64,000 nt of DNA from the NCBI GenBank assembly GCA_029260875.1, contig JAJDCL010000028.1, forward strand, positions 1,161 to 65,160, in the 5' to 3' direction. A program made the translations under genes and the position numbers. The notes beneath the pieces were generated by a model. It ran no database searches, was not told the DNA's origin, and saw nothing but the letters and a program-made list of their open reading frames with translations. Within the stretch, counting starts at the first letter, position 1. The number at the start of each line of letters is the position of its first letter. Of this stretch, positions 1 through 64,000 are shown one piece after another. This stretch comes from Candidatus Saccharimonadota bacterium (lineage in GTDB: Bacteria > Patescibacteriota > Saccharimonadia > Saccharimonadales > OFTM59).

Positions 1-521
1 CAAAAACCGAATATCCACCTGACCATCGGTCCAAGCACCGGAATAAGAATGCCGATAGGGTAAACATAAGATACTATAGCCGTGTGTTTAAGTTTGATGT
101 GGGCCATTTCATGGAAAAGTATAACATCCAGTTCTGCTTTGGATAGCTCCTCAACGATCGCTGAATGAAGAACGATAGTATACGGCCTGGTATAACCCAC
201 GGCAAAAGCGTTTAAGTAAGGGTCTTGTGCTATATACACATCAACAGGCGGCATATCAAGCTGGTGCGCTATTGTGCGGACTGAATCAACCAGGTGGGCG
301 TGACGACCATTTTGAACCCTGAACGCGTTGCCTAAAAACGATATTTGGTACAACTTAACATAAAAAAGCGATACTCCTACCACAATCATAATAGCAAGTA
401 GGGCGCTTAGTTTTTCCTCCGCCAAAATGACAGCCACCAACACAAGGATAACTACGGTTATTATAAGCACCACCGTATCACTTGATTTCTTAGCAAGCTC
501 TAAATAGTTTTTGGACTGCAT
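1..521 (-). CDS. M48-family zinc metallopeptidase (HtpX-like), N-terminal part; gene runs off the left edge
   Basis: Own translation of the minus strand from the ATG at 521-519 gives MQSKNYLELAKK..., then hydrophobic segments, then ...ELDVILFHEMAHIKLKH (HExxH zinc motif). It is absent from the ORF track because no stop lies inside the window. Confidence 0.65.
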   Translation of the reverse strand, partial: MQSKNYLELAKKSSDTVVLIITVVILVLVAVILAEEKLSALLAIMIVVGVSLFYVKLYQISFLGNAFRVQNGRHAHLVDSVRTIAHQLDMPPVDVYIAQDPYLNAFAVGYTRPYTIVLHSAIVEELSKAELDVILFHEMAHIKLKHTAIVSYVYPIGILIPVLGPMVRWIFGF

Positions 522-577
522 GTATGTTGTTAATTTATTCTACTGAGAAAGCAGTAGTATCGGTTATCTCACGGGTT

Positions 578-1003
578 TCAAGAAAGAAATATCATTAAGT
601 TAAAGATAGCAAAAAGGGATCCAAGGCCTATACCAATAATGCCGAGCGTTCTAAGCTTGGGGTTTAAATTGCCTTTGCTTACGGCGATTCCTCCTAGAAT
701 CCAAGCTATAATAGGTATCCAACAAAAAACTATGCTAAGAACTCCGAGCGTGATGGCCGGTTTTTGCCCTTTACTGTAATAATCGCTTTGGTCAGGAAAC
801 TGGCCATTTCCTACAGGTTGCTGCCAAGCCCCTTGGGGCGGTCCTTGGTAGGGGGTTTGGTTTGTCGGATACGAAGGCGCTACTGGTGGTTGTGCTGGCA
901 GCGGTTGTGGCGGTGCCTGCGGCTGTTGTGGTTGTTGTGCTGGTGGATAGCCGGTCGGCGTAGGCGGTTGTGGTTGATAAGGCTGGCTATTGTTCGGGTC
1001 CAT
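578..1003 (-). CDS. Small membrane protein with a Pro/Gln-rich N-terminus and a double-TM C-terminus (DUF4190-like)
   Basis: 141-aa ORF. The N-terminus is MDPNNSQPYQPQPP... low complexity. The C-terminus is two hydrophobic helices (LGVLSIVFCWIPIIAWILGGIAV / LGIIGIGLGSLFAIFNLMIFL). The + strand ORF 764-1012 is its mirror artefact. Confidence 0.55.
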   Translation of the reverse strand: MDPNNSQPYQPQPPTPTGYPPAQQPQQPQAPPQPLPAQPPVAPSYPTNQTPYQGPPQGAWQQPVGNGQFPDQSDYYSKGQKPAITLGVLSIVFCWIPIIAWILGGIAVSKGNLNPKLRTLGIIGIGLGSLFAIFNLMIFLS

Positions 1004-1128
1004 GAATCCTAAATTCCTTCATACAGTTATATTAGTTATGCTTACAGTTTAATATAAAACGACCAAATAACAAAAATGCGAGTGGCAGAAAGTCTTTAGT
1101 TGTTCTTATAAGAACCGCTAAGGGGCTA

Positions 1129-2170
1129 TTAGTTGCTTTGTTTTGCAAGCTCGCCGTAGGTTTCAGCCAGTTGTTTTTTAAGCTTAGCACGTGCCCGCCG
1201 CGCAAGGTAACGACCGATGAGCTTATCCCACATCAGCCACCATTTCAATGCGCCGATGAGACTAAAGCCGGGCGCTTTGATTTTGACGCTCTGACCCAGT
1301 TCAATATGCAATCGCGCCTGTGAAGGCACCGCAAAGATATCATCGTGCGCCAGCTTGTCGCCAACCTTTTTTAATACACCCTGCACAGTTTGAAACTTAT
1401 CCTCAATATCCTGCTGGCTCTCCGGATAGTCGCGCCAGTAGAAGTAAAGCCGATTTTCTATGATTTCTATATCACACAGCTGGGCGTGCTGGATAAGCGC
1501 CATCATGGCGTCGGGGGCCAAGACAGTTAAATCTGTTATTCCATATTTGTCCGGGGCGTAGAGCGAAATATTTGTAGAAATCACCCTCGAGATTAATCTT
1601 TTGCGATTCGTCAAAATCAAACGGCAAGGTATGTATGTCAGCTATTGTTGAATCAATCACCATGTGCGGTAAATGGCGCGGCAATGTAAACTCCATGACG
1701 GTATAATTCGGGATTGATAACTTGTCGTCATGAAACAGACTCTGGCGGTAGAACGAAAATGGCAGTCCCTGCATACGGCCGCTAATATGGTCGGCTATCC
1801 ATGGGGACGTTTCGTCTTTGGTGAATAATATTCCCGGCCTTGAAGTCGGGCTGTAAGTCGCGTCAAGACGAAAACCATTACGACTTGCAAACATCTGCAG
1901 TGCGCGATTATTAATAGTATAGCGTGTAACTTCTTGGTACATTAGATATATTAAAGCCGCAAAAAAGATAAATATAAATATTATGCCCAATAGCCACCCA
2001 GAAGAGTCAATATTTAATCTACCTACCGACACCACATCCCATACAAGCGCAATGACCAGAGATCCGCCCAATAAAACAGCCATGAAAAGATTGCTATGAT
2101 GCTCAGGCTTGCGATACGGACGCAAAGGTGAAAAATCTATAGATTGCCCTGTCGCCGGTGCGCTATTCAT
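1129..2170 (-). pseudogene. Membrane protein gene split into two overlapping reading frames (apparent +1 shift near 1555-1600)
   Basis: ORFs 1472-2170 and 1129-1620 overlap in different frames. Frame A reads ...INLEGDFYKYFAL and then turns to nonsense. Frame B picks up as ...SLYAPDKYGITDLTVLAPDAMMALIQH... and carries on as a plausible protein to 1129. Confidence 0.5.
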
Positions 2171-2354
2171 GCTGCTAAGTTTAGCACGGCAGGGCTTTAG
2201 TTCCCTGGTAATCTATTCTAGATTGTGCATAGTAATAGGGCGACGGGCTTGCCTTAAAATATTTCCAACTCTGATAAATCCAAGAACATGCCACCCGGCA
2301 TCTTCCAGGAAACTTTATAAGGTCTCACCCTGAAAGGTGTTGTTTTGTGTAATC

Positions 2355-2767
2355 TTAGTTTTGGGTTGGGTAAAAATCACCCTTCAGGTAGCTCTGTAGG
2401 GCCAGCTTGCTAGCGTCAAAATGAGGTTTTGGCACCTGGGAGAGCGGGCACCAAAATAGCTCCTGACATTTTTGTGGATCTAAAATGCGCGGCTCGCCCT
2501 CAAAAGTTTTGGCAACCAATACAACGGATTTAAAATGCACGCCGTCTTCTCTATATGTCTCTAGATTGTTCGTAATAGCTATGACTTGGGGTTGATGCCG
2601 TGCTCTTCTTGTAATTCCCGTTTTGCGCACTCCTAAAAGTTCTCTCCAATCTCTAAACTGCCGCCAGGGATGGAATGTTTTGGCGCATGGCTGCCTGTTC
2701 GTCGGCCAACAAGAACCTCTCCCTGGGCGTTTTCCACAATAACCCCCACCCTTGGTCTATTTTGCAT
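2355..2767 (-). pseudogene. NUDIX hydrolase gene with an in-frame TAG inside the Nudix box and a downstream frameshift
   Basis: Own translation gives MQNRPRVGVIV...PGGSLEIGENF-TAG(2633-2635)-ECAKRELQEEHGINPKS. This matches Gx5Ex7REUxEExGU except for the stop. The rest of the fold (…VIAITNNLETYREDGVHFKSVVLVAKTF…) continues in another frame after the CCCC run at 2588-2591. Confidence 0.7.
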
Positions 2768-2794
2768 AATAAACACCTCCATCAAATACGTCCA

Positions 2795-2879
2795 TGGTGC
2801 CGGAGAAGGGACTTGAACCCTCAATCCCGAAGGAACACGATTTTGAGTCGTGCGCGTATACCAATTCCGCCACTCCGGC
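2795..2879 (-). tRNA. tRNA-Leu(CAA), class II with long variable arm, CCA encoded
   Basis: Minus strand reads GCCGGAGTGGCGGAATTGGTATACGCGCACGACTCAAAATCGTGTTCCTTCGGGATTGAGGGTTCAAGTCCCTTCTCCGGCACCA. Acceptor is GCCGGAG/CTCCGGC, the anticodon loop is CU-CAA-AA, and the T-loop is GGTTCAAGTCC. Confidence 0.9.
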
Positions 2880-3071
2880 TCGTCAGAACCAACAGTCAGC
2901 TGACACAAAAGAAAACAAGTTTTCTTTTGTGTCACCCTCTAGCCGCCTCTTCCTCTTAGTTTTCCATACAGTCGCTTTTAGGCTCCTTGGTTTGAAAAAC
3001 TAGGTTAAAGCAAAACTCGGGGATTTGCCTAATAGGTAAGACGAAAGCATTATATTATACTTATATCTGTT

Positions 3072-4313
3072 ATGCCACCGGACGATGATTCGTTAGACGA
3101 GCTAAAGAAAAACCTGGGGCTACCGACAAAGCGAGATAAGGTGGTTCAGCCACTGCACGACCTGAATTCTAACGGCGACAACCCGGCCTTAAAACTTATT
3201 CGTGGCAAGATTGACGCTCTGTATGCAACCGAGCCGAATGCCAAAGAAGAGCTGGCCGAGGCCAGGGCCACCGTGCAACACCGGTCAAAACACCAAAAGT
3301 ATATGTACGATTTAAGCAAGTCAGGCAAGTCGCTGGCTGATATTCAGACCGCTTGGCACAATTATTACGCCAACTTGCCTGACCAAGAAAAACACGAGGT
3401 TTGGCAGGAATTTTATATCAATCATGCTAAAGCGACCCAAGCTGCCAAGCCACAAGTCACAAAGGCCGAAACCGGGCGTCCGATGGTCGCAACACCAACA
3501 GCACCCCCCCAGCCAGCACATCGCAAGATAACTGATAACCGCTCGGTTCATGAGCTGAAAAATCAGCTACTAAATAAAGTAAACGGCCGCGCCAAACAAA
3601 AGGCGCATCACCGTAAGTCCCTTATGTTTGGAGTAAGCATGGGACTTTTAATGACATTTATTATGTTGTTTGGGTTTTTTAACGAACGTTTTATTGCGCC
3701 CTTCTTAACACCCAGCAAGGCTTTAAGCGCTACACCAATTATCCTAGATTCTGACGCAACGGTCGGGCCAGAATCCAAGATAATCATCCCGAAGATCAAT
3801 GTTGAGATACCAATTGTATACGATGTTGCCTCGGTTGAAGAAGATGTCTTTCAGCAGGCTTTAGAAAACGGAGTTGTGCATTATAAGGGCACATCACACC
3901 CTGGCGAAACCGGCAATACGGTCATATTCGGGCACTCTAGCAACAATATTTTAAACCGTGGTAAATATAAGTTTGCGTTTGTGCTTCTAAGTCGCCTAGA
4001 AATCGGCGACACATTTATGCTAAACCACGGAGGCAGACGCTACGTATACAGGGTCAACAAGAAAGAGATAGTAAAACCCACTGACATATCTGTGCTTGCA
4101 CCAACAGAGAAGCCCTCAGTGTCACTGATTACCTGTGATCCACCTGGCACGGCAATCAATCGGTTGGTCGTAGTGGGGGAACAGATATCGCCCGACCCCG
4201 CAGCAAATATCGCCAGTAGCAGCCCAGGCGTGGCTCAAGGTGATCAGCCGACCGTATTGCCGTCTGATTCGCCCAGCCTATGGAGCCGATTCTGGGGCTG
4301 GCTCAGTTCCTAG
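3072..4313 (+). CDS. Sortase-family transpeptidase with a long N-terminal cytoplasmic extension and one TM segment
   Basis: 413 aa. It has a TM segment (SLMFGVSMGLLMTFIMLFGFF), then VIFGHSSNN..., then the sortase signature SLITCDPPGT (TLxTC-type catalytic Cys). Confidence 0.8.
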   Translation: MPPDDDSLDELKKNLGLPTKRDKVVQPLHDLNSNGDNPALKLIRGKIDALYATEPNAKEELAEARATVQHRSKHQKYMYDLSKSGKSLADIQTAWHNYYANLPDQEKHEVWQEFYINHAKATQAAKPQVTKAETGRPMVATPTAPPQPAHRKITDNRSVHELKNQLLNKVNGRAKQKAHHRKSLMFGVSMGLLMTFIMLFGFFNERFIAPFLTPSKALSATPIILDSDATVGPESKIIIPKINVEIPIVYDVASVEEDVFQQALENGVVHYKGTSHPGETGNTVIFGHSSNNILNRGKYKFAFVLLSRLEIGDTFMLNHGGRRYVYRVNKKEIVKPTDISVLAPTEKPSVSLITCDPPGTAINRLVVVGEQISPDPAANIASSSPGVAQGDQPTVLPSDSPSLWSRFWGWLSS

Positions 4314-4324
4314 TTCAGCCTCCG

Positions 4325-5803
4325 TTAGTTGTTTGATGTAACCAAAAGCTCAGTACGTAGTAAAGTAGCGCGCCCAACAATTTGTGAGTCCGATAACGTA
4401 TAAAGCGCAGTGTAATTACTGTTGAAGTAGGGCGTAGAACTAGAGTATGCAGACGATAGTTCTTGTTTGTTGGTACCGTCAAAGTCAAAAACATTAACGT
4501 GGTTATTGCTCACAAGCGTCAGGCGGTGACCATCCATCCAAACGGCTCTTTGAGGAGTGGCTAGCTCAAGCCCTGTATTGTAGCGATAGTGGCGAGCCGT
4601 CTCGGTATCATAAACGACAAATTTGCTACCCGACTGAATCTGTACAAAGCGGGCGTTAGTAGAAAACGATGCAAACTGGGGGTCTTCAATACGCAGAAGC
4701 GCAGCCGGGATAATCTTTGCTGCTGGGTTACGTCGCAACGCAAGAACCGGGTCGCGCAATATATACATCCTTTGATCATCAGTGGCACCAGCCAAGACGT
4801 ACCAGCGACCAGAAAAACGAGCTATATCCAGTATGTAGCTAGTATCGACCGGTAGCTCCTTAACGGTATAAATTTGGTCACCTTCACGAATACGCACCGC
4901 GACGTTTCCTTCCGCCGCACCGCTACTGGCAACGTACAAGAGCACATCGTTACCGTGAGATTTGAACTGTATGACACCGTTTAGTAGTGGCACGGGGGCC
5001 TGGCCGTTTAGTTCGGCTGTCATCAGCGTTTGAGCAGAACGGTCATGCAAGTAATAACGATCAAAGCGCTTATCGCGCAAAACTACATCTGTAAACACAG
5101 TGCCACTAAAATTGCGACTCAAATTGCGACTTAATGCAGGCGCCTCGTGGTCAATCAATACAAACTCAGTGCCTGTGTCAAATGTGTGCCTGACAACGAC
5201 GTGGCGATTGTCGGTTGACCATTCAACCACATCAATGTCATGCCGATCACCATTAATACTGAATAAATCTGGTGGCAGAGCAAGGTTAATAGCAGTGGCT
5301 AGCTCTGAATTTAGGTCGACCAAATCAAAACTTATGTGAGCACCGGGCTGCCTGACAATCAACCAGCGACGATCCGGGCTCTGCGTAGAAAAAACAGGCT
5401 TTTCTGCATAAAGTTGTGTCTCGCGCGACACCAATGATTCCGGAAACAACACCGGATAAACCAGTCGCTCGATTTTACCCCCGAGTAGGTTAATGGTTTT
5501 TTCCCATGTACGGTAACCAGCGCGCCTAACACTGATATCGTACTTGCTTGACGGCATAATTAGGCGTTGGTCTGTCGCCCCTTTTAATTCACCATTCACA
5601 TAAACATCTGCTCTCTCGGGATGGGCATCCACAAAAACTAAACCGTTCTGATTAATTGCCCCTGTCTGCAGGTCAAATGTATAGCCGTAGGCTTGCAGCA
5701 CCAGAAGTAGTGACACCAAACTAATAGCAACCACCATCAGCACATAGCCCACGTACAGACGTATGCGGTGTTGTCGTTGTTTGATTGGGTCTAGGAAATC
5801 CAT
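4325..5803 (-). CDS. Membrane-anchored PEGA-domain protein
   Basis: 492 aa. An N-terminal TM helix is followed by a PEGA-like segment (ADVYVNGELKGATDQRLIMPSSKYDISVRRAGYRTWEKTINL) and a long beta-rich region. Confidence 0.6.
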   Translation of the reverse strand: MDFLDPIKQRQHRIRLYVGYVLMVVAISLVSLLLVLQAYGYTFDLQTGAINQNGLVFVDAHPERADVYVNGELKGATDQRLIMPSSKYDISVRRAGYRTWEKTINLLGGKIERLVYPVLFPESLVSRETQLYAEKPVFSTQSPDRRWLIVRQPGAHISFDLVDLNSELATAINLALPPDLFSINGDRHDIDVVEWSTDNRHVVVRHTFDTGTEFVLIDHEAPALSRNLSRNFSGTVFTDVVLRDKRFDRYYLHDRSAQTLMTAELNGQAPVPLLNGVIQFKSHGNDVLLYVASSGAAEGNVAVRIREGDQIYTVKELPVDTSYILDIARFSGRWYVLAGATDDQRMYILRDPVLALRRNPAAKIIPAALLRIEDPQFASFSTNARFVQIQSGSKFVVYDTETARHYRYNTGLELATPQRAVWMDGHRLTLVSNNHVNVFDFDGTNKQELSSAYSSSTPYFNSNYTALYTLSDSQIVGRATLLRTELLVTSNN

Positions 5804-5943
5804 ATTTTTATTTTAGTCGAACGTGACTATAGTATAAATATCAGTAGGCTCCTTTGTCAAAAGAAGCGACAGGGCTTGCAGAAGTTAACCATTTGGGTTT
5901 AAGATACAAGTTGTTTTAACCAAAACATAAGAGGGTAGAGCTA

Positions 5944-7035
5944 GTGGCTCAAAATACAATCGAAATCAATGGCAGACATTACGACGCGTTATCTGGCAAA
6001 CTACTAGATAACGGCCATCTGAAACCGACCAAAAAAAGTAGTTCAAAAACCGGTACTCAGGTAGTAGACGGGTTCATAAGACGGCCAAAACAAGCCCTGC
6101 CCAGGCAAGCGACCCCTTCACACAAAGTGCATAGCAAAGCCTCTCACTCAAAAACCCTTATGAGAACGTCTGTGAAGAAACCGGCCCAAAAAATCACGGC
6201 AATACATAATAAGAATTACTCTACCTATCATCCCAACGAAAGCAACAGCTCAAGGACAGAAAGGCCAGATCACGTTGACAGCACGCGCATAGAGCGAGCA
6301 GCAGCCATACACAGAAGCAGCTTGGTGAGTAGATTTGGCGAGATTGGTAGTCATATAACCAAACGTGTTGCCCCTATAGCTGTCAAGCCCGCCCCTGAGC
6401 ACGGCAAAACCGCACTCCATAGCGCAAGCACCCCGATAGACTTACGAGGCACTAACCCTGCTAGTGTAGTAGAGGAACCGTTGAGCCCTTTTGACATTGC
6501 CCTGCAAAAGGCTGACTCGCACAAGCTATCGCGGACCAAGAGGCAATCATTAAAACAGCGTACCGCGCGCAAGCTACGTATAAGTACCCATGCGCTGAGT
6601 CTTGCTATGGGCGTATTTCTTGCATTATTTGTTGGGGGGATTCTTGCGTACCGCAGCGTCCCTCAAATTGCACTCAAAATTGCCTCCACACGTGCAGGGG
6701 TTAGAGCTCAACTACCATCCTATCAGCCGTCCGGCTTTTCGCTCAGCGGCCCAGTCCAATATGGTGATGGCGTGGTTACTTTAAAGTATGAGTCCAATTC
6801 TGATGACCGCAATTTTAGCGTGGTTCAGAAAAAGTCCGACCTAAATAGCCAGTCACTAGCAGAAAATTTCACAACCGCTCAAAGCACATATCAAACCTTT
6901 GAAGATAAGGGTCGTACAATTTTTGTTTACGAAGGCAGCAATGCCACATGGGTGAACGGCGGTGTGTGGTACACGGTAGAAGGCGAATCAGAACTTTCTA
7001 GCGACCAGCTCCGCCGAATTGTCTCCGGCCTTTAA
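5944..7035 (+). CDS. Hypothetical single-pass membrane protein (basic, Ser/Thr-rich N-terminal half)
   Basis: 363-aa ORF with a GTG start. It has a TM helix (LSLAMGVFLALFVGGILAY) and no motif I recognise. Confidence 0.5.
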   Translation: MAQNTIEINGRHYDALSGKLLDNGHLKPTKKSSSKTGTQVVDGFIRRPKQALPRQATPSHKVHSKASHSKTLMRTSVKKPAQKITAIHNKNYSTYHPNESNSSRTERPDHVDSTRIERAAAIHRSSLVSRFGEIGSHITKRVAPIAVKPAPEHGKTALHSASTPIDLRGTNPASVVEEPLSPFDIALQKADSHKLSRTKRQSLKQRTARKLRISTHALSLAMGVFLALFVGGILAYRSVPQIALKIASTRAGVRAQLPSYQPSGFSLSGPVQYGDGVVTLKYESNSDDRNFSVVQKKSDLNSQSLAENFTTAQSTYQTFEDKGRTIFVYEGSNATWVNGGVWYTVEGESELSSDQLRRIVSGL

Positions 7036-7140
7036 TTGCGTAATATTTTTTAAAGCGTATATTATACCAATAAGAGGTCATAATTTTTATAATATTGCTA
7101 TTTTAGTTTATAAGTATTATAGTGTAGAGCAAGAATTACT

Positions 7141-7827
7141 ATGGAAGAACTAAATCCAAAGTTTGGACCAGTTAGCGTATTTTACGAGGGTATTTATAGC
7201 AGGCATAAGGAGTTACTATTTCTTGCTGATAGTTTCCGGCAAGGAATGGAGTTGATCGCCGACTTGGAGCACGTTAACGAAATACTTCGCAGCTCACCAA
7301 GACCGGATTTAGTTATGACCGAACGACTAGAAATGATGCCTGTAGAATCACCCTCCAAGCTGGGACGGATTAATAATTTCGTTCCGAATTTGTGTGGATT
7401 CGGTGTCCCATTATTCGAAGACCAGAAACAACCCGGGTTTGCGTCAAATGAATTAAAACGCACATATATAGGCCGACGAACGCCCACCGAAGAAGAACGC
7501 GCACAATATTTCCTTATTGGTGCAAGAGGTAATTATCATAAACAATTAGAATTCGCAAAAGAGAACGGCGTAGACGAAGAGCTGGCCCGTGACATGATAT
7601 TAATGACACATATTGATAAAGAAGCATTTATGAGGATGTGGATATTGATGCCTGAGCTGACAGCTGCTTTGATGGCAGCTTGTTTAGACACTCCCGGATC
7701 AGAGAGAAAAAACATTAAAGAAGAAGTTTTTGTTGCATACGCATTGATGTCACGGCTAGTTGATCGAAATGATGCGAGAGCCGTCAAAAAAGACGGTAGT
7801 ATTGATCCCTGGCTACTCTGTCATTAA
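7141..7827 (+). CDS. Hypothetical protein (orphan)
   Basis: 228-aa ORF preceded by a very AT-rich 100-nt spacer. No recognisable motif. Confidence 0.45.
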   Translation: MEELNPKFGPVSVFYEGIYSRHKELLFLADSFRQGMELIADLEHVNEILRSSPRPDLVMTERLEMMPVESPSKLGRINNFVPNLCGFGVPLFEDQKQPGFASNELKRTYIGRRTPTEEERAQYFLIGARGNYHKQLEFAKENGVDEELARDMILMTHIDKEAFMRMWILMPELTAALMAACLDTPGSERKNIKEEVFVAYALMSRLVDRNDARAVKKDGSIDPWLLCH

Positions 7828-7892
7828 GTAGTCATCTCAACCTTGTAATTATCTTGATTACGAGAAGTGCTAATCTGTTACAATAGCGTTAT

Positions 7893-9362
7893 ATGATAGA
7901 CGAAAAGGCAAGGACACGATTTGCGCCTAGCCCTACGGGTTATTTGCATGTAGGGGGGATCCGGACAGCTGTTTTTGCGTGGCTCGTGGCCAGACAGAGC
8001 GGGGGACAGTTTGTTCTGCGCTTGGAAGATACGGACAAAAAGCGTGAAGTAGAAGGCTCAGATAAACATCTCATGGAAAGTTTGCGCGTACTTGGGCTTA
8101 AGTATGACGAAGGCCCGGATATAGGCGGTCCGTTTGCGCCATATCGTCAGAGTGAGAGGCTAGACAATTACAAGGCCTGGGCTCAAAAACTTATTGACGC
8201 AGGGCGGGCATATGCCGATCCTTACACAGCCGAAGAAGTCCAGGGCTTTCGCGAAGAAGCCCAAAGAAACAAACAACCATTTTTATACAGAAATCATCGC
8301 CCTGAGAACACCCAGCCCTGGGACGGGGCTAAACCTTTGCGGTTCAAATCAGACCCTAAACCATATAAGTGGCACGACACCATTATGGGTGATTTGTCTA
8401 CCGGCCCAGAAGTCATAGATGATTTTATCCTGGTTAAATCTGATGGGTATCCGACTTATAACTTTGCGCATATTATTGACGATGCAGAAATGCAGATAAC
8501 GCATATAATCCGTGGTCAGGAATTTATCGCAAGCGTACCAAATTATCTAAATCTTTATGAGGCCCTCAATATAGCTCCACCGATAATGGCGACGGCCCCG
8601 CACGTACTAGGGCCAGACGGTAAAAAGAAGTTAAGCAAACGCGACGGCGCTAAAGATGTGCTGGATTACGTGCGCGACGGGTTTTTGCCCGAAGTTTTAG
8701 TTAATTTTATTGTCAGTCTTGGCTGGAACGACGGAACCGAACAAGAAATATTTACGCGGGAGGAGCTTATTCAAAAGTTTAGTTTGGACCGAGTACAAAA
8801 AAGTGGTGCACATTTTGACGAGCGACGCCTTGCTTGGATGAATGGCGCACATATTCGCCAATTGAATCTGGATGATTTATATAAAAGGACAGTTGGCGAA
8901 GGAGATAAGAGTCAGGAGATAGGAGTCAGAAATTTTTGGCCTGAAGAGGCACGTAAGCAACCTGATGAATACAAAAAACAGGTTTTAGCGCTTGTTCAGG
9001 AGCGCCTGAAATACTTTGCGGAACTGCCGGAGCTAACCCGCTTTTTCTTTATAGATTTGCCAATTAGTCCAGAGCTTATTTCTGGGAACAAACAACTTAA
9101 TAAATTTTCAGGCTCAGAGCTGGCAAGCATGCTAGAACAAGCAAAACACGCACTAGAGCAGAGTAGTTTTACTGTTCAGGATATAACAGATAGGTTGAAT
9201 CAATTATTAGAACGAACTGGCCAAAAACCGGGCGTACTTTTTAGCCTTATACGTATTGCCACAACTCAAGCCCCCGCAAGCCCAGCTTTAGCAGAAACCT
9301 TAGCTATCCTAGGCAAAGAAACGGCGCTGCAACGAATTAATCGACAATTAACAGCGTTTTAA
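7893..9362 (+). CDS. gltX: Glutamyl-tRNA synthetase
   Basis: 489 aa with the class I motifs RFAPSPTGYLHVGG (HIGH) and KLSKRDG (KMSKS). Confidence 0.95.
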   Translation: MIDEKARTRFAPSPTGYLHVGGIRTAVFAWLVARQSGGQFVLRLEDTDKKREVEGSDKHLMESLRVLGLKYDEGPDIGGPFAPYRQSERLDNYKAWAQKLIDAGRAYADPYTAEEVQGFREEAQRNKQPFLYRNHRPENTQPWDGAKPLRFKSDPKPYKWHDTIMGDLSTGPEVIDDFILVKSDGYPTYNFAHIIDDAEMQITHIIRGQEFIASVPNYLNLYEALNIAPPIMATAPHVLGPDGKKKLSKRDGAKDVLDYVRDGFLPEVLVNFIVSLGWNDGTEQEIFTREELIQKFSLDRVQKSGAHFDERRLAWMNGAHIRQLNLDDLYKRTVGEGDKSQEIGVRNFWPEEARKQPDEYKKQVLALVQERLKYFAELPELTRFFFIDLPISPELISGNKQLNKFSGSELASMLEQAKHALEQSSFTVQDITDRLNQLLERTGQKPGVLFSLIRIATTQAPASPALAETLAILGKETALQRINRQLTAF

Positions 9363-9382
9363 CTTTCAGCAAATACCGGAGA

Positions 9383-10249
9383 TTACACGTCAGCGTTAAG
9401 CGACACTCGCAACGCACGGCGAACACCTAGGCTGTCGCTATATAAGCTGTAAGTGCCGGACTGACCTAACTCAAGTTGGCCTCCGGGCGCACAGATGGTT
9501 GGGACGATACCGTTTGAAACACCAGCGCGATTATCGGGATAGTGAATAAGTTTTGTACTGGTGTCACGACCATCAAGCAGGGTTTGACCATTGGTTCGAA
9601 GCATCGCATTATTAATAATAATTTGCCCTATAGTGGCAGCGTCAATAATCAGACCCATCTCGGCTGCACGTTGTTGTTCGTCATTCAAGTTAGTACGCTG
9701 CTCCGTAGTAGTTTTACTCACGGGGAATAATCCCTGACCTTCCACGTATACCAGGCCTGGCTCCTCGTGTCTGTTGGCATAGTGTTGTGACTCAAGTGGA
9801 TCCATAACATCGCCAAGTAAAATACCCAAATAAAATTTGCCGATTCTCCCGTTATCATGAATAGGAGCTCTATCGTCATGTTCAGCCCACGCGTCACTCA
9901 ACGTCATCGTCTTGGTATCGTCGCTCTGCCCCTGATCAAAACGAGTAATAATACCTGGTTCATCTGCTGTACCAAATAATCCAAAAGCTTGAGCACTGGG
10001 CGCAATAACTAAATTGTCCTTGGCACCCTGGACTCTGCGCAAAGCAAGGAGAACTCTTGCAGCATAGGGGATATTAGCCTGCAACTTGTCGTAGGTGGGT
10101 ATTTCATTTTGCTTCGCAAATCCAAGTTGCCCTAAAGCCTCAATGTTAAGCTGGTGCTGAGCTTCAAGCCAACTTAATTCTACGCTCGTATCCTCTGGTA
10201 CAAAGTTAGCGACTTCGGGGGCTGGCGCGTCTTCAAAACTAGTTTTCAC
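9383..10249 (-). CDS. Hypothetical protein (orphan)
   Basis: 288-aa ORF, convergent with gltX. No recognisable motif. Confidence 0.45.
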   Translation of the reverse strand: MKTSFEDAPAPEVANFVPEDTSVELSWLEAQHQLNIEALGQLGFAKQNEIPTYDKLQANIPYAARVLLALRRVQGAKDNLVIAPSAQAFGLFGTADEPGIITRFDQGQSDDTKTMTLSDAWAEHDDRAPIHDNGRIGKFYLGILLGDVMDPLESQHYANRHEEPGLVYVEGQGLFPVSKTTTEQRTNLNDEQQRAAEMGLIIDAATIGQIIINNAMLRTNGQTLLDGRDTSTKLIHYPDNRAGVSNGIVPTICAPGGQLELGQSGTYSLYSDSLGVRRALRVSLNADV

Positions 10250-10423
10250 GGTTGATGCTCTCCTTAATCATTATATTTAGTATACCATGCCTGTCAATAT
10301 AATGCAAGTTGTTGAGTCACCGAAGTTATATTGTGAGAAAACATTGATTCTTGTATCAATAGGGTAGGTTAACCCTTGCTTGGGGCTGGCATCGTAAGCG
10401 GAAGCGTTTTATACTAGACTTCT

Positions 10424-11665
10424 ATGCAAGACGACATAATGCCGCCAGACAGGCGCGACCCTATACTTGATGGCCAAGAACATAAAAGCACGCCTACATC
10501 AGGCAACGAGCAACACGCCGAGTTCGAACCAGCCCACAAGACAGAAGACCAAACCGGACTCTCTTCAGGCAGCGAATCAGTTAAGGCAAAAAGGCCAAAC
10601 GCACTCAGGACCTTTATTAGGCGCTGGAAGTCATTTAGCAAAAAGCAAAGGATCGGCCTACTTATTGCCTTTGGAGCTATCCTTATTGGTTTAACTGTGG
10701 GTGCATTAGCGCTCTTTACCCCAGACCCGCCACTCCCCAAGCCCCCGGTTATTGCACCAAAAGTAGAACCGCCCAAACCAACAACAGAAGCATCTCGCTT
10801 GACAGGCGTGCAGATTTCGCCAGAGCTTAATAAGATGCCAGTTACTGGTGTAATGATAGAAAACAGTCCAGATGCGCGCCCACAAGCTGGCCTAAAAGAC
10901 GCAGGGGTTGTGTTTGAAGCTATAGCTGAAGGTGGGATTACACGCTTTTTGGCACTGTTTATGGAAGATCAGCCAGATTACATCGGGCCTGTACGTTCTG
11001 TTCGCCCATATTATTTGGACTTCTTGGCACCGTTTGACGCAGCTATCGCGCACGCTGGTGGCAGCGCTGAAGGCCTGGCTCAAATCCGCAGCGAAGGCAT
11101 CAAGGACCTGGATCATTCGGGCAACGGAGCCACATATCAGCGCGTATCTAACCGCTTTGCGCCTCACAACCTCTATACCTCTAGAGCTAAGTTACTCGAA
11201 CTCCAAAACAGAAAGGGCTACACCACGAGTACTTTTACCGGCTACCCGCGCAAAGAAAAAGAGACGCCCATTGCAGTCCCAACGGCTAAAAGCGTTGATT
11301 TTGACATTTCGCGCGCACTATATAACGTTCATTATGATTACGATGCTGCGACAAACAGCTATAAACGAGTTTTAGGTGGCCAACCACACACTGACGAACG
11401 ATCAGGCGAACAGATTGCACCCAAAGTAGTAATTGCTATAGTCACTAACCGGAGCCAAAACGGAATTTACTCCGTCTACCAAACAACAGGCGCAGGGACT
11501 GTTATGGTGTTCCAGGACGGCGGTTTAGTAGAGGGCACTTGGGAAAAGCCTAACCGAAAAAGCATGTATACGTTCAAGACAGCAGATGGGAAGCCCTTAT
11601 CACTTAACCCAGGGCGCACATGGATCACTATGGTTACCCCTGGCGCCGTCAAACACACCCCCTAG
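10424..11665 (+). CDS. DUF3048-family (YerB-like) secreted or membrane-anchored protein
   Basis: 413 aa. A TM anchor and a Pro-rich linker are followed by NSPDARPQAGLKDAGVVFEAIAEGGITRFLALF, which is typical of DUF3048. Confidence 0.7.
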   Translation: MQDDIMPPDRRDPILDGQEHKSTPTSGNEQHAEFEPAHKTEDQTGLSSGSESVKAKRPNALRTFIRRWKSFSKKQRIGLLIAFGAILIGLTVGALALFTPDPPLPKPPVIAPKVEPPKPTTEASRLTGVQISPELNKMPVTGVMIENSPDARPQAGLKDAGVVFEAIAEGGITRFLALFMEDQPDYIGPVRSVRPYYLDFLAPFDAAIAHAGGSAEGLAQIRSEGIKDLDHSGNGATYQRVSNRFAPHNLYTSRAKLLELQNRKGYTTSTFTGYPRKEKETPIAVPTAKSVDFDISRALYNVHYDYDAATNSYKRVLGGQPHTDERSGEQIAPKVVIAIVTNRSQNGIYSVYQTTGAGTVMVFQDGGLVEGTWEKPNRKSMYTFKTADGKPLSLNPGRTWITMVTPGAVKHTP

Positions 11666-11706
11666 AAATTCTGGCAACACTAGTTGAGTAAGCGCTGGTC
11701 GCAAGG

Positions 11707-11715
11707 TGTTATAAT
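11707..11715 (+). promoter_or_regulatory. Extended -10 promoter element (TGtTATAAT) upstream of the asparaginase gene
   Basis: gTGtTATAAT lies at 11707-11715, just 9 nt before the ATG at 11724. No good -35 at 17 nt. Confidence 0.35.
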
Positions 11716-11723
11716 GAATTATT

Positions 11724-12755
11724 ATGTATGTTCGTATTCTGCTAATTGGTTTTGGCGGGACTATTGCTATGGCCCGCAATGACGAAGGGGCTCTTGTACC
11801 GGCGCGTTCTGCAGAGGAGCTGGTTGATCAAGCTCCTGGTCTGAAAAAACTTGGAGCCGAACTGGATGTATTGCAGCTCCTCAATGAAGACAGTACAGAT
11901 ATTACGCCAGAAGATTGGCAAATGCTGATTGCTAAAATCTACGAACTACATAACAAATATAACGGCGTTATCGTGGCCCACGGGACAGACACTATGGCAT
12001 ATACTGCAACTGCGACAGCTTTGGCATTTGGCAAAAGCCTTAATATTCCTATTGTTTTTACTGGATCTCAGCAAACCATGGATGAGGCCGGAACCGACGC
12101 CCGAGTCAACCTCGAACGGTCTATGAAAGTTATGGTAGAGTCAGTGAATAGTGGTGTCACTGAAACCATGGTTGTTTTTTCTACGCATGTAATGAGGGCT
12201 GTAAGGACTATCAAGACTAGTGAATCTCGTTTTGATGCATTTGACTCTCCTGGATTCCCGCATATTGCCGATCTGACAGCCAGCACGACTGTATTTAGCC
12301 CCATCACAATGAAAAAGCATCAGCAAACAACCATGAAACCCCCACTTAATGTTTTTGATACAGGTATCGTTGGAATCGAAGCAAAACCAGGCCTGCTTCC
12401 TGAGAATATCCGCGTATTAGCTCAGTCAAAGTCATGCACTGCATTGTTGATTAAGTCGCTCGGTGCCGGAAACGTACCAGCAAAAAAAGCTAAATACTCA
12501 CTGATACCAGTTATTGAAGAGCTCGTTAGCCTAGGCAAGCCTGTTATCCTGGCCACAAAGTTTGTCGGTGGTCGAACAAATCCAGAAATATACCTTCCTG
12601 GACGCGCCGCCCTGAAAGCTGGCGCTGGTCATGCCGGCAATATGACTGATGTCGCAGCTGAAGTAAAGTTGATGTGGCTGCTAGGTCAAGGTATCCGTGA
12701 CCCCAAGGCCGTCAGCGAAGCTATGCTCAAATCCTACATAGGCGAAGTCGATTAA
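11724..12755 (+). CDS. Type I L-asparaginase family protein
   Basis: 343 aa with LLIGFGGTIAM (catalytic Thr motif) and HGTDTMAYTA. Confidence 0.85.
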   Translation: MYVRILLIGFGGTIAMARNDEGALVPARSAEELVDQAPGLKKLGAELDVLQLLNEDSTDITPEDWQMLIAKIYELHNKYNGVIVAHGTDTMAYTATATALAFGKSLNIPIVFTGSQQTMDEAGTDARVNLERSMKVMVESVNSGVTETMVVFSTHVMRAVRTIKTSESRFDAFDSPGFPHIADLTASTTVFSPITMKKHQQTTMKPPLNVFDTGIVGIEAKPGLLPENIRVLAQSKSCTALLIKSLGAGNVPAKKAKYSLIPVIEELVSLGKPVILATKFVGGRTNPEIYLPGRAALKAGAGHAGNMTDVAAEVKLMWLLGQGIRDPKAVSEAMLKSYIGEVD

Positions 12756-12949
12756 CTAGATTTATCCTTGTGTTTTATAATGATGATGGTCGTGTGGGTA
12801 CTTTTGTCTTAATGGGCGGATTTCTACTCGCAGGCTTATACAAACCATTTTTATCCGTAGTCTTGCGGATGATAAAACCCCAAAGTCGTTTTATCTACAA
12901 AGGCCTGGCGACGGCCAACTCTTCAAATCCTAAAAAGGATGGTTTGTAT

Positions 12950-13291
12950 ATGAATTATCAAAATCCGGACGGCGTAACCGTCCACGATGGGTTCCCAAAC
13001 CCAGCCACCGACACTTCACTCCAACCTCTTGATCTAAACAGCCTGTTAATAACACACACCGCTACAACCTACTTAATGCGCCTGTCTGGAGATGAATGGC
13101 AGGCTTTAGGCATTTTTGACGGCGATATATTAATTGTTGACCGATCCGTAAATGCCCGCCCAAATGATTTAGTTGTCTGGACCAAAGCCGACCGGTTCAT
13201 CATCAGCCACGAACACCAAGTAGAGGAGGGCAGCCCCGTCTGGGGCGTAATCACCTCAACCATCCACCAGTTTAGAAAGGTGAGCAGATGA
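12950..13291 (+). CDS. UmuD-like S24-fold protein lacking the Ser/Lys dyad and the cleavage site
   Basis: It aligns by eye to E. coli UmuD from CGFPSPA onward (here DGFPNPA...LDLNSLLITH...SGDEW...DGDILIVD...). I prefer the ATG at 12950, preceded by AAAAGGA, over the track start at 12770. The stop overlaps the umuC start in ATGA. Confidence 0.7.
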   Translation: MNYQNPDGVTVHDGFPNPATDTSLQPLDLNSLLITHTATTYLMRLSGDEWQALGIFDGDILIVDRSVNARPNDLVVWTKADRFIISHEHQVEEGSPVWGVITSTIHQFRKVSR

Positions 13292-14574
13292 AGTCACCAG
13301 TTTTTGCACTTATAGACTGCAATAACTTCTTCGTTTCATGTGAGAGGCTATTCAGGCCGGACCTGGAAGGCAAACCAGTAGTGGTTATGTCGTCCGGCGA
13401 TGGCTGCGTGGTGGCGCGCAGCAACGAGGCCAAGGCGCTTGGCATTCCAATGGGCGCGCCAGTATTCAAATATCGTCATATCTTTAAAGCACAGGGCGTA
13501 GTGCAGTTCAGCGGGAACTTTGAATTGTACGGTGATATTTCTCGTCGTATTACCGATGTACTAACTTCTGTTACCCCAAAAATTGAGGTGTATTCGGTGG
13601 ATGAATCGTTTTTAGATCTTGGCGAGCTAGCCATTGATGATTACGAGGCGTGGGGCAGGACAGTGAGCGACAAAATCTGGCAATGGATCGGGGTGCCGGT
13701 ATCCGTAGGCATAGCGCCTACCAAAACTCTCGCCAAACTAGCTGCCGACCAGGTCAAAAAAGACCCCGACCTCAATAGCGTCCTGAACCTCATAAGTGTG
13801 AAAGGTTTATCCTTTCACACTTGGTTGCGGACTACGCCTATCCAGGATGTGTGGGGTGTTGGGTGGCGGTCGGCACCGAAAATGAAGGCCGAGGGGATCC
13901 ATAACGCACTGCAACTCAGCCAGTTAAGGCCACAACGTGCTCAGCAGTTGATGGGTATTCACGGCCGGCAACTAGTAGCAGAATTAAACGGCCTGAGTTG
14001 CTATCCGCTAGAGCGAGAAGAAAGGGCACAAAAAAGCATAGCCCGTACCCGCACGTTTGGCGAAGATACAAGTGAGCTTGGTTCTTTAGAGGCAGCATTG
14101 GCATCATTTACCACCAAAGCCGCCTTCCGGTTGCGCGCAGACCGTCAGCTTGCCAAGCGAGCCGGTGTGTTTGCCAGCACCAATAAGCACAAACCCGGCT
14201 ACCGGACGTGGCAACGGGAGGTGTGTTTCCCGGTTGCGACAGCTGATACGGGCAAACTTATCGGAAGTGTCATAGACTTATTTCGTGAGTTTTACAATCC
14301 GCACGTTAAGTACCACAGGGCGGGGGTCTGGTTACAAGATTTTGTATCGGCTGATTATTTGCAAACTGACGTGTTCGGGGCTGTAAATGTAGTGGAAGAA
14401 GACCGATCTAAGGCCCGTATGCAAACCCTAGATTCCATCAACGAGCGTTTCGGTCGCAGCACCATCCGCTACGCCACCGAAGATCTCGGCAACGCCTGGC
14501 AGCCCAAGCATCAGCTACGCAGCCCCCGCTATGTCACCCGCTGGAACGAACTGCCGGTTGTTCGCAGTAGCTAA
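13288..14574 (+). CDS. umuC: Y-family translesion DNA polymerase (UmuC-like)
   Basis: 428 aa with the N-terminus FALIDCNNFFVSCERLFRPDLEGKPVVV and the motif YSVDESFLD. Translationally coupled to the umuD-like gene. Confidence 0.9.
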   Translation: MKSPVFALIDCNNFFVSCERLFRPDLEGKPVVVMSSGDGCVVARSNEAKALGIPMGAPVFKYRHIFKAQGVVQFSGNFELYGDISRRITDVLTSVTPKIEVYSVDESFLDLGELAIDDYEAWGRTVSDKIWQWIGVPVSVGIAPTKTLAKLAADQVKKDPDLNSVLNLISVKGLSFHTWLRTTPIQDVWGVGWRSAPKMKAEGIHNALQLSQLRPQRAQQLMGIHGRQLVAELNGLSCYPLEREERAQKSIARTRTFGEDTSELGSLEAALASFTTKAAFRLRADRQLAKRAGVFASTNKHKPGYRTWQREVCFPVATADTGKLIGSVIDLFREFYNPHVKYHRAGVWLQDFVSADYLQTDVFGAVNVVEEDRSKARMQTLDSINERFGRSTIRYATEDLGNAWQPKHQLRSPRYVTRWNELPVVRSS

Positions 14575-14587
14575 ATCCCATCTGTTA

Positions 14588-14596
14588 TGCTACAAT
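14588..14596 (+). promoter_or_regulatory. Extended -10 promoter (TGCTACAAT) for the tRNA-like/tRNA-Glu transcription unit
   Basis: TGCTACAAT lies at 14588-14596, 15 nt before the tRNA-like 5' end at 14611. The -35 (TAGCTA at 17-nt spacing) is weak. Confidence 0.4.
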
Positions 14597-14610
14597 TTTC
14601 CGGTCTTTAA

Positions 14611-14799
14611 GGCCCCGTCGTCTAGTGGTCCAAGATATCTGCATCTTTACCCCACAAAACAGGTTTTGCGGGGACCCCGTATCATCCAGAAGATCGCGGG
14701 TTCGGTGTACGAAGAACGGAGTGATAAGATAAGCTTGCTTAATCTTAGCGCGAGTACCGCAGGAAAGAGCGTAGCGATATCCCGCAGATTTAACAATAA
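14611..14799 (+). ncRNA. tRNA-derived structured module (Glu/Asp-like 5' half and split T-arm, no acceptor 3' strand); pseudo-tRNA or novel tRNA-like RNA
   Basis: GGCCCCG-TC-GTCT-AGTGGTCCA-AGAT-A-TCTGC-ATCTTTA occupies 14611-14649. A 24-nt hairpin follows at 14650-14673, then CCAGA-AGATC-GCGGG-TTCG at 14686-14704. A structured insert of about 75 nt follows, then CCCGC at 14781-14785. No CGGGGCC acceptor partner precedes tRNA-Glu. Confidence 0.3.
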
Positions 14800-14874
14800 G
14801 GTCCCATCGTCTAGCGGTTAGGACACCAGGTTCTCATCCTGGCAACAGGGGTTCGATTCCCCTTGGGATCACCA
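14800..14874 (+). tRNA. tRNA-Glu(CUC), CCA encoded
   Basis: Sequence is GGTCCCATCGTCTAGCGGTTAGGACACCAGGTTCTCATCCTGGCAACAGGGGTTCGATTCCCCTTGGGATCACCA. The anticodon stem is CCAGG/CCTGG, the loop is TT-CTC-AT and the T-loop is GGTTCGATTCC. Confidence 0.9.
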
Positions 14875-16375
14875 CAAGAGACTCATCTACATCAGATGGG
14901 TCTTTTTTGTTTGCTATAACAGATAACAGCGGGCTTAATTTTGCGGTTCCAAAACCGTTTTCAAAGTCATATACGATTCCATCTGGAAAAAGTAACTTTT
15001 GAATATCTTGTCGTATCTTGGTATTTGCACGGTTCCAGAATATGTCAGGTGTGGTTATGAAACTCATTGCATCATCTACGATCTGTTCTTTTTCCTTTAC
15101 GTACTGGTCGGCCTCAATTTGCTCATCCTCTAGATCATTAATCTTTTCTGCAATATTGGCGATCTGAGCCTGCTTATCCTCCTCAGTGATCTTATCCAAG
15201 ATAAACTTTTCTGTGGTAGCTTTTCTAAGTTGGCGGTAATAGTCGATCTCCTTGCTTATGCGTGCGGCGTTCTCAACAGCTTGGCCATACTCATCGTTCC
15301 ACGCTCTGAGCACGATTACCTTGTATAGCTTGGTGATACCACTGAGGGGTCTTAGGTTCTCGAGGTACTCCCTGAATAATTTATGCGTTATATCAGCATC
15401 TGCGCTGGCTTTTCTGCCAGTTACTTTCTTTTTGCAGGTAGGCTGATTGCAATGGTACATGGGGTAGTAGCTACCACTCCTGCCTCTAGACGAGCTGGCT
15501 GTAAGTGCCTTGCTGCAATTTGAGCACAGTAAGGTGCCTCTCAATGGGAACATGTCATCGCCACGAAGTACGTAGGTCTTTTTTGAGCCCTGTATCAAGT
15601 CAATGTTCTTGTAGATTACTTCCTCATCAACCAACGCCTTGTGCATGCCTCTATGGACTTTAGGGGATAGCTTATTCTTGGTATAACCCGCATAGATTAG
15701 ATTCTGGAGTATCTTTTTCAATGCATCAGTTGATTTTGGCTTACCACTCTTGGTCTGTATGCCTTGCGTAAACGCATAGCGTGCAATCTGTGCAAGTGAA
15801 AAAGTACCAGTTGAGAACTTAACGAGAACATCAGTAATCTTTGATGCGTAGACAGGATCGGCAACAACACGTGCGTTCTTTTTAGTGTAGCCAATAGGTG
15901 CCGAGTGTGGCCAGCCACCTTGCTCGACCCTTACACGCATGCCGCTCACTGTACGTATCGCACGGATCTCATTATCGAACTGTGCCGCAGCTGCAAGGAT
16001 TGCCTCAAGAAATCTGCCGACAGGATCATCATCAATAGGCTCAGTAACAGATACAATCCTCACACCATACTTAGCAAGTGCAACCTTAATACCATAGTAA
16101 TCACCTAGGTTGCGTGCCAGTCGATCAATTTTCCAGATGTATAGAATCTCAACCTGATTCTTTTTATCTTTGACGTATTGGAGTAGGTTCTGTAACTCTG
16201 GTCGATCTATGAACTTGGCCGATTCGCCTCGCTCTCTGAATATGTTTTGTTCTGGAACTAGAGTTTTCTGATCTTGTGCAAACTTTTTACACTCTTTCTC
16301 TTGAGAATCTAGGCTGGTTTTGCCATCAACTTGTTCCTTTGTGGAGACACGTGTATAGATAATTCCAACGCTCAT
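14834..16375 (-). CDS. Large serine recombinase (integrase)
   Basis: 513 aa. The N-terminal resolvase domain has IIYTRVSTKEQ (catalytic Ser) and IDRLARN. The recombinase domain has GGWPHSAPIGY. A Cys-rich zinc ribbon (LLCSNCSKAL...YHCNQPTCKKK) and a coiled-coil tail follow. The 3' end is antisense to the terminator and tRNA-Glu. Confidence 0.9.
   Translation of the reverse strand: MSVGIIYTRVSTKEQVDGKTSLDSQEKECKKFAQDQKTLVPEQNIFRERGESAKFIDRPELQNLLQYVKDKKNQVEILYIWKIDRLARNLGDYYGIKVALAKYGVRIVSVTEPIDDDPVGRFLEAILAAAAQFDNEIRAIRTVSGMRVRVEQGGWPHSAPIGYTKKNARVVADPVYASKITDVLVKFSTGTFSLAQIARYAFTQGIQTKSGKPKSTDALKKILQNLIYAGYTKNKLSPKVHRGMHKALVDEEVIYKNIDLIQGSKKTYVLRGDDMFPLRGTLLCSNCSKALTASSSRGRSGSYYPMYHCNQPTCKKKVTGRKASADADITHKLFREYLENLRPLSGITKLYKVIVLRAWNDEYGQAVENAARISKEIDYYRQLRKATTEKFILDKITEEDKQAQIANIAEKINDLEDEQIEADQYVKEKEQIVDDAMSFITTPDIFWNRANTKIRQDIQKLLFPDGIVYDFENGFGTAKLSPLLSVIANKKDPSDVDESLVVIPRGIEPLLPG
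14881..14908 (+). terminator. Intrinsic terminator of the tRNA-Glu unit; also part of the left att-like repeat
   Basis: ACTCATCT-ACATC-AGATGGGT forms 8 bp including one G.U, followed by CTTTTTT. Confidence 0.7.
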
Positions 16376-16413
16376 GGAACCAGTATATAACGAAACTGTA
16401 ACTGTTATGAAAA

Positions 16414-16572
16414 CTAATTTAGATGTTTTGGAACCGAACTACGTATTGTTTCTCTCGCAACGGATTCCAGTAACACAATCAGGCGTTCTATCTCATCATC
16501 AGAAAACTGCTTGAACTCTGTACCAAGCAGTTTTCTCGCCTCTTTAATTGTGATGATGGGATCTGGTTGCAT
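16414..16572 (-). CDS. Small ORF (52 aa) upstream of and co-oriented with the recombinase; possible directionality or DNA-binding factor
   Basis: Own translation gives MQPDPIITIKEARKLLGTEFKQFSDDEIERLIVLLESVARETIRSSVPKHLN. It is below the track's size cut-off and ends 38 nt before the recombinase start. Confidence 0.35.
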   Translation of the reverse strand: MQPDPIITIKEARKLLGTEFKQFSDDEIERLIVLLESVARETIRSSVPKHLN

Positions 16573-16743
16573 TTGTGGCTCTCGTGCGAGCCAAGAAAAA
16601 AACAGCCCGCAACTTTAATAGTTGTCTTGGCTGTTTGCCTATGCAGGAAATTATACAGCTCACAGCAAAATCCGTAAATGTTACCACGGTGTTAACAACA
16701 TAGCCTATAGGTGTTTCTACCCCCGATGTAATAGAATAAAAAG

Positions 16744-16864
16744 GTCTAAACCAACAATTGAGGCGCACCAACAGTGCGTGATTAAGCCTTGTAATGGGCA
16801 TCACGCAGGCAGTAGGGCTTAATAACTCTATTGTTGGTTTAGACACCAGCGTGGTGTCCTTTTT
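16744..16864 (+). ncRNA. Candidate sRNA of about 120 nt: closed three-way junction plus intrinsic terminator
   Basis: P1 pairs 16744-16758 with 16830-16844 (15 perfect bp). P2 is 16763-16779. P3 pairs 16781-16788 with 16816-16823. The terminator GACACCA-GCG-TGGTGTC-CTTTTT lies at 16842-16864. A TAGAAT -10 lies at 16732-16737. Confidence 0.4.
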
Positions 16865-16881
16865 AATTTGAGGAGAAAATA

Positions 16882-16986
16882 ATGGGTTTCATTAGAAACG
16901 ATTGGCATGAGCAAGGTATTGTTACCAAGATACTACTTGTTCTTGGTCTGATCATCGCAGCCATTGTTTGGCTTGCTAAAAACTGA
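16882..16986 (+). CDS. 34-aa single-TM micro-protein
   Basis: AGGAG at 16871-16875 lies 6 nt before the ATG. The product is MGFIRNDWHEQGIVTKILLVLGLIIAAIVWLAKN. Below the track's size cut-off. Confidence 0.4.
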   Translation: MGFIRNDWHEQGIVTKILLVLGLIIAAIVWLAKN

Positions 16987-17087
16987 TTGTTTTTCAGTTT
17001 TTTCAGTTACAAAAGCGGGTCTGAAAAACAATTGTTTTTCGTTTTTCCGTTTTAGAAAATCAGCTTAAAAAGTTGATTGTTTTTCAA
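16985..17087. repeat. Iteron/operator array: ATTGTTTTTC three times at exact 45-bp spacing, the middle copy within a perfect 18-bp palindrome
   Basis: ATTGTTTTTC occurs at 16986-16995, 17031-17040 and 17076-17085. GAAAAACAATTGTTTTTC occupies 17023-17040. Confidence 0.6.
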
Positions 17088-17148
17088 TTAATCAATTTTC
17101 CCACCAACTCCTTTGAATAAGATAGGCATCAGGGGTACTATATTAGTA

Positions 17149-18846
17149 ATGAAAGCAACTAAGGTAACAGTCCATAACTACCGATCGATACACGATGCCA
17201 CCTTTGATCTGGCTGACTATGCTCTGCTCATCGGATCCAACAATGCTGGCAAGAGTACATTTGCTAACGCCATCAGGGTTTTTTATGAAAAAGACGGTTT
17301 CAAGTACGATTCAAAGAAAGATTACCCATTTGATCTAGTAAAAGATGCCGAGCGTGAATCTTGGGTGGAAATATGGTTTGAGCTCGATCAAGATGAGTAC
17401 GATAACCTCGCAGAGAAGTACAAGCAAGTTGATAAGGTGTTGAAAGTTCGCAGGTATCTAGAAACCGCAACTTACAAGAACCACGAGGGCAAGGCTGGAT
17501 CTGGTCAGATTTTTGGCTACAAGACTGACGGCACCTTAGATAACGAGGCGTTTTATGGCGCAAAGAACGTTCAAAGTGGAAAGTTCGGAGAGCTGATTTT
17601 TATACCTGCCATCAGTAAGGTAGATGATCACACAAAGTTTAGCGGTGCATCTGCGTTGAGAGACCTTGTAACTGATATCCTCTCTGGTACCACTGACTTT
17701 GATGCCAACTACGGCGCATTAGAGGAAAACTTTACGACTTTCTCTAGTGCTATGCAATCCTCCAGTACCGCCGATGGCCGTTCCCTAAAGGCTGTTGAGG
17801 ACTCGCTGACTGGCATGCTAGAGGATTGGGGTATTGGGTTCAAGTTGACTTGGAAAACTCCCTCGATAGCTGAGATCATCAAGTCCATGATTAACTCCAC
17901 CTACACCGACCTAGCGCACGACAAAGAGATATTGATAACAGATGCTGGCTCTGGTTTTCAGCGACACCTTATCTACAGTGTTATCAAGACGGGTGCAGAT
18001 TTTGCTGCAAAAAAACCTAAAGCTAAAAAGACTAGCTTTGAACCAGAGCTTAGATGGATCGTATTCGAGGAACCAGAGGCTTTTCTCCATCCTCCGCAGC
18101 AAAACGAGCTTTCACGTAGCTTGCAGAAACTATCCGAGCTAGATAGTACACAGGTGTTATGCACCACTCACTCGCCGAACTTTGTAAACAAGAATATGCA
18201 GGCCATCACCAGCGTTGCTCGTGTGCAGAAAAACAAGAAAGGCTATGCTGATTTCTATCAGATTAGCGACACGACTTGGCAAGATATCACCGACAATAAC
18301 CAACTTATTAGCGCACTGCCATCAGCACCAGCGGCGCACCCTGATGATCTAGATCCTGAAATGGAGGCCATCAAGTACGCAATTTATCTGAATCCAGATC
18401 GTGCATGCATGTTCTTTGCTAAGAGAGTGCTGATTGTTGAGGGCGCAACAGAGGTTGCGTTAATAAACCACTTGATTGATATCGGTGAAATAAAGGCGAG
18501 CCTATCTGGCCTGCATGTAATTGATGCAATTGGCAAGTTCAACATCCATAGGTTTATGAAACTCCTTGAGTGTTTGGGCATTGAGCACTCCGTCTTGCAT
18601 GATGCTGATGCACCAGCAAAGACCTTACAGCAAGAGATTAATCAGCTTATCCAAGATTCCTCCAATACTTTTACGTACAAGATTGAAACGCTTGACCCTG
18701 ATCTAGAAACTTACCTAGGCCTGCCTGCGGTTGGTTCACGCCACGATCGTAAGCCACAGAGTGCGATCTATAACTACAACAACAGCAACTACGACACAGC
18801 AAAGATGGCCAGTTTCAAAACTCTGATTGAGAGCCTTGTTTCCTAG
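17149..18846 (+). CDS. OLD-family nuclease (ABC-type ATPase + C-terminal TOPRIM), stand-alone
   Basis: Motifs are Walker A GSNNAGKST, Walker B IVFEEPEAFLHP, H-loop TTHSP, and TOPRIM LIVEGATE ... HDADA. I prefer the ATG at 17149 over the track's TTG at 17113, which is in the same frame. Confidence 0.85.
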   Translation: MKATKVTVHNYRSIHDATFDLADYALLIGSNNAGKSTFANAIRVFYEKDGFKYDSKKDYPFDLVKDAERESWVEIWFELDQDEYDNLAEKYKQVDKVLKVRRYLETATYKNHEGKAGSGQIFGYKTDGTLDNEAFYGAKNVQSGKFGELIFIPAISKVDDHTKFSGASALRDLVTDILSGTTDFDANYGALEENFTTFSSAMQSSSTADGRSLKAVEDSLTGMLEDWGIGFKLTWKTPSIAEIIKSMINSTYTDLAHDKEILITDAGSGFQRHLIYSVIKTGADFAAKKPKAKKTSFEPELRWIVFEEPEAFLHPPQQNELSRSLQKLSELDSTQVLCTTHSPNFVNKNMQAITSVARVQKNKKGYADFYQISDTTWQDITDNNQLISALPSAPAAHPDDLDPEMEAIKYAIYLNPDRACMFFAKRVLIVEGATEVALINHLIDIGEIKASLSGLHVIDAIGKFNIHRFMKLLECLGIEHSVLHDADAPAKTLQQEINQLIQDSSNTFTYKIETLDPDLETYLGLPAVGSRHDRKPQSAIYNYNNSNYDTAKMASFKTLIESLVS

Positions 18847-19151
18847 CTAGCAGCTAGGTTTCCATCACTATTACTCAAACAGATACAGGAGTGAGTTGCC
18901 GCACAGCGTTAACTATCTGCCACATAGCTATTAGTTCTCGCTTGATTTGTTTCCAGTTCGCACCTATCAAGCTCACCATTTAGAAGCTCATCTACTAGAT
19001 GGGCTTTTTACATGGCTCATGCTCAACAAAACTGGCGGTTTACCGTATACTGAAGCATAAGCGCGTTTTTACACGCGATATTTCCATATGGCGGGCAATT
19101 TATGTACACACAAAAGACCAAAATTAGTACGACATCGGATGGGCTGCGTTA

Positions 19152-20879
19152 ATGCAGTTCGTGTCTGACAAATATTACTATTGGTATAACTGGGCCGTAA
19201 CAGCCGTAGGTCTGCTGATGACTAGCGGTAGCATTGTTGCACTAACCGCGCCCATAGGTGTTTTTACCCCCGAAAACGGTTTTATTGCTATGACAGCTAT
19301 TATTGGGCTAACCCAAGTCATCTATGGCGTGATATTCTTTAGGCTAAAGGCAAGGAGCAGCCCCTGGATAGCCGCTTTGATATCTGCCATGCTGCTTGCT
19401 CTTAACATTATTAACCTTATGCAAGACACCGGCCAATTGCACTCACAGTACTGGGTGCTCTGGGCTTTGCAGGCATTTTTTAGCGGACTGTTTGGTGCAT
19501 ATGTGGTTGCTGCTGTTTGTTTTCTTATTACTTTATATTTTGTGCTTGTAGCAACAGGCGAAACCGGCACCCAGCGGTTTGATATGATCAGCCTGGGCGC
19601 TGTTATTGGCACATACCTGATTGGTATAGCAGGGTATCTGGTGTGGCGAAACCTATACGTTGACCACGAAACAAAGCGGGTCCAAAAACTAACAGGCCAA
19701 CTTAAAACAAATCAGCAACAGGCAGAAATGCTCATCCAATCTATAAGTGATGGGCTGGTAGTAATTACGCCTGAGGGCAAAATCAGCCTGATTAATCCTG
19801 CTGCTGCTAAACTAACTGGCTGGGCAGTAGACGAGGCAATCGGCCTTGATGCGCGCCTGGTTATTAAGCTCCAAGAAGAAGACGGCAAGCCAATTGAAGA
19901 GATAAGCAACCCACTTAAAGCCGTATTTGATAAATCCCAAACCGTCAGCACCGAGAAGCAGCTCGTTAAACGTGACGGCAAGTCGGTCATAGTCTCTATA
20001 GTAGTTTCGCCGGTCATATTACCAAAAACGGATGCCGTAAACAGTGCAGTGGCTATCATAAGAGATATCAGCGTCAGCCGTGCCGAAGAAAAGCGCCGAG
20101 CCGACTTCATAAGTACAGCCTCTCACGAAATGCGCACGCCAGTCGCAGCCATAGAAGGCTATCTAGCGCTAGCCCTAAACAATAAAGTATCGTCCATTGA
20201 CAGTAAGGCGCGTGGCTTTTTGGAAAAAGCTCATTCTTCAACGCAGCACCTGGGTAAGCTTTTTCAGGATTTGCTTACCAGCGCCAGGGCAGAAGACGGA
20301 AGGCTTGTTAGCCACCCTGTAGTTATAGAGATGGGCTCGTATCTTGAGCAGTTGACCGACTCTTTGAGATTTGCCGCCGAAAAAAAGGGCCTGATGATGG
20401 ATTTCGTTATAGGCGCCGAGGGCAATATAACAGCGGGTAGCAAGGTAATTAAGCCGCTATACTATGTCCAGGTTGACCCAGATCGCATAAGAGAGGTTGT
20501 AACCAATCTGTTTGACAACGCAACCAAGTATACAGAAGCAGGGAAAATATCTGTCGGGCTTACTGGCAACAATGATGTTATACAGATATATATCAAGGAT
20601 ACTGGTGCGGGCATACCAGCTGACGACATCCCGCATCTTTTTCAGAAGTTTTACAGAGTAGACAGCTCGGCTACACGCACAATCGGCGGTACCGGGCTCG
20701 GGCTGTTCATTTGTCGCAAGATAATCGAGCTTTATAGTGGCCGTATCTGGGTAGAAAGCGAGCTTAACAAGGGCAGTACGTTCTACATTAATCTACCAAG
20801 GTTAAGTAGCCAAAAAGCCGCTGAACTGCAGGCCACCGAGACAGAACAATCATCAACCTTATCCCAGCCCATAAACTGA
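19152..20879 (+). CDS. Membrane sensor histidine kinase (multi-TM + PAS + HisKA + HATPase)
   Basis: 575 aa with the H-box SHEMRTPVAAIEGYL, the N-box NLFDNATKY and the G-boxes DTGAGI / GGTGLGL. Confidence 0.9.
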   Translation: MQFVSDKYYYWYNWAVTAVGLLMTSGSIVALTAPIGVFTPENGFIAMTAIIGLTQVIYGVIFFRLKARSSPWIAALISAMLLALNIINLMQDTGQLHSQYWVLWALQAFFSGLFGAYVVAAVCFLITLYFVLVATGETGTQRFDMISLGAVIGTYLIGIAGYLVWRNLYVDHETKRVQKLTGQLKTNQQQAEMLIQSISDGLVVITPEGKISLINPAAAKLTGWAVDEAIGLDARLVIKLQEEDGKPIEEISNPLKAVFDKSQTVSTEKQLVKRDGKSVIVSIVVSPVILPKTDAVNSAVAIIRDISVSRAEEKRRADFISTASHEMRTPVAAIEGYLALALNNKVSSIDSKARGFLEKAHSSTQHLGKLFQDLLTSARAEDGRLVSHPVVIEMGSYLEQLTDSLRFAAEKKGLMMDFVIGAEGNITAGSKVIKPLYYVQVDPDRIREVVTNLFDNATKYTEAGKISVGLTGNNDVIQIYIKDTGAGIPADDIPHLFQKFYRVDSSATRTIGGTGLGLFICRKIIELYSGRIWVESELNKGSTFYINLPRLSSQKAAELQATETEQSSTLSQPIN

Positions 20880-20958
20880 TATGGTGTATAGACTAAACCA
20901 TAAGCGTTCGTTATAATAACAGGTAAATAATAGACAAGAACAAGGAAGTCCAACGCAA

Positions 20959-21912
20959 ATGGCAAAAATAATGCTCGTCGAAGACGACAACAACCTGCGC
21001 GAAATCTACGAAGCGCGGCTTCTGGCTGAAGGTTACGAAATCGTTTCCGCAAAGGACGGCGAGGAGGCTTTGGCTTTAGCCGTCAAAGAACGCCCCGACC
21101 TAATTATTTCTGATGTGATGATGCCGAAGATCAGTGGCTTTGACATGCTTGATATATTACGCAGCACCCCAGAGACAAAAGACACTAAGGTTATTATGAT
21201 GACTGCTCTTTCGCAGGCCGAGGATAAGACTCGTGCTGACAAGCTAGGAGCGGACCGGTATTTAGTCAAATCCCAGGTAACCCTAGAAGATGTAGCCAAG
21301 GTCGCAAGAGAAGTTTTGCAAGGTGACGACGCCCCAGCCCACACAACTCCTGTTAATAACGCCATCCCGACAGCCCCACCACCAGCTCCAGCCTCTACGA
21401 TACCCGTAACAAACGAACCTCCAGCAGCCGCTCCTGTAGAGCCACCGGGCAGCGCTATACCTACACCCCTACCTGTGTCCGATACGCCAACCACAGAACC
21501 GCCTGCCATAGCTACACCAGCGCCAGCTGATGACCCCATCCCAGTTCAAGAACCTCCTGCGGTTGACGATGTTAGTCAGGCAGCAGCAACTGCAGACAAA
21601 CTGACTGATGTGGTTAATGACCTATTATCCAAGGGCCAAAATCAGGAAGCTTCAGATAATAGCAAGGAAAGCGACAATGCGTCATCCAGGAAAAGAATCA
21701 TACAGCCGATAAACGACATATCTGATAAGCCAGACCTAAACGCCTTGCTCGAAAAAGAAAACACAAGTAGCCAGACACCCCCTGTAACCAATTCTGTTAT
21801 AACACCGGACAGCCCCCCAAACACCCAGCCTGCACCCAATACAACTGCTAACCCCACCACACAACAAGACGTTCAGCAAACAGGACACGACCCAAACTCT
21901 ATCGCATTATAA
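20959..21912 (+). CDS. Response regulator: receiver domain fused to a Pro/Thr/Ala-rich tail of about 190 aa, no recognisable output domain
   Basis: The N-terminus is MAKIMLVEDDNNLREIYE...DLIISDVMMPKISGFD...LVKS. The C-terminal half is low-complexity (APPPAPASTIPVTNEPPAAAPVEPP...). Confidence 0.85.
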   Translation: MAKIMLVEDDNNLREIYEARLLAEGYEIVSAKDGEEALALAVKERPDLIISDVMMPKISGFDMLDILRSTPETKDTKVIMMTALSQAEDKTRADKLGADRYLVKSQVTLEDVAKVAREVLQGDDAPAHTTPVNNAIPTAPPPAPASTIPVTNEPPAAAPVEPPGSAIPTPLPVSDTPTTEPPAIATPAPADDPIPVQEPPAVDDVSQAAATADKLTDVVNDLLSKGQNQEASDNSKESDNASSRKRIIQPINDISDKPDLNALLEKENTSSQTPPVTNSVITPDSPPNTQPAPNTTANPTTQQDVQQTGHDPNSIAL

Positions 21913-21937
21913 GGTCAGCTTTTGCTAGACTGAGCAT

Positions 21938-22597
21938 ATGAGGATAAACGTTTACGTAGCTGCTGCTACAGGCTTAAGCCGTCGCGCAGCGGATAGGGCG
22001 GTGGCTGTGGGCAGAGTTGAGATCAATGGCCAGCCAGTTAAATTGGGTCAAACCGTAGGCCCGAATGATTCGGTAAGTCTTGACAAGCGCGCTATTACAC
22101 CGCCCGTCAAGACCACCACCATCATGCTAAATAAGCCAGTCGGCTACGTCTGTTCGCGCGACGGGCAGGGCAGCCGAACTATTTATAACTTGCTACCCCC
22201 GCATCTACGTAAGCTGAAACCGATTGGCAGGCTAGACAAAGATTCCTCTGGTTTGCTACTAATGACAGACGACGGTCGGTTGTCATATCAGCTAACTCAT
22301 CCAAGTTTTAAAAAAACTAAGATTTATGAAATCCGGCTAGACCGTCCGCTCACACCAGAAGATCACGACAAGATCACAACTAATGGTGTGCAGCTACATG
22401 ATGGCATAAGTAAGTTTGAACTTAACATAGTTGATGGCAAGAGCTTTGAATGGCAGGTCAGCATGCAAGAAGGCCGTAATCGCCAAATCCGCCGCACATT
22501 CGGCTCCCTCGGCTACGTTTTAACAAAACTCCACCGCACCCACTTTGGCTCTTACAAACTCGGCCATTTACAGTCAGGAAAATGGCGCTTACAATAG
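21938..22597 (+). CDS. Pseudouridine synthase, RsuA/RluB family (S4 domain + catalytic GRLDKDSSGLLL)
   Basis: 219 aa. It carries the catalytic Asp motif RLDKDSSGLLLMTDDG and a C-terminal NRQIRR. Confidence 0.85.
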   Translation: MRINVYVAAATGLSRRAADRAVAVGRVEINGQPVKLGQTVGPNDSVSLDKRAITPPVKTTTIMLNKPVGYVCSRDGQGSRTIYNLLPPHLRKLKPIGRLDKDSSGLLLMTDDGRLSYQLTHPSFKKTKIYEIRLDRPLTPEDHDKITTNGVQLHDGISKFELNIVDGKSFEWQVSMQEGRNRQIRRTFGSLGYVLTKLHRTHFGSYKLGHLQSGKWRLQ

Positions 22598-22601
22598 AAG
22601 C

Positions 22602-23063
22602 ATGGCGCTAGGGATAAAAGACGTGCGAGCAGTCATGATCGAGGCAGTTGAAACATTGATATTGCCACGATTTGACAGAATGGAGACTCGGCTGGACGGT
22701 GTAGAAACGCGGCTGGACGGAGTGGAAACCAGACTGGACGGTGTAGAAACGCGGCTAGACGGAGTGGAAACCAGACTGGCCGGTGTGGAAACTCGGCTTG
22801 GTAGACTCGAGCTTAGCCATGATGAATTAGGCCGTCGCTTTGGGGCCATAGAAGCAGGCATGGCCCAACTAGACTCTATCGATAATAGGCTCAAAGCTCT
22901 CGAAAACGACATCAGAGAAATTTACAAAATACTGAACGAGAAGCCACTACACATTGATAAGACGTATCAAAAACTATCCGACAAACAAAAACTGGTTCGC
23001 CTCCACCAAGAGACTCTTGCTCTCGCTCAGAAAATGGGCGTAGCATTGCCTGGGTCTAGCTAA
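22602..23063 (+). CDS. Coiled-coil protein with six tandem ETRLDGV heptads
   Basis: The ATG at 22602 avoids overlap with the upstream gene; the track start at 22545 is in the same frame. Sequence includes RMETRLDGVETRLDGVETRLDGVETRLDGVETRLAGVETRLGRLE. Confidence 0.55.
   Translation: MALGIKDVRAVMIEAVETLILPRFDRMETRLDGVETRLDGVETRLDGVETRLDGVETRLAGVETRLGRLELSHDELGRRFGAIEAGMAQLDSIDNRLKALENDIREIYKILNEKPLHIDKTYQKLSDKQKLVRLHQETLALAQKMGVALPGSS
22680..22805 (+). repeat. Tandem repeat: six 21-nt units, with the middle four forming two near-identical 42-nt units
   Basis: Units begin at 22680, 22701, 22722, 22743, 22764 and 22785. Units 22701-22742 and 22743-22784 differ at 2 positions. Confidence 0.85.
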
Positions 23064-23373
23064 ATTCGCAGTCCCCATTGCCCTCCGCCAGTTTGCAGGC
23101 CAGTACCAGATCCTTCATCTCTTTCTTCGTATACCCGAGAGTATCGTAGTCACTACCTAGACTCGCCATAACATCACTCATTGACGCCAGTCCCTCCGCG
23201 AGCCCGTCAGCTGCACCTATGGCAACCCTCCAGCCATAGTAGCTGCTGCCAGCAAATTCCTGTAGCGGGCACGATTCGCACACAGACCGGCCCAATAGAC
23301 CTTTTTCGTCTTTCGTAGGTATAAAACCGAGTTCGCCAAAGTTTTCGGACATATATAAACTCCTGAATATCAC
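23056..23373 (-). CDS. Hypothetical small Cys-containing protein
   Basis: 105-aa ORF with an alternative start at MSENF (23352). Convergent with the heptad-repeat gene and overlaps it by 8 nt. Confidence 0.4.
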   Translation of the reverse strand: MIFRSLYMSENFGELGFIPTKDEKGLLGRSVCESCPLQEFAGSSYYGWRVAIGAADGLAEGLASMSDVMASLGSDYDTLGYTKKEMKDLVLACKLAEGNGDCEFS

Positions 23374-23450
23374 GCCTAATATACTCTCTCTCTTAACTTG
23401 TCAATAAGCCAAATATGTTTTTTGATAACTTCGTGGTAAGATAAGCGGTA

Positions 23451-24797
23451 ATGAGTAAACTTCCGATTGTGGCTATTGTGGGGCGTGCTAATGTTGGCAA
23501 ATCGTCCTTGTTCAATGCGGTTTTAGATCGGCGTGAAGCAATTGTCGCAAGAGAGCCAGGGACAACCAGAGACAGCATAACCGCAAAAGCGGGGTATGAC
23601 GGCCAACACTTCTGGCTGGTTGATACCGCGGGCTTAAAAACAGCTGAGGATGATTTTGAATTTACCATCCAAGAGCAGATTGCTCAGGCAGCAGACAGCG
23701 CCGATGTTATATGGGTCGTGATTGAAGCTGATGTGCAAATTAGCGAAGAAGATCGCCGAGTAGCAAAGCTGGCCCTAAAAAGTCGCAAACCTGTCTATTT
23801 AGTGGTTAATAAAGCCGACAAAAAACCCAAAGCGCAAATAGACGACTACAGGCGACTCGGCATAAAAGACATCTTTCTAACCAGTGCCACTCAAAACCGT
23901 GGCATAGATGAGCTGCTAGGTAATCTTGTAGAATCAATCCCCAGTGCGTGGTTAGAGGATGATGACGACCGCTTGCATGTAGCGCTGCTTGGTCGCCCAA
24001 ACGTTGGTAAATCATCGTTGTTCAATACACTCGCCAAAAAGCAGCAAGCCATAGTAGCCGACAAGGCAGGCACCACACGCGACATAAACCGAGCGATTGT
24101 GCGTTATCAGGGCAGGGAAATTGAACTGATGGACACCGCTGGGATCCGTCGTAGCGGCAAAATAGAAAAAGGCATAGAACGCTTCAGTGTCATCCGCGCC
24201 CTTAGCGCTATCGAACAGGCTGATATTTGTTTTCTTCTAATGGACGCAAACGAGCTGCACGTAGCGCTAGATCAAAAGATAGCGGGTATGGTAAAGGAGG
24301 CAGGCAAGGGCCTGGTTTTGATTGTCAGTAAATGGGACAGCCTTGATAAAGATGCTTACACGCGCGACAAACTTGCACCGGAGATTGCTTATGATTTTGA
24401 TTTTGTACCCTGGGCGCCATTGATCTTCACTAGTGCCGTAAGCGGACAAAATGTGACCAAGCTATTTGATCTAGCGCTAGACATAGACAAAAAACGGCAA
24501 ACCCGCATCAAAACAAGCGAGCTAAACCGCTGGCTCAAAGATATTACAACCGCGCATCCACCAGCAGGCCTAAAAAACCGCATGCCAAAACTAAACTACA
24601 TCTTGCAAGAAGACGATAACCCGACCAATTTCAAAGTTTACGGCGCCCACACTAAGTTTCTGCACTGGAGTTATAAACGATTTATGGATAAAGAGCTGCG
24701 GTTGAAATACGGCTTTGAGGGCACCCCCGTTCGTTTCTGGTTCTTTGAGAAACACGTAACCCACAAACACGGCAGCAAACCAATAAGCAAAGAGTAG
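23451..24797 (+). CDS. der: Ribosome-associated GTPase Der/EngA (two tandem G domains + KH-like domain)
   Basis: It has two P-loops (GRANVGKSSLFN and GRPNVGKSSLFN), DTAG motifs and NKAD/SKWD. Confidence 0.95.
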   Translation: MSKLPIVAIVGRANVGKSSLFNAVLDRREAIVAREPGTTRDSITAKAGYDGQHFWLVDTAGLKTAEDDFEFTIQEQIAQAADSADVIWVVIEADVQISEEDRRVAKLALKSRKPVYLVVNKADKKPKAQIDDYRRLGIKDIFLTSATQNRGIDELLGNLVESIPSAWLEDDDDRLHVALLGRPNVGKSSLFNTLAKKQQAIVADKAGTTRDINRAIVRYQGREIELMDTAGIRRSGKIEKGIERFSVIRALSAIEQADICFLLMDANELHVALDQKIAGMVKEAGKGLVLIVSKWDSLDKDAYTRDKLAPEIAYDFDFVPWAPLIFTSAVSGQNVTKLFDLALDIDKKRQTRIKTSELNRWLKDITTAHPPAGLKNRMPKLNYILQEDDNPTNFKVYGAHTKFLHWSYKRFMDKELRLKYGFEGTPVRFWFFEKHVTHKHGSKPISKE

Positions 24798-24883
24798 TTA
24801 GTAGGTAGTAGATAGTAGTTGGGTTAGAGTAACACCGTACTATTGCATACTTCATACTTGATACCTCATACTTCATACTCATA

Positions 24884-25516
24884 ATGGCATTTTTTCAGAA
24901 GAAACCTCAGACAAGTGATAGTGTGCCACTTTATACGCTTGGGATGAACAAGACCATCTTAATCGTAGGTCTTGGCAACCCGGGCAAAAAGTACGAACGC
25001 ACGCGGCATAACATAGGCTTTGAATGCCTAGATACCTTTGCCAAAGCACATGATTTTGATCCATGGGTAGAGAAGAAAGACTTAAAAAGTCTAATAACTT
25101 CAAAAACGCTGGGCGATGTACGGGTCATACTTTGCAAACCGACGACCTTTATGAACCTTAGCGGCGAGGCAGTGCAACGTGTCCAGAACTTTTATAAAAT
25201 TCCTGGGGATAATATTGTGGTTGTCCATGACGAACTTGACATACCGTTTGGCCAGATCCGTATGCGCACCGGTGGCAGCAGCGCTGGCCATAACGGCATA
25301 AAGTCGCTAGCTCAACACAACGGAGAACGTTTTGGGAGGATTCGTATAGGTATCGGCGCAGATACAATTATGAGCGGCTCAGCCTTCGTCCTAGCTAAAT
25401 TCAATAAAGACGAAATGGCGCATATATCCAGCATGACTCGTGAAGTAACGAGCATCTTGAACGAATATGTCTACAGCAATAAACTCATGCCCGAAACCCG
25501 CAGTTTTATTCTATAG
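24884..25516 (+). CDS. pth: Peptidyl-tRNA hydrolase
   Basis: It carries LIVGLGNPGKKYERTRHNIGF. The true start may be the internal ATG at 24944 (MNKTILIVGLGNPG). Confidence 0.9.
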   Translation: MAFFQKKPQTSDSVPLYTLGMNKTILIVGLGNPGKKYERTRHNIGFECLDTFAKAHDFDPWVEKKDLKSLITSKTLGDVRVILCKPTTFMNLSGEAVQRVQNFYKIPGDNIVVVHDELDIPFGQIRMRTGGSSAGHNGIKSLAQHNGERFGRIRIGIGADTIMSGSAFVLAKFNKDEMAHISSMTREVTSILNEYVYSNKLMPETRSFIL

Positions 25517-25538
25517 GCTCGGTTTGTGGGGTATAGTT

Positions 25539-25691
25539 TTACCTTGCGGGTTCACTGCTTCCCCTAATTGCTTCTATCTGATTTCTAGTTTTTTCAGCTT
25601 CTGCTTCAGCCTTTTGTAATCTTTCTTCTGCCGCAGCACGCATCTGTGCTGGGTAGTTAGGATCTTGAGCCCTGTTACCAAGTACGCGCAT
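25539..25691 (-). CDS. Small ORF (50 aa, Ala/Glu-rich helical) with a strong Shine-Dalgarno
   Basis: GAAGGAG lies 4 nt before the ATG. The product is MRVLGNRAQDPNYPAQMRAAAEERLQKAEAEAEKTRNQIEAIRGSSEPAR. Below the track's size cut-off. Confidence 0.35.
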   Translation of the reverse strand: MRVLGNRAQDPNYPAQMRAAAEERLQKAEAEAEKTRNQIEAIRGSSEPAR

Positions 25692-25808
25692 TACTCCTTC
25701 AGGCGCCAATACCGCAGGCTTATCGTTTTCTGCAGCTGCATATAGTAGTGTTCATTCTTCTATGAAAATTTAAAATTATATCTCAGTATATAGCATGCTT
25801 CTGTACCC

Positions 25809-26320
25809 AAAAATGAGGCCCCAGATGCTGGGGTGCTTTTAAGGATCGTGCTTGAGTGAAGTGCAAGGAAGTGGTGAGAATCGCAAGGGAGCCGTACACA
25901 AAGTACGGTGACTGCGACCCGGAACCGCTGACGCCGCAATTTACCAAGAGCAGTAGCGGTGCAGTCAGCTCTGCTGAATGGCAGGCTACTGTGGCACGGT
26001 TCTTAAAAGGCCTCCAGAGGGGGTGGGCACCGCTGGAGGCCTATTACACCCTTCAACCCACCTTGAAGTTTTCACTCCACCTGGTGATGCCTGGTCGACC
26101 CTTTAAACTGCAAATAAAACGCAGAGGTGACAGGGGTTAAAGGGGTTAGTCTGTTTTAGAGCGCATTCGGCCAATAATAAATTAAGGACCAGCGCCAAGA
26201 GATTAAGTGGAGGGTAACAACTTATTCACGGCACGCTCTAAAACAATCTAACGTTCCTTCGCAATGCGAAGTGCTAGAATGGATATAAGGTACGGTAAGT
26301 CGGTATAATTCCGCTTACGA
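25809..26320 (-). ncRNA. Candidate unknown structured ncRNA locus (one or two transcripts) in an ORF-free region
   Basis: A consensus promoter points into it at 26327-26355. It holds at least 8 hand-found helices of 6-11 bp. Minus-sense terminator-like hairpins lie at 26004-26042 and 25809-25833. No credible ORF is present. Confidence 0.35.
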
Positions 26321-26326
26321 ATTGCC

Positions 26327-26355
26327 ATTCTAGCAAATATGTTACGTTATGTCAA
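26327..26355 (-). promoter_or_regulatory. Near-consensus sigma-70 promoter on the minus strand (TTGACA-17 nt-TAGAAT, with TGc extended -10)
   Basis: Minus strand reads aagtaTTGACAtaacgtaacatatttgcTAGAATggcaat. The -35 is 26355-26350, the -10 is 26332-26327, and the spacer is exactly 17 nt. Confidence 0.55.
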
Positions 26356-26374
26356 TACTTAAATATAAATATTC

Positions 26375-27235
26375 ATGAAAGTCAAGAAGCTAGTGCTTAG
26401 TGATGGACAGTTTCCAGCCACGCTAAAGAACATACCATACCCACCAAAAGAGTTGTATGTGCTGGGCAATATTGAGGGATTGATGGAGTCACGACGGCTA
26501 GCTGTGGTTGGGAGTAGGCGCGTTTCTCCGTACGGTAGGCAGATTACGACTTGGCTAGTAGAAGAGGCTGCCAAAGCAGGTGTAGTTATTATTAGTGGCT
26601 TGGCGCTTGGAGTAGACGCGCTAGCGCATCAGGCAGCCCTGGCTGTTCACGGTCGGACCATAGCGGTATTGCCGTGCGGGCTGGATAGATTTTACCCCTC
26701 TACAAACGCAGCGCTTGCCAAGAATATTTTAGAGCAGGGAGGGGCAATTATCAGCGAATATAGCCCCGGTACCGATGCACGACGAGAGAATTTTATAGCA
26801 CGTAACCGCCTGGTGTCAGGTCTTAGCGAGGGCGTGCTTATAACTGAAGCGGCTATTAAAAGCGGGACCATCCACACAGCTGGTTTTGCGCTTGAACAGG
26901 GGAGAACCGTCATGGCAGTACCAGGCAATGTTACGAGCCAGTTGAGCGCTGGTACGAATCAACTAATAAAGACAGGTGCGCTTGTTGTAACTGAGCCAGC
27001 CGATATTTTTATGGCACTCAAGATGGATGCAAAAGAACAGAGACAACAGGCGCTAATCGGCGACACTAAGGAGGAGTTTATGATACTTAAATTGCTTGCA
27101 GCGGGCTTATCTGATGGTGGCGAACTACTGCAACGCAGCGGGCTGGACGCCACGACATTTAACCAAGCACTAACTATGTTAGAAATAGCTGGCAAAATCC
27201 GGCCCCTCGGTGCCGGACATTGGGGACTAAGCTAG
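26375..27235 (+). CDS. dprA: DNA-processing protein DprA/Smf
   Basis: 286 aa with VVGSRRVSPYGRQ...ISGLALGVDALAHQAAL and a C-terminal winged-helix-like tail. Confidence 0.9.
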   Translation: MKVKKLVLSDGQFPATLKNIPYPPKELYVLGNIEGLMESRRLAVVGSRRVSPYGRQITTWLVEEAAKAGVVIISGLALGVDALAHQAALAVHGRTIAVLPCGLDRFYPSTNAALAKNILEQGGAIISEYSPGTDARRENFIARNRLVSGLSEGVLITEAAIKSGTIHTAGFALEQGRTVMAVPGNVTSQLSAGTNQLIKTGALVVTEPADIFMALKMDAKEQRQQALIGDTKEEFMILKLLAAGLSDGGELLQRSGLDATTFNQALTMLEIAGKIRPLGAGHWGLS

Positions 27236-27322
27236 TTACAGTAACTAATGTCATTTGCATTTTACAGGCAACACAAGTACTGTTACTTGCTGATACATAT
27301 TTAATAGGTACACTTATAAAGC

Positions 27323-29614
27323 ATGAGCAAAAACCTCGTTATCGTGGAAAGCCCAGCAAAGGGCAAGACCATTGAAAAATACTTAGGCAAAGACTACACC
27401 GTTAAAAGTAGTTTTGGCCATATCAGAGACTTGCCTAAAAAAGGTCTAAATATAGACATTGAAAACGGTTTTGAGCCCAATTATGAGGTCCCGTCAGATA
27501 AGTCCAAGACCATCAGCGAACTAAGAAAAGCCGCCAAAAGCGCCGACACTGTTTGGCTAGCAAGCGATGAAGACCGCGAAGGCGAAGCAATTGCCTGGCA
27601 CTTGTGCCAAGCACTTAAACTAGACGAGAAAAAAGCCAAGCGCATTGTGTTTCATGAAATCACAAAACAAGCCATTGAACACGCCGTCGCCAACCCACGT
27701 ACCGTCAACATGGCGCTAGTAAACGCCCAGCAAGCGCGTCGCATACTAGACCGTCTGGTGGGATATGAGCTATCGCCGGTGCTCTGGAAAAAGGTCAGGC
27801 CCGGCTTAAGTGCTGGCCGAGTACAATCCGTGGCTGTCCGGCTGACAGTTGAGAGAGAAAGGGAGGTCAAAGCCTTTGCCCCCCAGTTGGTCTTTAAAGT
27901 TACGGCTACATTTTTGGCCGACTCAAGTGAATTACCGGCAGAATTAACTACCCGATTTACTGAGGAAGAATCTGCAAAAGACTTTCTTAAGGCATGCCAA
28001 CTTGCAACATTTAGCGTTAAGAGTATTGAGAAAAAACCCGGCACTCGCAGTCCGGGAGCCCCTTTTACGACTTCGTCCTTGCAGCAGGAAGCCGCCCGTA
28101 AACTAGGCTACAGCGTTAAGCAGACCATGACGCTGGCCCAGCGCTTATATGAAAGCGGCCACATCACATATATGCGGACCGACAGTACCACGCTTTCTGG
28201 GTTTGCAATTAAGGCAGCCGAGGAATTTATCAAAAAACAGTATGGTGATAAATACCATCAGGTTCGTCAATATAAGACAAAAAACCAAAGCGCACAAGAA
28301 GCTCATGAGGCTATTAGGCCAACTAGCTTCGCTAAATTGTCAGCGGGGAATGATGCCCAACAGGAAAAACTGTATCAGCTAATATGGCGCAGGACCCTGG
28401 CAAGCCAAATGGCCCCGGCCACAGTAGACAAGACAGAAATTATTATATCTCCGAGTAACCGCAGCGAGACATTTGTGGCAAAGGGAGAGGTCCTAAAGTT
28501 TGATGGGTTTTTCAAAGTTTATGGTGGCACTAAAGATGACGTTATATTGCCCAACATAAAACACGGTCAAGAAATTGCTTTAGGTGAAATGATAGCCACG
28601 CAGACCTTCAGCAAGCCACCAGCACGCTATTCGGAGGCGAGTCTGGTTCGCAAACTTGAAGAGCTGGGGATAGGACGACCAAGCACATACGCGCCGACTA
28701 TTTCTACCATCCAGGCACGGGGCTATGTCGAGAAGCTGGATCTTGAGGGCACCGAGAGGAGTATTAAAAGCCTAAAGCTTAAAACAGGCAAGATTACTGA
28801 GCTACTAGCAACAGAGGTTACTGGTGCTGACCGTGGCAAACTTGTACCGACCGCGCTGGCTGAAGTTACTACTGACTTTCTTGTAAGGCATTTTTCCTCA
28901 ATTGTAGATTATAACTTTACTGCACATGTAGAAGAAGATTTTGACCATATAGCCGAAGGCAAGCAAGAGTGGCAAAAAATGATAAAAGCATTTTACCAAG
29001 ATTTTAAGCCACTTATTCAGCAATCAGAGAGTGTTACCAGGGAAGAGACCAGTCAATCACGGGAGCTAGGCCTGGACCCAAAAACGAGCAAGCTCATTGT
29101 AGTTCGCTTTGGTCGCTACGGACCTATGCTACAGCGAGGAGTGACTGAGTCAGAAGAAAAGCCGGATTTTGCCCCTCTGCCAACCGGCGTAGATATGAAC
29201 GATGTCACATTGGAACAAGCTTTAGAAATGTTTAAGCTCCCGCGAATAGTGGGGAAGACCGATGACGGTGAGGAGATTAAGGCAAACATAGGTCGCTTCG
29301 GGCCATATATTCAAATCGGCAAGCTCTATGTATCTATTAAGCCACACGACCCGATGAAAATTACCGAAGACGAGGCACGAGAATTTTATGCAAAAAAACT
29401 ACAACAAGAAGCAGAGAAGAACATCAGCGAATTTCCCTCTGGCATTAAGGTATTAAACGGCCCGTACGGCCCTTATGTAACTGATGGCAAGAAAAACGCC
29501 CGCATAGCGAAATCGGTTGACCCAAAAAGCTTGACCGAAGAACAAGCCAAGGAAATGCTTGAAAAAGCACCTGACAAGCCTCGTCGTTTCAAAAAGCGCA
29601 AACACAAGAAATAA
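27323..29614 (+). CDS. topA: DNA topoisomerase I
   Basis: 763 aa. The TOPRIM N-terminus is LVIVESPAKGKTIEKYLG...ASDEDREGEAI. The active-site region is ITYMRTDS. The C-terminal tail is basic. Confidence 0.95.
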   Translation: MSKNLVIVESPAKGKTIEKYLGKDYTVKSSFGHIRDLPKKGLNIDIENGFEPNYEVPSDKSKTISELRKAAKSADTVWLASDEDREGEAIAWHLCQALKLDEKKAKRIVFHEITKQAIEHAVANPRTVNMALVNAQQARRILDRLVGYELSPVLWKKVRPGLSAGRVQSVAVRLTVEREREVKAFAPQLVFKVTATFLADSSELPAELTTRFTEEESAKDFLKACQLATFSVKSIEKKPGTRSPGAPFTTSSLQQEAARKLGYSVKQTMTLAQRLYESGHITYMRTDSTTLSGFAIKAAEEFIKKQYGDKYHQVRQYKTKNQSAQEAHEAIRPTSFAKLSAGNDAQQEKLYQLIWRRTLASQMAPATVDKTEIIISPSNRSETFVAKGEVLKFDGFFKVYGGTKDDVILPNIKHGQEIALGEMIATQTFSKPPARYSEASLVRKLEELGIGRPSTYAPTISTIQARGYVEKLDLEGTERSIKSLKLKTGKITELLATEVTGADRGKLVPTALAEVTTDFLVRHFSSIVDYNFTAHVEEDFDHIAEGKQEWQKMIKAFYQDFKPLIQQSESVTREETSQSRELGLDPKTSKLIVVRFGRYGPMLQRGVTESEEKPDFAPLPTGVDMNDVTLEQALEMFKLPRIVGKTDDGEEIKANIGRFGPYIQIGKLYVSIKPHDPMKITEDEAREFYAKKLQQEAEKNISEFPSGIKVLNGPYGPYVTDGKKNARIAKSVDPKSLTEEQAKEMLEKAPDKPRRFKKRKHKK

Positions 29615-29694
29615 GCATCTCATTACGCAAATCAAGCTTTGTGCCCAGTATTTGATACTTTACATGAAGATGATTATGTTACTATGTAATAATA

Positions 29695-30510
29695 ATGTAT
29701 GGTTCGCCACCAAGTCCGGAGACAATAGAGGCCACTGATACTCTTGTCTCTGCAATAAATAGTATCCCAGGGTTACCAATGGGGGACTACTATGGTTTTG
29801 AGTCTGGCTTTTACAATATGGGCGAGCGGGACGTTGGTGCTGCTATTTTTCAACTCGTTACAGCATATGGAAACCCTTGCGATAGTAAGGACCCAGCGTT
29901 CCCTGATTTACAACAAGTAAGACTTGGGCCTAAGGGATTTCTTAGAAGAAGCATGTTTGTGGCTTTTGCCAACACATGGGGGCATGGACAGGAGCATCAA
30001 GCGGATTTAAGAATTACGACCAATCCAATTCACACATTTCTGTCCGGACGGTTAACTCTACGGCTACAGATGGAACCCCAAAAGGTGGCGGACAATTTGA
30101 TTCAGATTACTCGCGACTTCACCCCTGGAGAAGAAGTACTTTTTAGCCACACGTTCGATGCAGTGTCTGCTGAGTGGCGTCTTAGACGCCCTGGATCTAC
30201 GCTGCTCAAGCGATCCGTGGTTTCTCCCAGTAGCATACGTAATGAGGAGTATAGGCAACCAGACCCCCTTTTGCAGCGAGCCGTACAGTTGACAAGCCCT
30301 CGACCGAATACAGTGTTCACAAAAACAGATCAAGGCATCCCAATCCTACCATTCACAGAAACACACAGAAGGCTAAGGTTTTTTGGTATAGTTTTTCGGT
30401 CTGTTGTGATACGGCTAATTGAGGCGACCGGCCAGGAAATAAGAATTGAACCAGATGATACCAAAGAGCCAGGACCCGGTAAACTGCGGTTAGTACGAAG
30501 CACTGATTGA
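29695..30510 (+). CDS. Hypothetical protein (orphan)
   Basis: 271-aa ORF with no recognisable motif. Confidence 0.4.
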   Translation: MYGSPPSPETIEATDTLVSAINSIPGLPMGDYYGFESGFYNMGERDVGAAIFQLVTAYGNPCDSKDPAFPDLQQVRLGPKGFLRRSMFVAFANTWGHGQEHQADLRITTNPIHTFLSGRLTLRLQMEPQKVADNLIQITRDFTPGEEVLFSHTFDAVSAEWRLRRPGSTLLKRSVVSPSSIRNEEYRQPDPLLQRAVQLTSPRPNTVFTKTDQGIPILPFTETHRRLRFFGIVFRSVVIRLIEATGQEIRIEPDDTKEPGPGKLRLVRSTD

Positions 30511-30701
30511 GCTCCCAAATAAGCTATAGGGCTAACGATCGTTATGATGTACTGGCTGGTAGAAATTTTGCTGTTTAAAGAAACAATGTGTTTATCCACA
30601 ATTTGTGATCTGTGCAACTTATTTTATGATGATATTTCTACATGCTAGTGTGTGCAGGGAAGTCCATTTTGTGCTATAGTTAAGTCATAAGAAAAGAGGG
30701 G

Positions 30702-30730
30702 TTGACTTTTAAAAGTTATTGTTTTAGAAT
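30702..30730 (+). promoter_or_regulatory. Near-consensus sigma-70 promoter (TTGACT-17 nt-TAGAAT) for the sigma-r4/HARE-HTH gene
   Basis: TTGACT is at 30702-30707 and TAGAAT at 30725-30730 with a 17-nt spacer, 40 nt upstream of the ATG at 30771. Confidence 0.5.
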
Positions 30731-30770
30731 ATTACTAAACACATGTTAAAGGCAAGGAACTGACCGCATC

Positions 30771-31805
30771 ATGACAGACAATACCAAGAAGCTCAATATT
30801 GAAAAAATCGTTAATGACCTATTAGGTACTATAGATAGGGAACGCGAACGCGAGATTATTTCACGTCGATATGGCCTGTTTGACCGAAAAGAAACCCTAG
30901 AACAAATTGGAGAGCTGTTAGGAATTACTCGAGAACGCGTACGCCAGCTAGAGAAAGCCGTTGTAGCGCGCCTGAAGACCCAGTCCGAACAAGGCCAGCT
31001 CCCACATATCGCAGAGGTACAAGACATTTTTATTGCAAAGATTAAAGATCTTGGTCATGTAGCCAGGGTGTCAGAACTAAGCGCACAACTTACAAACGAC
31101 AACAGCCGTCTGGATCAGTCCCGGATTTCTTTTTTGGCACAGCTTTCTCCTAAGCTCGCTGTCATAGATGAAAACGACCATTTCCATTTAGCCGTTGGCA
31201 TAAAGGACATTCATGACGAGAAAAAAATCAAGGACTTAGTGGGTAGAGTTATAGATGCGCTTAAGAAAATCGGCAAACCCGCGACAATAGACCATGTTGC
31301 CACCGAAGCAGGGAACAGCGATACTCAGCACGCAGAAGCCCTGGCCAGCATTTCTAAGCACCTGGCTACCCTTAACAAGCGCTGGGGGCTTATCAAATGG
31401 CCGATGGTCAACCCGAAAAACATCCGCGACAAGATCTATGTAATTCTGCACGAGGCCGGCCAACACATGCACTTCAATGAGATCGCCGAAGCCATCAAAG
31501 GCTCTGATTTCAAGCGCAAGGACGTCACAACACAGGCCATTCACAACGAACTCATCAAAGACAAGCGATTTGTACTTATTGGCCGTGGTATCTACGCCTT
31601 GAAAGAATGGGGCTACAGTAAGGGCACCGTCGCTGACGTTATCGTTAGCATTCTGAAGAAAAAGGGCGAGCCTATGCACCGCGACGACATCGTCAAAGAG
31701 GTCCTAAAGAGCCGGCAGGTTAAAGAGACCACAATCCTACTGAACCTCCAAGGCAAACCGCAGTTCAAACGCGTCGCCAAAGCCACCTATTCTCTCGCCG
31801 AATAG
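30771..31805 (+). CDS. DNA-binding protein: sigma-70 region-4-like HTH followed by HARE-HTH-like winged-helix repeats
   Basis: The N-terminus is ISRRYGLFDRKETLEQIGELLGITRERVRQLEKAVVARLK. The C-terminus is MHFNEIAEAI...IHNELIKDKRFVLIGRGIYALKEWGY (RNAP delta/HARE-HTH style), followed by a second similar unit. Confidence 0.6.
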   Translation: MTDNTKKLNIEKIVNDLLGTIDREREREIISRRYGLFDRKETLEQIGELLGITRERVRQLEKAVVARLKTQSEQGQLPHIAEVQDIFIAKIKDLGHVARVSELSAQLTNDNSRLDQSRISFLAQLSPKLAVIDENDHFHLAVGIKDIHDEKKIKDLVGRVIDALKKIGKPATIDHVATEAGNSDTQHAEALASISKHLATLNKRWGLIKWPMVNPKNIRDKIYVILHEAGQHMHFNEIAEAIKGSDFKRKDVTTQAIHNELIKDKRFVLIGRGIYALKEWGYSKGTVADVIVSILKKKGEPMHRDDIVKEVLKSRQVKETTILLNLQGKPQFKRVAKATYSLAE

Positions 31806-31819
31806 ATAGGACTATACAA

Positions 31820-32371
31820 GTGCCCACATTGTTAAAGTATTACGATCTAGATCTACCAGTGTACGGCCCCGAAGCAAAGGTCATACTAAGAACTGACAGT
31901 CTCAAGTTAGCGGCAAAACAGGAATCTAGTACTATCGTTCGGCAAACACGTCTATCCGCTTTTGGCGCTCCTTCGCTTAAAGAGGCGCTCCTTATAGCCG
32001 ACCAAGCTTTTGAACGTGTCGCATCAAATTGTGGTGCTATTGTATTGCCACATACGTGGGGCCTGTCTAGAGCTCCAACTGGTATCAATCCTTATATTCT
32101 CACAAGCAGTGATCCGCTGACAGAAGACCTTTTACCCGAAGGATATTTGCTCGTTGCTGAAGTCCCTGTGCTTCAAACTGTTAGCCGACCAAGCTTACAA
32201 CAAATTCGAGAGGCAAGAAGTGCTTCAGAGAGTTATTACGAATCAGCACCGAATGGCGAGCTTTTTTGGGCCGATTCTTCACCCTTTCAATACATAAATG
32301 GTGTCCTTGAGCCTGAAAATGACTTAACTTTATATCTGGCTGATATAGAACCGATCCTGGCTATCAAATAA
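31820..32371 (+). CDS. Hypothetical protein (orphan)
   Basis: 183-aa ORF with a GTG start and no recognisable motif. Confidence 0.4.
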   Translation: MPTLLKYYDLDLPVYGPEAKVILRTDSLKLAAKQESSTIVRQTRLSAFGAPSLKEALLIADQAFERVASNCGAIVLPHTWGLSRAPTGINPYILTSSDPLTEDLLPEGYLLVAEVPVLQTVSRPSLQQIREARSASESYYESAPNGELFWADSSPFQYINGVLEPENDLTLYLADIEPILAIK

Positions 32372-32991
32372 CAAAATATACAAAATACGAACAGAGAATT
32401 TAAGTAAAAATTATCGTTAGGCAAGATTGCTAAAGTGACGGATTTTATATGTAACAAATAGGTCGGGCAGGCAGGTTAATTAGCAAAAAGTAAAATGTGG
32501 AAACTAAGCGCAAAAAACAATGGAGGAGAGCACTATAGAAAGTTATACATGCAATGTCGCACAATGTATATTTTGCGACTCTATACTGAGGTTAATTGAT
32601 GACCACCAATACCCTCATTTGCAGGGGAGTTTTATGGCGGTCTATGTTATAGCCCCTAACTCAATGATTAATACTGTTTTTGCGATCATAGTCTACCGCG
32701 ACCCTCGCTATACAAGAAGCACAAACTTTATGGGGCCCGTCACACGCTAGCGCGGATTTGACTTTTCCACAGGAGTCTGTGAAAACATTTGCTTTTTGCA
32801 ACATTTAATATTAAAGATTGTTTTGCCCTGCCTTGCTAGTATGTAGTAAGTATTTGACTTTCCCCTACTTCTGTATGTTGATATAGTTTTTTTAGTGTCG
32901 CGAGAAAAGAATGTATACACGAACAATTTGCGAACATTGAAGGGGGAGAGTGGCGGAGGTGCAGCCCTTGAGTTTGTAATACGTCTATAAA

Positions 32992-33903
32992 CTACTGGTA
33001 GTACACCTTCTCAACCGTACGCACGTCTACATACACACCTGGCGACACGCCCTCCCTTTCAAGGTGTCGCATAGTAGCGATAAATGAGCCGGCCTGTAAA
33101 CGAGCATCGCCTACAATGTTAAATCGTACGTAGTAGCTCTGGTTTGCCGGCTTAACGCGTAGTTCGTTTGCAATGGGCGGTAGGTTAACGCTTTGAATGG
33201 GTATATTTTGAGCTTGTAATTGCTGAATAACATCGGTTATAAAATTGATATTCTCGGTCGGCAGAACATTATCACCAACCTCAACACCAATACCGCTTTC
33301 ATCTATGATTGTAGGAATTTTAAGGCTGCTTACTCTGCTAGTGTCGCTGGTTTTAAAAAGCGCCCTCCCCCGCTCGTCTAAGACTATGTAGTCCGAACCC
33401 CCGTTTGGCACCAGGGCCAATACCGGCGTTGTGAGCTCAATTTCAAAAATAAGCTTATGCCCTGCAATTGGAGTGATTATAACGACATCTGATAATTCCG
33501 GGAACCGCATTTTAAAATCGCTTGCCAGTTTATTCGTGTCAACGGTAAGCTTGAGACGATTAAAAACAGATTTAGACAGAAGTTCTTGGCCTACTCTTTG
33601 ATATATTCCTGTGCTCTGCATGATTTGTTTCTTTTCCGGAGTTGAAGCAACTATTTCTATGCGTGGGCTTGCCTCCAACAGCAATAAATACCCGGCGCTT
33701 ATCAAAATTGAAATTATAGCAAGATAGATGGGTATCGTCTGCCAGTTTATCGGAAGGGTCATTTTTGATGTTTTCTTGTTCTCATGACGCTCAGCCATCT
33801 CACTGCGTGGCGAACGGCTGGCATAATAGGAAAACACATTTGTTGCATCCGGGTTACTAGCCTGCCTTGACTTTTTTTCACGTCGTTTAAAAATTAACTT
33901 CAT
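32992..33903 (-). CDS. ftsQ: Cell-division protein FtsQ-like (TM + POTRA-like region)
   Basis: 303 aa with one TM (IPIYLAIISILISAGYLLLL). It lies directly after murG with a 4-nt overlap. Confidence 0.7.
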   Translation of the reverse strand: MKLIFKRREKKSRQASNPDATNVFSYYASRSPRSEMAERHENKKTSKMTLPINWQTIPIYLAIISILISAGYLLLLEASPRIEIVASTPEKKQIMQSTGIYQRVGQELLSKSVFNRLKLTVDTNKLASDFKMRFPELSDVVIITPIAGHKLIFEIELTTPVLALVPNGGSDYIVLDERGRALFKTSDTSRVSSLKIPTIIDESGIGVEVGDNVLPTENINFITDVIQQLQAQNIPIQSVNLPPIANELRVKPANQSYYVRFNIVGDARLQAGSFIATMRHLEREGVSPGVYVDVRTVEKVYYQ

Positions 33904-35042
33904 TTTGAGTTTTCTAATATTAGCTGCGCCAAGTCCCGCGCTGCATCTGGTTTTGCAAGCTCTGCAATCGCACGAGAAAGGTTTTGTCTGTGCTGGCTGT
34001 TCTCTAAAAGATCTTCTAGCTTCTCTGCTAAAATATTTGGCTCTTTAAGCAAGGTCTCTTCCTGAAGTACAACTGCAGCGTTTTTGTCTTTCATTACCTG
34101 TGCGTTCTTAAGCTGGTGCCCGCCACTCAAGAATGGGCTTGGAATAAGTATGGTTGGTTTCGCTTGGATGCTAAGCCCGGCAATCGTAGTAGCGCTCGCT
34201 CGTGCGATAACAACATCAGCTGCCGCTGAAGCAATATGAAATTTTTCAATAAATGACTTAACAATCAGGCGAAGATTCTGGTAATTGCCGTGAACTTTTT
34301 GGTTAGCATGACCGACTTGGTGTATAACCACTAGGTCTGTGTTTTTATCTAAAATGCCTGGTAGTATTGCTCCCATAATCGTGTTGATCCGTTGCGACCC
34401 TAAACTACCTCCAGTTACCAGGACAACGCGTGCATCTGCGGGTATTTTCAATGTATTCTTAGCTTTGAGTTGGTCTTTCTTGGTCACAAACCTAAAATCG
34501 TCACTTATAGGTATGCCAGTAAATCTGGTCTTGGCTTTTTTGTATGGGTAGAACTCTACTGGCATGCCAGTGGCGTGCATCTTCGCCCACCGACCGATAA
34601 TACGATTCGCTAAGCCCGGCATGGTATCCGAATCGTGCGTTATATAAGGGATACGCAATATGGCAGCAGCCAGACCTATTGGTACGCCCACAAATCCGCC
34701 TTTTATAAATATGGCATTCGGACGATTGGATATGAGCAGCCAAACGGCTTGCATAAATCCCAATAGAACCAGAAAACCATCTCGCAGATTAAGTAGGTTA
34801 GTCTTTACGTCTACGAGTCTTCGTAGCCATGACTCGCCGTGATAACGACGGAATTTACCAGCAAAGATATACCGGGAGCCGTTGATGTCTGCGTGATTTT
34901 CTGTAAGATGCCTAAACCGTCCACTTTTTTCTCCGACGTAGACTAGTTTTACATTAGGGTGAAGCTGTTTTAGTTCATGGGCGACGGCTAACAGTGGCGT
35001 AATGTGTCCGCCTGTTCCCCCGCCGGTCAGCAGGATCGTCAT
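33900..35042 (-). CDS. murG: Lipid II synthase MurG (UDP-GlcNAc transferase)
   Basis: 380 aa with ILLTGGGTGGHITPLLAV and VTGGSLGSQRIN. Confidence 0.9.
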   Translation of the reverse strand: MTILLTGGGTGGHITPLLAVAHELKQLHPNVKLVYVGEKSGRFRHLTENHADINGSRYIFAGKFRRYHGESWLRRLVDVKTNLLNLRDGFLVLLGFMQAVWLLISNRPNAIFIKGGFVGVPIGLAAAILRIPYITHDSDTMPGLANRIIGRWAKMHATGMPVEFYPYKKAKTRFTGIPISDDFRFVTKKDQLKAKNTLKIPADARVVLVTGGSLGSQRINTIMGAILPGILDKNTDLVVIHQVGHANQKVHGNYQNLRLIVKSFIEKFHIASAAADVVIARASATTIAGLSIQAKPTILIPSPFLSGGHQLKNAQVMKDKNAAVVLQEETLLKEPNILAEKLEDLLENSQHRQNLSRAIAELAKPDAARDLAQLILENSK

Positions 35043-36216
35043 AGCGCTTTCCCTCCGTTAATGCCATGCTATTTACACCATAAGTAGTGTAACGCGAAGC
35101 GTTGAATACCAAGCCAATTGCTGCTGTTACAAATATAATACTCGTACCGCCGTAGCTCACAAATGGCAGGGTTATGCCTTTTAAGGGCAGCAGACCGATC
35201 ATAGCGCCAATATTAATTAGCGCTTGCGTGCTGAGCCAGGCTAGAATACCCGTGACAAGTAACCTGGTCCTGGTGTCGGGTGCTTTTTCGATAATTGCTT
35301 TCAGCCGCGAGAATAACGCAATAAATAGTCCAATGAGCACACTTGTACCCAAAAAGCCTGACATCTCAGCAAAAATAGCGAATATTGAGTCGTTGGCAGA
35401 TTCGGGGAGGTACCCGTATGCCTGTACGCTACCGCCGATCCCCTTCCCAAATAATCCGCCTGACCCTACAGCACTAAGCGCCTGGCACGCTTGGTACCCA
35501 ACGTTTTGACAATCCTGCTCCGGGTTCATAAATATTGCCAGACGTTCGCGTCTGTAAGGACTACTGGCGATCGCTAAAAAAGTGCCAAGAGCAATTATGG
35601 CAGCGAACATTAGCACCTTCTTCATCGGCAACCCAGCCACAAAAGCCATACTTCCCATCATCGCTACTATAACACCGGCAGAGCCCAGGTCACTTTGCAC
35701 CACAGCAACAACAAAACTACAAATCCCAACAGCAATTAACATAGGCTTAATCGTTTTCGCCTGGCTCCCTAACTCACCTTCTTTATGTCTTTGTGTTAAA
35801 AAACTAGCCATCCATATTAGCAGAGCAAATTTTATGAGCTCCACAGCCTGGAAAGATATGCCCCCAATTTGCAGCCATCGCGACGCTCCGTTAACTTCTT
35901 GGCCAAATAATTGGACTAGCACAGATGCGACGACGGCCAGGACTATAAGTGGCTTCTGTATTGTTCTCAGCGATTTCAATGGAAGCTGGGCGGTAATAAA
36001 AAACGCCACCAGGCCAAGAGCAACAGCTATTATTTGTTTGCTTGCATAATAGTTAGCCTCCACACCTTTTTGAGCACTTAGCCCTGGGCTAATAGCGTAG
36101 ACTACAATCAACCCTATACTAAGCAAAACAAGGCTTAAAAGAACCAGGATGTAATCCGGGCGGTGCCTTCTTTGCATAGGCTGATCTATTAGAACTGAAC
36201 GCCGTTTTGTGTTCAT
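34975..36216 (-). CDS. ftsW: FtsW/RodA-family (SEDS) peptidoglycan polymerase
   Basis: 413 aa and multi-TM, with LPLKGITLPFVSYGGTSI. Its 3' end overlaps the murG start by 68 nt. Confidence 0.9.
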   Translation of the reverse strand: MNTKRRSVLIDQPMQRRHRPDYILVLLSLVLLSIGLIVVYAISPGLSAQKGVEANYYASKQIIAVALGLVAFFITAQLPLKSLRTIQKPLIVLAVVASVLVQLFGQEVNGASRWLQIGGISFQAVELIKFALLIWMASFLTQRHKEGELGSQAKTIKPMLIAVGICSFVVAVVQSDLGSAGVIVAMMGSMAFVAGLPMKKVLMFAAIIALGTFLAIASSPYRRERLAIFMNPEQDCQNVGYQACQALSAVGSGGLFGKGIGGSVQAYGYLPESANDSIFAIFAEMSGFLGTSVLIGLFIALFSRLKAIIEKAPDTRTRLLVTGILAWLSTQALINIGAMIGLLPLKGITLPFVSYGGTSIIFVTAAIGLVFNASRYTTYGVNSMALTEGKRYDDPADRRGNRRTHYATVSRRP

Positions 36217-37256
36217 ATATTACCCTCTAATAAATAGAGTATTATCCCTAGTACTGCGGTAACTTGACCTATCACCCAGAAACGCATTGTAACCTTGGTT
36301 TCAGGCCATCCGATGGCTTCGAAATGATGGTGAATCGGAGAAGACTTAAAAACTTTTTTGCCGTGTCGTAGTTTTTTAGAAAGGCGGTTTATGATAACTG
36401 AGCCGGTTTCTGCGACATACACAAAGCCGATTACCGGCAGCACATAAATTGTATCTGTTTGCATGGCGATAATGCCCAGCGCAGTCCCAAGTGCAAACGC
36501 TCCGACATCGCCCATAAAGAACCTCGCCGGGTAAATGTTAAACCAAGTGTAGCTTAAGAGTGCGCCCACAATCGTTAGGCAAAATCCAGCAAGCGCAAAC
36601 TGGCCTTGGCTAAAACAAATAACCGCATAGGCTGTAAATGACGACACAAGCAGCCCACCCGCCAATCCGTCAAGGCCGTCAGTAATATTAACGGCGTTGG
36701 CGGTTGCAATGACCACCAGCCAAAACAAAGCTATCACTAAGATACCAATACTAAGTTCATCAAAGCCAGGTATATGTATGCTTGAAACTTCTAGTTTAGA
36801 ATAAAACCACCAGCCTCCGGCAATCGCCACCAAACTATGGAGTCCGAACTTAATTTTAGCGCGCATACCTGCCAGCCGGTTATTGTGTCCGCGAATATTA
36901 ATCCAGTCGTCTATAAAGCCGATCGTCCCGGACCCTATCATGCCAGCCAAAGGGAGCCACGTTTCTCCCCTATCCAGGTTGGCGAGTAGCGTAACCAAAC
37001 CAACAGACACAACGAACACAATCCCAGCCATAGTCGGGATATTTCGCTTATGTTTTTCGGCGTGGAGTTTATTATAAATAGCTGCTATCCCGCCAGACCA
37101 AGCATCAGTTCTTTGCCGCTTCCACCACTGATAGCGATAGGCCATAGTCGTATAAATGGGCGTAAGTAGCATGCTAAGAGAAAAGCCAAAAAACGCCAAC
37201 AGCAGTATATGTATAACACTGCTTGCTTCAAGTACAAATGTGAATGTTTCGGGCAT
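36213..37256 (-). CDS. mraY: Phospho-N-acetylmuramoyl-pentapeptide transferase
   Basis: 347 aa with NAVNITDGLDGLAGG, FMGDVGAFALG and PIHHHFE. Confidence 0.95.
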   Translation of the reverse strand: MPETFTFVLEASSVIHILLLAFFGFSLSMLLTPIYTTMAYRYQWWKRQRTDAWSGGIAAIYNKLHAEKHKRNIPTMAGIVFVVSVGLVTLLANLDRGETWLPLAGMIGSGTIGFIDDWINIRGHNNRLAGMRAKIKFGLHSLVAIAGGWWFYSKLEVSSIHIPGFDELSIGILVIALFWLVVIATANAVNITDGLDGLAGGLLVSSFTAYAVICFSQGQFALAGFCLTIVGALLSYTWFNIYPARFFMGDVGAFALGTALGIIAMQTDTIYVLPVIGFVYVAETGSVIINRLSKKLRHGKKVFKSSPIHHHFEAIGWPETKVTMRFWVIGQVTAVLGIILYLLEGNI

Positions 37257-37278
37257 AATACGTCCTTATTATTATAGC

Positions 37279-39051
37279 TTACTTCTTAGGTGTTACGCCA
37301 AAATTGTCAATCAAGGTATTAACTATACTGACGAAAATAGGCCCGGCAGCCTTAGTCCCAGCATATCCAGCTATCTTTGGTTCATCGACTCGCACAACTA
37401 TTACGTATTCCACCTCATTGCCACCAACAAACCCCATAAACAGACCGTTATAGCGATCTGTGTAGTAGCCACCCTCCGGGTTAGCTATTTCTGCAGTTCC
37501 GGTCTTGCCACCAATAGAAAATTCATTACGCAATTTTGGCATTCCGCCGTATGCTCTGTAATTCTTACTAAACGCATACTCCATTATCTCCTTTAAGTCC
37601 TTGCTCGCCTTTGAGCTTACTACGTTAGGCGACACAACCTCCGGTTTCTTAACGGTTTCGCGCCCGTCTGCAGCAATTGTTCTTTCCACTAAATGCGGAC
37701 GATAGTAAGTCCCACCGTTCACTACGCTGCTAATGGCTGCTGCCATTTGTAGAGGGGTAGCTGTCATCCCCTGCCCAAATGCACTGTTGGCAAACCGGAT
37801 GTTCAATCCATAACCCTCGCTCGGATCAGGTATTGTGCCCGCCCCTTCATAGCCCTGCTCAACACCTGTAGGCTTGCCTAGACGGTAGTGATTAACCATG
37901 TAATCGTGCCAGGCCGTTCGAGCTTGTTCATTTATTTCCCCGCCCCCCATTTGCATAAGCAACCAAGTAGCACCGGTATTTAAGGACAACTGTAAAATGT
38001 CATTTAGGGAACGCTGGCCCGAACCGCCCGACTCTTCTACATTAGTAATTGTTGCGCCGTCTATTTTGAAATAGCCTTGGTCATGGAATGAAGAGTTACG
38101 ATTAACTACGCCCTGATCAAGCGCAGCAGCCATTGTTAGCGGTTTCATAACAGAACCGACTTCTAGGGGCGAGCTAACAATTTTGTTTTCAAAAACACTT
38201 ATGTCTTTGCTCTCAACCCTAAAAAATTCTGCCGGGTTATAGGTTGGGTAGTTGGCTACCGCTTTTATCCCGCCGGTTCGGGCGTCCATAATTATTGCGC
38301 CACCTGAGTTTGATTTTGCATGTTCAACACCTTGTTTAAGTATATCCTCAAGCTGTTGCTGCATACCCAAATCTATGGTCAAAACAATTCCCTCGCCATG
38401 CTCCGGTTCTTTTAAAATATTTTCATCATTAGCAGCGAGCGGCACGCCCCTAGCATCAGTTATGGCTTTTAGCTGACCGTTTTGACCCTTCAATTTGTCA
38501 TTCAGTGCCTGTTCAAGACCATACCTACCCTGACCCTCATCATCAACAAAACCCAGCAGCTGCGCAGCTAAAGTACCTTGGGGATATGTCCGCTGTGGTG
38601 CTTCAGCAGTAATCACGCCGGGTATTTCTAGTCGGGAAACATCCTCTTTTTGCTGTCTTGATAATTTTTTGGCCAAAATCGAGTAGCGTGTATCAAGCTT
38701 CATCTTTGTTTCATATTCACCAGCATCACCCCCTATTGTCTCGCGGATTAGCCGTGCTGCTTTGGCTGGGTCTTTGATCATTTTCGGGTCGGCAACAAGT
38801 GTATAACGCATCTCGTTAAGCACTATTGGCACCCTCTCCTTTCCGTTTTGGACTTCAATTATGCCTCGCTCGGCGGGTATCTCGTATTGCTTAAGCTGGG
38901 AAGTTAAGGCTGCCGACTTATAGTAGTCGTGTCTAATAACCTGCAGGTAAAACAAACGCACAACAAAAACTGAGCAAACAAAAAGCAGCAAAAAGTACCA
39001 TATGCGAATGCGCTGTACAGGGGTAAATAACAATTTATCTGGTGGCTGCAT
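37279..39051 (-). CDS. ftsI: Class B penicillin-binding protein (FtsI-type transpeptidase)
   Basis: 590 aa with an N-terminal TM, SVMKP (SxxK) and a KTGTA motif near the C-terminus. Confidence 0.9.
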   Translation of the reverse strand: MQPPDKLLFTPVQRIRIWYFLLLFVCSVFVVRLFYLQVIRHDYYKSAALTSQLKQYEIPAERGIIEVQNGKERVPIVLNEMRYTLVADPKMIKDPAKAARLIRETIGGDAGEYETKMKLDTRYSILAKKLSRQQKEDVSRLEIPGVITAEAPQRTYPQGTLAAQLLGFVDDEGQGRYGLEQALNDKLKGQNGQLKAITDARGVPLAANDENILKEPEHGEGIVLTIDLGMQQQLEDILKQGVEHAKSNSGGAIIMDARTGGIKAVANYPTYNPAEFFRVESKDISVFENKIVSSPLEVGSVMKPLTMAAALDQGVVNRNSSFHDQGYFKIDGATITNVEESGGSGQRSLNDILQLSLNTGATWLLMQMGGGEINEQARTAWHDYMVNHYRLGKPTGVEQGYEGAGTIPDPSEGYGLNIRFANSAFGQGMTATPLQMAAAISSVVNGGTYYRPHLVERTIAADGRETVKKPEVVSPNVVSSKASKDLKEIMEYAFSKNYRAYGGMPKLRNEFSIGGKTGTAEIANPEGGYYTDRYNGLFMGFVGGNEVEYVIVVRVDEPKIAGYAGTKAAGPIFVSIVNTLIDNFGVTPKK

Positions 39052-39080
39052 ATAACCCTTGGCCTGCCTTCTGATAAAAC

Positions 39081-39428
39081 TTACTGGTTAATAGTTCCGC
39101 TTGGTGTAATGCTAGCAAGTTGTTTGGCCACATCACTATTTCTGACTCGCTCAAGAGCCTGCAAGCGAGCCGAAGCAACCTGCAGCTCATCGTGTTCTGT
39201 TCTTAGGCTTGTGCGCTCTTGTTCTAGTTCGCTAATCTGATAGCCCAAAGCGTTTGTTTTCGTGACCTGTGTTAAGTACAAAAGCCCCAGAAAGCACGCC
39301 AGGACTATTAGCATTATAGTATTGCTGACCGGTCCGAGTGTTTTTTCCTTAACCCTAAAACTCGTTGAGTTTTGGTTGCGAGCCGCAAATCGCTGGCGAC
39401 CCATTGCTAGTGAATTTGAATATGTCAT
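39081..39428 (-). CDS. FtsL-like small bitopic division protein
   Basis: 115 aa with one TM (IMLIVLACFLGLLYL) followed by a coiled coil. It lies between rsmH and ftsI. Confidence 0.55.
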   Translation of the reverse strand: MTYSNSLAMGRQRFAARNQNSTSFRVKEKTLGPVSNTIMLIVLACFLGLLYLTQVTKTNALGYQISELEQERTSLRTEHDELQVASARLQALERVRNSDVAKQLASITPSGTINQ

Positions 39429-39566
39429 TTTTTCTACTTTTTTGTTTGTTTTTTTGTTTGTTTGTCTGCGCCTCGATTTGAATACGAGGCACAGACACCA
39501 ATGCCTACTGCATCACTTTGACGCGAACTTTGTAGGCTCTGGAGAGGCTTTTTACCTGAATGGGCA

Positions 39567-40553
39567 TTAGTCTCTCCTTTCTTTTTGGTTATTTATTTTT
39601 GCGGCGGCCCGTAGTTTTGCACTACGCGCTCGCGGATTAGAAACAACTTCTTCATCGTTGCCCGTGACCGGGTGCTTGGTCAGCAATTCTAGCTGGGCAT
39701 CATAGCGATTTCCGCTGACTTCAAGCAAGGCTTGCTTGACGATACGGTCTTCCAAACTATGAAAACTGATTACCGCTAATCTGCCGCCAACCTCGAGTAA
39801 GTCAATCCAGATCGGCATAGCTAGCTTAAGCTGTTCAAGCTCGCTATTAACAGCTATGCGCAACGCTTGAAAGGTGCGTGTCGCTGGATGAATTTTACCG
39901 CCTCTAGGTTGAACCGAGGCAACGATGTGTGCAAGTTGTCCTGTGGTAGCAACTGGCCGATTGGCTACAATAGCCCTGGCGATAGCTCTGGCTCGGCGCT
40001 CCTCTCCGTAGCTACGGATCAGTTCAGCTAACTGCGCCTCGTCATAGCTATTAACTATGGTTTCGGCATTTAGATCCTGTCTTTGATCCATGCGCATATC
40101 CAGAGGCCCATCAAGGTTGATGCTAAAACCACGGCTTGCTGTGTTAAGGTGCGGTGACGATACGCCTATATCCGCCAAAATAAGGTTGAACCTTTTACCA
40201 GACGCTGCCAGCTCTTGGCTAGCTGTTAGAAAATCCTTATGAATTATCTCTACCGGCTGGCCTTTGAACGCTTTGCCCAAATAGTTGATCGCGTTCTGAT
40301 CGCGGTCAACAAGCACTGCTTGATCTGGTTGTAAGGTTCGCTCCAATATACCTTTTGCATGTCCGCCATAGCCAGCTGTCAGGTCGAGGTACGAATCCCC
40401 TTCCCTTGGAGCTAAATAGGACAGAACTGCGTCCAGTAATACTGGGATGTGGTCACCCCGCGCAATATTTTTTGCGGAGGTTACGTGTTTATTTTTTTGG
40501 TTTTGGTGCATTCGCTTGCTTTTTGTTTTTATTGTTTGTTTTTGCAAGGTCAC
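39567..40553 (-). CDS. rsmH: 16S rRNA (cytosine1402-N4)-methyltransferase RsmH/MraW
   Basis: It carries HIPVLLDAV...DLTAGYGGHA...DIGVSSPHL...FHSLEDRIVK. The start could be the GTG at 40553 or the ATG at 40511. Confidence 0.9.
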   Translation of the reverse strand: MTLQKQTIKTKSKRMHQNQKNKHVTSAKNIARGDHIPVLLDAVLSYLAPREGDSYLDLTAGYGGHAKGILERTLQPDQAVLVDRDQNAINYLGKAFKGQPVEIIHKDFLTASQELAASGKRFNLILADIGVSSPHLNTASRGFSINLDGPLDMRMDQRQDLNAETIVNSYDEAQLAELIRSYGEERRARAIARAIVANRPVATTGQLAHIVASVQPRGGKIHPATRTFQALRIAVNSELEQLKLAMPIWIDLLEVGGRLAVISFHSLEDRIVKQALLEVSGNRYDAQLELLTKHPVTGNDEEVVSNPRARSAKLRAAAKINNQKERRD

Positions 40554-40921
40554 CTAATCAGCAGTCAACTATTTGTTTTTTTGGAGTTTTTGTTTTTATA
40601 AGAACAGGCCGTATGTGCGGAAGGTTAAATGAGAGATTTGAAAAATCTTCGAACTTCCTACTTCCTGTTCTAAAGTTTTGAGAGACTTATGTGTGAGGTG
40701 GAGTTTTGGGAGGTGTTTTAGTGTAAAGAGCATAGGTTTTTAAAGTGGTTGCCTAGATTCCACTTGTTGACTGCCGAATAGCTAACCTCGGATAACGGAG
40801 ACAAACCTACGGTTTTTCTTATCACTCATGGTTTGAAATGAATTCAATTTCTAACTGTTCTTTTCCCTTACCCAGACTTCTGTGTGGTAAGTTATTCGGA
40901 CTCGGACTAATTGTTAAGGAG

Positions 40922-41293
40922 CTAGCTATCTTGGCCTGGTGCCATTAGACGGAAATACCTGCCAACACTGATTGCTACAACATCCCGGTCAATCCCGGCG
41001 TAGTCCAGTTGGTGTTGGTCGAGTGTTATTCTGCCCTGCTTGCCGTCAAGCGCTGCCTCCGTTTTGCCCATACGGAATCGCACATTCAGATCAGCAGTGC
41101 GTTCGTCCAGGATGTCCCCTTCCAGTCGCGGCTCAACCATGTTGTCCCAAACATCCTTTGGGTAAAGGTGTAGGTATTTGCCGAAACCACGTGTTACGAC
41201 TGCCCCGCTTGCAAACTTGTCCCTAAGTTCGGTTGGCATTGTGAGCCTCCGTTTGGTGTCAAGTTTGCGTTGAAAGTAGTCGACTGTGGCCAT
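40922..41293 (-). CDS. mraZ: Transcriptional regulator MraZ
   Basis: 123 aa with two half-domains carrying KLDTKRRLTMP and LDGKQGRITL (DxxxR-type MraZ motifs). Confidence 0.85.
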   Translation of the reverse strand: MATVDYFQRKLDTKRRLTMPTELRDKFASGAVVTRGFGKYLHLYPKDVWDNMVEPRLEGDILDERTADLNVRFRMGKTEAALDGKQGRITLDQHQLDYAGIDRDVVAISVGRYFRLMAPGQDS

Positions 41294-41453
41294 CCCTTTG
41301 ATAGTTAATTTGCCAGTGGTTTTTATTTTTCCCTTACTTTTTCGTGTTCAGTGCAACCAAAATCCCGGCTGTACTGACTAGAAATCGTTAGGGGCCATTT
41401 CTCAGGTAATCTATTTTGCACTACCTGTAAATATCCACTGACACCAGTCTACT

Positions 41454-41490
41454 ACCCACACTCACCCACTTGCAAGCACTTTTAACCCAC
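41454..41490 (-). promoter_or_regulatory. Three direct GTGGGT boxes upstream of mraZ (putative MraZ operator)
   Basis: The + strand has ACCCAC at 41454-41459, 41464-41469 and 41485-41490, with spacings of 10 and 21 nt. They lie 160-200 nt upstream of the mraZ start. Confidence 0.5.
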
Positions 41491-41531
41491 AATTTACATA
41501 AAAGCACTGGATTATCCACAGTTTTGCCAAA

Positions 41532-41561
41532 TAAAAAAATCCACCACAACATGTGGTGGAT
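41532..41561 (-). terminator. Intrinsic terminator after the LysM gene
   Basis: ATCCACCACA-ACA-TGTGGTGGAT is a 10-bp perfect stem at 41539-41561. On the minus strand it is followed by a T-run (the + strand A-run at 41533-41539). Confidence 0.7.
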
Positions 41562-41587
41562 AAAGAGCTAGCAGTAACGCTAGATTA

Positions 41588-42019
41588 TTATTGGGGTGGC
41601 AGATAAATCTTGTCACCCGGGTGCAAACCAGGCCGATCATCTTCTCCCGCCTGCGTGATAATATTATCAACTAATGGCCTAATTTCGGCGCCTGGGGGTA
41701 GGTGCTCACGAGCAATGTCCCACGCTGTGTCTCCCGGCTGCACGATATGGATCAATGCCCAGTCAGGGGTGTGCTCTCCTGTACCGCCCCGATCGCCTGC
41801 AATAGGGGCTGTGCTAGATTGCGCTTCGCTGTTTTGACTAAAGCCCACTCCGCCCGCGGCCACCAAAACAACTCCCCCGATTAATCTTTTGGCACGAGTT
41901 GTTAGCTTAAGCCTGGGTGCTTCATTTGTCCCGTTTCTACCAGGACCAGGTATCTCAAAAGGCGTAATCCACCCCCCTCTCGAGCTGGATCTTCCGTAAG
42001 TGTGATTTAAATAATTCAT
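41588..42019 (-). CDS. Secreted or membrane-anchored LysM-like domain protein
   Basis: 143 aa with a TM/signal segment (LIGGVVLVAAGGVGF). The C-terminal IVQPGDTAWDIAREHL...LHPGDKIYLP resembles a LysM motif. Confidence 0.55.
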   Translation of the reverse strand: MNYLNHTYGRSSSRGGWITPFEIPGPGRNGTNEAPRLKLTTRAKRLIGGVVLVAAGGVGFSQNSEAQSSTAPIAGDRGGTGEHTPDWALIHIVQPGDTAWDIAREHLPPGAEIRPLVDNIITQAGEDDRPGLHPGDKIYLPPQ

Positions 42020-42064
42020 TGTTAATGATTATAGCAAGCTTTAGCAGTTTTGTCAACCACCACT

Positions 42065-43360
42065 TTATAGCTGTTTTATGCGGTCAGCGAACCATTTGGC
42101 GCTGGGGCGGATCGTCCGTTTCATGCCGTTTTTACGGTCAACCTCTACTAAACCAAATTTTGGCCACCAACCATAGGCCCACTCAAAATTATCTAATAGG
42201 CTCCAATGGAAGTACCCGCGCAGGTCCACTCCTTCGCTTATAGCCCGCTCCATTGCAACTATGGTTTCCTCAATCCACCAGCGCCGATACTTATCGTCCG
42301 TGTCTGCTAGTCCATTTTCAGTTATAAATATTGGGCGCTTATAATGCGACCAAATCCTAAGCAGCAAAGGATAGATCCCTTCTGGCTCTAGGTACCAGCC
42401 CAAATCGTTGAGTGGTACTTTGGGGTTTTCTGGTTTTATGGCGTGCTCAAAACGATAGTAGTCGGTATGGTAATAATTAAAACCTATAAAATCTTGCTGC
42501 TTTCGGGTGCGTCGCAAAAACCACCAGTTCCAAAAGTAACGCATCCATTTAGTGATCATGCCGTCCAGCATATTGTGTGGTCGCTTTGCCTGTATGTTAG
42601 CCATTTGTGCTGCCATACCAACCTGGATATTTGGGTAGATTGACTTGATAATCTTATATGCTCTGCGGTGAGCCCTGGTTAGGTTCCAAAAAACCCTTAC
42701 AAATTTAATAGGGTCTTGTTCGCCTGGTGGATGTTCGCCTATAAGATAGCCAAATGATGCATACACATTTGGCTCATTAATTGTAATAACATAAGAAATT
42801 TCCCCCAGGAGCTCTTCCGTGATCTTAGCGATATACCTGTCCCAGTATTTGAGGTTAGCGCTTTTTTCAAAACCCCCCTTCTCTGCAAACCATACAGGTA
42901 TAGTAAAGTGCCACAAATTAATAAATGGCTCTATTTGTCGCTTTCTGAGCTCGCTTATGTATTGTTTATAGTGGGCCAGGGCCTCTTCATTCCACTTACC
43001 CTCCTCTGGTTCCAGCCTTGACCACTCAACGCCAAAACGAAAGGCGTTCATATTCAAACTTGTAAGTAAACTGAAGTCTTCTTTATAATTCTTGTAGTGC
43101 TCAACTCCGTTACCAGACACATAATTATTTGGGTCCTGGATTATGTCACGATGCGTGTGCCAGATAGGCAACTGGCTAAGCGTAAAGCTTCGGCTGGCCA
43201 TGGGGTATTTGTGCGCAGCAGTTTTAGCCAGTTCGGTTGCGTTCTCTAATTCCCATACAGTCCACTGGTTATGATTACCGCCTTCAACTTGGTGGCTAGC
43301 CGTGCTTGCTCCCCAGAAAAAGTTCTGAGGAAAAATCTTTGTGTCTTGGTTTTCATTCAT
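42065..43360 (-). CDS. Glycoside hydrolase family 1 beta-glucosidase
   Basis: 431 aa with the acid/base motif ITINEPNVY and the nucleophile motif FITENGLAD. Confidence 0.9.
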   Translation of the reverse strand: MNENQDTKIFPQNFFWGASTASHQVEGGNHNQWTVWELENATELAKTAAHKYPMASRSFTLSQLPIWHTHRDIIQDPNNYVSGNGVEHYKNYKEDFSLLTSLNMNAFRFGVEWSRLEPEEGKWNEEALAHYKQYISELRKRQIEPFINLWHFTIPVWFAEKGGFEKSANLKYWDRYIAKITEELLGEISYVITINEPNVYASFGYLIGEHPPGEQDPIKFVRVFWNLTRAHRRAYKIIKSIYPNIQVGMAAQMANIQAKRPHNMLDGMITKWMRYFWNWWFLRRTRKQQDFIGFNYYHTDYYRFEHAIKPENPKVPLNDLGWYLEPEGIYPLLLRIWSHYKRPIFITENGLADTDDKYRRWWIEETIVAMERAISEGVDLRGYFHWSLLDNFEWAYGWWPKFGLVEVDRKNGMKRTIRPSAKWFADRIKQL

Positions 43361-43390
43361 ATTGGGTGAATTATAGCAGGCACCAGTACA

Positions 43391-44143
43391 TCATCTATAC
43401 TCAGGGTTTTCAAAGTCAAACCTTGCACCTGCGTCCCACTTGCTGCGTTGGTTCCCATAAGCTGGGATGCCGCCATTATCTTTGAGCATTTTGGCTAAAT
43501 GCATTAGGTTCCAGGTCATAAAAGTTGTGTTGCGGTTTACAAAATCATTGTCCAGCCCGACTCGTTTACCATCTACTTCGTCTCCGTAGCTGGCGCCCGG
43601 CCCTGCCTCGCCAATCCACCCGGCATCAGCCTGAGGCGGAATCGTATAACCAATATGTCCTAGGCTATATAGAACGTTCATAGCACAGTGCTTCACGCCG
43701 TCTTCATTACCAGTAATCAAGCAACCACCAACCTTGCCGTAATCAGCGTATTGTCCTTGCTCGTTTAGAATGTGAGAATTAGCATACAGTCGCTCAATAA
43801 TTTGTTTCATCACCGAGCTGTTGTCGCCCAGCCAGATCGGCCCGGCTAATACTACAATATCCGCCGCCTGCACTTTTTTATAAAACTTCGGCCAATCATC
43901 CTCGTTCCAGCCGTGCTTCGTCATGTCTGGGTAAACTCCGGTTGCGATTTTGTGGTCAATTGGCCTAATCAGCTCCGTCTCTACCCCATGCTTGTCCATT
44001 ATATTGCGGGAGGCATTTATTAGCAGCTCCGTATGGCTTCTTTCAGGAGATCTCTTAAGTGTGCAGTTAAAAAATAGTGCTTTTAGGTTCGTAAAATCGT
44101 TATCAATCATATCCGTCCTCCTGTTAGAAGTTCCGCTAACCAC
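43391..44143 (-). CDS. Flavodoxin-fold NAD(P)H-dependent FMN reductase family protein
   Basis: It carries KALFFNCTLKRSPERSHTELL...ADIVVLAGPIWLG. The likely start is MIDNDF at 44110. Confidence 0.7.
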   Translation of the reverse strand: MVSGTSNRRTDMIDNDFTNLKALFFNCTLKRSPERSHTELLINASRNIMDKHGVETELIRPIDHKIATGVYPDMTKHGWNEDDWPKFYKKVQAADIVVLAGPIWLGDNSSVMKQIIERLYANSHILNEQGQYADYGKVGGCLITGNEDGVKHCAMNVLYSLGHIGYTIPPQADAGWIGEAGPGASYGDEVDGKRVGLDNDFVNRNTTFMTWNLMHLAKMLKDNGGIPAYGNQRSKWDAGARFDFENPEYR

Positions 44144-44580
44144 GTTTATTATATATCAGGTTTTGCCGATTTATATAGGTCAGGCGGTGCTGTGCCTTTG
44201 CTGAGTGCATGTACCATAAGGCGTGGTCGTGTCGTGGTTTACCAACTTTTTTATACCATCAGTAGGTAGTTGATGTTGTGGCCAGCGAAATATCGGCGAA
44301 TGCTAGCGTAAAGACTTCCTGCCAGGACGCCTTTTCTCCTTCATTTAAGTCTTGTTCTTGTAGCCACCTGTCAGCAAGCGACCCGTCCATCCACTCCTTA
44401 AGTAATCTTGGCCCAGTTGGCCAAAGCGCTGGCCAGATTAGTCTGCCCTACTTCGGTAGGTATTGAGCAATTATTTTATTCAGTAATACGCTGATCTAGT
44501 AAGGTCTTGGCCAAGTCGTTGCCCTTAGTTGGGGCTTTGAGTGTTGTAAATGACTTTGTTTTCTATAAAATGCACGTTGG

Positions 44581-45297
44581 TTACACTTGGTTCAAATAGT
44601 ATGTGCGTACTTCGGGCGAAAATTTTTCTATGGCATAGCGCAGCATTGTCCGCGGCATGTGGGCTGCATGAATATCAAGGAAGTCCCGGAGCGACGCGTC
44701 GTCTTTTTTCCCTGCTTCGCGCAGCATCCAGCCAACTGCTTTGTGCATTAAGTCGTGCTCATCACCAAGCAAAACTTCTGCCAGACGATATGTGTCGTCT
44801 AGTTGATGTTCACGAATAAATTGCCAAGTACTGACAATCGCAATACGTCGCTCCCACATGTTTTTTGATACAGCCAAACGATACAAAACATCTCTCGGCC
44901 TGTGAAGTAAATATCCACCAACAACGTCGCGACTGCTAACATCCACGATGTCCCAGTTATTAATCCGATCGCTTCGGCGTAGGTAAAGGTCAAACAACGC
45001 TTTTTTATAATCTGCGCCCGTTTTAGATGATCTAGCCTGTTCGGTCATAGTAATAACACCAGCCAAGCGGTGTTCGTGTATTGGGCTTTCCAACAAACTT
45101 TCAATTTCATCCATTGACAGGCCCTTGAAGTCGCGGCAAACCTTGCGAATTATCGGTACCCGAACACCAATAAACCGATCACCCTCTCCGTACTGACCAG
45201 GAGCGGTTTTAAAAAATCGCTGGGCGAACACCGCGTCGGCATCACTGGCAAACTTCGCCAGAGCCCGTTCAACATCACTAGCCGTTGCGTTCGTCAT
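44581..45297 (-). CDS. DNA alkylation repair protein (AlkD-like HEAT-repeat glycosylase family)
   Basis: 238 aa with FFKTAPGQYGEGDRFIGVRVP...NNWDIVD...WERRIAIV, which is typical of this family. Confidence 0.8.
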   Translation of the reverse strand: MTNATASDVERALAKFASDADAVFAQRFFKTAPGQYGEGDRFIGVRVPIIRKVCRDFKGLSMDEIESLLESPIHEHRLAGVITMTEQARSSKTGADYKKALFDLYLRRSDRINNWDIVDVSSRDVVGGYLLHRPRDVLYRLAVSKNMWERRIAIVSTWQFIREHQLDDTYRLAEVLLGDEHDLMHKAVGWMLREAGKKDDASLRDFLDIHAAHMPRTMLRYAIEKFSPEVRTYYLNQV

Positions 45298-45302
45298 ATC
45301 TG

Positions 45303-45896
45303 TTAATTATTTTGTGCTTTGTTAGCCACTCGCTTGCCACGCGGTCGCTTGTGGTCGTAATACGCTAGCTCTTTTTTGTGGTGGTCAAGTCGCACTATGT
45401 ATTCATCAAAACGGTTGTAAAGACCCGAATAATGACTGCCCGGGGTAAGTATTTTTAGTAATTTTCCTTGTTCGTGCAAATATTCAACTAAACTGTAGTA
45501 ATCGCCGTCGCCAGACACAAGTATCGCCTTATCATACTGCGACAGTTCTTTCATGGCCCACAGCACCAAATCAGCGTCAACATTCCCTTTTGTCACACGC
45601 TTTTCCTGCTCTTTGTCGTCGCCGTTTTTTGCCTCTTCGGCACGCGGACGAGTCATGTCAAACGTCGGCTTGAGCACTATTTTGTACCCGGCATCGTGCA
45701 TTTGCTCGTACAAACTCTCGTACTCAGGGACATAGCCAATAAACATAAAGGCCTCAGTAACTCCGTGCGCATCAGCTAGAAATTGCCGGAACTTCTTCCA
45801 GTCCATTTTCCATCCACCGCGCTGCACACTAATATTTAAATTCTGGCTATCAATAAAAGCGTAAACTCGTGCGGGTTTTTTGAATTTTCTTCTCAT
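45303..45896 (-). CDS. NYN-domain (LabA-like) protein
   Basis: 197 aa with VYAFIDSQNLN...DADLV...ILVSGDGDYYSLVEYL. Confidence 0.8.
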   Translation of the reverse strand: MRRKFKKPARVYAFIDSQNLNISVQRGGWKMDWKKFRQFLADAHGVTEAFMFIGYVPEYESLYEQMHDAGYKIVLKPTFDMTRPRAEEAKNGDDKEQEKRVTKGNVDADLVLWAMKELSQYDKAILVSGDGDYYSLVEYLHEQGKLLKILTPGSHYSGLYNRFDEYIVRLDHHKKELAYYDHKRPRGKRVANKAQNN

Positions 45897-46089
45897 ACCC
45901 CCAATTGTACTACCAAATTCGTTTTGTACTTTTTATTTATAATAGAACGGTGATTAGTCTGCGACTTCCCATGACTATTTGACGGGCTGGGGCGGTATAA
46001 TCCTAGCAAGCTCCGGTTTTGCGTAATTAAGTGGCACGTAGGCGCGTGGCCCAACTTCATAAATACCACCATCGGCATATATTCGCTTC

Positions 46090-46680
46090 TTATCGTAATT
46101 CATTTAGAATTTTTGGAAATCGGTTGGTGCGCATGGTGTTGCCTAGCATAAAATGTCCGTATTCGGGTAAATTAGTAGCCTTAGCCCCCGGGAATACAGA
46201 CATTAGCATTTTTGCGCTTTGTTTTGCTTCTTTTCCGTCGCGCGAACTATAAAAAATTGCTATGCCGCCCGCGCATCGCTCGATAAGGCTTGGGTCTAAT
46301 ACAAAGTCAAACAAGCCTCCATATCTACGGTTCGGGTCAAGCCACGGCGCTACAAGTACAAGTTTTTTGACATATGCATCTGGATTTTCGCTCATCCACC
46401 TAACCGATAAGCCCGCACCCATGCTGTGGCCGACGACCAAAGTAGCTTCCGTAATTGGTGTTTTTAAAGCTTCGTTAATACAATTTTCATATACGGGCTC
46501 GTACGGTTTCGGTAGCTCTGGGATGGCTGTCGGTATGCCCATGTGCCCCAATGTTTGAGCCAGCCATGGCAGCCAGTTAGCCTCATGCGGCCTCGGCTGA
46601 GCTGGGTCCATATACCGTTCCATTGAGGGTTTACCGTGCAGAATAACTGCGTTAGTCATCTTGGGCCCCGAGCCTATCAT
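46090..46680 (-). CDS. Alpha/beta serine hydrolase, YdeN/RBBP9-like
   Basis: It carries AVILHGKP...VVGHSMGA (GxSxG)...VLVAPW...YGHF. The likely start is MTNAV at 46659. Confidence 0.7.
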   Translation of the reverse strand: MIGSGPKMTNAVILHGKPSMERYMDPAQPRPHEANWLPWLAQTLGHMGIPTAIPELPKPYEPVYENCINEALKTPITEATLVVGHSMGAGLSVRWMSENPDAYVKKLVLVAPWLDPNRRYGGLFDFVLDPSLIERCAGGIAIFYSSRDGKEAKQSAKMLMSVFPGAKATNLPEYGHFMLGNTMRTNRFPKILNELR

Positions 46681-46819
46681 AGGCTTATATTAAGTGTCTA
46701 CGTAGAGGTCATATGCACGCCTATGCTTCTTGCAAAGAATAATGCATGATACTAGACAATTCTACACTAATTGTTACACTTAATAGCATAAATTAACTGT
46801 TCTTATAACAGGAGGGTAT

Positions 46820-47512
46820 ATGAGTGAAAGTACAGGGATCGTAAATCAGTTCAGAGATTCTGCTAATGAATTCTGGACATCAGTGGGCGGCTATCTACCG
46901 AAGGTATTTGGGGCGCTTTTACTGCTTGTTCTGGCTGTAGTTGTTGCCAAGCTAGCTCAGGCCGGTGTTGCAAAAGTTCTTAACTTAATTGGTGTTAACA
47001 AAATCGCCAAAAACAAAACCGTGTCTAAAAGCCTGAAGACGGCAGAGATTAACGTTGATTTTGTAGAAATTAGCAGCCGGATCGTTTTCTGGGTGATTAT
47101 AATCATCTTTGCACTAACAATTTCAGACGTACTTGGGTTAACCGCAATGAGCGATGTAATTAATAGCCTGCTTGGCTACTTGCCAAGCGTACTGGCTGCT
47201 GCAATTGTGCTTACAGTCACGATTGCCGGTGCTCGTTTAGTGCGTGACGTAGTTACGGCTTCTCTGCACCGCATGCGTGTTGATTTTGGCCACGGGATAG
47301 GTAACCTGACTTTCTATCTGATCATGCTTTTCGGTACCTTAATGGCGATTGATCAGCTGGGCTTTGACACCACAGTCCTTGCTACAAACATCAACATTAT
47401 TGTTTCTGGATTTGTACTTACCTTTGCTCTTGCCTTTGGGCTTGGTGGCCGAGACATTGCTGGGCGTGTCCTAGAAGATGCTTACACGAATCTTCGCAGA
47501 TCCAAAAAGTAA
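46820..47512 (+). CDS. Membrane protein with conserved-TM-helix repeats (MscS-related family)
   Basis: 230 aa. GGAGGG lies before the ATG. Four or five hydrophobic helices alternate with short amphipathic linkers. Confidence 0.6.
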   Translation: MSESTGIVNQFRDSANEFWTSVGGYLPKVFGALLLLVLAVVVAKLAQAGVAKVLNLIGVNKIAKNKTVSKSLKTAEINVDFVEISSRIVFWVIIIIFALTISDVLGLTAMSDVINSLLGYLPSVLAAAIVLTVTIAGARLVRDVVTASLHRMRVDFGHGIGNLTFYLIMLFGTLMAIDQLGFDTTVLATNINIIVSGFVLTFALAFGLGGRDIAGRVLEDAYTNLRRSKK

Positions 47513-47528
47513 AACATAACTTGGCACT

Positions 47529-47569
47529 AGCCGGCTCAATTACTGATATGTAATCGAGCCGGCTTTTTT
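47529..47569 (+). terminator. Intrinsic terminator
   Basis: AGCCGGCTC (47529-47537) pairs with GAGCCGGCT (47556-47564). There is an inner ATTAC/GTAAT stem, and the hairpin is followed by TTTTT. Confidence 0.75.
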
Positions 47570-47639
47570 ACTTATCCGATCTAGTTTTTGGATTCATCAT
47601 AGTAGGGCACTTTATTGACACACATTATAGCGTATACTA

Positions 47640-48305
47640 ATGTTGCGTACAGCATTAAGGAGTAAGACGATGAAAATGGACCAACCTCTTAGCGAGCAAC
47701 CAATTGAGCAACTGCCTTTTGAGTTTGATAGATTACAGGGGCCGAGGGGCGATGTTCAGCAACTTGCCGCTGTCGTATTTACTTTTAATACCATTCCCCT
47801 TGTCACGGCTGTTGATGAAGTCGGATTTCAAAGGTCTGCCGATCTTATTGACAATGCGACTGGTTTTCGGGCAGTATGTGACTCCAGATTCGGCCCAGAC
47901 AAAATAACGGAAGAAACGCACATTACCGCGACCTTTCGTGATGGTCATGGCCTAAAAGTAGATAGAACATGCGGTTTGATCCAAGCCGATACTGATGTAA
48001 CCGAAGACTTATTAGCACAACTAGATCAGGCCCGGTCAGTTATGCAAGTGGCTGCCCTCAGCATGATAAACGAAGTACCGCCTAATAATAAGTTCTTGGA
48101 GGGGCTAACCATCATTCCAAGCGAGCAAGGACCGCCACGTTATATGTATAAAGACCCTGTGAGCGGTAATAAATTTGAGTATACAGTCACAGGGTCAAGC
48201 GGAGTGAGCAGAGATTTTCAAGAAAGAATTTTTATTGATGACAATAACGAACCAGCTGTTGTTTTAGAAGGAAAAACCGCCATAACCTTTCTACCGCTTC
48301 TCTAA
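47640..48305 (+). CDS. Hypothetical protein (orphan)
   Basis: 221-aa ORF with a likely start at MKMDQP (47670). No recognisable motif. Confidence 0.4.
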   Translation: MLRTALRSKTMKMDQPLSEQPIEQLPFEFDRLQGPRGDVQQLAAVVFTFNTIPLVTAVDEVGFQRSADLIDNATGFRAVCDSRFGPDKITEETHITATFRDGHGLKVDRTCGLIQADTDVTEDLLAQLDQARSVMQVAALSMINEVPPNNKFLEGLTIIPSEQGPPRYMYKDPVSGNKFEYTVTGSSGVSRDFQERIFIDDNNEPAVVLEGKTAITFLPLL

Positions 48306-48467
48306 TTAATAAAACCTGTTTCCACAACTACATAATTTAATGATTTGTGTGGTTATTATTGTAATGTTCTGTCCATTTTAGCTCTTCTTGGTGGGCGCAA
48401 TTCTACGAACGCACGTTAAACGCTTACAATAACCTACGTAAAAATTTAAATTGATTAATGGTGTTTT

Positions 48468-48508
48468 AAAACCGGCCCTGTCAAGCATCTTGAAGAGCCG
48501 GTTTTTTT
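48468..48508. terminator. Bidirectional intrinsic terminator between convergent genes
   Basis: AACCGGC (48470-48476) pairs with GCCGGTT (48497-48503), with an inner TCAAG/CTTGA stem. An A-run lies upstream and a T-run downstream. Confidence 0.6.
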
Positions 48509-48629
48509 GACTGTCAGGGCAAAGCTCTATGAGAACATAGCATAGTACTAATACAGTGTCGCTAGAGTCAATCCTGGCGGAAATCTGGGGTCTAGCAAAT
48601 GTATTTTGTGGTCTGTGTTAACAATTTGG

Positions 48630-49583
48630 CTATTGGTATATGTCGGTAGCGTTTCTAGCTTTTTCTTTGTTAAAGCCTGCTTCTGTCATTATTTTTAGCG
48701 CCGCTTCGTCGCCAGGGCTACTGTATGTTACTTCTTGCGTATTGCCTACTATCAGACTCTCCGGGCTAATGCTTGTGGTATATATGTTGAATTCAATAGT
48801 GGCATAGGACTGAGCATCCAGTACAATTTGCAGTATTTCATTCTTGCATTCACTGAAACTACCGATAATTTGTAGGTCTGGCTGTAAGTAAAATTCATAC
48901 ACGCGCCGGCCATTCACTTCGGTTTCTTGTATGTCATCAGCAGCAATAACCTGACCGTCTTGGTTAATCACCCTGTATGCAAGCTCATCATTAATTTTAT
49001 AGTCTTCTAAGAATTCTGGAAGTGATACATCGCGCGGGATATTGACCTCCATCTCTATTGCCGTATCATCATACCGCGAAGTTTCTGAAAACAGAGCGCC
49101 AGTCTCTAGTTCTAACCTGTTATAGGACGCCTCTACGTTAGTAGAGCTCGAATTAAACGCCATATTTATAGTTCTGTCTCTTGACGATCCACTCCCCATG
49201 CCCCCCGCCTGACACTCTTCATACATGGGACCCTGCTTAAACATACTTACGGATGTATAAAACTCCGCGGTAGTAGGGTCAATCGACTTATAGTAGTTCT
49301 CAGATTTTTCCAATAGCTCTTTTGCGCTAACTTTTTTCGGAGCTAGCGGGTTAGTTGATTTGTTGGCTGGAGCTCCGGATGTAATCACAAGTGCGGCAAT
49401 CATAACGCCTGCTACAACCATGAGCGCGGGCGCCAACTTCAGCCATCGGCTAGTTTTTGGTTGCTTTTGGACGTGTTTAGCTCGTCTCAATATTTGATTT
49501 CTTAAATCCATTTTAAAGTCCTTATCAATCATTAGTTTGTCGTTGGTGAATTTACTGATAAATTTACTTTCTCTGCGTTTCAT
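48630..49583 (-). CDS. Putative anti-sigma factor (single-pass membrane protein)
   Basis: 317 aa with one TM (LAPALMVVAGVMIAALVI). It overlaps the upstream ECF sigma gene by 4 nt. Confidence 0.5.
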   Translation of the reverse strand: MKRRESKFISKFTNDKLMIDKDFKMDLRNQILRRAKHVQKQPKTSRWLKLAPALMVVAGVMIAALVITSGAPANKSTNPLAPKKVSAKELLEKSENYYKSIDPTTAEFYTSVSMFKQGPMYEECQAGGMGSGSSRDRTINMAFNSSSTNVEASYNRLELETGALFSETSRYDDTAIEMEVNIPRDVSLPEFLEDYKINDELAYRVINQDGQVIAADDIQETEVNGRRVYEFYLQPDLQIIGSFSECKNEILQIVLDAQSYATIEFNIYTTSISPESLIVGNTQEVTYSSPGDEAALKIMTEAGFNKEKARNATDIYQ

Positions 49584-50143
49584 ATAGCCTCCTTCCCTGC
49601 GTGTGTTAAATGCCCTTGCAGCTCTATTAACTTCTTTAGACGCCTAAAGCCACGCTTGTACGTGGTTTTTACATAATTGGTGTCTTTCCCAAAATAAGCT
49701 GCTATTTCTTTAATGCTTAACTCTTCTAGTAACCGCATACTGACTACCTCGCGCTGCTTGTCCGGCAGTAGTGCTATTACACGCGCCGCCCTTTCCTTGA
49801 CAGGGACGTCCTCAAACTTTTCAATTTCTTGCGCTACATAATCTTCAAAATCATCCATCGTTTCTATGGCAAACTCTTGCTTTCGGTATTTATTGCGCAA
49901 ATATGTAAGCCAAGTGTTACGCATAATCCCATAAAGATATTTGACATGATCATTAATAATAGACGCCTCCCCCTCTGTGTGCTCAATATACGACACGAAT
50001 GTTGCTGAGGTCAGGTCTTCGGCTATATCACGGTCTAGACATTTTATGTAAAAGAATTTATATACCTTATCTACGTAGCCGTCGTACAGTTCTTCTATTT
50101 CCATAATTTTCCTTTCACCTTCCAAGTCGCAAAAGGGGTACAA
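49580..50143 (-). CDS. ECF-type sigma-70 family factor
   Basis: Region 2 is DIAEDLTSATFVSYIEH. Region 4 is LPDKQREVVSMRLLEELSIKEIAAYFG. The likely start is MEIEEL at 50104. Confidence 0.85.
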   Translation of the reverse strand: MYPFCDLEGERKIMEIEELYDGYVDKVYKFFYIKCLDRDIAEDLTSATFVSYIEHTEGEASIINDHVKYLYGIMRNTWLTYLRNKYRKQEFAIETMDDFEDYVAQEIEKFEDVPVKERAARVIALLPDKQREVVSMRLLEELSIKEIAAYFGKDTNYVKTTYKRGFRRLKKLIELQGHLTHAGKEAI

Positions 50144-50174
50144 ACTACTCGTTCATGCTAACTAAATGGTAGCA

Positions 50175-50558
50175 TTATTTCTTTTTTGCGTGAGCATTGA
50201 GCCAGGCGGCAATTCTCGGGACGTCTAGGTGTTCCACGGCGACCTGTACAGCAAAGTCCTCCAGCTCACCCTGTTTAATTTGAAATATGTATCCGTTAAC
50301 TTCAAGCGATGTTGCGGCAACCAGCATTCCAGTTCGTTTATTACCATCCATGAAGGGGTGGTCAGCTATGATCCCTCGGCACATTGCCGCAGCTTTTTCA
50401 AACAAACCTTTATATAGCTCTTCACCGAAAACTTCTTGATACTGCGTTGCGATAACCGCTTCTAGTCTGCCCAGATCTCTGAGGCCATCAGAACCACCAG
50501 ACTGGCGAATTACCAGCACATGCAGTTGTAACAGCTGCTCAAGCGTAATACGGTTCAT
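50175..50558 (-). CDS. doc: Doc (death-on-curing) Fic-fold toxin
   Basis: 127 aa with the Fic/Doc motif HPFMDGNKRTG. Confidence 0.9.
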   Translation of the reverse strand: MNRITLEQLLQLHVLVIRQSGGSDGLRDLGRLEAVIATQYQEVFGEELYKGLFEKAAAMCRGIIADHPFMDGNKRTGMLVAATSLEVNGYIFQIKQGELEDFAVQVAVEHLDVPRIAAWLNAHAKKK

Positions 50559-50782
50559 CTCTTAGCTAGATTTTCAAAGTCTTTTTTATAGCGTTTCAAA
50601 ACGTTTTGGGCCGCTGTTATAACATCATCGTTGTTTGGCTGGTTTATACTCTTAATTTTTTTAACAGTAATCTCAACTTCATCGCCGGGTTTAATACCAG
50701 CATGATTCATGTCTTTGGCGGGAATAGTAACCCCTGCACTAGAGCCGACTTTAATAACTTTTTGGATAGATTTAATTGTCAT
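50555..50782 (-). CDS. AbrB/MazE/SpoVT-fold antitoxin
   Basis: 75 aa with VIKVGSSAGVTIPAKDMNHAGIKPGDEVEITV. It overlaps doc by 4 nt. Confidence 0.8.
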   Translation of the reverse strand: MTIKSIQKVIKVGSSAGVTIPAKDMNHAGIKPGDEVEITVKKIKSINQPNNDDVITAAQNVLKRYKKDFENLAKR

Positions 50783-51095
50783 GCCAACATTATAACGAAT
50801 TATAATTTTATTGCAATATTGTTGTAATGTGTTGTCTCGTTTTATAGGATTAAAATAACAACCTAATGCGGCTTTCGTGCCGCCAGCGAGATACTTTTAC
50901 CTCCAGCTGCAAAAGTATCCAAAAAAGCCGCAGCCGCTTCCAGCTCTTTATGAGTTCATTGTCAAAGCGCACAATGCTCGGGTAACTCCCTCCATCATGA
51001 TTACTTAGGATGATGGAGCTCAAACACCCCCTCGCTATAAATTGTGCTTTTGACACTCACTCATCAGGAGCTTCCAGAGGCTGGATTAGAGCAGG

Positions 51096-51668
51096 CTATG
51101 CTTTTAGTGTTGCTTCTAGCAGTTCTGGGAAGGCATCGGTTTTCAGGTCACTGTAGCAAAAGTGACCGTAGTTATGAAAATCTTTGACGGTCACGCCGGG
51201 TATTTTACTTCTTAAAAAGGCGACACTATTTTGAACAGGTGCATAGTCATTATCGGAGTTAAAAATTATCATTTTCTTGCATCTTTGAACTAGATTTGGG
51301 TCAATCTCGCAATCGAAAAAATCAGTATTTTCTTCGTGATGAGAATTTATCCACGGCGCGACAAGTACAAGTTGATCTATATTTAATTCTGGATGAAGGC
51401 TTAAATATTTTACAAAGAAGCCCCCGCCTGTGCTGTGCCCGATTAATGTAGTATCTGGGCCTATTTCAAATCTCTGGACTTCCCTAACCCATAAGTCCCA
51501 CTGCAGGTCAAAAGCAAAGGGGATCTCGGGAGCATCAGCCTTTATGTCGCGTACTAGAAGTTGTTTTTGCAGCCACGGAAACCAGTGGGCGTTGCTTGCA
51601 CTCGGCTGGCTTCCATCATAATATTCTGCCCTTTTGGGTCTTCCGTGCAGCAAAATTGCATTTTTCAT
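51096..51668 (-). CDS. Alpha/beta serine hydrolase, YdeN/RBBP9-like (paralogue of 46090-46680)
   Basis: It carries AILLHGRP...LIGHSTGG...VLVAPW...YGHF. Confidence 0.7.
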   Translation of the reverse strand: MKNAILLHGRPKRAEYYDGSQPSASNAHWFPWLQKQLLVRDIKADAPEIPFAFDLQWDLWVREVQRFEIGPDTTLIGHSTGGGFFVKYLSLHPELNIDQLVLVAPWINSHHEENTDFFDCEIDPNLVQRCKKMIIFNSDNDYAPVQNSVAFLRSKIPGVTVKDFHNYGHFCYSDLKTDAFPELLEATLKA

Positions 51669-53056
51669 TTGAGAGTGATTTCTTTTTTAGTTTTTATACT
51701 TTTTAGATACTGATCTTCAGGAAAAACCGAAACGCCATTATAGACAACTTTGATAATATTGTTTTTTGCATCAAAAATATATTTTACTAATTCACTTTCT
51801 GCGCTATAGCTGTTCGCTTTTATAACCTTGAGTGTTTGATCGTCCACATACTCTAGCTCTTCAGCGTCTTTAAAAGGAGTCCAAGAATTTGGATACCCAG
51901 CATATATCTTATTGCCGACAGTAGCGATATCTATCAGATTCCACAAGTCCATAAAGCGGCCTTCAAACTTACTAAACTCCTGTTTAGGTTTTTCCTCTTT
52001 GCTATCAAATTTATTTATAACACCGTAGATGCCTTTTGCAATTGCTCCTGCTCCACCATCAATCGCATTTGTTAGCACAATTACTGCAATATCATTCTTG
52101 GTGTCGTAAAAACTCTTTGTTATATAGCCCGGGAAGCCACCGCCGTGCCCAATCAAATGATTGTTATTAATATTATCAAGAGTAAGCCCAAGACCGTAAT
52201 ATCCCTTGGGGTTTTCATCGTTTTCCACTTTCCACTGAGTACGCTGCATTTCTTTCTTTGACTCTGGATCTAGCAACTTATTAGACTGAGGATTATGGGC
52301 AGAAAAATATATACACATATCTTCAGCCGTAGAACAAAAGCCTGTTGCTGAAGACATAGCACGCGTGTCAGCACCCGCAATTGGTAGCCGCTTGTCTAAG
52401 TCTTTACGACTATAGCCTGTTGCCAGATTTTTGCGTATGTCGGTGTTTATCTCAGGGACCGTATTTTTTAGTCCAAGCACATCTACAATATTTTTTTGTA
52501 CATAATCGTTATATGGCTGCTTTGAAACAGCAGCAACAACCATACCAAGTAGCGTATAACCATAGTTGGAGTACTTTAGTTTAATATTATTATCAATTAT
52601 TAATTTTGCCTCCAGTGTTTCTTTCTTAAATTCATCTTCATTTGGAAATTTTCTTAATAATTGCCAATAATCCGCGTTGTTGCCATCCCGAATAATGCCT
52701 GCACCATGGGAAAGCAGTTGTCTTATGGTAATTTTATGAAACCTTTTGTCGCTGTGTTTATTAAGCCATGGTAAATAGCCGGCCGCATAATCATCAATTC
52801 GTAGCTTACCCTTTTCTTGAAGCTGCATTATGGCTGTGGCTGTAAACGTTTTAGAATGGGATGCAATTCTAAATACATGGTTAGTTGTCATTTTTTCTTT
52901 AGTTTCTATATTGGCATAGCCGTATGCACCCTTAAAAATAATTTTATCCTTATGTGCAATCGCCACTACCATTCCTGGTATTTCTGTCCGCCTAAAACGG
53001 AACGGCAGCCATGACCCAATATACTTAACAGCCTTTTCTAAATCTTTCTTATTCAT
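51665..53056 (-). CDS. Beta-lactamase-family serine hydrolase (class C / AmpH-like)
   Basis: 463 aa with SHSK (SxxK), YSN and HGG motifs in the expected order. Confidence 0.85.
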   Translation of the reverse strand: MNKKDLEKAVKYIGSWLPFRFRRTEIPGMVVAIAHKDKIIFKGAYGYANIETKEKMTTNHVFRIASHSKTFTATAIMQLQEKGKLRIDDYAAGYLPWLNKHSDKRFHKITIRQLLSHGAGIIRDGNNADYWQLLRKFPNEDEFKKETLEAKLIIDNNIKLKYSNYGYTLLGMVVAAVSKQPYNDYVQKNIVDVLGLKNTVPEINTDIRKNLATGYSRKDLDKRLPIAGADTRAMSSATGFCSTAEDMCIYFSAHNPQSNKLLDPESKKEMQRTQWKVENDENPKGYYGLGLTLDNINNNHLIGHGGGFPGYITKSFYDTKNDIAVIVLTNAIDGGAGAIAKGIYGVINKFDSKEEKPKQEFSKFEGRFMDLWNLIDIATVGNKIYAGYPNSWTPFKDAEELEYVDDQTLKVIKANSYSAESELVKYIFDAKNNIIKVVYNGVSVFPEDQYLKSIKTKKEITLK

Positions 53057-53071
53057 AGCTTTATCATAACA

Positions 53072-53599
53072 CTAGGCTGCGATTATGTGATCTACGGCTT
53101 CAGTTAGGTTTCGGGCCACAAAGTCCGCTTCAGGGCCTTCGTCTTGGCCGTTTCTGGCCGTACGAACTAAGATGGCTTTAGCCCCGGCATTCTTACCCGC
53201 CACCACATCGGAGCGATGGTCACCGATCATGTAAATATTTGATAAATCTAGGCTAAAATCTTTTGCGGCATCTAGTATCATAGTCGGTTTTGGTTTACGG
53301 CATTCGCAGTCGTCGTTTGGACCATGTGGGCACATATATGTTTTAAGAATTTTAATGCCGCTTGGCTTAAGCTGTTTTATGACTTAATTGTTGATCCTAG
53401 CAAAATCTTCCCGCATAATTCTGCCTTCGCTAATTCCAGCTTGATTTGTAACGAGAATTACGGAAAATCCGTTCTCAGCTAATTTCTTAAGCGCAGAAAT
53501 TGAATCAGCAAATAGCTCAATTTTCTCTTCCCGATCCAACCGTTCATCCGGCGGATCTTGAATAATCGTCCCATCTCTATCAAGTAAAACTATTTTCAT
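53072..53599 (-). pseudogene. GmhB/histidinol-phosphatase-like HAD phosphatase interrupted by an in-frame TAA
   Basis: The N-terminal part has LLDRDGTI...VTNQAGI. A TAA lies at 53381-53383. The same frame continues VIKQLKPSGIKILKTYMCPHGPNDDCECRKPKP...IGDHRSD. Confidence 0.7.
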
Positions 53600-53620
53600 A
53601 TTATCTTCATCATAGCAGTT

Positions 53621-54178
53621 TTAGGGGTTTAGTTCATTTGGGATAACTTTTAGGTATTCTTTGTAGGTCATGTAGGTTTTTGTGTCTTTGACAAGGTCAA
53701 CAAATAAGATACCGCCCAGATGATCAACTTCGTGTTGTATCACTTGAGCTTTCAGATCTTTGAATGTTTTTGAATGCTTAGTTCCCTTTTCGTCGTAGTA
53801 AGTCACTTTTACTTCTTCGTATCTTGGCACTTTAGCAAACAAATCTGCGGTCCCTTTACTGCCCGCACTTATACAGCCTTCCCACATTTCTTTTGTCTTG
53901 CCTTTATATTCAGTAATCTCTGGGTTAATTAGCACAAGATCAAACGGCTTGATCTTAGCTCGTAGCTCAGTCGGCCGTATTGCAATAACGGCCAGGGCTA
54001 GGCTTTTACCAACTTGAGGTGCAGCCAGACCAATGCCCAGTTTCTTTTCAAGCAATGTGAACCGCATGTCCTCAATAAGTTTTTGGATGCGCACAGATTT
54101 AATTTCATCAACGGACAATTTCTTGGCAGTTTTGCGTAAAATTGGATCGCCAAACTGAGCCCGCTTCAAAACCTTCAT
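53621..54178 (-). CDS. def: Peptide deformylase
   Basis: It carries GIGLAAPQVG, EGCIS and HEVDHLGG. Confidence 0.9.
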   Translation of the reverse strand: MKVLKRAQFGDPILRKTAKKLSVDEIKSVRIQKLIEDMRFTLLEKKLGIGLAAPQVGKSLALAVIAIRPTELRAKIKPFDLVLINPEITEYKGKTKEMWEGCISAGSKGTADLFAKVPRYEEVKVTYYDEKGTKHSKTFKDLKAQVIQHEVDHLGGILFVDLVKDTKTYMTYKEYLKVIPNELNP

Positions 54179-54215
54179 GGCAACTTAACTCTGGCAAAGT
54201 TATTATTTATCTTTT

Positions 54216-54911
54216 TCATATTTTTACTTGGTCCAAAGACTGGACGATCGTGACGTAGTCCGACCAGTCTTTGCCTAACTTTTCTATATGAGGGATAGGG
54301 CTGCCATCGCGACTTACTAGTATTGCCCGGGCTCCTAAATTTCTAGCAAATTGCGCGTCTACGAACTGGTCACCGATTACCAAAGAACGTTCACCACTTA
54401 ACATACCGCTTTCTAAATAACGGTTTACCACCTTGGGGTCTGGCTTGCGAAATGAGCTATCATCACCGCAAACAACCGCATCTATCCTTCCTCGTAACGA
54501 CGAACGCTGGACTATACTGCGCGGGCTAGCATTGAGCCGGCCTTCATGAAAACGATTCGTTACCATAATCTGAAATACATCTGCAGCGTATAAACGTTGA
54601 GCCAGGCGTTTTGCATCCGGAAATATATGACGTTCAATATCCTCAAAATGTTCGTTCTGGGCGATTAGAAAGTCTGCAATTATTGCCTCAATGGTTGCCT
54701 CTGATACATTCCCACCTATGATATTGTTGATTGACTCTGCCAAGCTGCCGTGACGGTTTTCTGAAAATATCTGCGCGCCTGGACGGTCATTAAAGCCATG
54801 ACCTGGCAGCACATCGCATAAAACCTCAGTAAAAATACCCAGGCTATCTATTAATGTTCCGTCTAAATCCCAGATAGCATCTTTTGCTTCTATATCAACA
54901 CTAGCTGACAC
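54216..54911 (-). CDS. HAD-superfamily hydrolase (phosphatase)
   Basis: It carries IWDLDGTLIDS (DxDGT), VTNR and GDQFVD. Confidence 0.75.
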   Translation of the reverse strand: MSASVDIEAKDAIWDLDGTLIDSLGIFTEVLCDVLPGHGFNDRPGAQIFSENRHGSLAESINNIIGGNVSEATIEAIIADFLIAQNEHFEDIERHIFPDAKRLAQRLYAADVFQIMVTNRFHEGRLNASPRSIVQRSSLRGRIDAVVCGDDSSFRKPDPKVVNRYLESGMLSGERSLVIGDQFVDAQFARNLGARAILVSRDGSPIPHIEKLGKDWSDYVTIVQSLDQVKI

Positions 54912-56244
54912 TTGAGATTACGTCCTTAATCTCCACCCGCTTTTGCTCTGTTGTGTCGCGGTCACGTATCGTTACGGTATTATCTGCCAGGGTGTCAAAG
55001 TCTATTACTACGCAGTATGGGGTGCCGATTTCGTCTTGGCGGCGATAGCGTTTGCCTATATTGCCGTTGTCGTCCCACATTACGTTGCCGAATTCTTTTT
55101 TGAGCATTTGGTAGACTTCCTTGGCCTTTTCAACAAGCTCCGGTTTGTTTTTTAACAGCGGGCTGACCGCTACACGGTAAGGTGCAAGGTGTGCGGCAAG
55201 CTTCAACACGACGCGGGTTTCGCCGTTAATTTCTTCTTCGTGATAGGCATCTACCAAAACTGCCAAAAGCATGCGGCCAACACCGACCGATGATTCGATA
55301 ACGTACGGAGTAAAGCGTTCTTTGGATTCTTCATCAAAATAGCTCAGATCTTTGCCACTAACACGCGAGTGATTAGACAGGTCAAAGTCTGTGCGATTAT
55401 GTGTACCCCAAAGCTCTTTGAACCCTTGCGGATATTTAAAGTAGATGTCATGGGCTGCTGCTGCGTAGTGTGCACGTTCCTTTACGTCATGCTCGTGCCA
55501 CTTTAGATTGTCTTCTGCAATACCAAGGCGCTCCGTCAAAAACTTCCATGCAAATTCACGCCACCGCTCGTAAACCTCTTGTTGTATGTCAGGTTTGATA
55601 AAATACTGCATCTCCATTTGTTCTAACTCACGCACGCGGAAAATAAAATCTCGTGGTGAAATCTCATTCCGAAAAGCCTTGCCTATTTGCGCGATACCAA
55701 ACGGCAGCTTTGCGCGCATAGTCTCGCGAACGTTTTCGTAATTGATAAATATTGAACCAGCTGTTTCCGGCCGCAAGTATGAAATAGATGATTCGTCTTC
55801 AACCGGACCAACCCAGGTTTTCATCATCATGTTGTATTTGCGCGGCTCCATAAGTGTTTTTTTGCCGCATGTTGGACACGCTTTGTCCTTTAACAGCTCT
55901 TTGAGTTCGTTCAAATCTGTTGAATCAGTGTCTGCTAAGTGATCAGCACGATGACGCGCACCACAGCTTTTGCAGTCTACCAGTGGATCTGTAAATCCTG
56001 CCACGTGACCACTGGCTTCCCAAAGTTTTGGATTCTGAATAATGGTGCCGTCCACACCAAAGATATTGTCATGTTCACGAACCATCGCCTGCCACCAAAG
56101 CTGCTTGATATTGTTGGCCAGCTCTACACCGAGTGGGCCGTAGTCATAAAATCCAGCCAGACCACCATAAATTTCTGAGGCCTGAAATACAAATCCGCGG
56201 CGTTTGGCTAGGCTTACAATGTCTTCCATTTTGACTTCACTCAT
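54901..56244 (-). CDS. glyQS: Glycyl-tRNA synthetase, single-chain (alpha2) type
   Basis: 447 aa with AKRRGFVFQASEIYGGLAGFYDYGPLG and FRNEISPR. Confidence 0.95.
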   Translation of the reverse strand: MSEVKMEDIVSLAKRRGFVFQASEIYGGLAGFYDYGPLGVELANNIKQLWWQAMVREHDNIFGVDGTIIQNPKLWEASGHVAGFTDPLVDCKSCGARHRADHLADTDSTDLNELKELLKDKACPTCGKKTLMEPRKYNMMMKTWVGPVEDESSISYLRPETAGSIFINYENVRETMRAKLPFGIAQIGKAFRNEISPRDFIFRVRELEQMEMQYFIKPDIQQEVYERWREFAWKFLTERLGIAEDNLKWHEHDVKERAHYAAAAHDIYFKYPQGFKELWGTHNRTDFDLSNHSRVSGKDLSYFDEESKERFTPYVIESSVGVGRMLLAVLVDAYHEEEINGETRVVLKLAAHLAPYRVAVSPLLKNKPELVEKAKEVYQMLKKEFGNVMWDDNGNIGKRYRRQDEIGTPYCVVIDFDTLADNTVTIRDRDTTEQKRVEIKDVISSVS

Positions 56245-56483
56245 GATTTGGCCTTTTCTTCTTTATAAAACCATTCGTATATACCGTATATCCATGTAAA
56301 CAGATAAACAACACTGGGGGCAAAAACGCCCCACTGCTCACTTCTTATGGCAGAAATAAGCCAAAACAGCTGCGAGCACAAGCCAACTACAAAGCCCCAT
56401 TTGTTCTTACGGGCAATCAACACAATAGCCCCAACTCCCAGTACAAAAATCGCAACCTGCGTAATTAAATCAATAGTGTCCAT
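56241..56483 (-). CDS. Small three-TM membrane protein
   Basis: 80 aa, hydrophobic, with a 4-nt overlap with glyQS. Confidence 0.5.
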   Translation of the reverse strand: MDTIDLITQVAIFVLGVGAIVLIARKNKWGFVVGLCSQLFWLISAIRSEQWGVFAPSVVYLFTWIYGIYEWFYKEEKAKS

Positions 56484-56495
56484 CTTATGAACAGA

Positions 56496-57188
56496 TTATA
56501 TCCGAACAAGACGACTTAACATAGTATTGGCTAGCTGCAGCACTTCACCGGCAAGTTTTTCGGTGCCCTTGACCTGTGTTAGCTTACCAGGTTCGGATGT
56601 GCCAATGCCTAGGCGGAGTAGTTTTATGTGATTAGCTGTGAACGGACCGTCATCAACCGCGCGAAAAGCCATATCATCATACGAAAACATGTAGCGCTCG
56701 CCTGTAGACAAGTCTTTGCCCGCAGTATCTTGTCTAAGTTTTGGGCTATGTCCGGTGATCTTCAAAAGCTGCATGCTAAACCAAAGCTCTATAAGCTCTG
56801 GCGATAATGCTTTGTTGTCTAAGCCGGAAAGCGTTGCAGCCAAGAGTTTAAAATATTCTTCTCCGGCTGCGTCTTCGGTAACCCGGTTTATGCGCTTTAG
56901 TATTTCATAGCTAAGCATCGTCCGATCTATGTCGCTAACAATATCCCCGTAATGGGTAGCCAATCTTGAGGATATGAGCGTGCCGATCTCCTTACGGCCA
57001 GGCAAAAACGTAATATCGCTTATACTAAACAGTTCTATACCGCCAGCTAGCTTGGACTTAACGCGCCTGACCCCCTTAGCAATCAGCCGGATCTTGCCGT
57101 AGTCAGGGGTAAGAACAGTTATGATCCGATCCGCTTCCTGAAAGTTGGTTCTTGACAGAACAATCGCGCGCGTAACAATCTGATTCAC
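56496..57188 (-). CDS. recO: DNA repair protein RecO
   Basis: 230 aa. The N-terminal OB-fold segment is AIVLSRTNFQEADRIITVLTPDYGKIRLIAKGVRR. Confidence 0.85.
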   Translation of the reverse strand: MNQIVTRAIVLSRTNFQEADRIITVLTPDYGKIRLIAKGVRRVKSKLAGGIELFSISDITFLPGRKEIGTLISSRLATHYGDIVSDIDRTMLSYEILKRINRVTEDAAGEEYFKLLAATLSGLDNKALSPELIELWFSMQLLKITGHSPKLRQDTAGKDLSTGERYMFSYDDMAFRAVDDGPFTANHIKLLRLGIGTSEPGKLTQVKGTEKLAGEVLQLANTMLSRLVRI

Positions 57189-57565
57189 GATAAAGCTGGT
57201 TCCAAATATTTGACCGCCGACACCAGCTGGTGCAACTTGGTTTGTGGTTTATACAAAAAACGCACCACACCAAGTTGCTCAAGTAGCTTGGCGCCACCCG
57301 TTACAGATTCTTCCGAGACAATTGACAACACAATAACGGGTATGTCTTGCCATTCAGTGTACGACCTAAATTCGTACAAAAACTCTACACCGTTATGTGC
57401 TGGAAGTTGTAATTCTAAGACAACAACGTCAGGCCGTTCAGCGTCAGCCTGGTGTATGGCTGACTGGGCATTGGACTGCCAGTTGACGCTGTGCCCGTAT
57501 TGCTCCAATGCTTTTTGGTAATTGCCTCCCAATATTCTATCCGGTTCGATAAGTAATATATTCAT
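57185..57565 (-). CDS. Stand-alone receiver (CheY-like) protein
   Basis: 126 aa with MNILLIEPD...PDVVVLELQLP...LYKP. Confidence 0.8.
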   Translation of the reverse strand: MNILLIEPDRILGGNYQKALEQYGHSVNWQSNAQSAIHQADAERPDVVVLELQLPAHNGVEFLYEFRSYTEWQDIPVIVLSIVSEESVTGGAKLLEQLGVVRFLYKPQTKLHQLVSAVKYLEPALS

Positions 57566-58269
57566 ACGAGTGTCAGCTGTGTATTTGGCGCTAGCGTCAC
57601 CGCTAGACCGCTTAGTTTACTGTGGCGCGAAACATGCAGCCCGCCCGCCATGGTCGCGAATAAAGAGTCCGCTATAAAAATTCCGGCCGATGAGCTGTGC
57701 CCAAAGACAGGCAACGATTGCCGAGCGCGACCATGCAACAGCTTGGCACGCTGGAACATATTGGCTGTGAGTTCTTTATGATTGCCGTATGTGCCCGCCA
57801 CAATCCCCGACCTGCTTTTATGTGCACCCAGGACCAGCCGTGGCTTGCGTATGCCTGATTCCTGCTGCGCTTCTATGAACGAATAACCGAGCGATATCAT
57901 GGCAGCTTCCAGGCTTTTGCGGTGCCCCATAACCGGAGCATACCTACCGCTCAGATTAAGTTCTATGTCACAAGAATATTCCTTGGCTATCTTTTCGAGG
58001 CGTTCGGCCACTCTTTGCAAAACGGAGGACACCGAAAGAGGCTCAAGCTGTAGCGCGGACTGTGCACTTGATAGTTGGCGACTTAACAAATAGCTATCTA
58101 CTAGATGAATCGCCATATCAGCCACACTCTCGATGTGCTCGTATCTAGTCTCTTTCCCCATCTTCGCCAGCTCAATGTGCTGTGATATATGCAAAAGTGG
58201 CAACTTAAGTTGTTCTGCTAGCGCCAGCAGTAAGTGCTCACTATCCTTATACTGATCAGACGTCGTCAT
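57562..58269 (-). CDS. Cytoplasmic histidine-kinase-like protein with degenerate H-box and G-boxes
   Basis: 235 aa. AEQLKLPL sits where SHELRTPL would be, so the His appears replaced by Glu. The C-terminal SSSAGIFIADSLFATMAGGLHV resembles a decayed G2 box. Confidence 0.45.
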   Translation of the reverse strand: MTTSDQYKDSEHLLLALAEQLKLPLLHISQHIELAKMGKETRYEHIESVADMAIHLVDSYLLSRQLSSAQSALQLEPLSVSSVLQRVAERLEKIAKEYSCDIELNLSGRYAPVMGHRKSLEAAMISLGYSFIEAQQESGIRKPRLVLGAHKSRSGIVAGTYGNHKELTANMFQRAKLLHGRARQSLPVFGHSSSAGIFIADSLFATMAGGLHVSRHSKLSGLAVTLAPNTQLTLV

Positions 58270-58363
58270 AGTCGTCTGTTACCCTCAAGTTATATCTCCA
58301 GTATAGCACTGTAGAGTTTCATAGAAACTCCTTACGTATATGGTTGCGATATTCTGCTGGGCC

Positions 58364-59065
58364 CTATGGAGAAAATGACAAGTTTTTAATTATTATGTCG
58401 TCAAAATCTTTGGTGAACTGCTCTGATTCAGCCGTTAACTTTAGTGTTTTGTCACGCAACGGGAACATTACCACTGAGCCTTTTTTCTTATTTTCTATCT
58501 CGCCGTCAACCCTCACTCCAGCCGTGTCACCCATCTGAAAAGGTGTAACCTTGACCTTGCCGTTTTTGCTATCACTCTCAAACCGCTTTAGTAGTTGCGC
58601 ATAGTCAGTTTCTGTAACCTCAAGATGCAGCGCAAAAGCTGTCCCTGACTGTATGCCCGGGACAAACCCGGGGTGAAAATAACCGTTGACAGGGGTACTG
58701 CTTTTCTCGTCTTCTGTAACAAATGCTGACCAGGTTTTAGGATACACAATTTTTACGCTACCAAAAGCTGCCGGGCCCTGGTAGGTCGCATATGGGCTCT
58801 TTTCCTTCTCAGACAACTCAGTGTCTTTTTTGGCGCTAATCTCCTTAGCAGATTCTTCGTTTGCGACAGCTAGCTTTTGCTCAAAATTATTATTAAGGTC
58901 GCCGTATTTGGAGGCTGTTGTAAGCCATAAATACCCAAACACAAGCGTAAGCATCGCAAAGATCGCCAAGACGATAAAGAGTATGGGGCCATGGTTGGGC
59001 TTTGCTTGTGACGCCACATATGGTTGCTGGGGGTATTGCCCTGGCTGAGGATAGTTTGGATCCAT
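58364..59065 (-). CDS. Hypothetical single-pass membrane protein with a Pro/Gln-rich N-terminus
   Basis: 233 aa with MDPNYPQPGQYPQQP... followed by a TM (ILFIVLAIFAMLTLVFGYLWL). Confidence 0.5.
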   Translation of the reverse strand: MDPNYPQPGQYPQQPYVASQAKPNHGPILFIVLAIFAMLTLVFGYLWLTTASKYGDLNNNFEQKLAVANEESAKEISAKKDTELSEKEKSPYATYQGPAAFGSVKIVYPKTWSAFVTEDEKSSTPVNGYFHPGFVPGIQSGTAFALHLEVTETDYAQLLKRFESDSKNGKVKVTPFQMGDTAGVRVDGEIENKKKGSVVMFPLRDKTLKLTAESEQFTKDFDDIIIKNLSFSP

Positions 59066-59094
59066 ATAGAGCTAATGTTAGCATAACCCTGTTT

Positions 59095-59586
59095 TTATTT
59101 GTACTCGTATAAAAAAACTCCGTGCCACGTCTTGATGGGGCTTCTCCTAGGAATTTTAAACGCGATACTGACGAGTTTAATATCATGCTGGCTATATTGT
59201 TGAATAATTTTTTTATCCAATTTTTCCATGTAATGGTCAAGCAAAAAGACAAATATACCGTCCGCTTGGGGCCAGTCTTTTGACCAATAATCGCCCCAGA
59301 CTATTTTTACGCTACTTCTATACTTCCACGTGCGCATTCTGGACACAAGCACCAGTATGGGGTTTAGCTCATAGCCGACTACTTTTACCCCTTGTTCAGC
59401 AGCCATACGAGCTATGCGCCCATCGCCACAACCTAGCTCTAGCAATACTTCGCCCGGAGATAGGCCTAGCATGTCTAGCGCAATATCGGCTTGTTTTCTT
59501 AGCGTTGGTAGATACGGTGCCCCGCGCAATACTACAAGACCAAAAACTAGGATTAGTATGCCGAGCGCGGCAAACAGTACACTCAT
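59095..59586 (-). CDS. Class I SAM-dependent methyltransferase with an N-terminal TM
   Basis: It carries VLLELGCGDGRIA (motif I). It overlaps xseB by 4 nt. Confidence 0.75.
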   Translation of the reverse strand: MSVLFAALGILILVFGLVVLRGAPYLPTLRKQADIALDMLGLSPGEVLLELGCGDGRIARMAAEQGVKVVGYELNPILVLVSRMRTWKYRSSVKIVWGDYWSKDWPQADGIFVFLLDHYMEKLDKKIIQQYSQHDIKLVSIAFKIPRRSPIKTWHGVFLYEYK

Positions 59587-59789
59587 GAAGCAGTCTGGCT
59601 AAAATCTGCTTTAATTTTTTGAACCCTGTTTTCTGCCGATTTAAGGTATAGCTCAAGTTCTTGCAATATCTGCATGCCCCGCTCGTACTTTGCTACAGCT
59701 GTGTCAATATCACCCTCAGATGATTGCAGCTCGTCTAGTATCGCGTCCAGTTCGGCTTTTAGTTTTGGGTAGTCAATCGGCTGTTTCAT
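59583..59789 (-). CDS. xseB: Exodeoxyribonuclease VII small subunit
   Basis: 68 aa with LDAILDELQSSEGDIDTAVAKYERGMQIL. It lies directly after xseA. Confidence 0.85.
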   Translation of the reverse strand: MKQPIDYPKLKAELDAILDELQSSEGDIDTAVAKYERGMQILQELELYLKSAENRVQKIKADFSQTAS

Positions 59790-59793
59790 AATC

Positions 59794-60912
59794 TTATTTT
59801 ATCTTAATACTTTTAATTTGCGCTATAGATGTAGCATCTTGCAGCTCAATGTCTATGAGCATGTCTTTTTGGAGTTGAGAGCCAGAACGAATCAGTTTGC
59901 CCTCACGCCTTAGTATCACATAACCACGCGCAAGTGCCGCAGCGGGGTCTAGTGCTGCCAGTAAATGTTTTTTTAGATTCAAGTGTGTGGATATGCTGTC
60001 CAACTTGCGAACCAGTACTTCATTCATCAGCTTGGCGTTATCGGCGTGCTCGCGGCGCCTAAGACCTAACAGCTCTTCCAGCCTATGGGTCAAGGTAGCC
60101 TGAAGTTGTTGCAAGCGGTCAGTGATGTCCTTTCTGTCAGGCACCAACAACTCTGCGGCGTTACTGGGGGTGCTGGCACGAAGATCTGCAGCCAATTCAG
60201 CTAGCGTGACATCTGTTTCGTGACCTATAGCTACAAGGGTCGGGATTCGGCTACCAGCTATTGCCCGCGTAACCTGTTCTGTACTAAAGGCGCCTAAATC
60301 TTCAGGGCTACCGCCACCACGGATGATAACCAGCACGTCAACCGGTTCAGAGTGACTGTTAAAGTATTCAACCGCCCGCACAATCTGTCCAACCGCTGGT
60401 TCGCCCTGGACCTGTACATCAGCAAGCAAAATATCTATACCCACCCAGCGCACATTTATAATCTTTAAGAAATCCGCATAAGCAGCAGATTCCCCTGATG
60501 TGATCAGCCCAACCTTGCGTGGAGGCAACCGCAAAGGACGCTTACGACTAGCGTCAAATAAGCCCTCGGCAACCAATTTGGCTTCTAGTAACGATGCTGC
60601 GCGCTTGAGCGAACCATCTCCCACAGACTGGATAGATTGAATACTAACGCTAAAACCATATTGTGGGTGCAGTCTCGGGGTGCCACGAACTTGCATCATA
60701 AGGCCGTCCTCTAATGGCCCGGGCAGTAAAAAGACCGTGCCAAAGAACTTAACACTGGCATATTCATCTTTTAAATCAAAATACACCCATTTGTTCTTAC
60801 TAATCCGGAAGTTTGCCAGCTCGCCCACGACCGAAACACTAGGGTACGCAAACTCCAGTGTCTGGTTCAGTGAAGCAACAAGATCTACCGGCGAAAAAAC
60901 AATCTCTTCCAT
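59794..60912 (-). CDS. xseA: Exodeoxyribonuclease VII large subunit
   Basis: 372 aa. The N-terminal OB fold is VSVVGELANFRISKNKWVYFDLKD, and GRGGGS-like IIRGGGSPEDL is present. Confidence 0.9.
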   Translation of the reverse strand: MEEIVFSPVDLVASLNQTLEFAYPSVSVVGELANFRISKNKWVYFDLKDEYASVKFFGTVFLLPGPLEDGLMMQVRGTPRLHPQYGFSVSIQSIQSVGDGSLKRAASLLEAKLVAEGLFDASRKRPLRLPPRKVGLITSGESAAYADFLKIINVRWVGIDILLADVQVQGEPAVGQIVRAVEYFNSHSEPVDVLVIIRGGGSPEDLGAFSTEQVTRAIAGSRIPTLVAIGHETDVTLAELAADLRASTPSNAAELLVPDRKDITDRLQQLQATLTHRLEELLGLRRREHADNAKLMNEVLVRKLDSISTHLNLKKHLLAALDPAAALARGYVILRREGKLIRSGSQLQKDMLIDIELQDATSIAQIKSIKIK

Positions 60913-60968
60913 ACAACAACTTTATCACTAATACTTTAAATGCAGGGTTACTACTGCTACCGTATTTA

Positions 60969-62015
60969 TCAAAAAACGCGAGGAGGGGGCTCGTAGTGAA
61001 GAGCCCTTTGGTAAAAATAGTAGCCCGTGGGCAGCTGTATAGCCATACTCACCATCCTAAAGGCGATTACCACAGGGAGACTCAAGCCAGCAGGCACTCC
61101 AGCGGCAGCAAACACCGCAGTCATCAGACCTTCATAAATACCTATTCCACCGGGCAGAATAGACATAATGCCGGCAAAATTCGCTACCGCGTACGCAATG
61201 ATGATAGCGCCAGGATTTACAAATTGCCCAAAAGCAACAAATACCGCAAATACAGCTGCTATCTCACTAATATTGGCCAGCAGGGCGAACCTCAATGGAG
61301 GTATTAAATCCATCACATGCAGCCTAAGTAGACGGTAGTTTTCGTGTAGCTCCCTGAACACCCGCTGTACCCGGCTTATATTGATCGTTTCCGGGTGTCG
61401 CGGTCGCACAATTTTTATAACCCGGTTTAAGAATCTGGTTAAGCCCGTGAAAAATGCGTTTAGCCTAGACTCGTTACTAATAACAAACAGGACTATTAGT
61501 GTGCCGATCAAAAGCAAGGTTGCCAGCGAACCGGCAATCATCATGACAAAGGCACTCACCTGACCACTAAACGACAGTAGTAACAAACCAAGAGCGAGCA
61601 ACACCTGAAAAGACACAAACAACAGCGCAAAGCGCATAATCTGCACTAGTGTTGCCTTACCCACAGAAACATCCTCGTTCTTAAGACGAATACTTAAATA
61701 CGAGAACCCGCTTACCCCGGCCGTCGGGAACACGTTGTTCACAAAGTTCATCTCTAGGCTAAGTCGCATCATTGACCTAGTACGAAACCGGCTGCCCAAA
61801 ATCCTAAATACTGACTGGTACATCTTTCCTTGAGAAAAATGATTTAATGCTGACAGCGGTATTACGAGCAATATTGGCCAGGGGTTCGCGGTTTGTAAGT
61901 TTTTTAGGGTTTGAAATATCTGTTCACGCAGCGCATAACCAGTAAGCACCAGAGCACCGAAAGTGACCAGCGTGAGGAGTATTTTCCAACGACTTCGCTT
62001 TATCTTATCAACCAT
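60969..62015 (-). CDS. Multi-TM UPF0104/flippase-like (lysyl-PG-synthase TM-region family) protein
   Basis: 348 aa with about 8 TM helices and a PGGIGIYE-type motif (LPGGIGIYEG). Confidence 0.65.
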   Translation of the reverse strand: MVDKIKRSRWKILLTLVTFGALVLTGYALREQIFQTLKNLQTANPWPILLVIPLSALNHFSQGKMYQSVFRILGSRFRTRSMMRLSLEMNFVNNVFPTAGVSGFSYLSIRLKNEDVSVGKATLVQIMRFALLFVSFQVLLALGLLLLSFSGQVSAFVMMIAGSLATLLLIGTLIVLFVISNESRLNAFFTGLTRFLNRVIKIVRPRHPETINISRVQRVFRELHENYRLLRLHVMDLIPPLRFALLANISEIAAVFAVFVAFGQFVNPGAIIIAYAVANFAGIMSILPGGIGIYEGLMTAVFAAAGVPAGLSLPVVIAFRMVSMAIQLPTGYYFYQRALHYEPPPRVF

Positions 62016-62092
62016 TCCCAGCCATTATAGCCTAAAGACAGCTTCTAGATTAAATCTCTGCAAGAGGTAATAAACCAGCTATACTTAACCGC

Positions 62093-63253
62093 ATGAGTAA
62101 ATCTATATGCATATTAGGGCGTCAGCCAGTTTTAGGCTTGGCTGAGTTAGAAAGCCTGTTTGGCGCTGATAGAATGCGTCCGGTCGGCCAAGAGGCGGTA
62201 GAAATTGATTCAGAAACCCAGGCCGTGCCATTAGTAAGACTAGGTGGCACACAAAAGGTCTGCAAGCTATTAGCTTATCTTCCTTATAGTAACTGGCGTC
62301 AGCTAGAAAAACACTTAGTAGAGAATGTGCCAAAGCATTTGGGGTTTCTACCAGAGGGAAAACTCAAGCTGGGCTTAAGTGCTTACGGCATCAGTGTGGG
62401 GCCAAGACAAATCAATGCCAGTGGACTAACACTCAAAAAAAGCATTAAGGCCTCGGGGCGATCAGTACGCATAGTGCCAAACACCGATACTTGTTTAAGT
62501 ACCGCTCAGACCATCCACAACAATATGACCGGTCCACTCGGCATGGAGTTGGTGCTCATAGCCGACGGCCAGCAAACCGTATTAGCTCAAGTGATTGCCG
62601 TACAGGACATTGCAGCCTATGGCGCACGTGACCAAGCTAGACCGATGAGGGACGCTCGTGTAGGCATGTTGCCACCGAAGCTCGCCCAAATAATTGTTAA
62701 CCTGGCGCGGCCCGAAATTGGCGCTACCGTACTAGATCCTTTCTGTGGAACCGGAGTTGTCCTTCAGGAAGCAGCGCTTATGGGGTTTGATGTATACGGC
62801 ACAGATCTAGAGCCCCGTATGGTCGAATATTCCAAGGCAAATCTAGATTGGTTGAGAGTTGACGCTGCTCAAAGGCGGATCAGCCAAGGTGACGCCACCA
62901 TGGCTAAATGGGAGGATCCGTTTAGCGTGATTGCCTCAGAGACATATCTGGGTCGCCCCTTCTCTGCTGCGCCTGCACAAAACGTCCTTAGAGACGTTAT
63001 GCAAGATGTAGGCACCATCCTACGCAAATTCCTAAGCAATGTCGCAGGTCAAACTAGGTCGGGCTTTCGGCTTTGCTTGGCAATACCAGCCTGGAAGACG
63101 CAACAAGGCTTTCAACACCTTAAAGTGCTTGATTCCCTAGAGGAAATCGGTTATACTCGTCAGAGTTTTGTTCATGCCAATGAACGGGAGCTGGTCTATC
63201 ACAGGCCAAACCAGATCGTTGGTCGTGAACTAGTAGTACTAATAAGGAAGTAA
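62093..63253 (+). CDS. Putative RNA methyltransferase (N-terminal RNA-binding-like domain + class I MTase, UPF0020/Trm11-like)
   Basis: It carries VLDPFCGTGVVLQEAALMG (motif I) and YGTDLEPRMV. Confidence 0.65.
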   Translation: MSKSICILGRQPVLGLAELESLFGADRMRPVGQEAVEIDSETQAVPLVRLGGTQKVCKLLAYLPYSNWRQLEKHLVENVPKHLGFLPEGKLKLGLSAYGISVGPRQINASGLTLKKSIKASGRSVRIVPNTDTCLSTAQTIHNNMTGPLGMELVLIADGQQTVLAQVIAVQDIAAYGARDQARPMRDARVGMLPPKLAQIIVNLARPEIGATVLDPFCGTGVVLQEAALMGFDVYGTDLEPRMVEYSKANLDWLRVDAAQRRISQGDATMAKWEDPFSVIASETYLGRPFSAAPAQNVLRDVMQDVGTILRKFLSNVAGQTRSGFRLCLAIPAWKTQQGFQHLKVLDSLEEIGYTRQSFVHANERELVYHRPNQIVGRELVVLIRK

Positions 63254-63254
63254 T

Positions 63255-63527
63255 ATGTCACACGTCAAAGCAGGCGGCACAAGTAAAAACGTTAAGGACA
63301 GCCCGGGTCAACGGCTCGGGGTTAAGCTATTCGGTGGCCAAAAAGTCCGTACTGGCCAGATTATTGTCCGTCAAACCGGCATGACTAAGCGGCCTGGCAA
63401 AGGCACATTTATCGGCCGTGATTTCACTATTCATGCTGAAAAAGACGGTATAGTCCGTTTCAATACTCGCAGGTTCCGACTCTTCTCTGGCAAAACAACT
63501 GGCCGCACCGAAGTCACTGTTGAATAA
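63255..63527 (+). CDS. rpmA: 50S ribosomal protein L27
   Basis: It carries HVKAGGTSKNVKDSPGQRLGVKLFGGQKVRTGQIIVRQTG. Confidence 0.95.
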   Translation: MSHVKAGGTSKNVKDSPGQRLGVKLFGGQKVRTGQIIVRQTGMTKRPGKGTFIGRDFTIHAEKDGIVRFNTRRFRLFSGKTTGRTEVTVE

Positions 63528-63530
63528 ACT

Positions 63531-64000
63531 CTACTCTAAAATAACTAATTTTTTCATCTGATCCATCATCATTGCCTGGTTGTCTGAGCTAGGAGTCACG
63601 GTCGCAGCCATGGCACAAACCGCCAACCTTAAACCGTTCACTGGTTGCCCACTTCTTTCTAGGTCAAACGCCTGATCTCCTGCCAGCATAGTCTGAGAGC
63701 TAACGTAACTAGCCAAGTCGCTGAATTCAATCGTCGTTCTGGGCTCTAAAATACTCTCGCAATATTTAGCAAATATAGTCAACTCGTTTTCACTAAGGCC
63801 ACCGTACTGCCGAAGACACAATTCATAGCTATCCCGTTCATCTTTGCTAGCTGCGGCACCCATCGCTGCAGCCGAACAAACTACGATTGCACCGCGATTT
63901 TGAAGATCTGCAAAATCAAGTGTTGTTGCATAATTCATAAGAGCATTTGCCAACCTGCCCTGTTCTGCTTTTTCATGATACCCGTACGGGCCTCGCCCCT
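63531..64000 (-). CDS. Hypothetical protein; the frame stays open to the right edge, so it is probably partial
   Basis: The track gives 63531-63953 with a TTG start. My translation shows the same frame open through 64000 (...GRGPYGYHEKAEQGRLANALMNY...). Confidence 0.4.
   Translation of the reverse strand, partial: GRGPYGYHEKAEQGRLANALMNYATTLDFADLQNRGAIVVCSAAAMGAAASKDERDSYELCLRQYGGLSENELTIFAKYCESILEPRTTIEFSDLASYVSSQTMLAGDQAFDLERSGQPVNGLRLAVCAMAATVTPSSDNQAMMMDQMKKLVILE

Follow-up and report, generated by a model that had tools for sequence, protein, structure and literature searches.

How should a stretch of bacterial DNA be understood that starts like a tRNA gene, departs twice from the tRNA register and leads directly into an intact tRNA-Glu gene? 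The question is raised by a module of 190 bases found 3' of umuC in a genome of Candidatus Saccharibacteria (TM7, Patescibacteria), for which a first, sequence-only reading had left three options: a decaying tRNA gene, a scar of earlier integration events at a tRNA hotspot, or a functional tRNA-like RNA with expansion segments or unconventional introns.

Gene Order and Transcription Signals of the Locus

The window, i.e., the whole 64-kb stretch of DNA that was analysed, encodes a UmuC protein (13288-14574) which matches Saccharibacteria MAGs only, with 77-79% identity for the best matches, and a search of the JGI metagenomes for close relatives of this protein yielded nothing above 65%. The genes gltX, DUF3048, asparaginase, umuD and umuC are followed by the module (14611-14799), a tRNA-Glu(CTC) gene (14800-14874, plus strand) and the intrinsic terminator of the tRNA-Glu transcript (14876-14906, plus strand). 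A serine recombinase gene on the minus strand, a small ORF, an OLD-family nuclease gene (17113-18846) and a histidine kinase gene starting at 19152 occur 3' of the terminator. The tRNA-Glu gene, recognized by ARAGORN and by the Rfam tRNA model (62 bits) and identical over 75/75 positions to that of a relative (L002), is regarded as the working copy. An ORF of 96 amino acids spanning the module (14531-14821) has no Pfam match and was taken as spurious.

Upstream of the module, the promoter P1 (ATCTGTTATGCTACAAT, 14579-14596, plus strand) comprises the extended -10 element TGCTACAAT (14588-14596) and belongs to a 26-mer which also occurs in L002. A TGnTAnnAT element is located 5' of tRNA-Glu in 64 of 70 loci, and the 14 nt that separate the -10 element of P1 from the tRNA-like start are equally found in another relative (L044) in front of an intact tRNA. 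A generic sigma-70 scan detected no -35/-10 pair at P1. The proposed co-transcription of the module with tRNA-Glu is plausible, since no terminator was found ahead of 14876, but an internal extended -10 element (TGATAAGAT, 14722-14730) could also drive the tRNA-Glu gene. The elements on which the sequence-only reading was built, namely the -10 element, the tRNA-like 5' piece, the hairpin, the CCAGA block, the CCCGC motif and the tRNA-Glu gene, are all present at the coordinates that it gave.

Remnants of a Type B tRNA-Glu Gene

Two sequence types of tRNA-Glu(CTC) occur in related genomes, namely type A, of 75 nt (GGTCCCATCGTCTAGCGGTTAGGACACCAGGTTCTCATCCTGG...), to which the gene at 14800 is identical, and type B, of 77 nt (GGCCCCGTCGTCTAGYGGTYYAGGATATCTGGTTCTCATCCAGAAGATCGCGGGTTCGAATCCCGCNGGGGTCACCA). 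The first piece of the module, piece a (14611-14641, plus strand), corresponds to type B positions 1-31, which include the acceptor 5' strand, the D arm and the anticodon-stem 5' strand, laid out as GGCCCCG-TC-GTCT-AGTGGTCCA-AGAT-A-TCTGC at 14611-14642. Its core (14611-14638) matches real 77-nt tRNA-Glu(CTC) genes of relatives at 27/28 positions (E 3e-7), and it differs from the genes of two close relatives, L165 and L162, only by G>A at position 22, G>C at position 31 and a change at position 3 or 7. The second piece, piece b (14682-14704, plus strand), corresponds to type B positions 36-58, i.e., CAT, the anticodon-stem 3' strand, the variable loop, the T-stem 5' strand and TTCG, and is identical over 23/23 positions to the genes of L008, L011, L013, L035, L164 and L165 (E 1e-6); the match to L162 is 16/16 over the stretch present, where the L162 contig stops. 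The tRNA register had been supposed to resume with CCAGA at 14686. The block CCAGA-AGATC-GCGGG-TTCG at 14686-14704 does belong to piece b, but the retained piece starts 4 nt earlier, with the CAT at 14682 that represents loop positions 36-38. Judged from these alignments, the module is made of pieces of a type B tRNA-Glu(CTC) gene, and the ordered match to tRNA elements, already suspected to exceed chance, reflects homology.

A third and much shorter remnant is contained in the leader that precedes the intact tRNA (14750-14799, plus strand). This leader comprises the 10-mer TATCCCGCAG (14778-14787), which equals the T-loop end, the 3' strand of the T-stem and the first two bases of the acceptor in type B, and an A/T-rich spacer, ATTTAACAATAA. 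The same 10-mer closes the so-called D modules of L044 and L073 and occurs as a remnant in L064. Within it, CCCGC occupies 14781-14785 and, after CCCGCAG, ATTTAACAATAA runs directly into the type A tRNA. The A following CCCGC misfits G7 of piece a, so that the pieces are of mixed origin.

The breaks fall at tRNA positions 30/31-35/36 and 58/59, i.e., in the anticodon loop and the T-loop. With 0 mutations in 23 nt and 2-3 in 31 nt, the retained pieces are nearly unmutated; the damage is therefore recent, or some factor preserves them, and their near-perfect state suggests a recent break. The 3' part of type B was not found elsewhere in the 64-kb window. A pattern search of the window for the other half of a split tRNA, based on the T-arm and CGGGGCCA, returned only the two real tRNAs and the sole CGGGGCCA of the window, at 28410 on the minus strand, which is unrelated to the module.

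The Two Interruptions

Insert 1 (14642-14681, plus strand), delimited by reading of the sequence, brings about 41 nt in place of the 5 nt that form anticodon-loop positions 31-35 of type B. The 11-bp hairpin attributed to this segment, CCCCACAAAAC/GTTTTGCGGGG at 14650-14673, is present, but with 10 of its 11 pairs formed and one A.C mismatch. Insert 1 has no match among 160 Saccharibacteria loci or in phage and plasmid collections, and both inserts are devoid of homologs in all sets searched (related loci, phages, plasmids, viral and metagenome contigs). Viral and metagenome contigs, scanned by pattern for a type B tRNA-Glu with an anticodon-loop insert of 30-60 nt, gave 0 matches, and comparison of insert 1 with tRNA-Glu flanks on both strands showed neither enrichment nor a coherent signal. 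No pair of repeats brackets insert 1, and the module has no clean att repeats at its flanks. Across the collections searched, the inserts appear unique to this genome.

Insert 2 extends over about 76 nt up to CCCGC, the gap between piece b and the 10-mer being 73 nt (14705-14777). It had been interpreted as a second, internally paired insertion in the T-loop. Its initial segment, P2 (14705-14749, plus strand), resembles a promoter of the class 'AACAGATGTGATAAGAT', as found by targeted alignment to the tRNA-Glu promoters of relatives: a -35-like TGTACG (14706-14711) and the extended -10 TGATAAGAT are separated by a spacer of 13 nt rather than 17, and are followed by the start of a leader. The stretch 14714-14749 aligns with the tRNA-Glu promoter and leader of a related locus, L130 (AACAGATGTGATAAGAT-AGGCGAGCTAGAATTTTAGC), at 31/37 positions, with z-scores of 4.6-5.4 equalled by at most 1 in 1000 shuffles. 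Among 62 upstream regions, the seven that align at p<=0.025 all belong to the class 'AACAGATGTGATAAGAT', a second class of tRNA-Glu promoters. In a profile scan, P2 gave an nhmmer E of 83 and the 17-mer consensus alone stayed at chance level; taken as an internal promoter, it reached significance neither in the generic sigma-70 scan nor by PWM, nhmmer or the 17-mer consensus. The support for P2, which comes only from the targeted alignments to relatives' upstream regions, is moderate.

Since the first 45 nt of insert 2 resemble the promoter and leader of relatives' tRNA-Glu genes, there is probably no T-loop insertion, and the interpretation as an expanded loop gives way to another: insert 2 probably represents the 5' flank, with promoter and a leader of about 68 nt, of an incoming type A tRNA-Glu gene. 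If this is right, the hairpin AAGATAAGC/GCTTAATCTT at 14726-14746 would simply be the -10 region. The by-eye idea that insert 2 is a D module was demoted to a possible kinship, the profile search being negative, the pairwise z-scores ranging from -0.9 to 3.1, and TATCCCGCAG being all that is shared.

Missing tRNA Features and Predicted Folding

The acceptor 3' strand had been reported as lacking before the tRNA-Glu gene at 14800, and the sequence bears this out: neither CGGGGCC nor CGGGGTC follows CCCGC, the sequence going on as AGATTTAACAATAA, and no CGGGGCC partner for the 5' GGCCCCG occurs nearby. A 7-nt anticodon loop closed by a 5-bp stem is lacking, positions 31-35 being swapped for about 41 nt, as is a TTCRANN T-loop closed by a 5-bp stem, TTCG being followed by GTGTACG... 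and CCCGC lying 77 nt off. Even when the pieces are joined, G31-T35 and everything beyond CCCGCAG are missing, and no complete tRNA results. With the acceptor stem, the anticodon loop and the T-loop all missing, the relic cannot be a tRNA. Computational checks of the region agree: ARAGORN in its default, intron (0-300 nt) and relaxed-score modes called nothing at 14611-14799, where Rfam RF00005 and Intron_gpI gave no match at E<=10.

The module has a minimum free energy (MFE) of -51.7 kcal/mol, with a z-score of -0.88, 36 of 200 shuffles folding equally well, and the predicted fold is without sign of selected structure. When the cloverleaf of the sequence-only reading is forced, the energy amounts to -39.0 kcal/mol, 12.7 kcal/mol worse than the MFE. 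The CCAGA strand, considered as matching TCTGC, does form 4 of the 5 pairs, but in the MFE structure AUCUGC (14637-42) prefers GCAGAU (14784-89) to its anticodon-stem partner.

The Same Locus in Related Genomes

The closer relatives L162-L165 were obtained through the protein database. In L164 (UmuC 73%), the synteny from gltX, DUF3048, umuD and umuC to the histidine kinase is that of the window, and an intact type B tRNA is found directly 3' of umuC, at 4725-4801; a sister promoter with the -10 element TGCTACTAT leads to this tRNA, which is followed by a terminator, a structured D module with a 3' fragment of a tRNA at its end, and the kinase. In L165 (UmuC 72%), an intact type B tRNA-Glu occurs behind TGGTACTAT, directly 3' of umuC. 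The closest relative, L162 (UmuC 79%), shows umuC-purK-purE, then TGCTACAAT and a type B gene which looks intact until the contig ends within the tRNA. L163 (UmuC 78%) agrees with L162 in context and almost entirely in promoter, but its tRNA is of type A. In L002 (UmuC 77%), the promoter 26-mer of the window is followed by a structured leader of 143 nt and a tRNA of type A, and L044 carries TGCTACAAT, with its 14-nt spacing, before an intact type B tRNA.

By synteny and promoter sequence, the position of the module is orthologous to that of the intact type B tRNA of relatives. An ordinary intact tRNA, the finding foreseen for a plain pseudogene, does stand at this locus in relatives. Types A and B swap at one locus and behind one promoter, as seen from L162 versus L163, so that gene replacement happens here; the window contains the wreck of one tRNA-Glu type plus the working copy of the other.

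A Recombination Hotspot at tRNA-Glu(CTC)

The large serine recombinase (14834-16375, minus strand; Pfam Resolvase, Recombinase and Zn_ribbon_recom) is encoded by an ORF that crosses the terminator and the 3' half of the tRNA-Glu gene to stop in the anticodon loop, its C-terminus VIPRGIEPLLPG being the translated reverse complement of the tRNA. The recombinases located beside tRNA-Glu in L002 and L083 are 30% identical to it and align to the same C-terminal end, the peptide having been read directly in L002. This shared C-terminal end inside the tRNA suggests that the att site of the recombinase lies within tRNA-Glu. The recombinase forms part of an islet of about 4.1 kb whose defence cargo is an OLD-family ATPase/TOPRIM nuclease (17113-18846, plus strand; Pfam AAA_15 and OLD-like TOPRIM; PADLOC Old, E 2.6e-60). 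The right boundary (18961-19009, plus strand) consists of GTTCGCACCTATCAAGCTCACCA and a terminator about 80% similar to that at 14876-14906. On the left, '...TCACCA plus terminator' (14869-14906) marks the limit of the islet, and on the right a degenerate '...TATCAAGCTCACCA' with terminator (18974-19009); GTTCG is common to both, and synteny with relatives picks up again at the histidine kinase gene at 19152. When the 3' end of type B was sought 3' of the islet as a right-hand att copy, nothing but the degenerate ...TATCAAGCTCACCA was found. In L058, L023, L044, L013 and L164 the islet is absent and the kinase follows tRNA-Glu directly or after short D modules. Both islet boundaries are 3' of the intact tRNA and do not alone account for the module.

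Fragments of tRNA-Glu are found at about one fifth of related loci. A same-strand copy of the first 12 nt of the tRNA occurs upstream in 7 of 63 non-redundant loci versus 1 on the control strand, and 3' fragments of 17-22 nt are located 130-190 nt downstream in at least 12 loci; in L004 and L082, a 3.4-kb HEPN/Shedu islet lies between the tRNA and such a 3' fragment. Taken together, these comparisons of loci document tRNA-Glu(CTC) as a recombination hotspot of Candidatus Saccharibacteria, at which defence islets (OLD, Shedu) accumulate and the genes of serine recombinases overlap the tRNA. GAG codons can also be read by tRNA-Glu(UUC), and tRNA-Glu(CTC) is therefore probably dispensable, which would make it a tolerant landing site.

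Integrative elements of the Islander type are known to leave tRNA fragments or pseudo-tRNAs at tRNA genes (PMC1635311, PMC4383910, PMC9897764). The module resembles these leftovers in many respects: its pieces are near-identical to a real tRNA, anticodon loop and T-loop are the sites of breakage, its neighbours include an intact tRNA of like identity, a recombinase and a cargo islet, and fragments recur in relatives. In the part of Williams 2002 relayed by PMC1635311, the anticodon loop, T-loop and 3' end are the integrase sublocations within tRNA genes. The differences are equally clear. Classical integration displaces 3' fragments downstream, whereas the relic consists of the promoter-proximal 5' part and the middle part, upstream of the tRNA and with two breaks, which is a counterpoint to its reading as a scar; elements in reversed orientation that displace the 5' part are known but rare, according to the passages on them in PMC4383910 and on Zhao & Williams 2002 in PMC1635311. 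Moreover, the adjoining enzyme is no tyrosine integrase but a large serine recombinase, the tRNA at work is encoded by an entire second gene of the other type instead of a regenerated chimera, and the module is not flanked by clean att repeats.

Origin of the Module

The module is best explained, with a probability of roughly 0.7, as a mosaic pseudogene, or scar of recombination, derived from the resident type B tRNA-Glu(CTC) and carried as a leader. The decaying gene and the hotspot scar, offered separately by the sequence-only reading, are both supported and amount to one explanation, to which the intact type B genes of L164, L165 and L162, the breakpoints in loops, the recombinase islet and the many tRNA-Glu fragments all contribute. 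Speaking against it are the scarcely mutated state of the retained pieces, the failure to find a donor of insert 1, the lack of clean att repeats around the module, the upstream position of the 5' and middle pieces, and the negative profile scan of P2. As to the order of events, the role of a site-specific recombinase, and transcription and processing, we infer the following course. The resident type B gene, still directly behind its own promoter P1, was broken in two loops, those of the anticodon and of the T arm. In the former, the 41-nt hairpin sequence took the place of 5 nt; in the latter, foreign DNA would have been joined on, which brought a promoter-like region together with a short leader and the whole type A tRNA-Glu(CTC) gene. 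The type A tRNA, 3' of which the recombinase/defence islet is located, would have superseded type B. Most likely, P1 gives rise to a transcript with the relic as its long 5' leader, P2 possibly firing too, and RNase P, which would cut at the A/T-rich junction 14799/14800, removes this leader, which is discarded.

A different fate of the same pieces, namely exaptation as a structured leader or small RNA, for example one that modulates maturation of the downstream tRNA-Glu or a tRNA-scaffolded small RNA, is rather unlikely. Among 64 related loci, 23 have more than 60 nt of leader between the -10 element and tRNA-Glu, conservation is seen in several families of leaders and trailers, one of which (the Y-core) covaries strongly, and some modules are housed in loops of tRNA-Glu fragments (the D-loop in L020; the anticodon loop in L007, L046 and L064). 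The MFE structure of the module has the same architecture, with a 5' half, a long-range AUCUGC/GCAGAU stem around hairpins, a 10-nt spacer and the tRNA, and its tRNA pieces are scarcely mutated. Against such a role, HMM and CM searches assign the module to none of these families, its inserts are without homolog in the sets searched and its fold is ordinary, and the nearest relatives do not possess it.

That the module is a functional tRNA-Glu-like gene whose two inserts are unconventional introns or expansion segments, the product being spliced or used unspliced, would agree with the order of its elements, with the stems on either side of both interruptions and with the frequency of group I introns in the anticodon loops of Patescibacteria tRNAs, but it is highly improbable. 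These introns, from the same phylum and likewise overlooked by annotation tools, measure 184-894 nt, self-splice and leave a complete tRNA (PMC13011429), whereas the interruptions measure 41 and about 76 nt, match no intron model and separate exons unable to form a tRNA: the acceptor 3' strand and CCA region are missing and, with insert 1 removed, the loop would still be without positions 31-35. The second insert is promoter-like, the cloverleaf lies well above the MFE, and an intact tRNA with the same anticodon begins 0 nt downstream. In Archaea, tRNA genes that are split, permuted or interrupted by several introns (Nanoarchaeum, Caldivirga) encode all their parts and rely on bulge-helix-bulge motifs and a splicing endonuclease. 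The module recalls the split genes by its pieces parted by unrelated sequence and by its host, a small-genome episymbiont, but departs from them, as its acceptor 3' strand and the greater part of its anticodon loop are absent and an intact gene adjoins. A candidate 'bacterial tRNA with unconventional introns' is in this way removed, and the origin of such look-alikes is shown. Just as little probability attaches to an assembly artefact, in which reads of different tRNA-Glu alleles in a metagenome would have been joined into a chimera. Types A and B both circulate in related populations, and the module is covered by one independent contig only for within-species comparison (L001, a Logan assembly), which breaks within the tRNA; over the 254 nt that lead from umuC across the module and into the type A tRNA, however, this contig shows zero differences from the window, 41-nt hairpin inserts inside a tRNA are not made by chimeras, and layouts of fragment plus tRNA recur across many independent assemblies.

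Beyond the scar reading preferred here for the single locus, it is conceivable, albeit doubtful, that an undescribed system operates in Saccharibacteria, in which integrase-less cassettes and serine-recombinase elements with their own promoter and tRNA serially overwrite tRNA-Glu(CTC) while the old pieces are kept as RNA scaffolds. If so, structured RNAs would be co-transcribed with the tRNA and released by RNase P, and the module would be a leader RNA specific to its lineage and scaffolded by tRNA pieces, serving in regulation or as a decoy.

Structured Modules around tRNA-Glu in Relatives

Several conserved structured modules flank tRNA-Glu in relatives, with no Rfam match in the loci scanned, and represent a more interesting by-product of the analysis than the module itself, meriting a study of their own. 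The module of the window resembles the U-core, Y-core, D and L-type modules of Saccharibacteria in its position beside tRNA-Glu, often between tRNA-Glu fragments, and in its fold layout, but shares no significant sequence or CM similarity with them. Membership in the U-core or Y-core family was considered and rejected, as nhmmer searches with U, Y and D profiles and the covariance model R1 (Y-core) gave no match in 14611-14799.

The Y-core consists of about 95 nt folded into three helices, with 95% of cells paired. Compensatory changes occur in 17 of its 26 pairs, a value which 0 of 500 shuffles and no slid register come near. Depending on the locus, it is found in the D-loop of a pseudo-tRNA leader (L020) or in trailer modules (L040, L004). 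The L-type leader, of about 150 nt and with a covarying helix, is located 5' of tRNA-Glu in L002, L014, L057 and L148, and also precedes the tRNA-Leu(CAA) gene of the window (3024..2880, minus strand).

Exchange of the tRNA-Glu Gene and Its Recombinase Neighbours

Among the related Saccharibacteria loci used for comparison, L162 and L163 are very close relatives, with UmuC proteins 79% and 78% identical, respectively, to that of the window, and both have in common the umuC-purK-purE context and a nearly identical promoter. Comparison of their tRNA-Glu(CTC) regions (L162 4990-5081 vs L163 3425-3503) shows that one locus carries the 77-nt type B and the other the 75-nt type A of this tRNA. The tRNA gene itself has therefore been exchanged between lineages.

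In the window, the tRNA-Glu gene (14800-14874) is followed by an islet of ~4.1 kb (14875-19009), which encodes a serine recombinase, a 100-aa ORF and an OLD-family ATPase/TOPRIM nuclease matching the PADLOC Old model (E 2.6e-60). The islet lies between tRNA-Glu and a histidine-kinase gene that comes after the tRNA in relatives, and is bordered by similar copies of a TCACCA-plus-terminator segment (14869-14906 and 18974-19009). The end of the large serine recombinase ORF, located on the minus strand (14834-14906), crosses in antisense first the terminator and then the 3' half of the tRNA-Glu gene, with its TGA stop in the anticodon loop, so that the tRNA-Glu DNA encodes the recombinase C-terminus VIPRGIEPLLPG. 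Recombinases also occur next to tRNA-Glu in L002 (8072-9685), where the common C-terminal peptide was read directly, and in L083. These two proteins exhibit only 30% identity to the recombinase of the window, yet they can be aligned with it up to the same C-terminal end. This is a hint that the attachment site of these recombinases may reside inside tRNA-Glu. An attachment site within a tRNA is unusual for serine integrases.

Leader Families

The L-type leader is not restricted to tRNA-Glu. On the minus strand of the window, a TAACAGATATAAGTATAAT promoter is followed by an L-type leader of ~150 nt (2880-3024) and then by tRNA-Leu(CAA) (2795-2879). This leader is clearly homologous to the tRNA-Glu(CTC) leaders of L002, L014, L057 and L148 (nhmmer E 1e-20 to 1e-34), and is devoid of any Rfam family match. 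It contains a covarying helix (GTTTTTC/GAAAAAC vs AAATTTC/GAATTT vs AAATTCC/GGAATTT), within which CCAAGGAG is exposed, and its 3' end, GACGA, abuts the 5' end of the tRNA. Further leader families occur upstream of tRNA-Glu in L004 (7350-7546), L082, L083 (3687-3780), L026, L027, L091, L115, L028 and L085. These families, which include W and V, begin by repeating the 5' end of the tRNA that they precede. Members of the W family, arranged in tandem in L004, read GGCCTCACCGTCTAACG...CCGTTAGAC and fold into a long self-complementary helix, and the V family consists of GGYCNCAT-hairpin-...CTCGGAA-hairpin with the loop ATGTAAACA.

Structured Cores and Trailer Modules

The Y-core, a three-helix element of ~95 nt, was identified in L040 (8583-8677), L020 (9923-10019), L004 (10958-11052 and 11856-11951), L046 (9543-9637) and L034 (10377-10474). 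Its covariation is strong, with compensatory changes at 17 of 26 pairs, 95% pairing and a score of 0/500 in the shuffle control, its G.U pairs favour the tRNA-sense strand, and both members scanned (L004, L046) lack an Rfam match. It occupies the D-loop of a pseudo-tRNA-Glu leader in L020, and trailer modules whose ends are tRNA-Glu 3' fragments in L040 and L004. The U-core (GTTTTCCTTGCTTGGCCGAG-hairpin-CGAGCAW) occurs in L007 (7412-7510 and 7291-7358), L046 (9337-9434), L064 (8308-8404) and L019 (9226-9315). At three loci it interrupts a 5' tRNA-Glu fragment at the anticodon loop, with an intact tRNA-Glu downstream, and its closing stem tracks the sequence of the host fragment (CAGG/CCTG vs CTGG/CCAG); in L019 it lies in a trailer module.

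The D modules, located 3' of tRNA-Glu in L164 (4802-4964), L044, L073, L028, L057, L085, L105, L020, L094, L007 and L046, are tandem units, in some cases repeated. Each combines a bidirectional terminator with covarying hairpins, a T-arm-like stem and, as its tRNA-derived part, a 3' end of 17-22 nt. Some enclose cargo without an integrase, namely HEPN plus Shedu (L004/L082) and a pilin-like gene (L020). The D modules look like cassettes that lack an integrase and are stacked behind the tRNA. An inserted small gene separates umuC from the tRNA promoter in L002 (7371-7894), flanked on both sides by the duplicated last ~25 nt of umuC (GCCGGTTGTYCGYAGTAGCTAAA).

Follow-up and report, generated by a model that had tools for sequence, protein, structure and literature searches.

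A 4.1-kb block beside a tRNA-Glu gene of a Saccharibacteria chromosome as the probable integrated copy of a small circular element with a large serine recombinase

Positions 14875-18978 of the 64,000-nucleotide stretch analyzed here (the window) represent, with a probability that we put at roughly 0.9, a small circular mobile element (4,104 bp) in its integrated state, a member of a large serine recombinase (LSR) family in Saccharibacteria. The element sits in the chromosome of a Saccharibacteria (CPR) host, between a tRNA-Glu(CUC) gene and a histidine-kinase (HK) gene, and its gene set comprises the LSR, a 52-aa partner gene (orf52), an RNA leader, a 34-aa membrane peptide, three palindromic repeats, and an OLD nuclease. 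A preliminary description had proposed a compact integrated element of ~4.1 kb at this tRNA gene, and empty sites, a copy in contig L135, and related free circles all support that proposal. No part of the window departs further from the rest in tetranucleotide composition than the element does (L1 distance of 0.312 versus 0.156 +/- 0.021, maximum 0.22). In contrast, GC content alone did not set the block apart (43.4% versus 45.9% elsewhere in the window), 13% of equal-sized windows across the 64-kb stretch being as low or lower; the AT-richness noted earlier is thus marginal, whereas the k-mers are foreign.

The gene order umuDC-[gap]-HK-RR-p219-p448 is kept in about 40 relatives, and four relatives (L016, L018, L024, and L059) present an empty umuC-tRNA-Glu-HK site with a gap of 215-280 nt. 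These four are more distant from the host, with 54-57% HK identity. The closest relative, L003, carries at the orthologous attB a different LSR (30% identity) with restriction-modification cargo (D12 methyltransferase), and none of these relatives has the same genes at this place. The family is mobile, and a 91%-identical copy covering window positions 14800-18979 was found in L135 at a tRNA-Glu(UUC) gene with unrelated flanks. At every family locus with enough flanking sequence, a convergent tRNA-Glu or tRNA-Met gene overlaps the LSR 3' end; the family targets the 3' ends of these tRNA genes. All members have the 52-aa partner gene; cargo varies between members and often consists of defense genes.

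The host tRNA-Glu(CUC) gene (14800-14874, +) is intact, as previously reported, and was recovered by both ARAGORN and the Rfam tRNA model (62 bits); the same tRNA is found at the empty sites of L059 and L024. Contigs L001 and L002 (source) break near the tRNA gene, an observation with no bearing on excision. The final bases of the gene, TCACCA (14869-14874), which comprise the last acceptor-stem bases, the discriminator, and CCA, form the attL common core, and the same hexamer at 18973-18978 forms that of attR. Homology with four related elements breaks off right after TCACCA; in three of them (L083, L084, and L091), the far-end 120 nt are conserved up to this point. With L135, homology ends one base further, at a shared T. 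Joining the ends (18978 to 14875) rebuilds an attP junction (…GATGAGTCTCTTGTGGTGAGCTTGATAGG…) that is collinear with the free circle L127, and TCACCA is the sole stretch identical between this attP and the reconstructed attB (…CTTGGGATCACCATTTAGAAGCTC…). The element is accordingly bounded by 14875 and 18978, with a demonstrated junction repeat of only these 6 bp. We infer that the crossover, and with it the exact crossover dinucleotide, falls inside TCACCA. In the proposed mechanism, the LSR would recombine attP with an attB centered on the last 6 nt of the tRNA gene, the duplication on insertion would be limited to the 6-bp core, and the 3' half of the tRNA gene would act as the B arm of attB. 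Because a very short stretch of identity is all that serine recombinases need, the tRNA would be expected to stay intact after insertion.

Each side of the insertion carries a terminator. The P' arm (14875-14908, +) is a replacement intrinsic terminator for the tRNA, with a stem at 14876-14906 and a T-run detected by a terminator scan, and its minus strand encodes the LSR linker KKDPSDVDESL. In L135, the hairpin is kept by compensatory changes (TCATCT/AGATGG to TTTCC/GGAAA). The host B' arm (18979-19009, +) is the trailer and terminator hairpin that the tRNA-Glu gene originally had, now displaced by 4.1 kb. A similar terminator lies after the attR core of L003 (17797-17835, score 28), and the B' arm is followed by a conserved HK-upstream box common to L003 and the empty site in L059. 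Insertion would deprive the tRNA of its own trailer and terminator, for which the hairpin of the element would substitute.

These two terminators account for most of what had been described as bracketing repeats of about 40 nt. The similarity itself is real, with a Smith-Waterman score of 36 that none of 20,000 shuffles reached (tile mean of 11.5, sd 2.3), and nothing else on either strand of the 64 kb matches the left stretch as well as the right one does (next best, 22); however, only TCACCA could be demonstrated as a junction repeat. In L135, the similarity between the P' and B' hairpins was not significant. With foreign k-mers, flanks that align far above chance, and relatives that lack these genes at this place, the original interpretation of the block was not refuted. 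The displaced partial tRNA copy expected at the far end is present but is only the 6-bp 3' terminus, a length expected of a serine recombinase and not of a tyrosine integrase. The pentamer GTTCG (18956-18960), taken earlier for a decayed T-arm, is instead element DNA whose minus strand codes part of the native LSR tail; the homologous position in L127 reads CATTCCG, so the pentamer is not conserved there.

Tyrosine integrases normally account for islands at tRNA genes and leave a displaced tRNA fragment (Islander definition, PMC4383910). The window element resembles such islands in that a cargo island adjoins an intact tRNA 3' end at a reused site. Unlike these islands, it has no tyrosine integrase, its displaced tRNA fragment is only 6 bp long, and it gives back a terminator, not part of the tRNA. 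A classical island of this kind, with repeats that are a duplicated tRNA 3' segment, is already contradicted by these features and by a junction set by LSR-family homology, and we give it next to no weight. A 22-nt copy of the tRNA 3' end does occur in L003, but further downstream and outside the LSR element of that contig.

The LSR open reading frame in its integrated form (513 aa, 14834-16375, -) had been recognized from the start, and HMM searches returned Resolvase, Recombinase, and Zn-ribbon domains (PF00239, 1e-29; PF07508, 8.7e-07; PF13408). The Zn-ribbon match, at 19.9 bits, is under the curated cut-off of 25.3; its four Cys are nevertheless invariant, as are R9 and S11. The last 41 nt of the frame overlap the tRNA gene: the final 11 codons (IPRGIEPLLPG and stop) read the tRNA in antisense, and the stop codon lies opposite the TCA of the anticodon loop. 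The LSR frame spans attP and runs on across the reconstructed join, where the P arm (18875-18978, -), which is the detached native LSR 3' end (VSLIGANWKQIKRELIAMWQIVNAVRQLTPVSV and stop), rejoins it in the circular form. The free-form LSR has 532-534 aa in relatives. Of the 120 nearest homologues of the LSR, 4 (532-534 aa) keep the native tail, and at least 90 have a tRNA-antisense tail instead. Since the insertion site lies inside the LSR gene, integration and excision exchange the LSR tail. Integration would cut the gene 32 codons before its natural stop and put 11 antisense-tRNA codons in their place; the native tail, a predicted C-terminal helix on a flexible linker, would be stranded at the far end until excision rejoins it. 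AlphaFold modeled the NTD, RD, ZD, and coiled coil at high confidence, followed by a disordered linker (476-507) and a helix (508-529) with pLDDT of about 40-59, and the swap leaves the catalytic and DNA-binding domains untouched. The swap may govern directionality or stability.

Detached tails were located at the far ends of at least 11 elements, with 76-78% identity in L083, L084, and L091. The tail frame has equal length in 6 elements, with pN/pS of 0.10-0.31, and differs from that of L135 by 3 synonymous and 0 non-synonymous changes, the encoded protein being identical; the detached tail is under purifying selection. This selection argues against a fixed, immobile relic in which the LSR and the OLD nuclease were domesticated and the flank similarity reflects two terminators only. 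Such a relic could be suspected because the LSR, like the SSV-type integrases termed "suicidal" (PMC7253208), is truncated on integration, and because free circles are known from relatives, with the window copy known only as integrated. It is nevertheless improbable given that the LSR, orf52, and the detached tail frame are all intact, that the swap spares the functional domains, and that the L135 copy sits at another tRNA gene.

A mobile element that exchanges its own recombinase tail has partial parallels elsewhere. Compared with serine integrases of phages and integrative elements (phiC31, Bxb1, A118, TP901-1, and SPbeta; PMC3783163, PMC5499577), the LSR shares the Resolvase catalytic domain, the recombinase domain, the zinc ribbon with embedded coiled coil, and a very short attP/attB common core without long direct repeats. 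Unlike them, the window family targets the 3' terminus of tRNA-Glu or tRNA-Met genes, rides on non-viral circles of 4-8 kb in CPR bacteria, is at most 28% identical to any annotated phage or plasmid LSR, and has attP inside the recombinase frame, so that the C-terminus changes on integration. A site within the integrase gene, a tRNA target, and a gene that is split and restored are also traits of SSV-type integrases (PMC7253208, PMC8371274). Those are, however, tyrosine recombinases of archaeal viruses and plasmids whose gene is split into two inactive halves, whereas the window LSR is a serine recombinase that swaps its last 32 codons and keeps all catalytic and DNA-binding domains together. 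In mycobacteriophage BPs, attP lies inside a gene whose integrated product is 33 residues shorter and thereby loses a degradation tag (PMC4557955). Integration likewise gives the window LSR a different, shorter C-terminus, but the BPs gene is a repressor and its integrase a tyrosine recombinase, whereas here the gene is the recombinase itself.

Circular forms exist. A 4,499-bp free circle is represented by five contigs that were assembled independently, each a circular permutation of the same sequence (terminal overlaps of 141, 141, 55, 30, and 30 nt), and two further metagenome contigs are circles of 4,124 and 6,325 bp; all are related elements in metagenomes, the window copy itself being known in integrated form. 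Identical circles assembled apart from chromosomes in five samples, together with native-tail (free) LSR forms in several lineages, are what would be seen if the element were mainly a small plasmid or episome replicating as a 4-6 kb circle, integrating occasionally, with a chromosomal copy that is a side state. The origin would then be the array of three phased palindromic 22-nt repeats (16978-17089, core GAAAAACAATTGTTTTTC, spacing of exactly 45 nt) upstream of the OLD gene. A repeat search returned these as direct family D1 with inverted repeats I2, I5, and I14, and they are kept in L135. What the preliminary description called an "iteron array" is this set of repeats; no test marks them as replication iterons, and they were not found in the circles or other family members. 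Moreover, neither Pfam nor PHROGs revealed a Rep-like or otherwise recognizable replication gene on any circle, PLSDB plasmids held no relatives (best identity, 28%), and the integrated form accounts for no fewer than 90 of the 120 nearest homologues. We regard this plasmid-like lifestyle as possible, if rather unlikely, and favor the integrated mobile element.

Directly upstream of the LSR lies orf52 (16414-16572, -), which tblastn placed at the same position at about 25 family loci, including some whose LSRs are only 30% identical; in P0079, orf52 and the LSR form a single in-frame fusion. It had no match in Pfam, PHROG, or PDB, nor among known directionality factors. A small directionality factor is expected by analogy with serine integrases, and orf52 is a candidate for such a factor or for a regulator. 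A promoter-like site upstream of both genes (TTTACG-17-TATAAT, 16650-16678, -), identified by consensus match only (10/12), lies in a region nearly identical in L135. A 100-aa frame at 16544-16846 (-) is spurious and is not kept as an open reading frame in L135.

On the opposite strand, a structured RNA leader (16741-16868, +) contains a long hairpin (GTCTAAACCA...TGGTTTAGAC); an intrinsic terminator comes next, just upstream of an RBS. Its MFE of -61.2 kcal/mol (z = -6.6) and its detection by covariance model R1 in 7 further LSR-family loci (L135, L003, L100, L097, L105, L106, and L092, L105 and L106 being apparent copies of a single locus) substantiate the sRNA-like module suggested earlier. 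The leader matched no Rfam family, is matched without a single difference over about 170 nt in L135, and shows compensatory pairs in the alignment by eye. The following 34-aa frame (16882-16986, +), encoding the single-TM peptide MGFIRNDWHEQGIVTKILLVLGLIIAAIVWLAKN, likewise proved real, since each of its 7 differences from L135 falls at a third codon position and is synonymous; it was also called as a gene on L002.

The cargo gene (17149-18846, +) encodes a stand-alone, class-1-like OLD-family nuclease of 565 aa, and HMM matches to AAA_15 (7e-32), AAA_21, and OLD-like_TOPRIM (2e-17) agree with the ATPase and TOPRIM domains read from the DNA. Walker A, Walker B, TOPRIM E, and DxD motifs are all present. 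The best PDB match was 6P74, annotated as a putative OLD-family ATP-dependent endonuclease, which we take to be the class 1 OLD enzyme of Thermus scotoductus. PADLOC ranked "Old" (3.3e-60) ahead of AriA and GajA. The most likely predicted role of the nuclease is defense against phages or plasmids. The founding Old protein is a product of phage P2, and the LSR matches PHROG integrase family phrog_95 (1.7e-71), two points that would suit a prophage or phage-satellite remnant with a serine integrase. This origin is nonetheless very improbable: neither the window element nor any circle has structural, packaging, or lysis genes, complete circles measure just 4.1-6.3 kb, and 2.9 million IMG/VR contigs and 50,697 phage records held no close family member (best identity, 28%). 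Like the class 1 (stand-alone) OLD nucleases, which include phage P2 Old, the protein combines an N-terminal ABC-type ATPase with a C-terminal TOPRIM bearing conserved acidic residues, has no adjacent partner helicase gene, and is best described by the "Old" model. The module of leader, micro-ORF, and repeats was not seen beside OLD homologues of 65-67% identity. Unlike known class 1 members, the nuclease of the window is carried on a 4.1-kb LSR element in a CPR bacterium, where it follows this module.

The element occupies 4,104 bp of the window (14875-18978) immediately 3' of an intact tRNA-Glu(CUC) gene (14800-14874, plus strand) called by ARAGORN and Rfam. Its two long ORFs encode a 513-aa large serine recombinase (LSR; 14834-16375, minus strand) with Resolvase (1e-29), Recombinase and zinc-ribbon domains, and a 565-aa OLD-family protein (17149-18846, plus strand) with AAA_15/AAA_21 and OLD-like TOPRIM domains; these are the domains anticipated in a preliminary description of this DNA. 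The left flank carries umuD-umuC and the right flank a PAS histidine kinase (HK) and a response regulator (RR), and this umuDC-gap-HK-RR-p219-p448 synteny is kept in about 40 Saccharibacteria genomes. The relatives of UmuC likewise place the organism in the Saccharibacteria (TM7, CPR). Empty tRNA-Glu sites, which the preliminary description had proposed to look for in relatives, were present in four of the compared loci (L016, L018, L024 and L059), where the gap measures 215-280 nt and contains tRNA-Glu(CUC) and its terminator alone. Upon in-silico excision of the 4,104 bp, the tRNA-to-HK distance in the window becomes 174 nt, and the right-hand hairpin and the conserved HK-upstream box GGTTTACCGTATACTGAAGC are placed as in the L059 empty site. 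The earlier proposal of an element integrated at tRNA-Glu is thus supported, with refinements, by these empty sites together with a copy at another tRNA and free circles.

The closest relative, L003 (77% identity in UmuC and 85% in HK), carries another element at the same tRNA, which indicates that the site was occupied independently by different elements. The L003 element encodes an LSR 30% identical to that of the window, a D12 methyltransferase and a 475-aa ORF, and ends in TTCACCA (17790-17796), followed by a terminator like the right-hand hairpin of the window. Exact-protein look-ups gave no match for the LSR or the HK, and exact matches to UmuC and OLD came only from short window-identical Logan contigs of sister samples (L001 and L002, from SRR15505512 and SRR15505513), which cannot show an empty site because both break near the tRNA.

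The right boundary was defined by comparison with related elements. Over the final 120 nt of the block (18860-18978), identity to the far ends of L083, L084 and L091, three related elements, is 76-78%, and all four sequences diverge directly past ...AAGCTCACCA. Furthermore, a 91%-identical copy of the whole element (L135, from ERR1883821) adjoins tRNA-Glu(UUC) between entirely different flanks, and the alignment with it starts at the first tRNA base and ends at window position 18979, one base beyond TCACCA. Since homology ends at or within one base of this hexamer, the right junction lies at 18973-18978, with host DNA after it. An element carrying the whole tRNA-Glu was considered and rejected, as the same tRNA type stands at the L059 empty site and the core is where homology with other elements ends. 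For L083, a far end initially placed at 2936 by blastn-short was replaced by 3729 through P-arm homology. The reconstructed attP (GATGAGTCTCTTGTGGTGAGCTTGATAGGTGCG) and attB (CCTTGGGATCACCATTTAGAAGCTCATC) have the stretch TCACCA alone in common, which places the crossover within these 6 bp; such limited identity fits a serine recombinase. The tRNA sequence recurring at the far end of the element is likewise limited to 6 bp (18973-18978). Elements at tRNA-Met share CTACCA, and in L098 a perfect 25-nt repeat begins with those 6 nt.

The block had been described as bracketed by degenerate direct repeats of about 40 nt. In Smith-Waterman alignment, the left 40-mer (14869-14908) and the stretch at 18973-19009 score 36, the top non-self match on both strands of the 64 kb (runner-up 22; tile mean 11.5, sd 2.3), a score reached by none of 20,000 shuffles; blastn-short did not pick up this gapped repeat. 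The similarity is therefore real, and it consists of the 6-bp junction core plus a likeness of the native (right) terminator to the element-supplied (left) one; of the whole stretch, TCACCA alone is shown to be a junction repeat. In L135, the likeness between the two hairpins scores 16, not above background. The element hairpin is retained there by compensatory changes (TCATCT/AGATGG to TTTCC/GGAAA), though it lies within coding sequence. Native tRNA-Glu terminators in many relatives have a common GCTCA...TGGGC form, so the element hairpin may descend from or mimic such a trailer. The AT-richness noted by eye proved marginal (43.4% GC versus 45.9% in the remainder, 13th percentile among equal-sized windows), and at least one other 4.1-kb stretch has a GC of 0.403, below that of the element. 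The k-mer comparison suggested at the same time revealed a clearly atypical composition: the tetranucleotide deviation of the block is 0.312 versus 0.156 +/- 0.021 (maximum 0.22), making it the most deviant 4.1-kb segment in the window.

The LSR has an N-terminal, resolvase-type catalytic domain with a serine nucleophile (PF00239, 1e-29) in which Y7, R9, S11, D84, R85 and R88 are invariant among 30-51 homologues. PF07508 was matched at 8.7e-07 and PF13408 at 19.9 bits, below its cut-off of 25.3, and the zinc-ribbon cysteines C284, C287, C309 and C314 are invariant or nearly so. By its resolvase-type domain, recombinase domain, zinc ribbon with coiled coil and short att sites, the protein classes as a large serine recombinase. 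Its ORF ends inside the tRNA gene: the last 11 codons are antisense to the 3' half of the tRNA, and the stop codon is antisense to the TCA of the anticodon loop. All C-termini in an alignment of 30 homologues (48-76% identity) read ...LV..G(I/L)EP.T.GL, the antisense of the T-arm and acceptor stem, and such tRNA-antisense tails were found in at least 90 of the 120 closest homologues. Four homologues of 532-534 aa end in ...LV(S/G)..(E/S).W.QIK.EL..MWQIVNE.R..(S/T)PV.V instead.

The coding sequence of this alternative tail lies at the opposite end of the element. When position 18978 is joined to 14875, the LSR ORF continues in frame as ...ESLVV-SLIGANWKQIKRELIAMWQIVNAVRQLTPVSV*, and the joined DNA is collinear with the unbroken sequence of L127, whose LSR is 76% identical. 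The detached tail ORF has the same length (99 nt) in the window, L135, L083, L084, L091 and L127, with pN/pS of 0.10-0.31; between the window and L135, it differs by three synonymous and no non-synonymous changes. Searches with native tails (tblastn) located a detached tail at the far end of at least 11 integrated elements, the distant L003 type included. A piece of gene lying 4 kb from its gene is thus under selection, which implies regular passage of the elements through a circular form. Two other homologues (P0010 and P0085) end in a second conserved non-tRNA tail, ...GL(G/R)WNTL(H/Y)ES.VELD.KLE.LGL..., which suggests, from these sequences, a sub-clade with a different native C-terminus.

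Such circles were recovered directly. A 533-aa LSR (P0012) is encoded on five independently assembled contigs (two ENA k141, one scaffold and two Logan) that are 100% identical circular permutations of one another, with terminal overlaps of 141, 141, 55, 30 and 30 nt; each closes to a 4,499-bp circle (ERZ27309394, ERZ27309396, ERZ28656156, SRR6747781 and SRR14234031). L127 is a circle of 4,124 bp, and L133 one of 6,325 bp with a HEPN_AbiU2 gene and an IS30-like transposase. Searches of the circles with Pfam and PHROGs detected no Rep-like, capsid or packaging genes, and Pfam, PHROGs and PDB gave no function for their cargo ORFs. Searches of IMG/VR, INPHARED phages and PLSDB plasmids returned no close LSR relatives (best identity, 28%).

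The 534-aa free form was modelled with AlphaFold2 from 51 sequences. It is predicted with high confidence to be a canonical LSR, with catalytic and recombinase domains and a zinc ribbon (ZD) whose strands enclose the coiled-coil helices (345-439); a disordered segment (476-507) and, at low pLDDT, a C-terminal helix (508-529) follow. The crossover falls within the disordered segment, so that the tethered terminal helix is all that integration removes.

These observations lead us to a mechanism in which the 534-aa LSR made from the circle would insert the element at the 3' end of the tRNA. Until the tail is regained by excision, the 513-aa form of the integrated element would differ in its regulation, direction or stability. 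More specifically, the position of attP in the linker before the last helix, with a free 534-aa enzyme carrying the tethered helix and an integrated 513-aa enzyme lacking it, could constitute a directionality switch encoded by DNA topology, a reading that we hold tentatively, at roughly one chance in three (about 0.35). The helix would then act in cis on the coiled-coil/zinc-ribbon module or serve as a stability tag, and the free form would favour attP x attB recombination, the integrated form being locked. Alternatively, the integrated form may be primed for excision dependent on orf52, the 52-aa gene upstream of the LSR. If the topological switch is true, it would operate in mini-circles that carry defence genes from one member of the Saccharibacteria to another and are possible native vectors for these hard-to-engineer bacteria.

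Related logic exists in other systems. SSV-type "suicidal" integrases also have attP in the integrase gene and a tRNA target (PMC7253208, PMC8371274); however, they have a tyrosine fold and both gene halves are inactive after integration, whereas the window LSR is of the serine type and keeps all its domains in the 513-aa form, which makes it an analogue rather than a member of that type. In mycobacteriophage BPs, the repressor loses 33 residues, and with them a degradation tag, upon integration (PMC4557955). The logic of this integration-dependent immunity resembles the tail swap of the LSR, although BPs, like the SSV types, uses a tyrosine recombinase. Islands at tRNA genes are normally made by tyrosine integrases (PMC4383910). 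In contrast with such islands, the element has neither a Phage_integrase domain nor a displaced tRNA fragment of tens of nt.

For a serine-recombinase integrative element, the tRNA 3'-terminus target, the attP inside the LSR ORF and the free CPR circles of 4-6 kb are unusual. In the literature searched, coverage of which was incomplete, we found no prior description of serine-recombinase elements at tRNA genes in Saccharibacteria or CPR bacteria; the mobile elements of Saccharibacteria appear little described. Besides tyrosine integrases, serine recombinases can become specialised for the ends of tRNA genes, using a 6-bp core and supplying a new terminator. Serine integrases are prized genome-engineering tools for which control of directionality is an active question, and a natural family with a recombination-exchanged C-terminus offers a new, directly testable route to it. 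In Saccharibacteria, the family is also a specific carrier by which defence genes (OLD, restriction-modification, KAP NTPase and HEPN/AbiU2) can be transferred horizontally, and a 4-kb self-integrating circle with a defined tRNA attB would be an obvious starting point for genetic tools in these bacteria.

Across the family, a convergent tRNA overlaps the LSR 3' end at all loci with enough flank. tRNA-Glu(CUC) is the target of the clade nearest the window (47-75% identity) and tRNA-Met(CAU) that of another clade; LSRs at about 32% identity adjoin tRNA-Ala, tRNA-Leu or tRNA-Glu(UUC). Element sizes deduced from detached tails range from 4.1 to 8.4 kb, and their cargo differs: for example, L098 carries a C5 methylase, an NgoBV endonuclease and an SF1 helicase, L091 a KAP NTPase, and L083 genes of the methyltransferase, deacetylase, zeta-toxin-like and PIN types. 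L096 (2917-6565) contains two different LSR elements in facing orientation; each overlaps a separate tRNA-Met, and the two convergent tRNAs are about 750 nt apart. Weaker tail-peptide matches outside current elements (L084 4289-4360, L088 5942-6010, L089 1331-1381, L037 13501-13560 and L060 11085-11144) probably represent tandem scars left by earlier insertions.

The orf52 gene (52 aa; 16414-16572, minus strand) immediately precedes the LSR gene in about 25 loci, the distant clade included, and in the homologue P0079 it is joined in frame to the LSR N-terminus. Pfam, PHROGs and PDB contain no relatives of its product, which has no homology to known recombination directionality factors (RDFs). 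We infer that it is a partner of the recombinase and, from the strict co-occurrence and the P0079 fusion, a candidate directionality factor. Artificial integrase-RDF fusions are known to work (PMC5737554).

The cargo of the window copy was assigned by several approaches. PADLOC ranks it as "Old" (3e-60), ahead of AriA (2e-32) and GajA (2e-28); its domains are AAA_15 (7e-32) and OLD-like_TOPRIM (2e-17), and its top PDB match is the OLD-family ATP-dependent endonuclease 6P74. Intact Walker A, Walker B and TOPRIM acidic motifs (GSNNAGKST, IVFEEPE, LIVEG and HDADA) are recognisable in the sequence and in the 6P74 alignment. Its neighbours are a 34-aa ORF and attR, and there is no adjacent UvrD/PcrA-type helicase (class 2/Gabija), retron or AriB partner, so that domains and partner-free neighbourhood both fit a class 1 (stand-alone) OLD-family nuclease. 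Homologues with 65-67% identity occur outside LSR elements: one is flanked by an EcoRI-type methylase/GmrSD pair and DUF2130, and another adjoins tRNA-Trp. This marks the gene as exchangeable cargo of the defence-island type; the methylase/GmrSD context supports a putative defence role. A motif, AAGTGACATGTGCGGTGGTGGCACTTA, is conserved upstream of such homologues outside LSR elements (L136 2560-2620 and L137 5930-5990); it is absent from the window, where palindromic repeats stand in its place. These three 22-nt repeats, with an exact 45-nt spacing, were found in the window element and L135 only.

Upstream of the OLD gene, the element also carries a structured RNA with an intrinsic terminator, followed by an RBS (16741-16868; z = -6.6), which has no Rfam match; the tRNA was the only hit in an Rfam scan of the element. 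A covariance model found the RNA in seven other LSR-family loci. In the window and in five inspected loci (L003 14469-14604, L100 7618-7739, L097 7255-7402, L105 7038-7182 and L092 6468-6603, minus strand), it is followed after about 20 nt by a small membrane-protein gene (34-169 aa), and both stems show compensatory pairs by eye. The 3' strand of its outer stem has GAC in common with the terminator stem, a switch-like arrangement. The downstream 34-aa ORF of the window has one TM helix and a structured leader, and all seven differences from L135 are synonymous, which indicates a real peptide; no antisense RNA of the kind expected in a type I toxin-antitoxin system was identified for it. The RNA, the 34-aa ORF and the palindromic repeats may constitute a toxin or regulatory module, an operator array of the OLD gene, or an origin. 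A 100-aa minus-strand ORF over the RNA motif was rejected because of a 1-nt indel in L135.

Additional traces of rearrangement surround tRNA-Glu. The intact tRNA-Glu is closely preceded by a second, decayed tRNA-Glu (14612-14703; also in L001). In its 5' half and its anticodon/T-arm segments, the decayed gene corresponds to the "type 2" tRNA-Glu(CUC) found in L016, L058 and similar relatives; it has an insertion of about 40 nt at the anticodon loop and is truncated after the T-loop GGGTTCG. In L003, a perfect 22-nt copy of the tRNA-Glu 3' end (17959-17980) is found farther out than both the LSR element and the native terminator, after about 125 nt of DNA rich in GC and hairpins (region 17834-17981). 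It was rejected as the attR of the L003 element, the true attR (TTCACCA, 17790-17796) adjoining the homologous tail-coding P arm, and it has the appearance of a scar left by another, older integration. Between umuC and HK, the orientation of tRNA-Glu varies: it is on the plus strand in the window, L003, L016, L018, L024 and L059, and on the minus strand in L006, L007, L012, L021, L027, L084, L085, L091 and others. Extra DNA, where examined (e.g., L012, L027, L064, L084, L085 and L091), is on the 3' side of the tRNA. This suggests recombinase-driven inversions at a umuC-HK hotspot, as for archaeal integrases (PMC5495485). Finally, a TGGT-hairpin-GAACC...AAGCTTGCTT-like sequence lies just 3' of the tRNA-Glu terminator in many relatives (L012, L021, L027, L029, L032, L041, L045, L057 and L058), where it gave no Rfam match and no tRNA call; it may represent an unannotated RNA or old att debris, and a related stretch is found upstream of the tRNA in the window (14704-14795).

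What the first reader, a model, noticed from the sequence alone, without database searches (positions are those of the whole stretch)
14834..14910. Recombinase ORF reads antisense through the terminator and into tRNA-Glu; its stop codon lies in the anticodon loop
Seen: the last ~25 codons of the recombinase ORF (...ANKKDPSDVDESLVVIPRGIEPLLPG-TGA) are the reverse complement of the tRNA-Glu terminator and the tRNA 3' half. The TGA is the complement of 14834-14836, inside the anticodon loop. The right-hand repeat read in the equivalent frame (...AAA AGC CCA TCT AGT AGA TGA) gives ...KSPSSR-stop. Inference: the crossover site probably lies inside the 3' end of the recombinase gene, around the shared CCCATCT. 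Integration would then swap the native C-terminus for a tail encoded by host tRNA and terminator sequence. An excised circle would restore a shorter, tRNA-independent ORF end. An att site inside an integrase gene is known for some archaeal virus integrases, but I am not aware of it for large serine recombinases.
Basis: inference. Interest (0 to 1): 0.55.

Follow-up and report, generated by a model that had tools for sequence, protein, structure and literature searches.

The report
tRNA-targeting serine integrase swaps its tail
A 4.1-kb mobile element sits directly after a tRNA-Glu gene, and because its insertion site lies inside the end of its own serine-recombinase gene, insertion replaces the enzyme's conserved 32-residue tail with 11 residues read off the back of the tRNA; a large, apparently undescribed family of serine integrases that target tRNA genes shares this arrangement.

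Summary
A 513-aa large serine recombinase (LSR) ORF (14834-16375, minus strand) runs antisense through a hairpin and into tRNA-Glu(CTC). Its TGA stop overlaps the anticodon.

The details are wrong.

- **Crossover:** it lies in TCACCA, the last six bases of the tRNA (14869-14874, repeated at 18973-18978), not in the hairpin's CCCATCT.
- **Hairpin beside the ORF:** it is element DNA, a replacement tRNA terminator embedded antisense in the coding sequence. The right-hand hairpin is the host's displaced terminator.
- **Excised ORF:** it is longer, 534 aa. The missing 32 codons sit as an orphan at the island's far end (18878-18973) and are under purifying selection.

Main evidence:
- The same element (91% identity) sits at tRNA-Glu in another genome, and similarity stops exactly at the core.
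- Close relatives occur as 3.5-6.3-kb circular contigs with intact 532-534-aa ORFs and no tRNA.
- 100 of the 120 best homologues end in tRNA-antisense peptides at a fixed spacing.

The closest precedent is the tyrosine integrase of phage Mx8. I found none for serine recombinases. What the tail does is unknown.

The parts
14800..14874 (+). Host tRNA-Glu(CTC), intact, with encoded CCA. It forms the B arm of attL.
   Evidence: ARAGORN; Rfam tRNA 62 bits. Its 3' half is identical to that of the tRNA-Glu(TTC) at the second insertion, L211.
14869..14874 (.). attL copy of the 6-bp core TCACCA (tRNA positions 71-76). The crossover lies within it.
   Evidence: It is the only sequence shared in register by attL and attR. 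Joining at it gives the 534-aa ORF. The L211 comparison puts the element boundary here.
14875..18978 (.). Integrated mobile element, 4104 bp: LSR gene, a 52-aa ORF, an Old nuclease gene and the orphan LSR tail.
   Evidence: blastn at 91% over 4181 nt between window 18979..14800 and L211. Close relatives assemble as circles of 3.5-6.3 kb, including L001 at 4124 bp.
14876..14912 (+). Element-borne hairpin plus T-run (the P' arm). It acts as a replacement intrinsic terminator for tRNA-Glu and is embedded antisense in LSR codons ~489-500 (NKKDPSDVDESL).
   Evidence: Terminator scan. Fold -15.5 kcal/mol, z = -5.05. A hairpin plus T-run sits at the same place, with different stems, in L001, L002, L004, L037, L082, L208, L210 and L211. 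The matching protein segment is predicted disordered.
14834..16375 (-). LSR gene in its integrated form (513 aa). Residues 1-502 are element-encoded. Residues 503-513 (IPRGIEPLLPG) and the stop come from the antisense of the tRNA (14834-14869).
   Evidence: ORF list. Pfam Resolvase 1e-29, Recombinase 8.7e-7, Zn_ribbon_recom 1e-3. Foldseek matches to full-length SPbeta, Bxb1 and phiC31 integrases.
16414..16572 (-). Conserved 52-aa ORF immediately upstream of the LSR gene. It belongs to the element core and is a candidate regulator or directionality factor (inferred).
   Evidence: Found at the same position in L001 and L082 at 51-65% identity, and at 96% identity in L211. No Pfam, PHROG or PADLOC match.
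17113..18846 (+). Cargo: an OLD-family nuclease (AAA_15 ATPase plus TOPRIM), a single-gene anti-phage defence candidate.
   Evidence: Pfam AAA_15 7.7e-32 and OLD-like_TOPRIM 2.4e-17. PADLOC 'Old' 2.6e-60.
18875..18979 (-). Orphan native tail of the LSR (the P arm and beyond). It comprises 32 codons, SLIGANWKQIKRELIAMWQIVNAVRQLTPVSV, plus a stop, and is preceded by an ATG that the junction creates.
   Evidence: Translation. Tail HMM E = 1.6e-20. pS far exceeds pN against relatives: 0.74/0.12, 0.59/0.21, 0.45/0.17.
18973..18978 (.). attR copy of the core TCACCA.
18982..19012 (+). Host's original tRNA-Glu terminator (hairpin plus T-run, the B' arm), displaced 4.1 kb by the insertion.
   Evidence: Fold -13.7 kcal/mol, z = -5.49. 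It is not shared with L211, which has an unrelated terminator hairpin at this position. tRNA-Glu sites with no LSR detected on the contig (L112, L162) carry similar AGCTCATCT...GATGGGCTTTTT terminators.

Best explanation
A 4.1-kb integrative element (14875-18978) encodes a large serine recombinase whose attP site lies inside the 3' end of its own gene.

**What the sequence shows**
- In the free, attP form the ORF is 534 aa. It has a canonical LSR body (residues 1-~480), a disordered linker of about 25 residues, and a C-terminal amphipathic helix of about 23 residues. The antisense strand of the linker codons is a terminator hairpin plus the att core.
- The recombinase exchanges strands within TCACCA, the last six bases of tRNA-Glu. 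The tRNA therefore stays entirely host-encoded and intact.
- The host's own terminator is pushed 4.1 kb away. The element's hairpin plus T-run, embedded antisense in the LSR coding sequence, takes its place.
- The LSR gene loses its last 32 codons, which remain as an orphan at the far junction. The gene instead reads 11 codons of antisense tRNA to a TGA in the anticodon loop, giving 513 aa. Excision re-joins the tail.
- This layout is the rule for a large LSR clade in Saccharibacteria and other Patescibacteria, with members in other phyla. The clade targets tRNA-Met, Glu, Ala, Leu, Lys, Pro and others.

**What is inferred**
- The hairpin actually terminates tRNA transcription.
- The 513-aa form is still active, since excision must occur.
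- The tail swap changes the enzyme's behaviour.
For: 1. **Second insertion.** L211 carries the same element at 91% identity over 4181 nt, equal to window 18979..14800, at tRNA-Glu(TTC) in a different genome. On the attR side identity begins exactly at (A)TGGTGA. The host flanks are unrelated, and each is a different hairpin plus T-run.
2. **ORF reconstruction.** Joining the left part of attL to the right part of attR at the core gives a 534-aa ORF. It is 76.8% identical to P0003 and gapless over residues 1-534.
3. **Circular relatives.** P0003 lies on a 4154-bp contig with a 30-nt terminal overlap (a 4124-bp circle) and no tRNA. The P0012 element is an identical 4499-bp circle in four assemblies, with overlaps of 141, 141, 55 and 30 nt and different rotations. 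L208 is a 6325-bp circle and L003 a 5454-bp circle.
4. **Tail identity and selection.** The orphan tail matches the native-tail HMM at E = 1.6e-20. Its codons show pS of 0.45-0.74 against pN of 0.12-0.21. The motif LV-x(5-7)-WN[QK][IL]xxE persists in homologues of 33-38% identity from Acidobacteria.
5. **Family pattern.** 100 of 120 homologues have tRNA-antisense tails at a fixed spacing. 36 junctions were found in fetched loci. Tails follow the tRNA, not the LSR phylogeny.
6. **Independent att pairs.** L004 has core CTTTGGTAG, an orphan tail, and both a host and an element terminator. L037 and L082 are tandem arrays in which an LSR is fused to the neighbouring element's tail.
7. **Embedded hairpin.** A hairpin plus T-run is kept with different stems across relatives. 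The window has GACCCATCT/AGATGAGTC and L211 has GACCTTTCC/GGAAAAGTC. The encoded peptide segment is predicted disordered, pLDDT below 50 for residues 483-506, and is followed by a helix at 507-529.
8. **Enzyme family.** LSR identity rests on Pfam and Foldseek (E = 1e-19 to SPbeta integrase complexes).
Against: - No empty attB was found for this genome. An exact 22-mer of the predicted attB gave no metagenome hit. None of the 120 loci carrying the same tRNA-Glu 3' half was a close syntenic relative.
- 'Circular' contigs can also come from tandem identical copies, and tandem arrays do exist in this family. They prove the P-O-P' junction and the 534-aa ORF, not free circles as such.
- Nothing here shows recombinase activity, the exact crossover dinucleotide, or termination at the embedded hairpin.
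- The hairpin is clear in the closer clade but is absent or doubtful in many distant members; only 16 of 36 junctions pass a loose scan.
- Some acidobacterial homologues have intact tails in large chromosomal contigs with no tRNA nearby. The model does not explain these.
Confidence: 0.9

Rival explanations
1. The crossover lies in the shared CCCATCT of the two hairpins, the hairpin and the tRNA part of the ORF are both host DNA, and the excised circle carries a shorter ORF ending ...KKxPSSR.
For: The two hairpins share TCATCTAC and AGATGGG. LSR att sites are imperfect palindromes, so a hairpin is a plausible site.
Against: The L211 copy of the element includes the left hairpin. It stops being similar at TCACCA, before the right hairpin, and L211's host flank is unrelated. 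Circular relatives carry the hairpin inside the ORF. Joining in the hairpin gives an ORF with no similarity to any homologue, whereas joining at TCACCA gives a gapless 534-aa match.
Confidence: 0.02
2. The tRNA-antisense tail is a native, element-borne part of the protein. On this view attP carries a copy of the tRNA's 3' half, as in tyrosine-integrase islands, and the ORF always ends that way.
For: Homologues down to 40% identity share GIEP/GLEP-type tails.
Against: Circular and attP forms have no tRNA and end in a different, conserved tail. No tRNA fragment lies at the far end of the island; an orphan protein tail does. LSRs only 23-36% identical to this one have exactly the same tail when they sit at the same tRNA, which shows it is tRNA sequence and not an evolving protein segment.
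Confidence: 0.02
3. The layout is as described, but the tail swap does not affect recombination. attP merely happens to overlap the ORF end, and the 513-aa and 534-aa proteins behave alike.
For: The tail is joined by a disordered linker to an otherwise complete LSR fold. Integrated copies are intact and full length in about 100 homologues, so the 513-aa form is presumably functional. In tandem arrays LSRs carry foreign tails.
Against: Tail codons are under purifying selection. The motif is conserved across phyla well beyond the roughly 25 bp an att half-site would need. In SPbeta integrase an extreme C-terminal element (F532) is reported to matter for directionality (PMC11722253, citing Abe et al. 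2021). In Mx8 the analogous swap is reported to change integrase properties (PMC6070905).
Confidence: 0.35
4. The small circles are autonomous plasmids, and the chromosomal copies are dead-end integrations that no longer excise.
For: The circles assembled repeatedly in independent samples. No directionality factor has been identified.
Against: The orphan tails are intact and under purifying selection even when displaced. 91%-identical copies sit at tRNA-Glu genes in two different genomes. No replication gene was recognised on the circles.
Confidence: 0.1

Closest known systems
Myxophage Mx8 integrase IntP/IntX (tyrosine recombinase)
   Same: attP lies inside the integrase coding sequence. Integration therefore creates a new 3' end and a different C-terminus, and this is reported to alter the enzyme's properties ('reversible covalent modification'). 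Sources: PMC6070905 and PMC4383910, citing Tojo 1996. From my own recollection, not checked here: the target is a tRNA-Asp gene.
   Different: Mx8 Int is a tyrosine recombinase with a different catalytic mechanism. From my own recollection, not checked here: about 112 residues are replaced by 13 in Mx8, and no antisense terminator embedded in the gene is described. Here the enzyme is a large serine recombinase, the core is only 6 bp at the very end of the tRNA, and the tRNA is not split.
SSV1-type archaeal integrases (fuselloviruses, pRN-related elements)
   Same: attP lies inside the int gene and the targets are tRNA genes, so the integrase ORF extends across attP (PMC4383910; PMC8371274 listed).
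   Different: They are tyrosine recombinases in archaea. Integration splits the gene into two fragments and inactivates it, rather than swapping a short C-terminal tail.
Canonical large serine integrases (phiC31, Bxb1, A118/LI, TP901-1, SPbeta SprA)
   Same: Same enzyme family and domain order: resolvase domain, recombinase domain, and a zinc ribbon with an inserted coiled coil. The att identity is very short. The model matches SPbeta, Bxb1 and phiC31 structures.
   Different: Reviews describe elements with serine recombinases as inserting within and disrupting protein-coding genes (PMC5704250). [quoted passage not shown] From my own knowledge, not checked here: the attP sites of the named phage integrases lie outside the int ORF. 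In this family attP is intragenic, the target is the tRNA's 3' terminus, and the gene product changes with integration state.
Integration-dependent immunity of mycobacteriophages (BPs, Brujita and relatives)
   Same: attP lies inside a phage gene, so integration into a tRNA gene truncates the product and removes a C-terminal element. The protein's activity then depends on integration state. This rests on my own knowledge (Broussard et al. 2013), which I did not check here.
   Different: The gene concerned is the repressor, not the integrase, and the integrase is a tyrosine recombinase.
Tycheposons of Prochlorococcus that carry a large serine recombinase
   Same: They are small cargo-carrying integrative elements in islands next to tRNA genes, and 27 of 937 encode an LSR (bioRxiv 10.1101/2020.12.28.424599).
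   Different: The text I read does not describe an intragenic attP, a tail swap or an embedded terminator. Relatedness to this LSR clade was not tested.
[quoted passage not shown]
   Same: They show that the extreme C-terminus of an LSR, or a module tethered to it by a flexible linker, can set recombination direction (PMC11722253; PMC5737554, listed).
   Different: In SprA the C-terminus is constant and direction is set by a separate protein (SprB). The fusions are artificial. No sequence similarity between the tails could be shown.

Membership tests
Large serine recombinase (serine integrase) | N-terminal resolvase-type catalytic domain with the catalytic serine and conserved arginines | tested here: met
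   Pfam PF00239 at E = 1e-29 over residues 5-155. Y7, R9, S11, R58, D84, R85 and R88 are invariant in 28-72 homologues. phmmer matches the TP901-1 integrase catalytic domain.
Large serine recombinase (serine integrase) | C-terminal recombinase domain plus a zinc-ribbon domain with an inserted coiled coil | tested here: met
   PF07508 at E = 8.7e-7. PF13408 scores only 19.9 bits, below its 25.3 cut-off, but C284, C287, C309 and C314 are conserved. The AF2 model has long paired helices at 348-392 and 398-441. Foldseek E = 1e-19 over 534 columns to SPbeta integrase, with further matches to Bxb1, phiC31 and LI.
Large serine recombinase (serine integrase) | Short att sites whose attP and attB share only a few base pairs around the crossover | tested here: met
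   Only TCACCA (6 bp) is shared by attL and attR in the window. L004 shares 9 bp and L037 shares 9 bp.
Large serine recombinase (serine integrase) | Catalysis of attP x attB recombination through a 2-bp staggered cut, with direction reversed by a directionality factor | not testable with these tools
   This needs biochemistry. The conserved 52-aa ORF is only a candidate factor.
Mx8-type / SSV-type integrases with intragenic attP | attP lies within the integrase ORF, so integration alters the gene product | tested here: met
Mx8-type / SSV-type integrases with intragenic attP | Tyrosine recombinase catalytic domain | tested here: not met
   The protein is a serine recombinase. It therefore works like Mx8 IntP/IntX but is not a member of that family.
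tRNA-gene genomic islands of the classical (Islander) type | attP carries a fragment of the tRNA gene, so a displaced tRNA fragment marks the far end of the island | tested here: not met
   The far end carries no tRNA fragment beyond the 6-bp core. It carries an orphan protein tail and the displaced host terminator instead. The circles contain no tRNA.
OLD-family nuclease (cargo gene) | ABC/AAA-type ATPase domain followed by a TOPRIM nuclease domain | tested here: met
   AAA_15 at 7.7e-32 and OLD-like_TOPRIM at 2.4e-17. PADLOC 'Old' at 2.6e-60. Defence activity was not tested.

The most novel reading that the evidence does not exclude
The tail swap may be a built-in state sensor for a serine integrase. 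The 534-aa enzyme made from the free circle carries a tethered C-terminal helix and favours attP x attB integration. The 513-aa enzyme made from the integrated copy lacks the helix and becomes competent, or responsive to the co-transcribed 52-aa protein, for attL x attR excision. The element's own topology would then set recombination direction, rather than regulated expression of a separate directionality factor. Alongside this, the element would keep its target tRNA functional with a terminator encoded antisense within the recombinase's linker codons.
Probability: 0.25. Interest if true: 0.85.

Novelty: new variant of a known kind. Interest (0 to 1): 0.66.

Why it matters
- **It contradicts a working rule of mobile-element biology.** The rule says tyrosine integrases take tRNA genes and serine integrases interrupt protein-coding genes. 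Here a large clade of serine integrases targets the extreme 3' end of tRNA genes without damaging them. Island finders that look for a displaced tRNA fragment cannot see these elements.
- **It gives serine recombinases their first apparent case of an intragenic attP with a reversible change of gene product.** Until now this was a curiosity of Mx8 and SSV-type tyrosine integrases. It offers a natural system to ask whether the extreme C-terminus of an LSR controls direction.
- **The antisense terminator inside a coding linker is a clear case of dual constraint.** RNA structure on one strand dictates a disordered peptide on the other.
- **There are practical uses.** These are minimal 3.5-6.3-kb integrating modules, consisting of an LSR and a 52-aa ORF with short att sites. 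Their targets are conserved tRNA sequences in Saccharibacteria and other Patescibacteria, where genetic tools are scarce. They also carry defence genes such as Old and HEPN_AbiU2.

Tried and rejected
1. **Empty attB for this genome.** An exact 22-mer of the predicted attB gave no metagenome hit. A scan with the tRNA-Glu 3' half returned 120 loci, but no close syntenic relative. Exact-protein look-ups of the flanking kinase and response regulator found nothing. The UmuC look-up found one identical contig that ends inside the tRNA.
Rejected; see the rival explanations.
3. **Second tRNA or intron-containing tRNA upstream (14612-14799).** ARAGORN with intron options and Rfam at E <= 1 found nothing, and the fold is not better than shuffles.
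4. **The 52-aa ORF.** No Pfam, PHROG or PADLOC match. The big protein search returned only the L211 copy, because the word index is too coarse for 52 aa.
5. **Linking the tail to SprA's C-terminal element by sequence.** phmmer and profile searches of the PDB matched only catalytic domains. The Abe 2021 paper is not held.
6. **Embedded terminator as a universal family feature.** Rejected. It is clear in the closer clade but seen in only 16 of 36 junctions with a loose scan.
7. **Literature.** Nine searches found no description of an LSR with an intragenic attP or of tRNA 3'-end targeting by this clade. Absence from this library is not proof of absence.
Full report
**1. Observation.**
The window holds tRNA-Glu(CTC) at 14800-14874 on the plus strand (ARAGORN; Rfam 62 bits). 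A 513-aa ORF runs on the minus strand from 16375 to 14834. Its last residues...ANKKDPSDVDESLVVIPRGIEPLLPG, are read from the reverse complement of two features. One is a hairpin plus T-run at 14876-14912. The other is the tRNA's 3' half. The TGA stop is the complement of 14834-14836 and overlaps the anticodon at 14833-14835. The protein is a large serine recombinase (LSR): Pfam Resolvase 1e-29, Recombinase 8.7e-7 and a sub-threshold zinc ribbon. A second hairpin at 18982-19008 shares TCATCTAC and AGATGGG with the first.

**2. The tail pattern is a family trait.**
A search of 5.8 billion proteins returned 1660 relatives at E <= 1e-10. Of the best 120, 100 end in peptides that are antisense translations of tRNA T-arms and acceptor stems. 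Examples are ...LVAATGIEPVTLGL...LVAASGLEPLTPGL...AGLEPATNRL and ...RGIEPLLPG. In 96 of those 100, the spacing from the conserved GFGT motif to GxEP is exactly 27 residues. The conserved 'LV' or 'VV' just before the tRNA-derived part is the translation of N-TGG-T-N. That is the antisense of the encoded CCA and an A discriminator base.

In species-representative genomes, LSR relatives of 24-42% identity abut an antisense tRNA. The tRNAs include Met, Glu, Leu, Ala, Lys, Pro and Asn. The hosts are Saccharibacteria, Paceibacterota, Kaiserbacteria, Yanofskybacteria, Doudnabacteria, Solirubrobacterales, Acidobacteriota and Bipolaricaulota. I counted 36 such junctions in the loci fetched. LSRs only 23-36% identical to the window's protein carry the identical VIPRGIEPLLPG tail when they sit at tRNA-Glu. 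The tail is therefore tRNA sequence, not an evolving protein segment.

**3. The native tail and the free form.**
Six of the 120 homologues instead end in a conserved tail of about 32 residues after the 'LV'. An example is ...LVSLVGAEWKQIKTELITMWQIVNEVRKLTPVAV, giving proteins of 532-534 aa.

These proteins lie on small contigs:
- P0003 is on a 4154-bp contig with a 30-nt terminal overlap, implying a 4124-bp circle, and no tRNA.
- The P0012 element was assembled four times independently as the same 4499-bp circle. The overlaps are 141, 141, 55 and 30 nt, and the rotations differ.
- L208 is a 6325-bp circle. L003, a more distant relative, is a 5454-bp circle.

In the window, the minus strand just inside the right-hand hairpin reads stop-MVSLIGANWKQIKRELIAMWQIVNAVRQLTPVSV-stop. 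It matches a profile of the native tails at E = 1.6e-20. The only sequence shared in register between the two junctions is TGGTGA, which is TCACCA on the plus strand at 14869-14874 and 18973-18978. Joining the LSR gene to the orphan tail at that core gives a 534-aa ORF. It aligns with P0003 over residues 1-534 of both proteins, without gaps, at 76.8% identity.

**4. Decisive boundary test.**
The 90% cluster of the window's protein has a second member on a 15.4-kb contig from another sample, L211. blastn aligns window 18979..14800 to L211 at 91% identity over 4181 nt. That block is the island plus the tRNA gene, here tRNA-Glu(TTC) with an identical 3' half, set among different genes.

On the far side, identity starts exactly at (A)TGGTGA. 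Beyond it the window has its AGCTCATCTACTAGATGGGCTTTTT hairpin. L211 has an unrelated hairpin, AAAAGTTCGACAA...TTGTCGAACTTTTCTTTTT. Three conclusions follow:
- The crossover is in TCACCA.
- The right-hand hairpin is each host's own tRNA terminator, displaced by the insertion.
- The hairpin next to the LSR belongs to the element.

tRNA-Glu sites with no LSR detected on the contig (L112, L162) carry similar AGCTCATCT...GATGGGCT terminators. The element's hairpin may therefore mimic, or derive from, such a terminator. That last point is inference.

**5. Further att pairs.**
- L004 (Saccharibacteria, tRNA-Met) has the core CTTTGGTAG at both ends. It has an orphan tail about 7 kb away, a host terminator outside the element, and an element terminator inside the ORF (AGCCTC-TTCG-GAGGCT plus a T-run, read as KKLASEEAKN).
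- L037 is a tandem array at tRNA-Glu. The order is orphan tail, element 1 whose LSR is fused to an intact tail, then element 2 whose LSR reads through the tRNA. All three junctions share TGGTGACCC.
- L082 has the same logic. Its LSR carries a tail of a different subtype from the orphan tail that belongs to it.

The P arm loosely resembles the tRNA arm. CGAAC lies 12 nt from the core in the P arm and 13 nt from it in the B arm.

**6. Embedded terminator.**
In tRNA sense, the 38 nt after the tRNA fold at -15.5 kcal/mol (z = -5.05) and are followed by TTTTTTGTTT. The displaced host hairpin folds at -13.7 kcal/mol (z = -5.49). Relatives keep a hairpin plus T-run at the same place with unrelated stems: GACTCATC, ATCGCC, GTCACCA, GACTTTTC, AGCCTC and AGCCGA. 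Between the window and L211 the stem changes on both sides, from GACCCATCT/AGATGAGTC to GACCTTTCC/GGAAAAGTC, while the peptide changes from DPSDVDES to DLSDKEKS. Selection therefore acts on the structure, not on the peptide.

The AlphaFold2 model of the 534-aa form fits this (mean pLDDT 86). Residues 483-506, encoded by the hairpin and core, are disordered with pLDDT below 50. They are followed by a helix at 507-529 with pLDDT of about 70-76. The model as a whole matches the cryo-EM structures of SPbeta, Bxb1 and phiC31 integrases (Foldseek E = 1e-19 and weaker). The hairpin is not universal in distant members; only 16 of 36 junctions pass a loose scan.

**7. Is the tail functional?**
Tail codons compared among the window, L001 and L082 give pS of 0.74, 0.59 and 0.45 against pN of 0.12, 0.21 and 0.17. 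The motif LV-x(5-7)-W-N-[QK]-[IL]-x-x-E is kept in acidobacterial homologues of 33-38% identity. The first 8 or so codons may be constrained as the att P arm. The rest lie beyond any plausible att half-site, so the constraint there is on the protein.

What the tail does is not known. Two literature leads make a regulatory role plausible:
- In Mx8, a tyrosine integrase with attP inside int acquires a new 3' end on integration, with altered properties (PMC6070905; PMC4383910 citing Tojo 1996).
- In SPbeta integrase, an extreme C-terminal element around F532 is reported to matter for directionality and contacts the directionality factor (PMC11722253, citing Abe 2021).

Integrated copies are intact in about 100 homologues, and attP-form molecules exist. 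The 513-aa form is therefore probably still active (inference).

**8. The element.**
The island (14875-18978, 4104 bp) holds the LSR gene and a conserved 52-aa ORF directly upstream of it. That ORF is 51-65% identical in L001 and L082 and 96% identical in L211, with no family match. The island also holds an Old-type ATPase-TOPRIM nuclease (PADLOC Old 2.6e-60). Related circles carry other cargo, for example HEPN_AbiU2. These are minimal integrative defence islets. Their hosts are probably Saccharibacteria, judging from the organism names of the nearest genome loci.

**9. Comparison with what is known.**
The enzyme is a bona fide LSR. The layout works like Mx8 IntP/IntX and, more loosely, like SSV-type integrases. 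Those are tyrosine recombinases, so this is an analogue and not a member. It also differs from classical tRNA islands, because no tRNA fragment is duplicated; only 6 bp are shared.

[quoted passage not shown] A 2017 review describes serine-recombinase elements as inserting within, and disrupting, genes (PMC5704250). Tycheposons include 27 LSR-bearing elements in tRNA-adjacent islands, but the text I read gives no such detail. Nine searches found no description of this arrangement. That is weak evidence of novelty, not proof.

**10. Verdict.**
The structural model is well supported (confidence 0.9). The functional meaning of the tail swap is open. I rate this a new variant of a known kind, with interest 0.66.

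Noticed in passing
window 14612-14799: Just upstream of tRNA-Glu lies a sequence that starts like the 5' half of a Glu-type tRNA (GGCCCCGTCGTCTAGTGGTCC...) but has no recognisable 3' half. ARAGORN, including its intron options, and Rfam do not call it. Its fold is no better than shuffles (z = -0.68). It could be a decayed tRNA or a leader sequence.
   Followed up: partly
L037 1-17540; L082 900-4979: Both are tandem arrays of related elements at one tRNA. The LSR of the distal element is fused to the neighbouring element's tail, so tails are exchanged between elements. In L037 the distal LSR is also frameshifted.
   Followed up: partly
window 18977-18979; L037 18-20; L004 ~4599; L082 ~975: The junction core (N-TGGTGA or N-TGGTAG) creates an ATG or TTG directly in frame with the orphan tail. 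In principle the displaced tail could be translated as a free peptide of about 34 aa. No promoter or ribosome-binding site was evident.
   Followed up: no
L008, L013, L016 (acidobacterial contigs of 120 kb to 1.5 Mb): LSR relatives with intact WNQL-type tails sit in large chromosomal contigs with no tRNA within 10 kb. The model does not explain them. They may be tandem arrays, a different site choice, or large extrachromosomal replicons.
   Followed up: no
L010, L014, L017: These LSR ORFs end in tRNA-antisense-like peptides (for example ...LVAGAGIAPATSRL...), yet ARAGORN calls no tRNA there. The cause could be tRNA remnants or unusual tRNA genes.
   Followed up: no
window attB/attP arms: 14845-14905 and 18945-19010: The P and B arms share CGAAC at 12 and 13 nt from the core. 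In the window the P' and B' arms share CTCATCTAC at 7 and 8 nt from the core. The roughly 4-5-bp offset of canonical LSR attP and attB half-sites is therefore not evident. In L211 the B' arm is unrelated, so that half-site seems barely constrained.
   Followed up: partly
window 22674-22799: Five to six tandem 21-nt repeats encode the heptad RLDGVET, repeated inside a 172-aa ORF (22545-23063).
   Followed up: no
window 12770-14574: A UmuD-like (Peptidase_S24) and UmuC-like (IMS family) gene pair lies immediately upstream of the tRNA-Glu locus. An identical 4.4-kb Logan contig (L203) stops inside the tRNA at 14828, probably at an assembly branch between tRNA-Glu isoacceptors.
   Followed up: partly
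L208 696-1400; L204 and L207: Related circles carry other small cargo, including a HEPN_AbiU2 gene, an HTH_38 protein and several unannotated ORFs. No recognisable replication gene was found. The family looks like a vehicle for single-gene defence systems.
   Followed up: no
L097, L099, L104, L105, L144, L151, L179, L199 and others (downstream of tRNA-Glu): In many metagenome contigs the tRNA-Glu terminator is followed at once by TTGGTGC...TCGAACC. This looks like a convergent antisense tRNA 3' end or another att-like junction. It was not examined.
   Followed up: no
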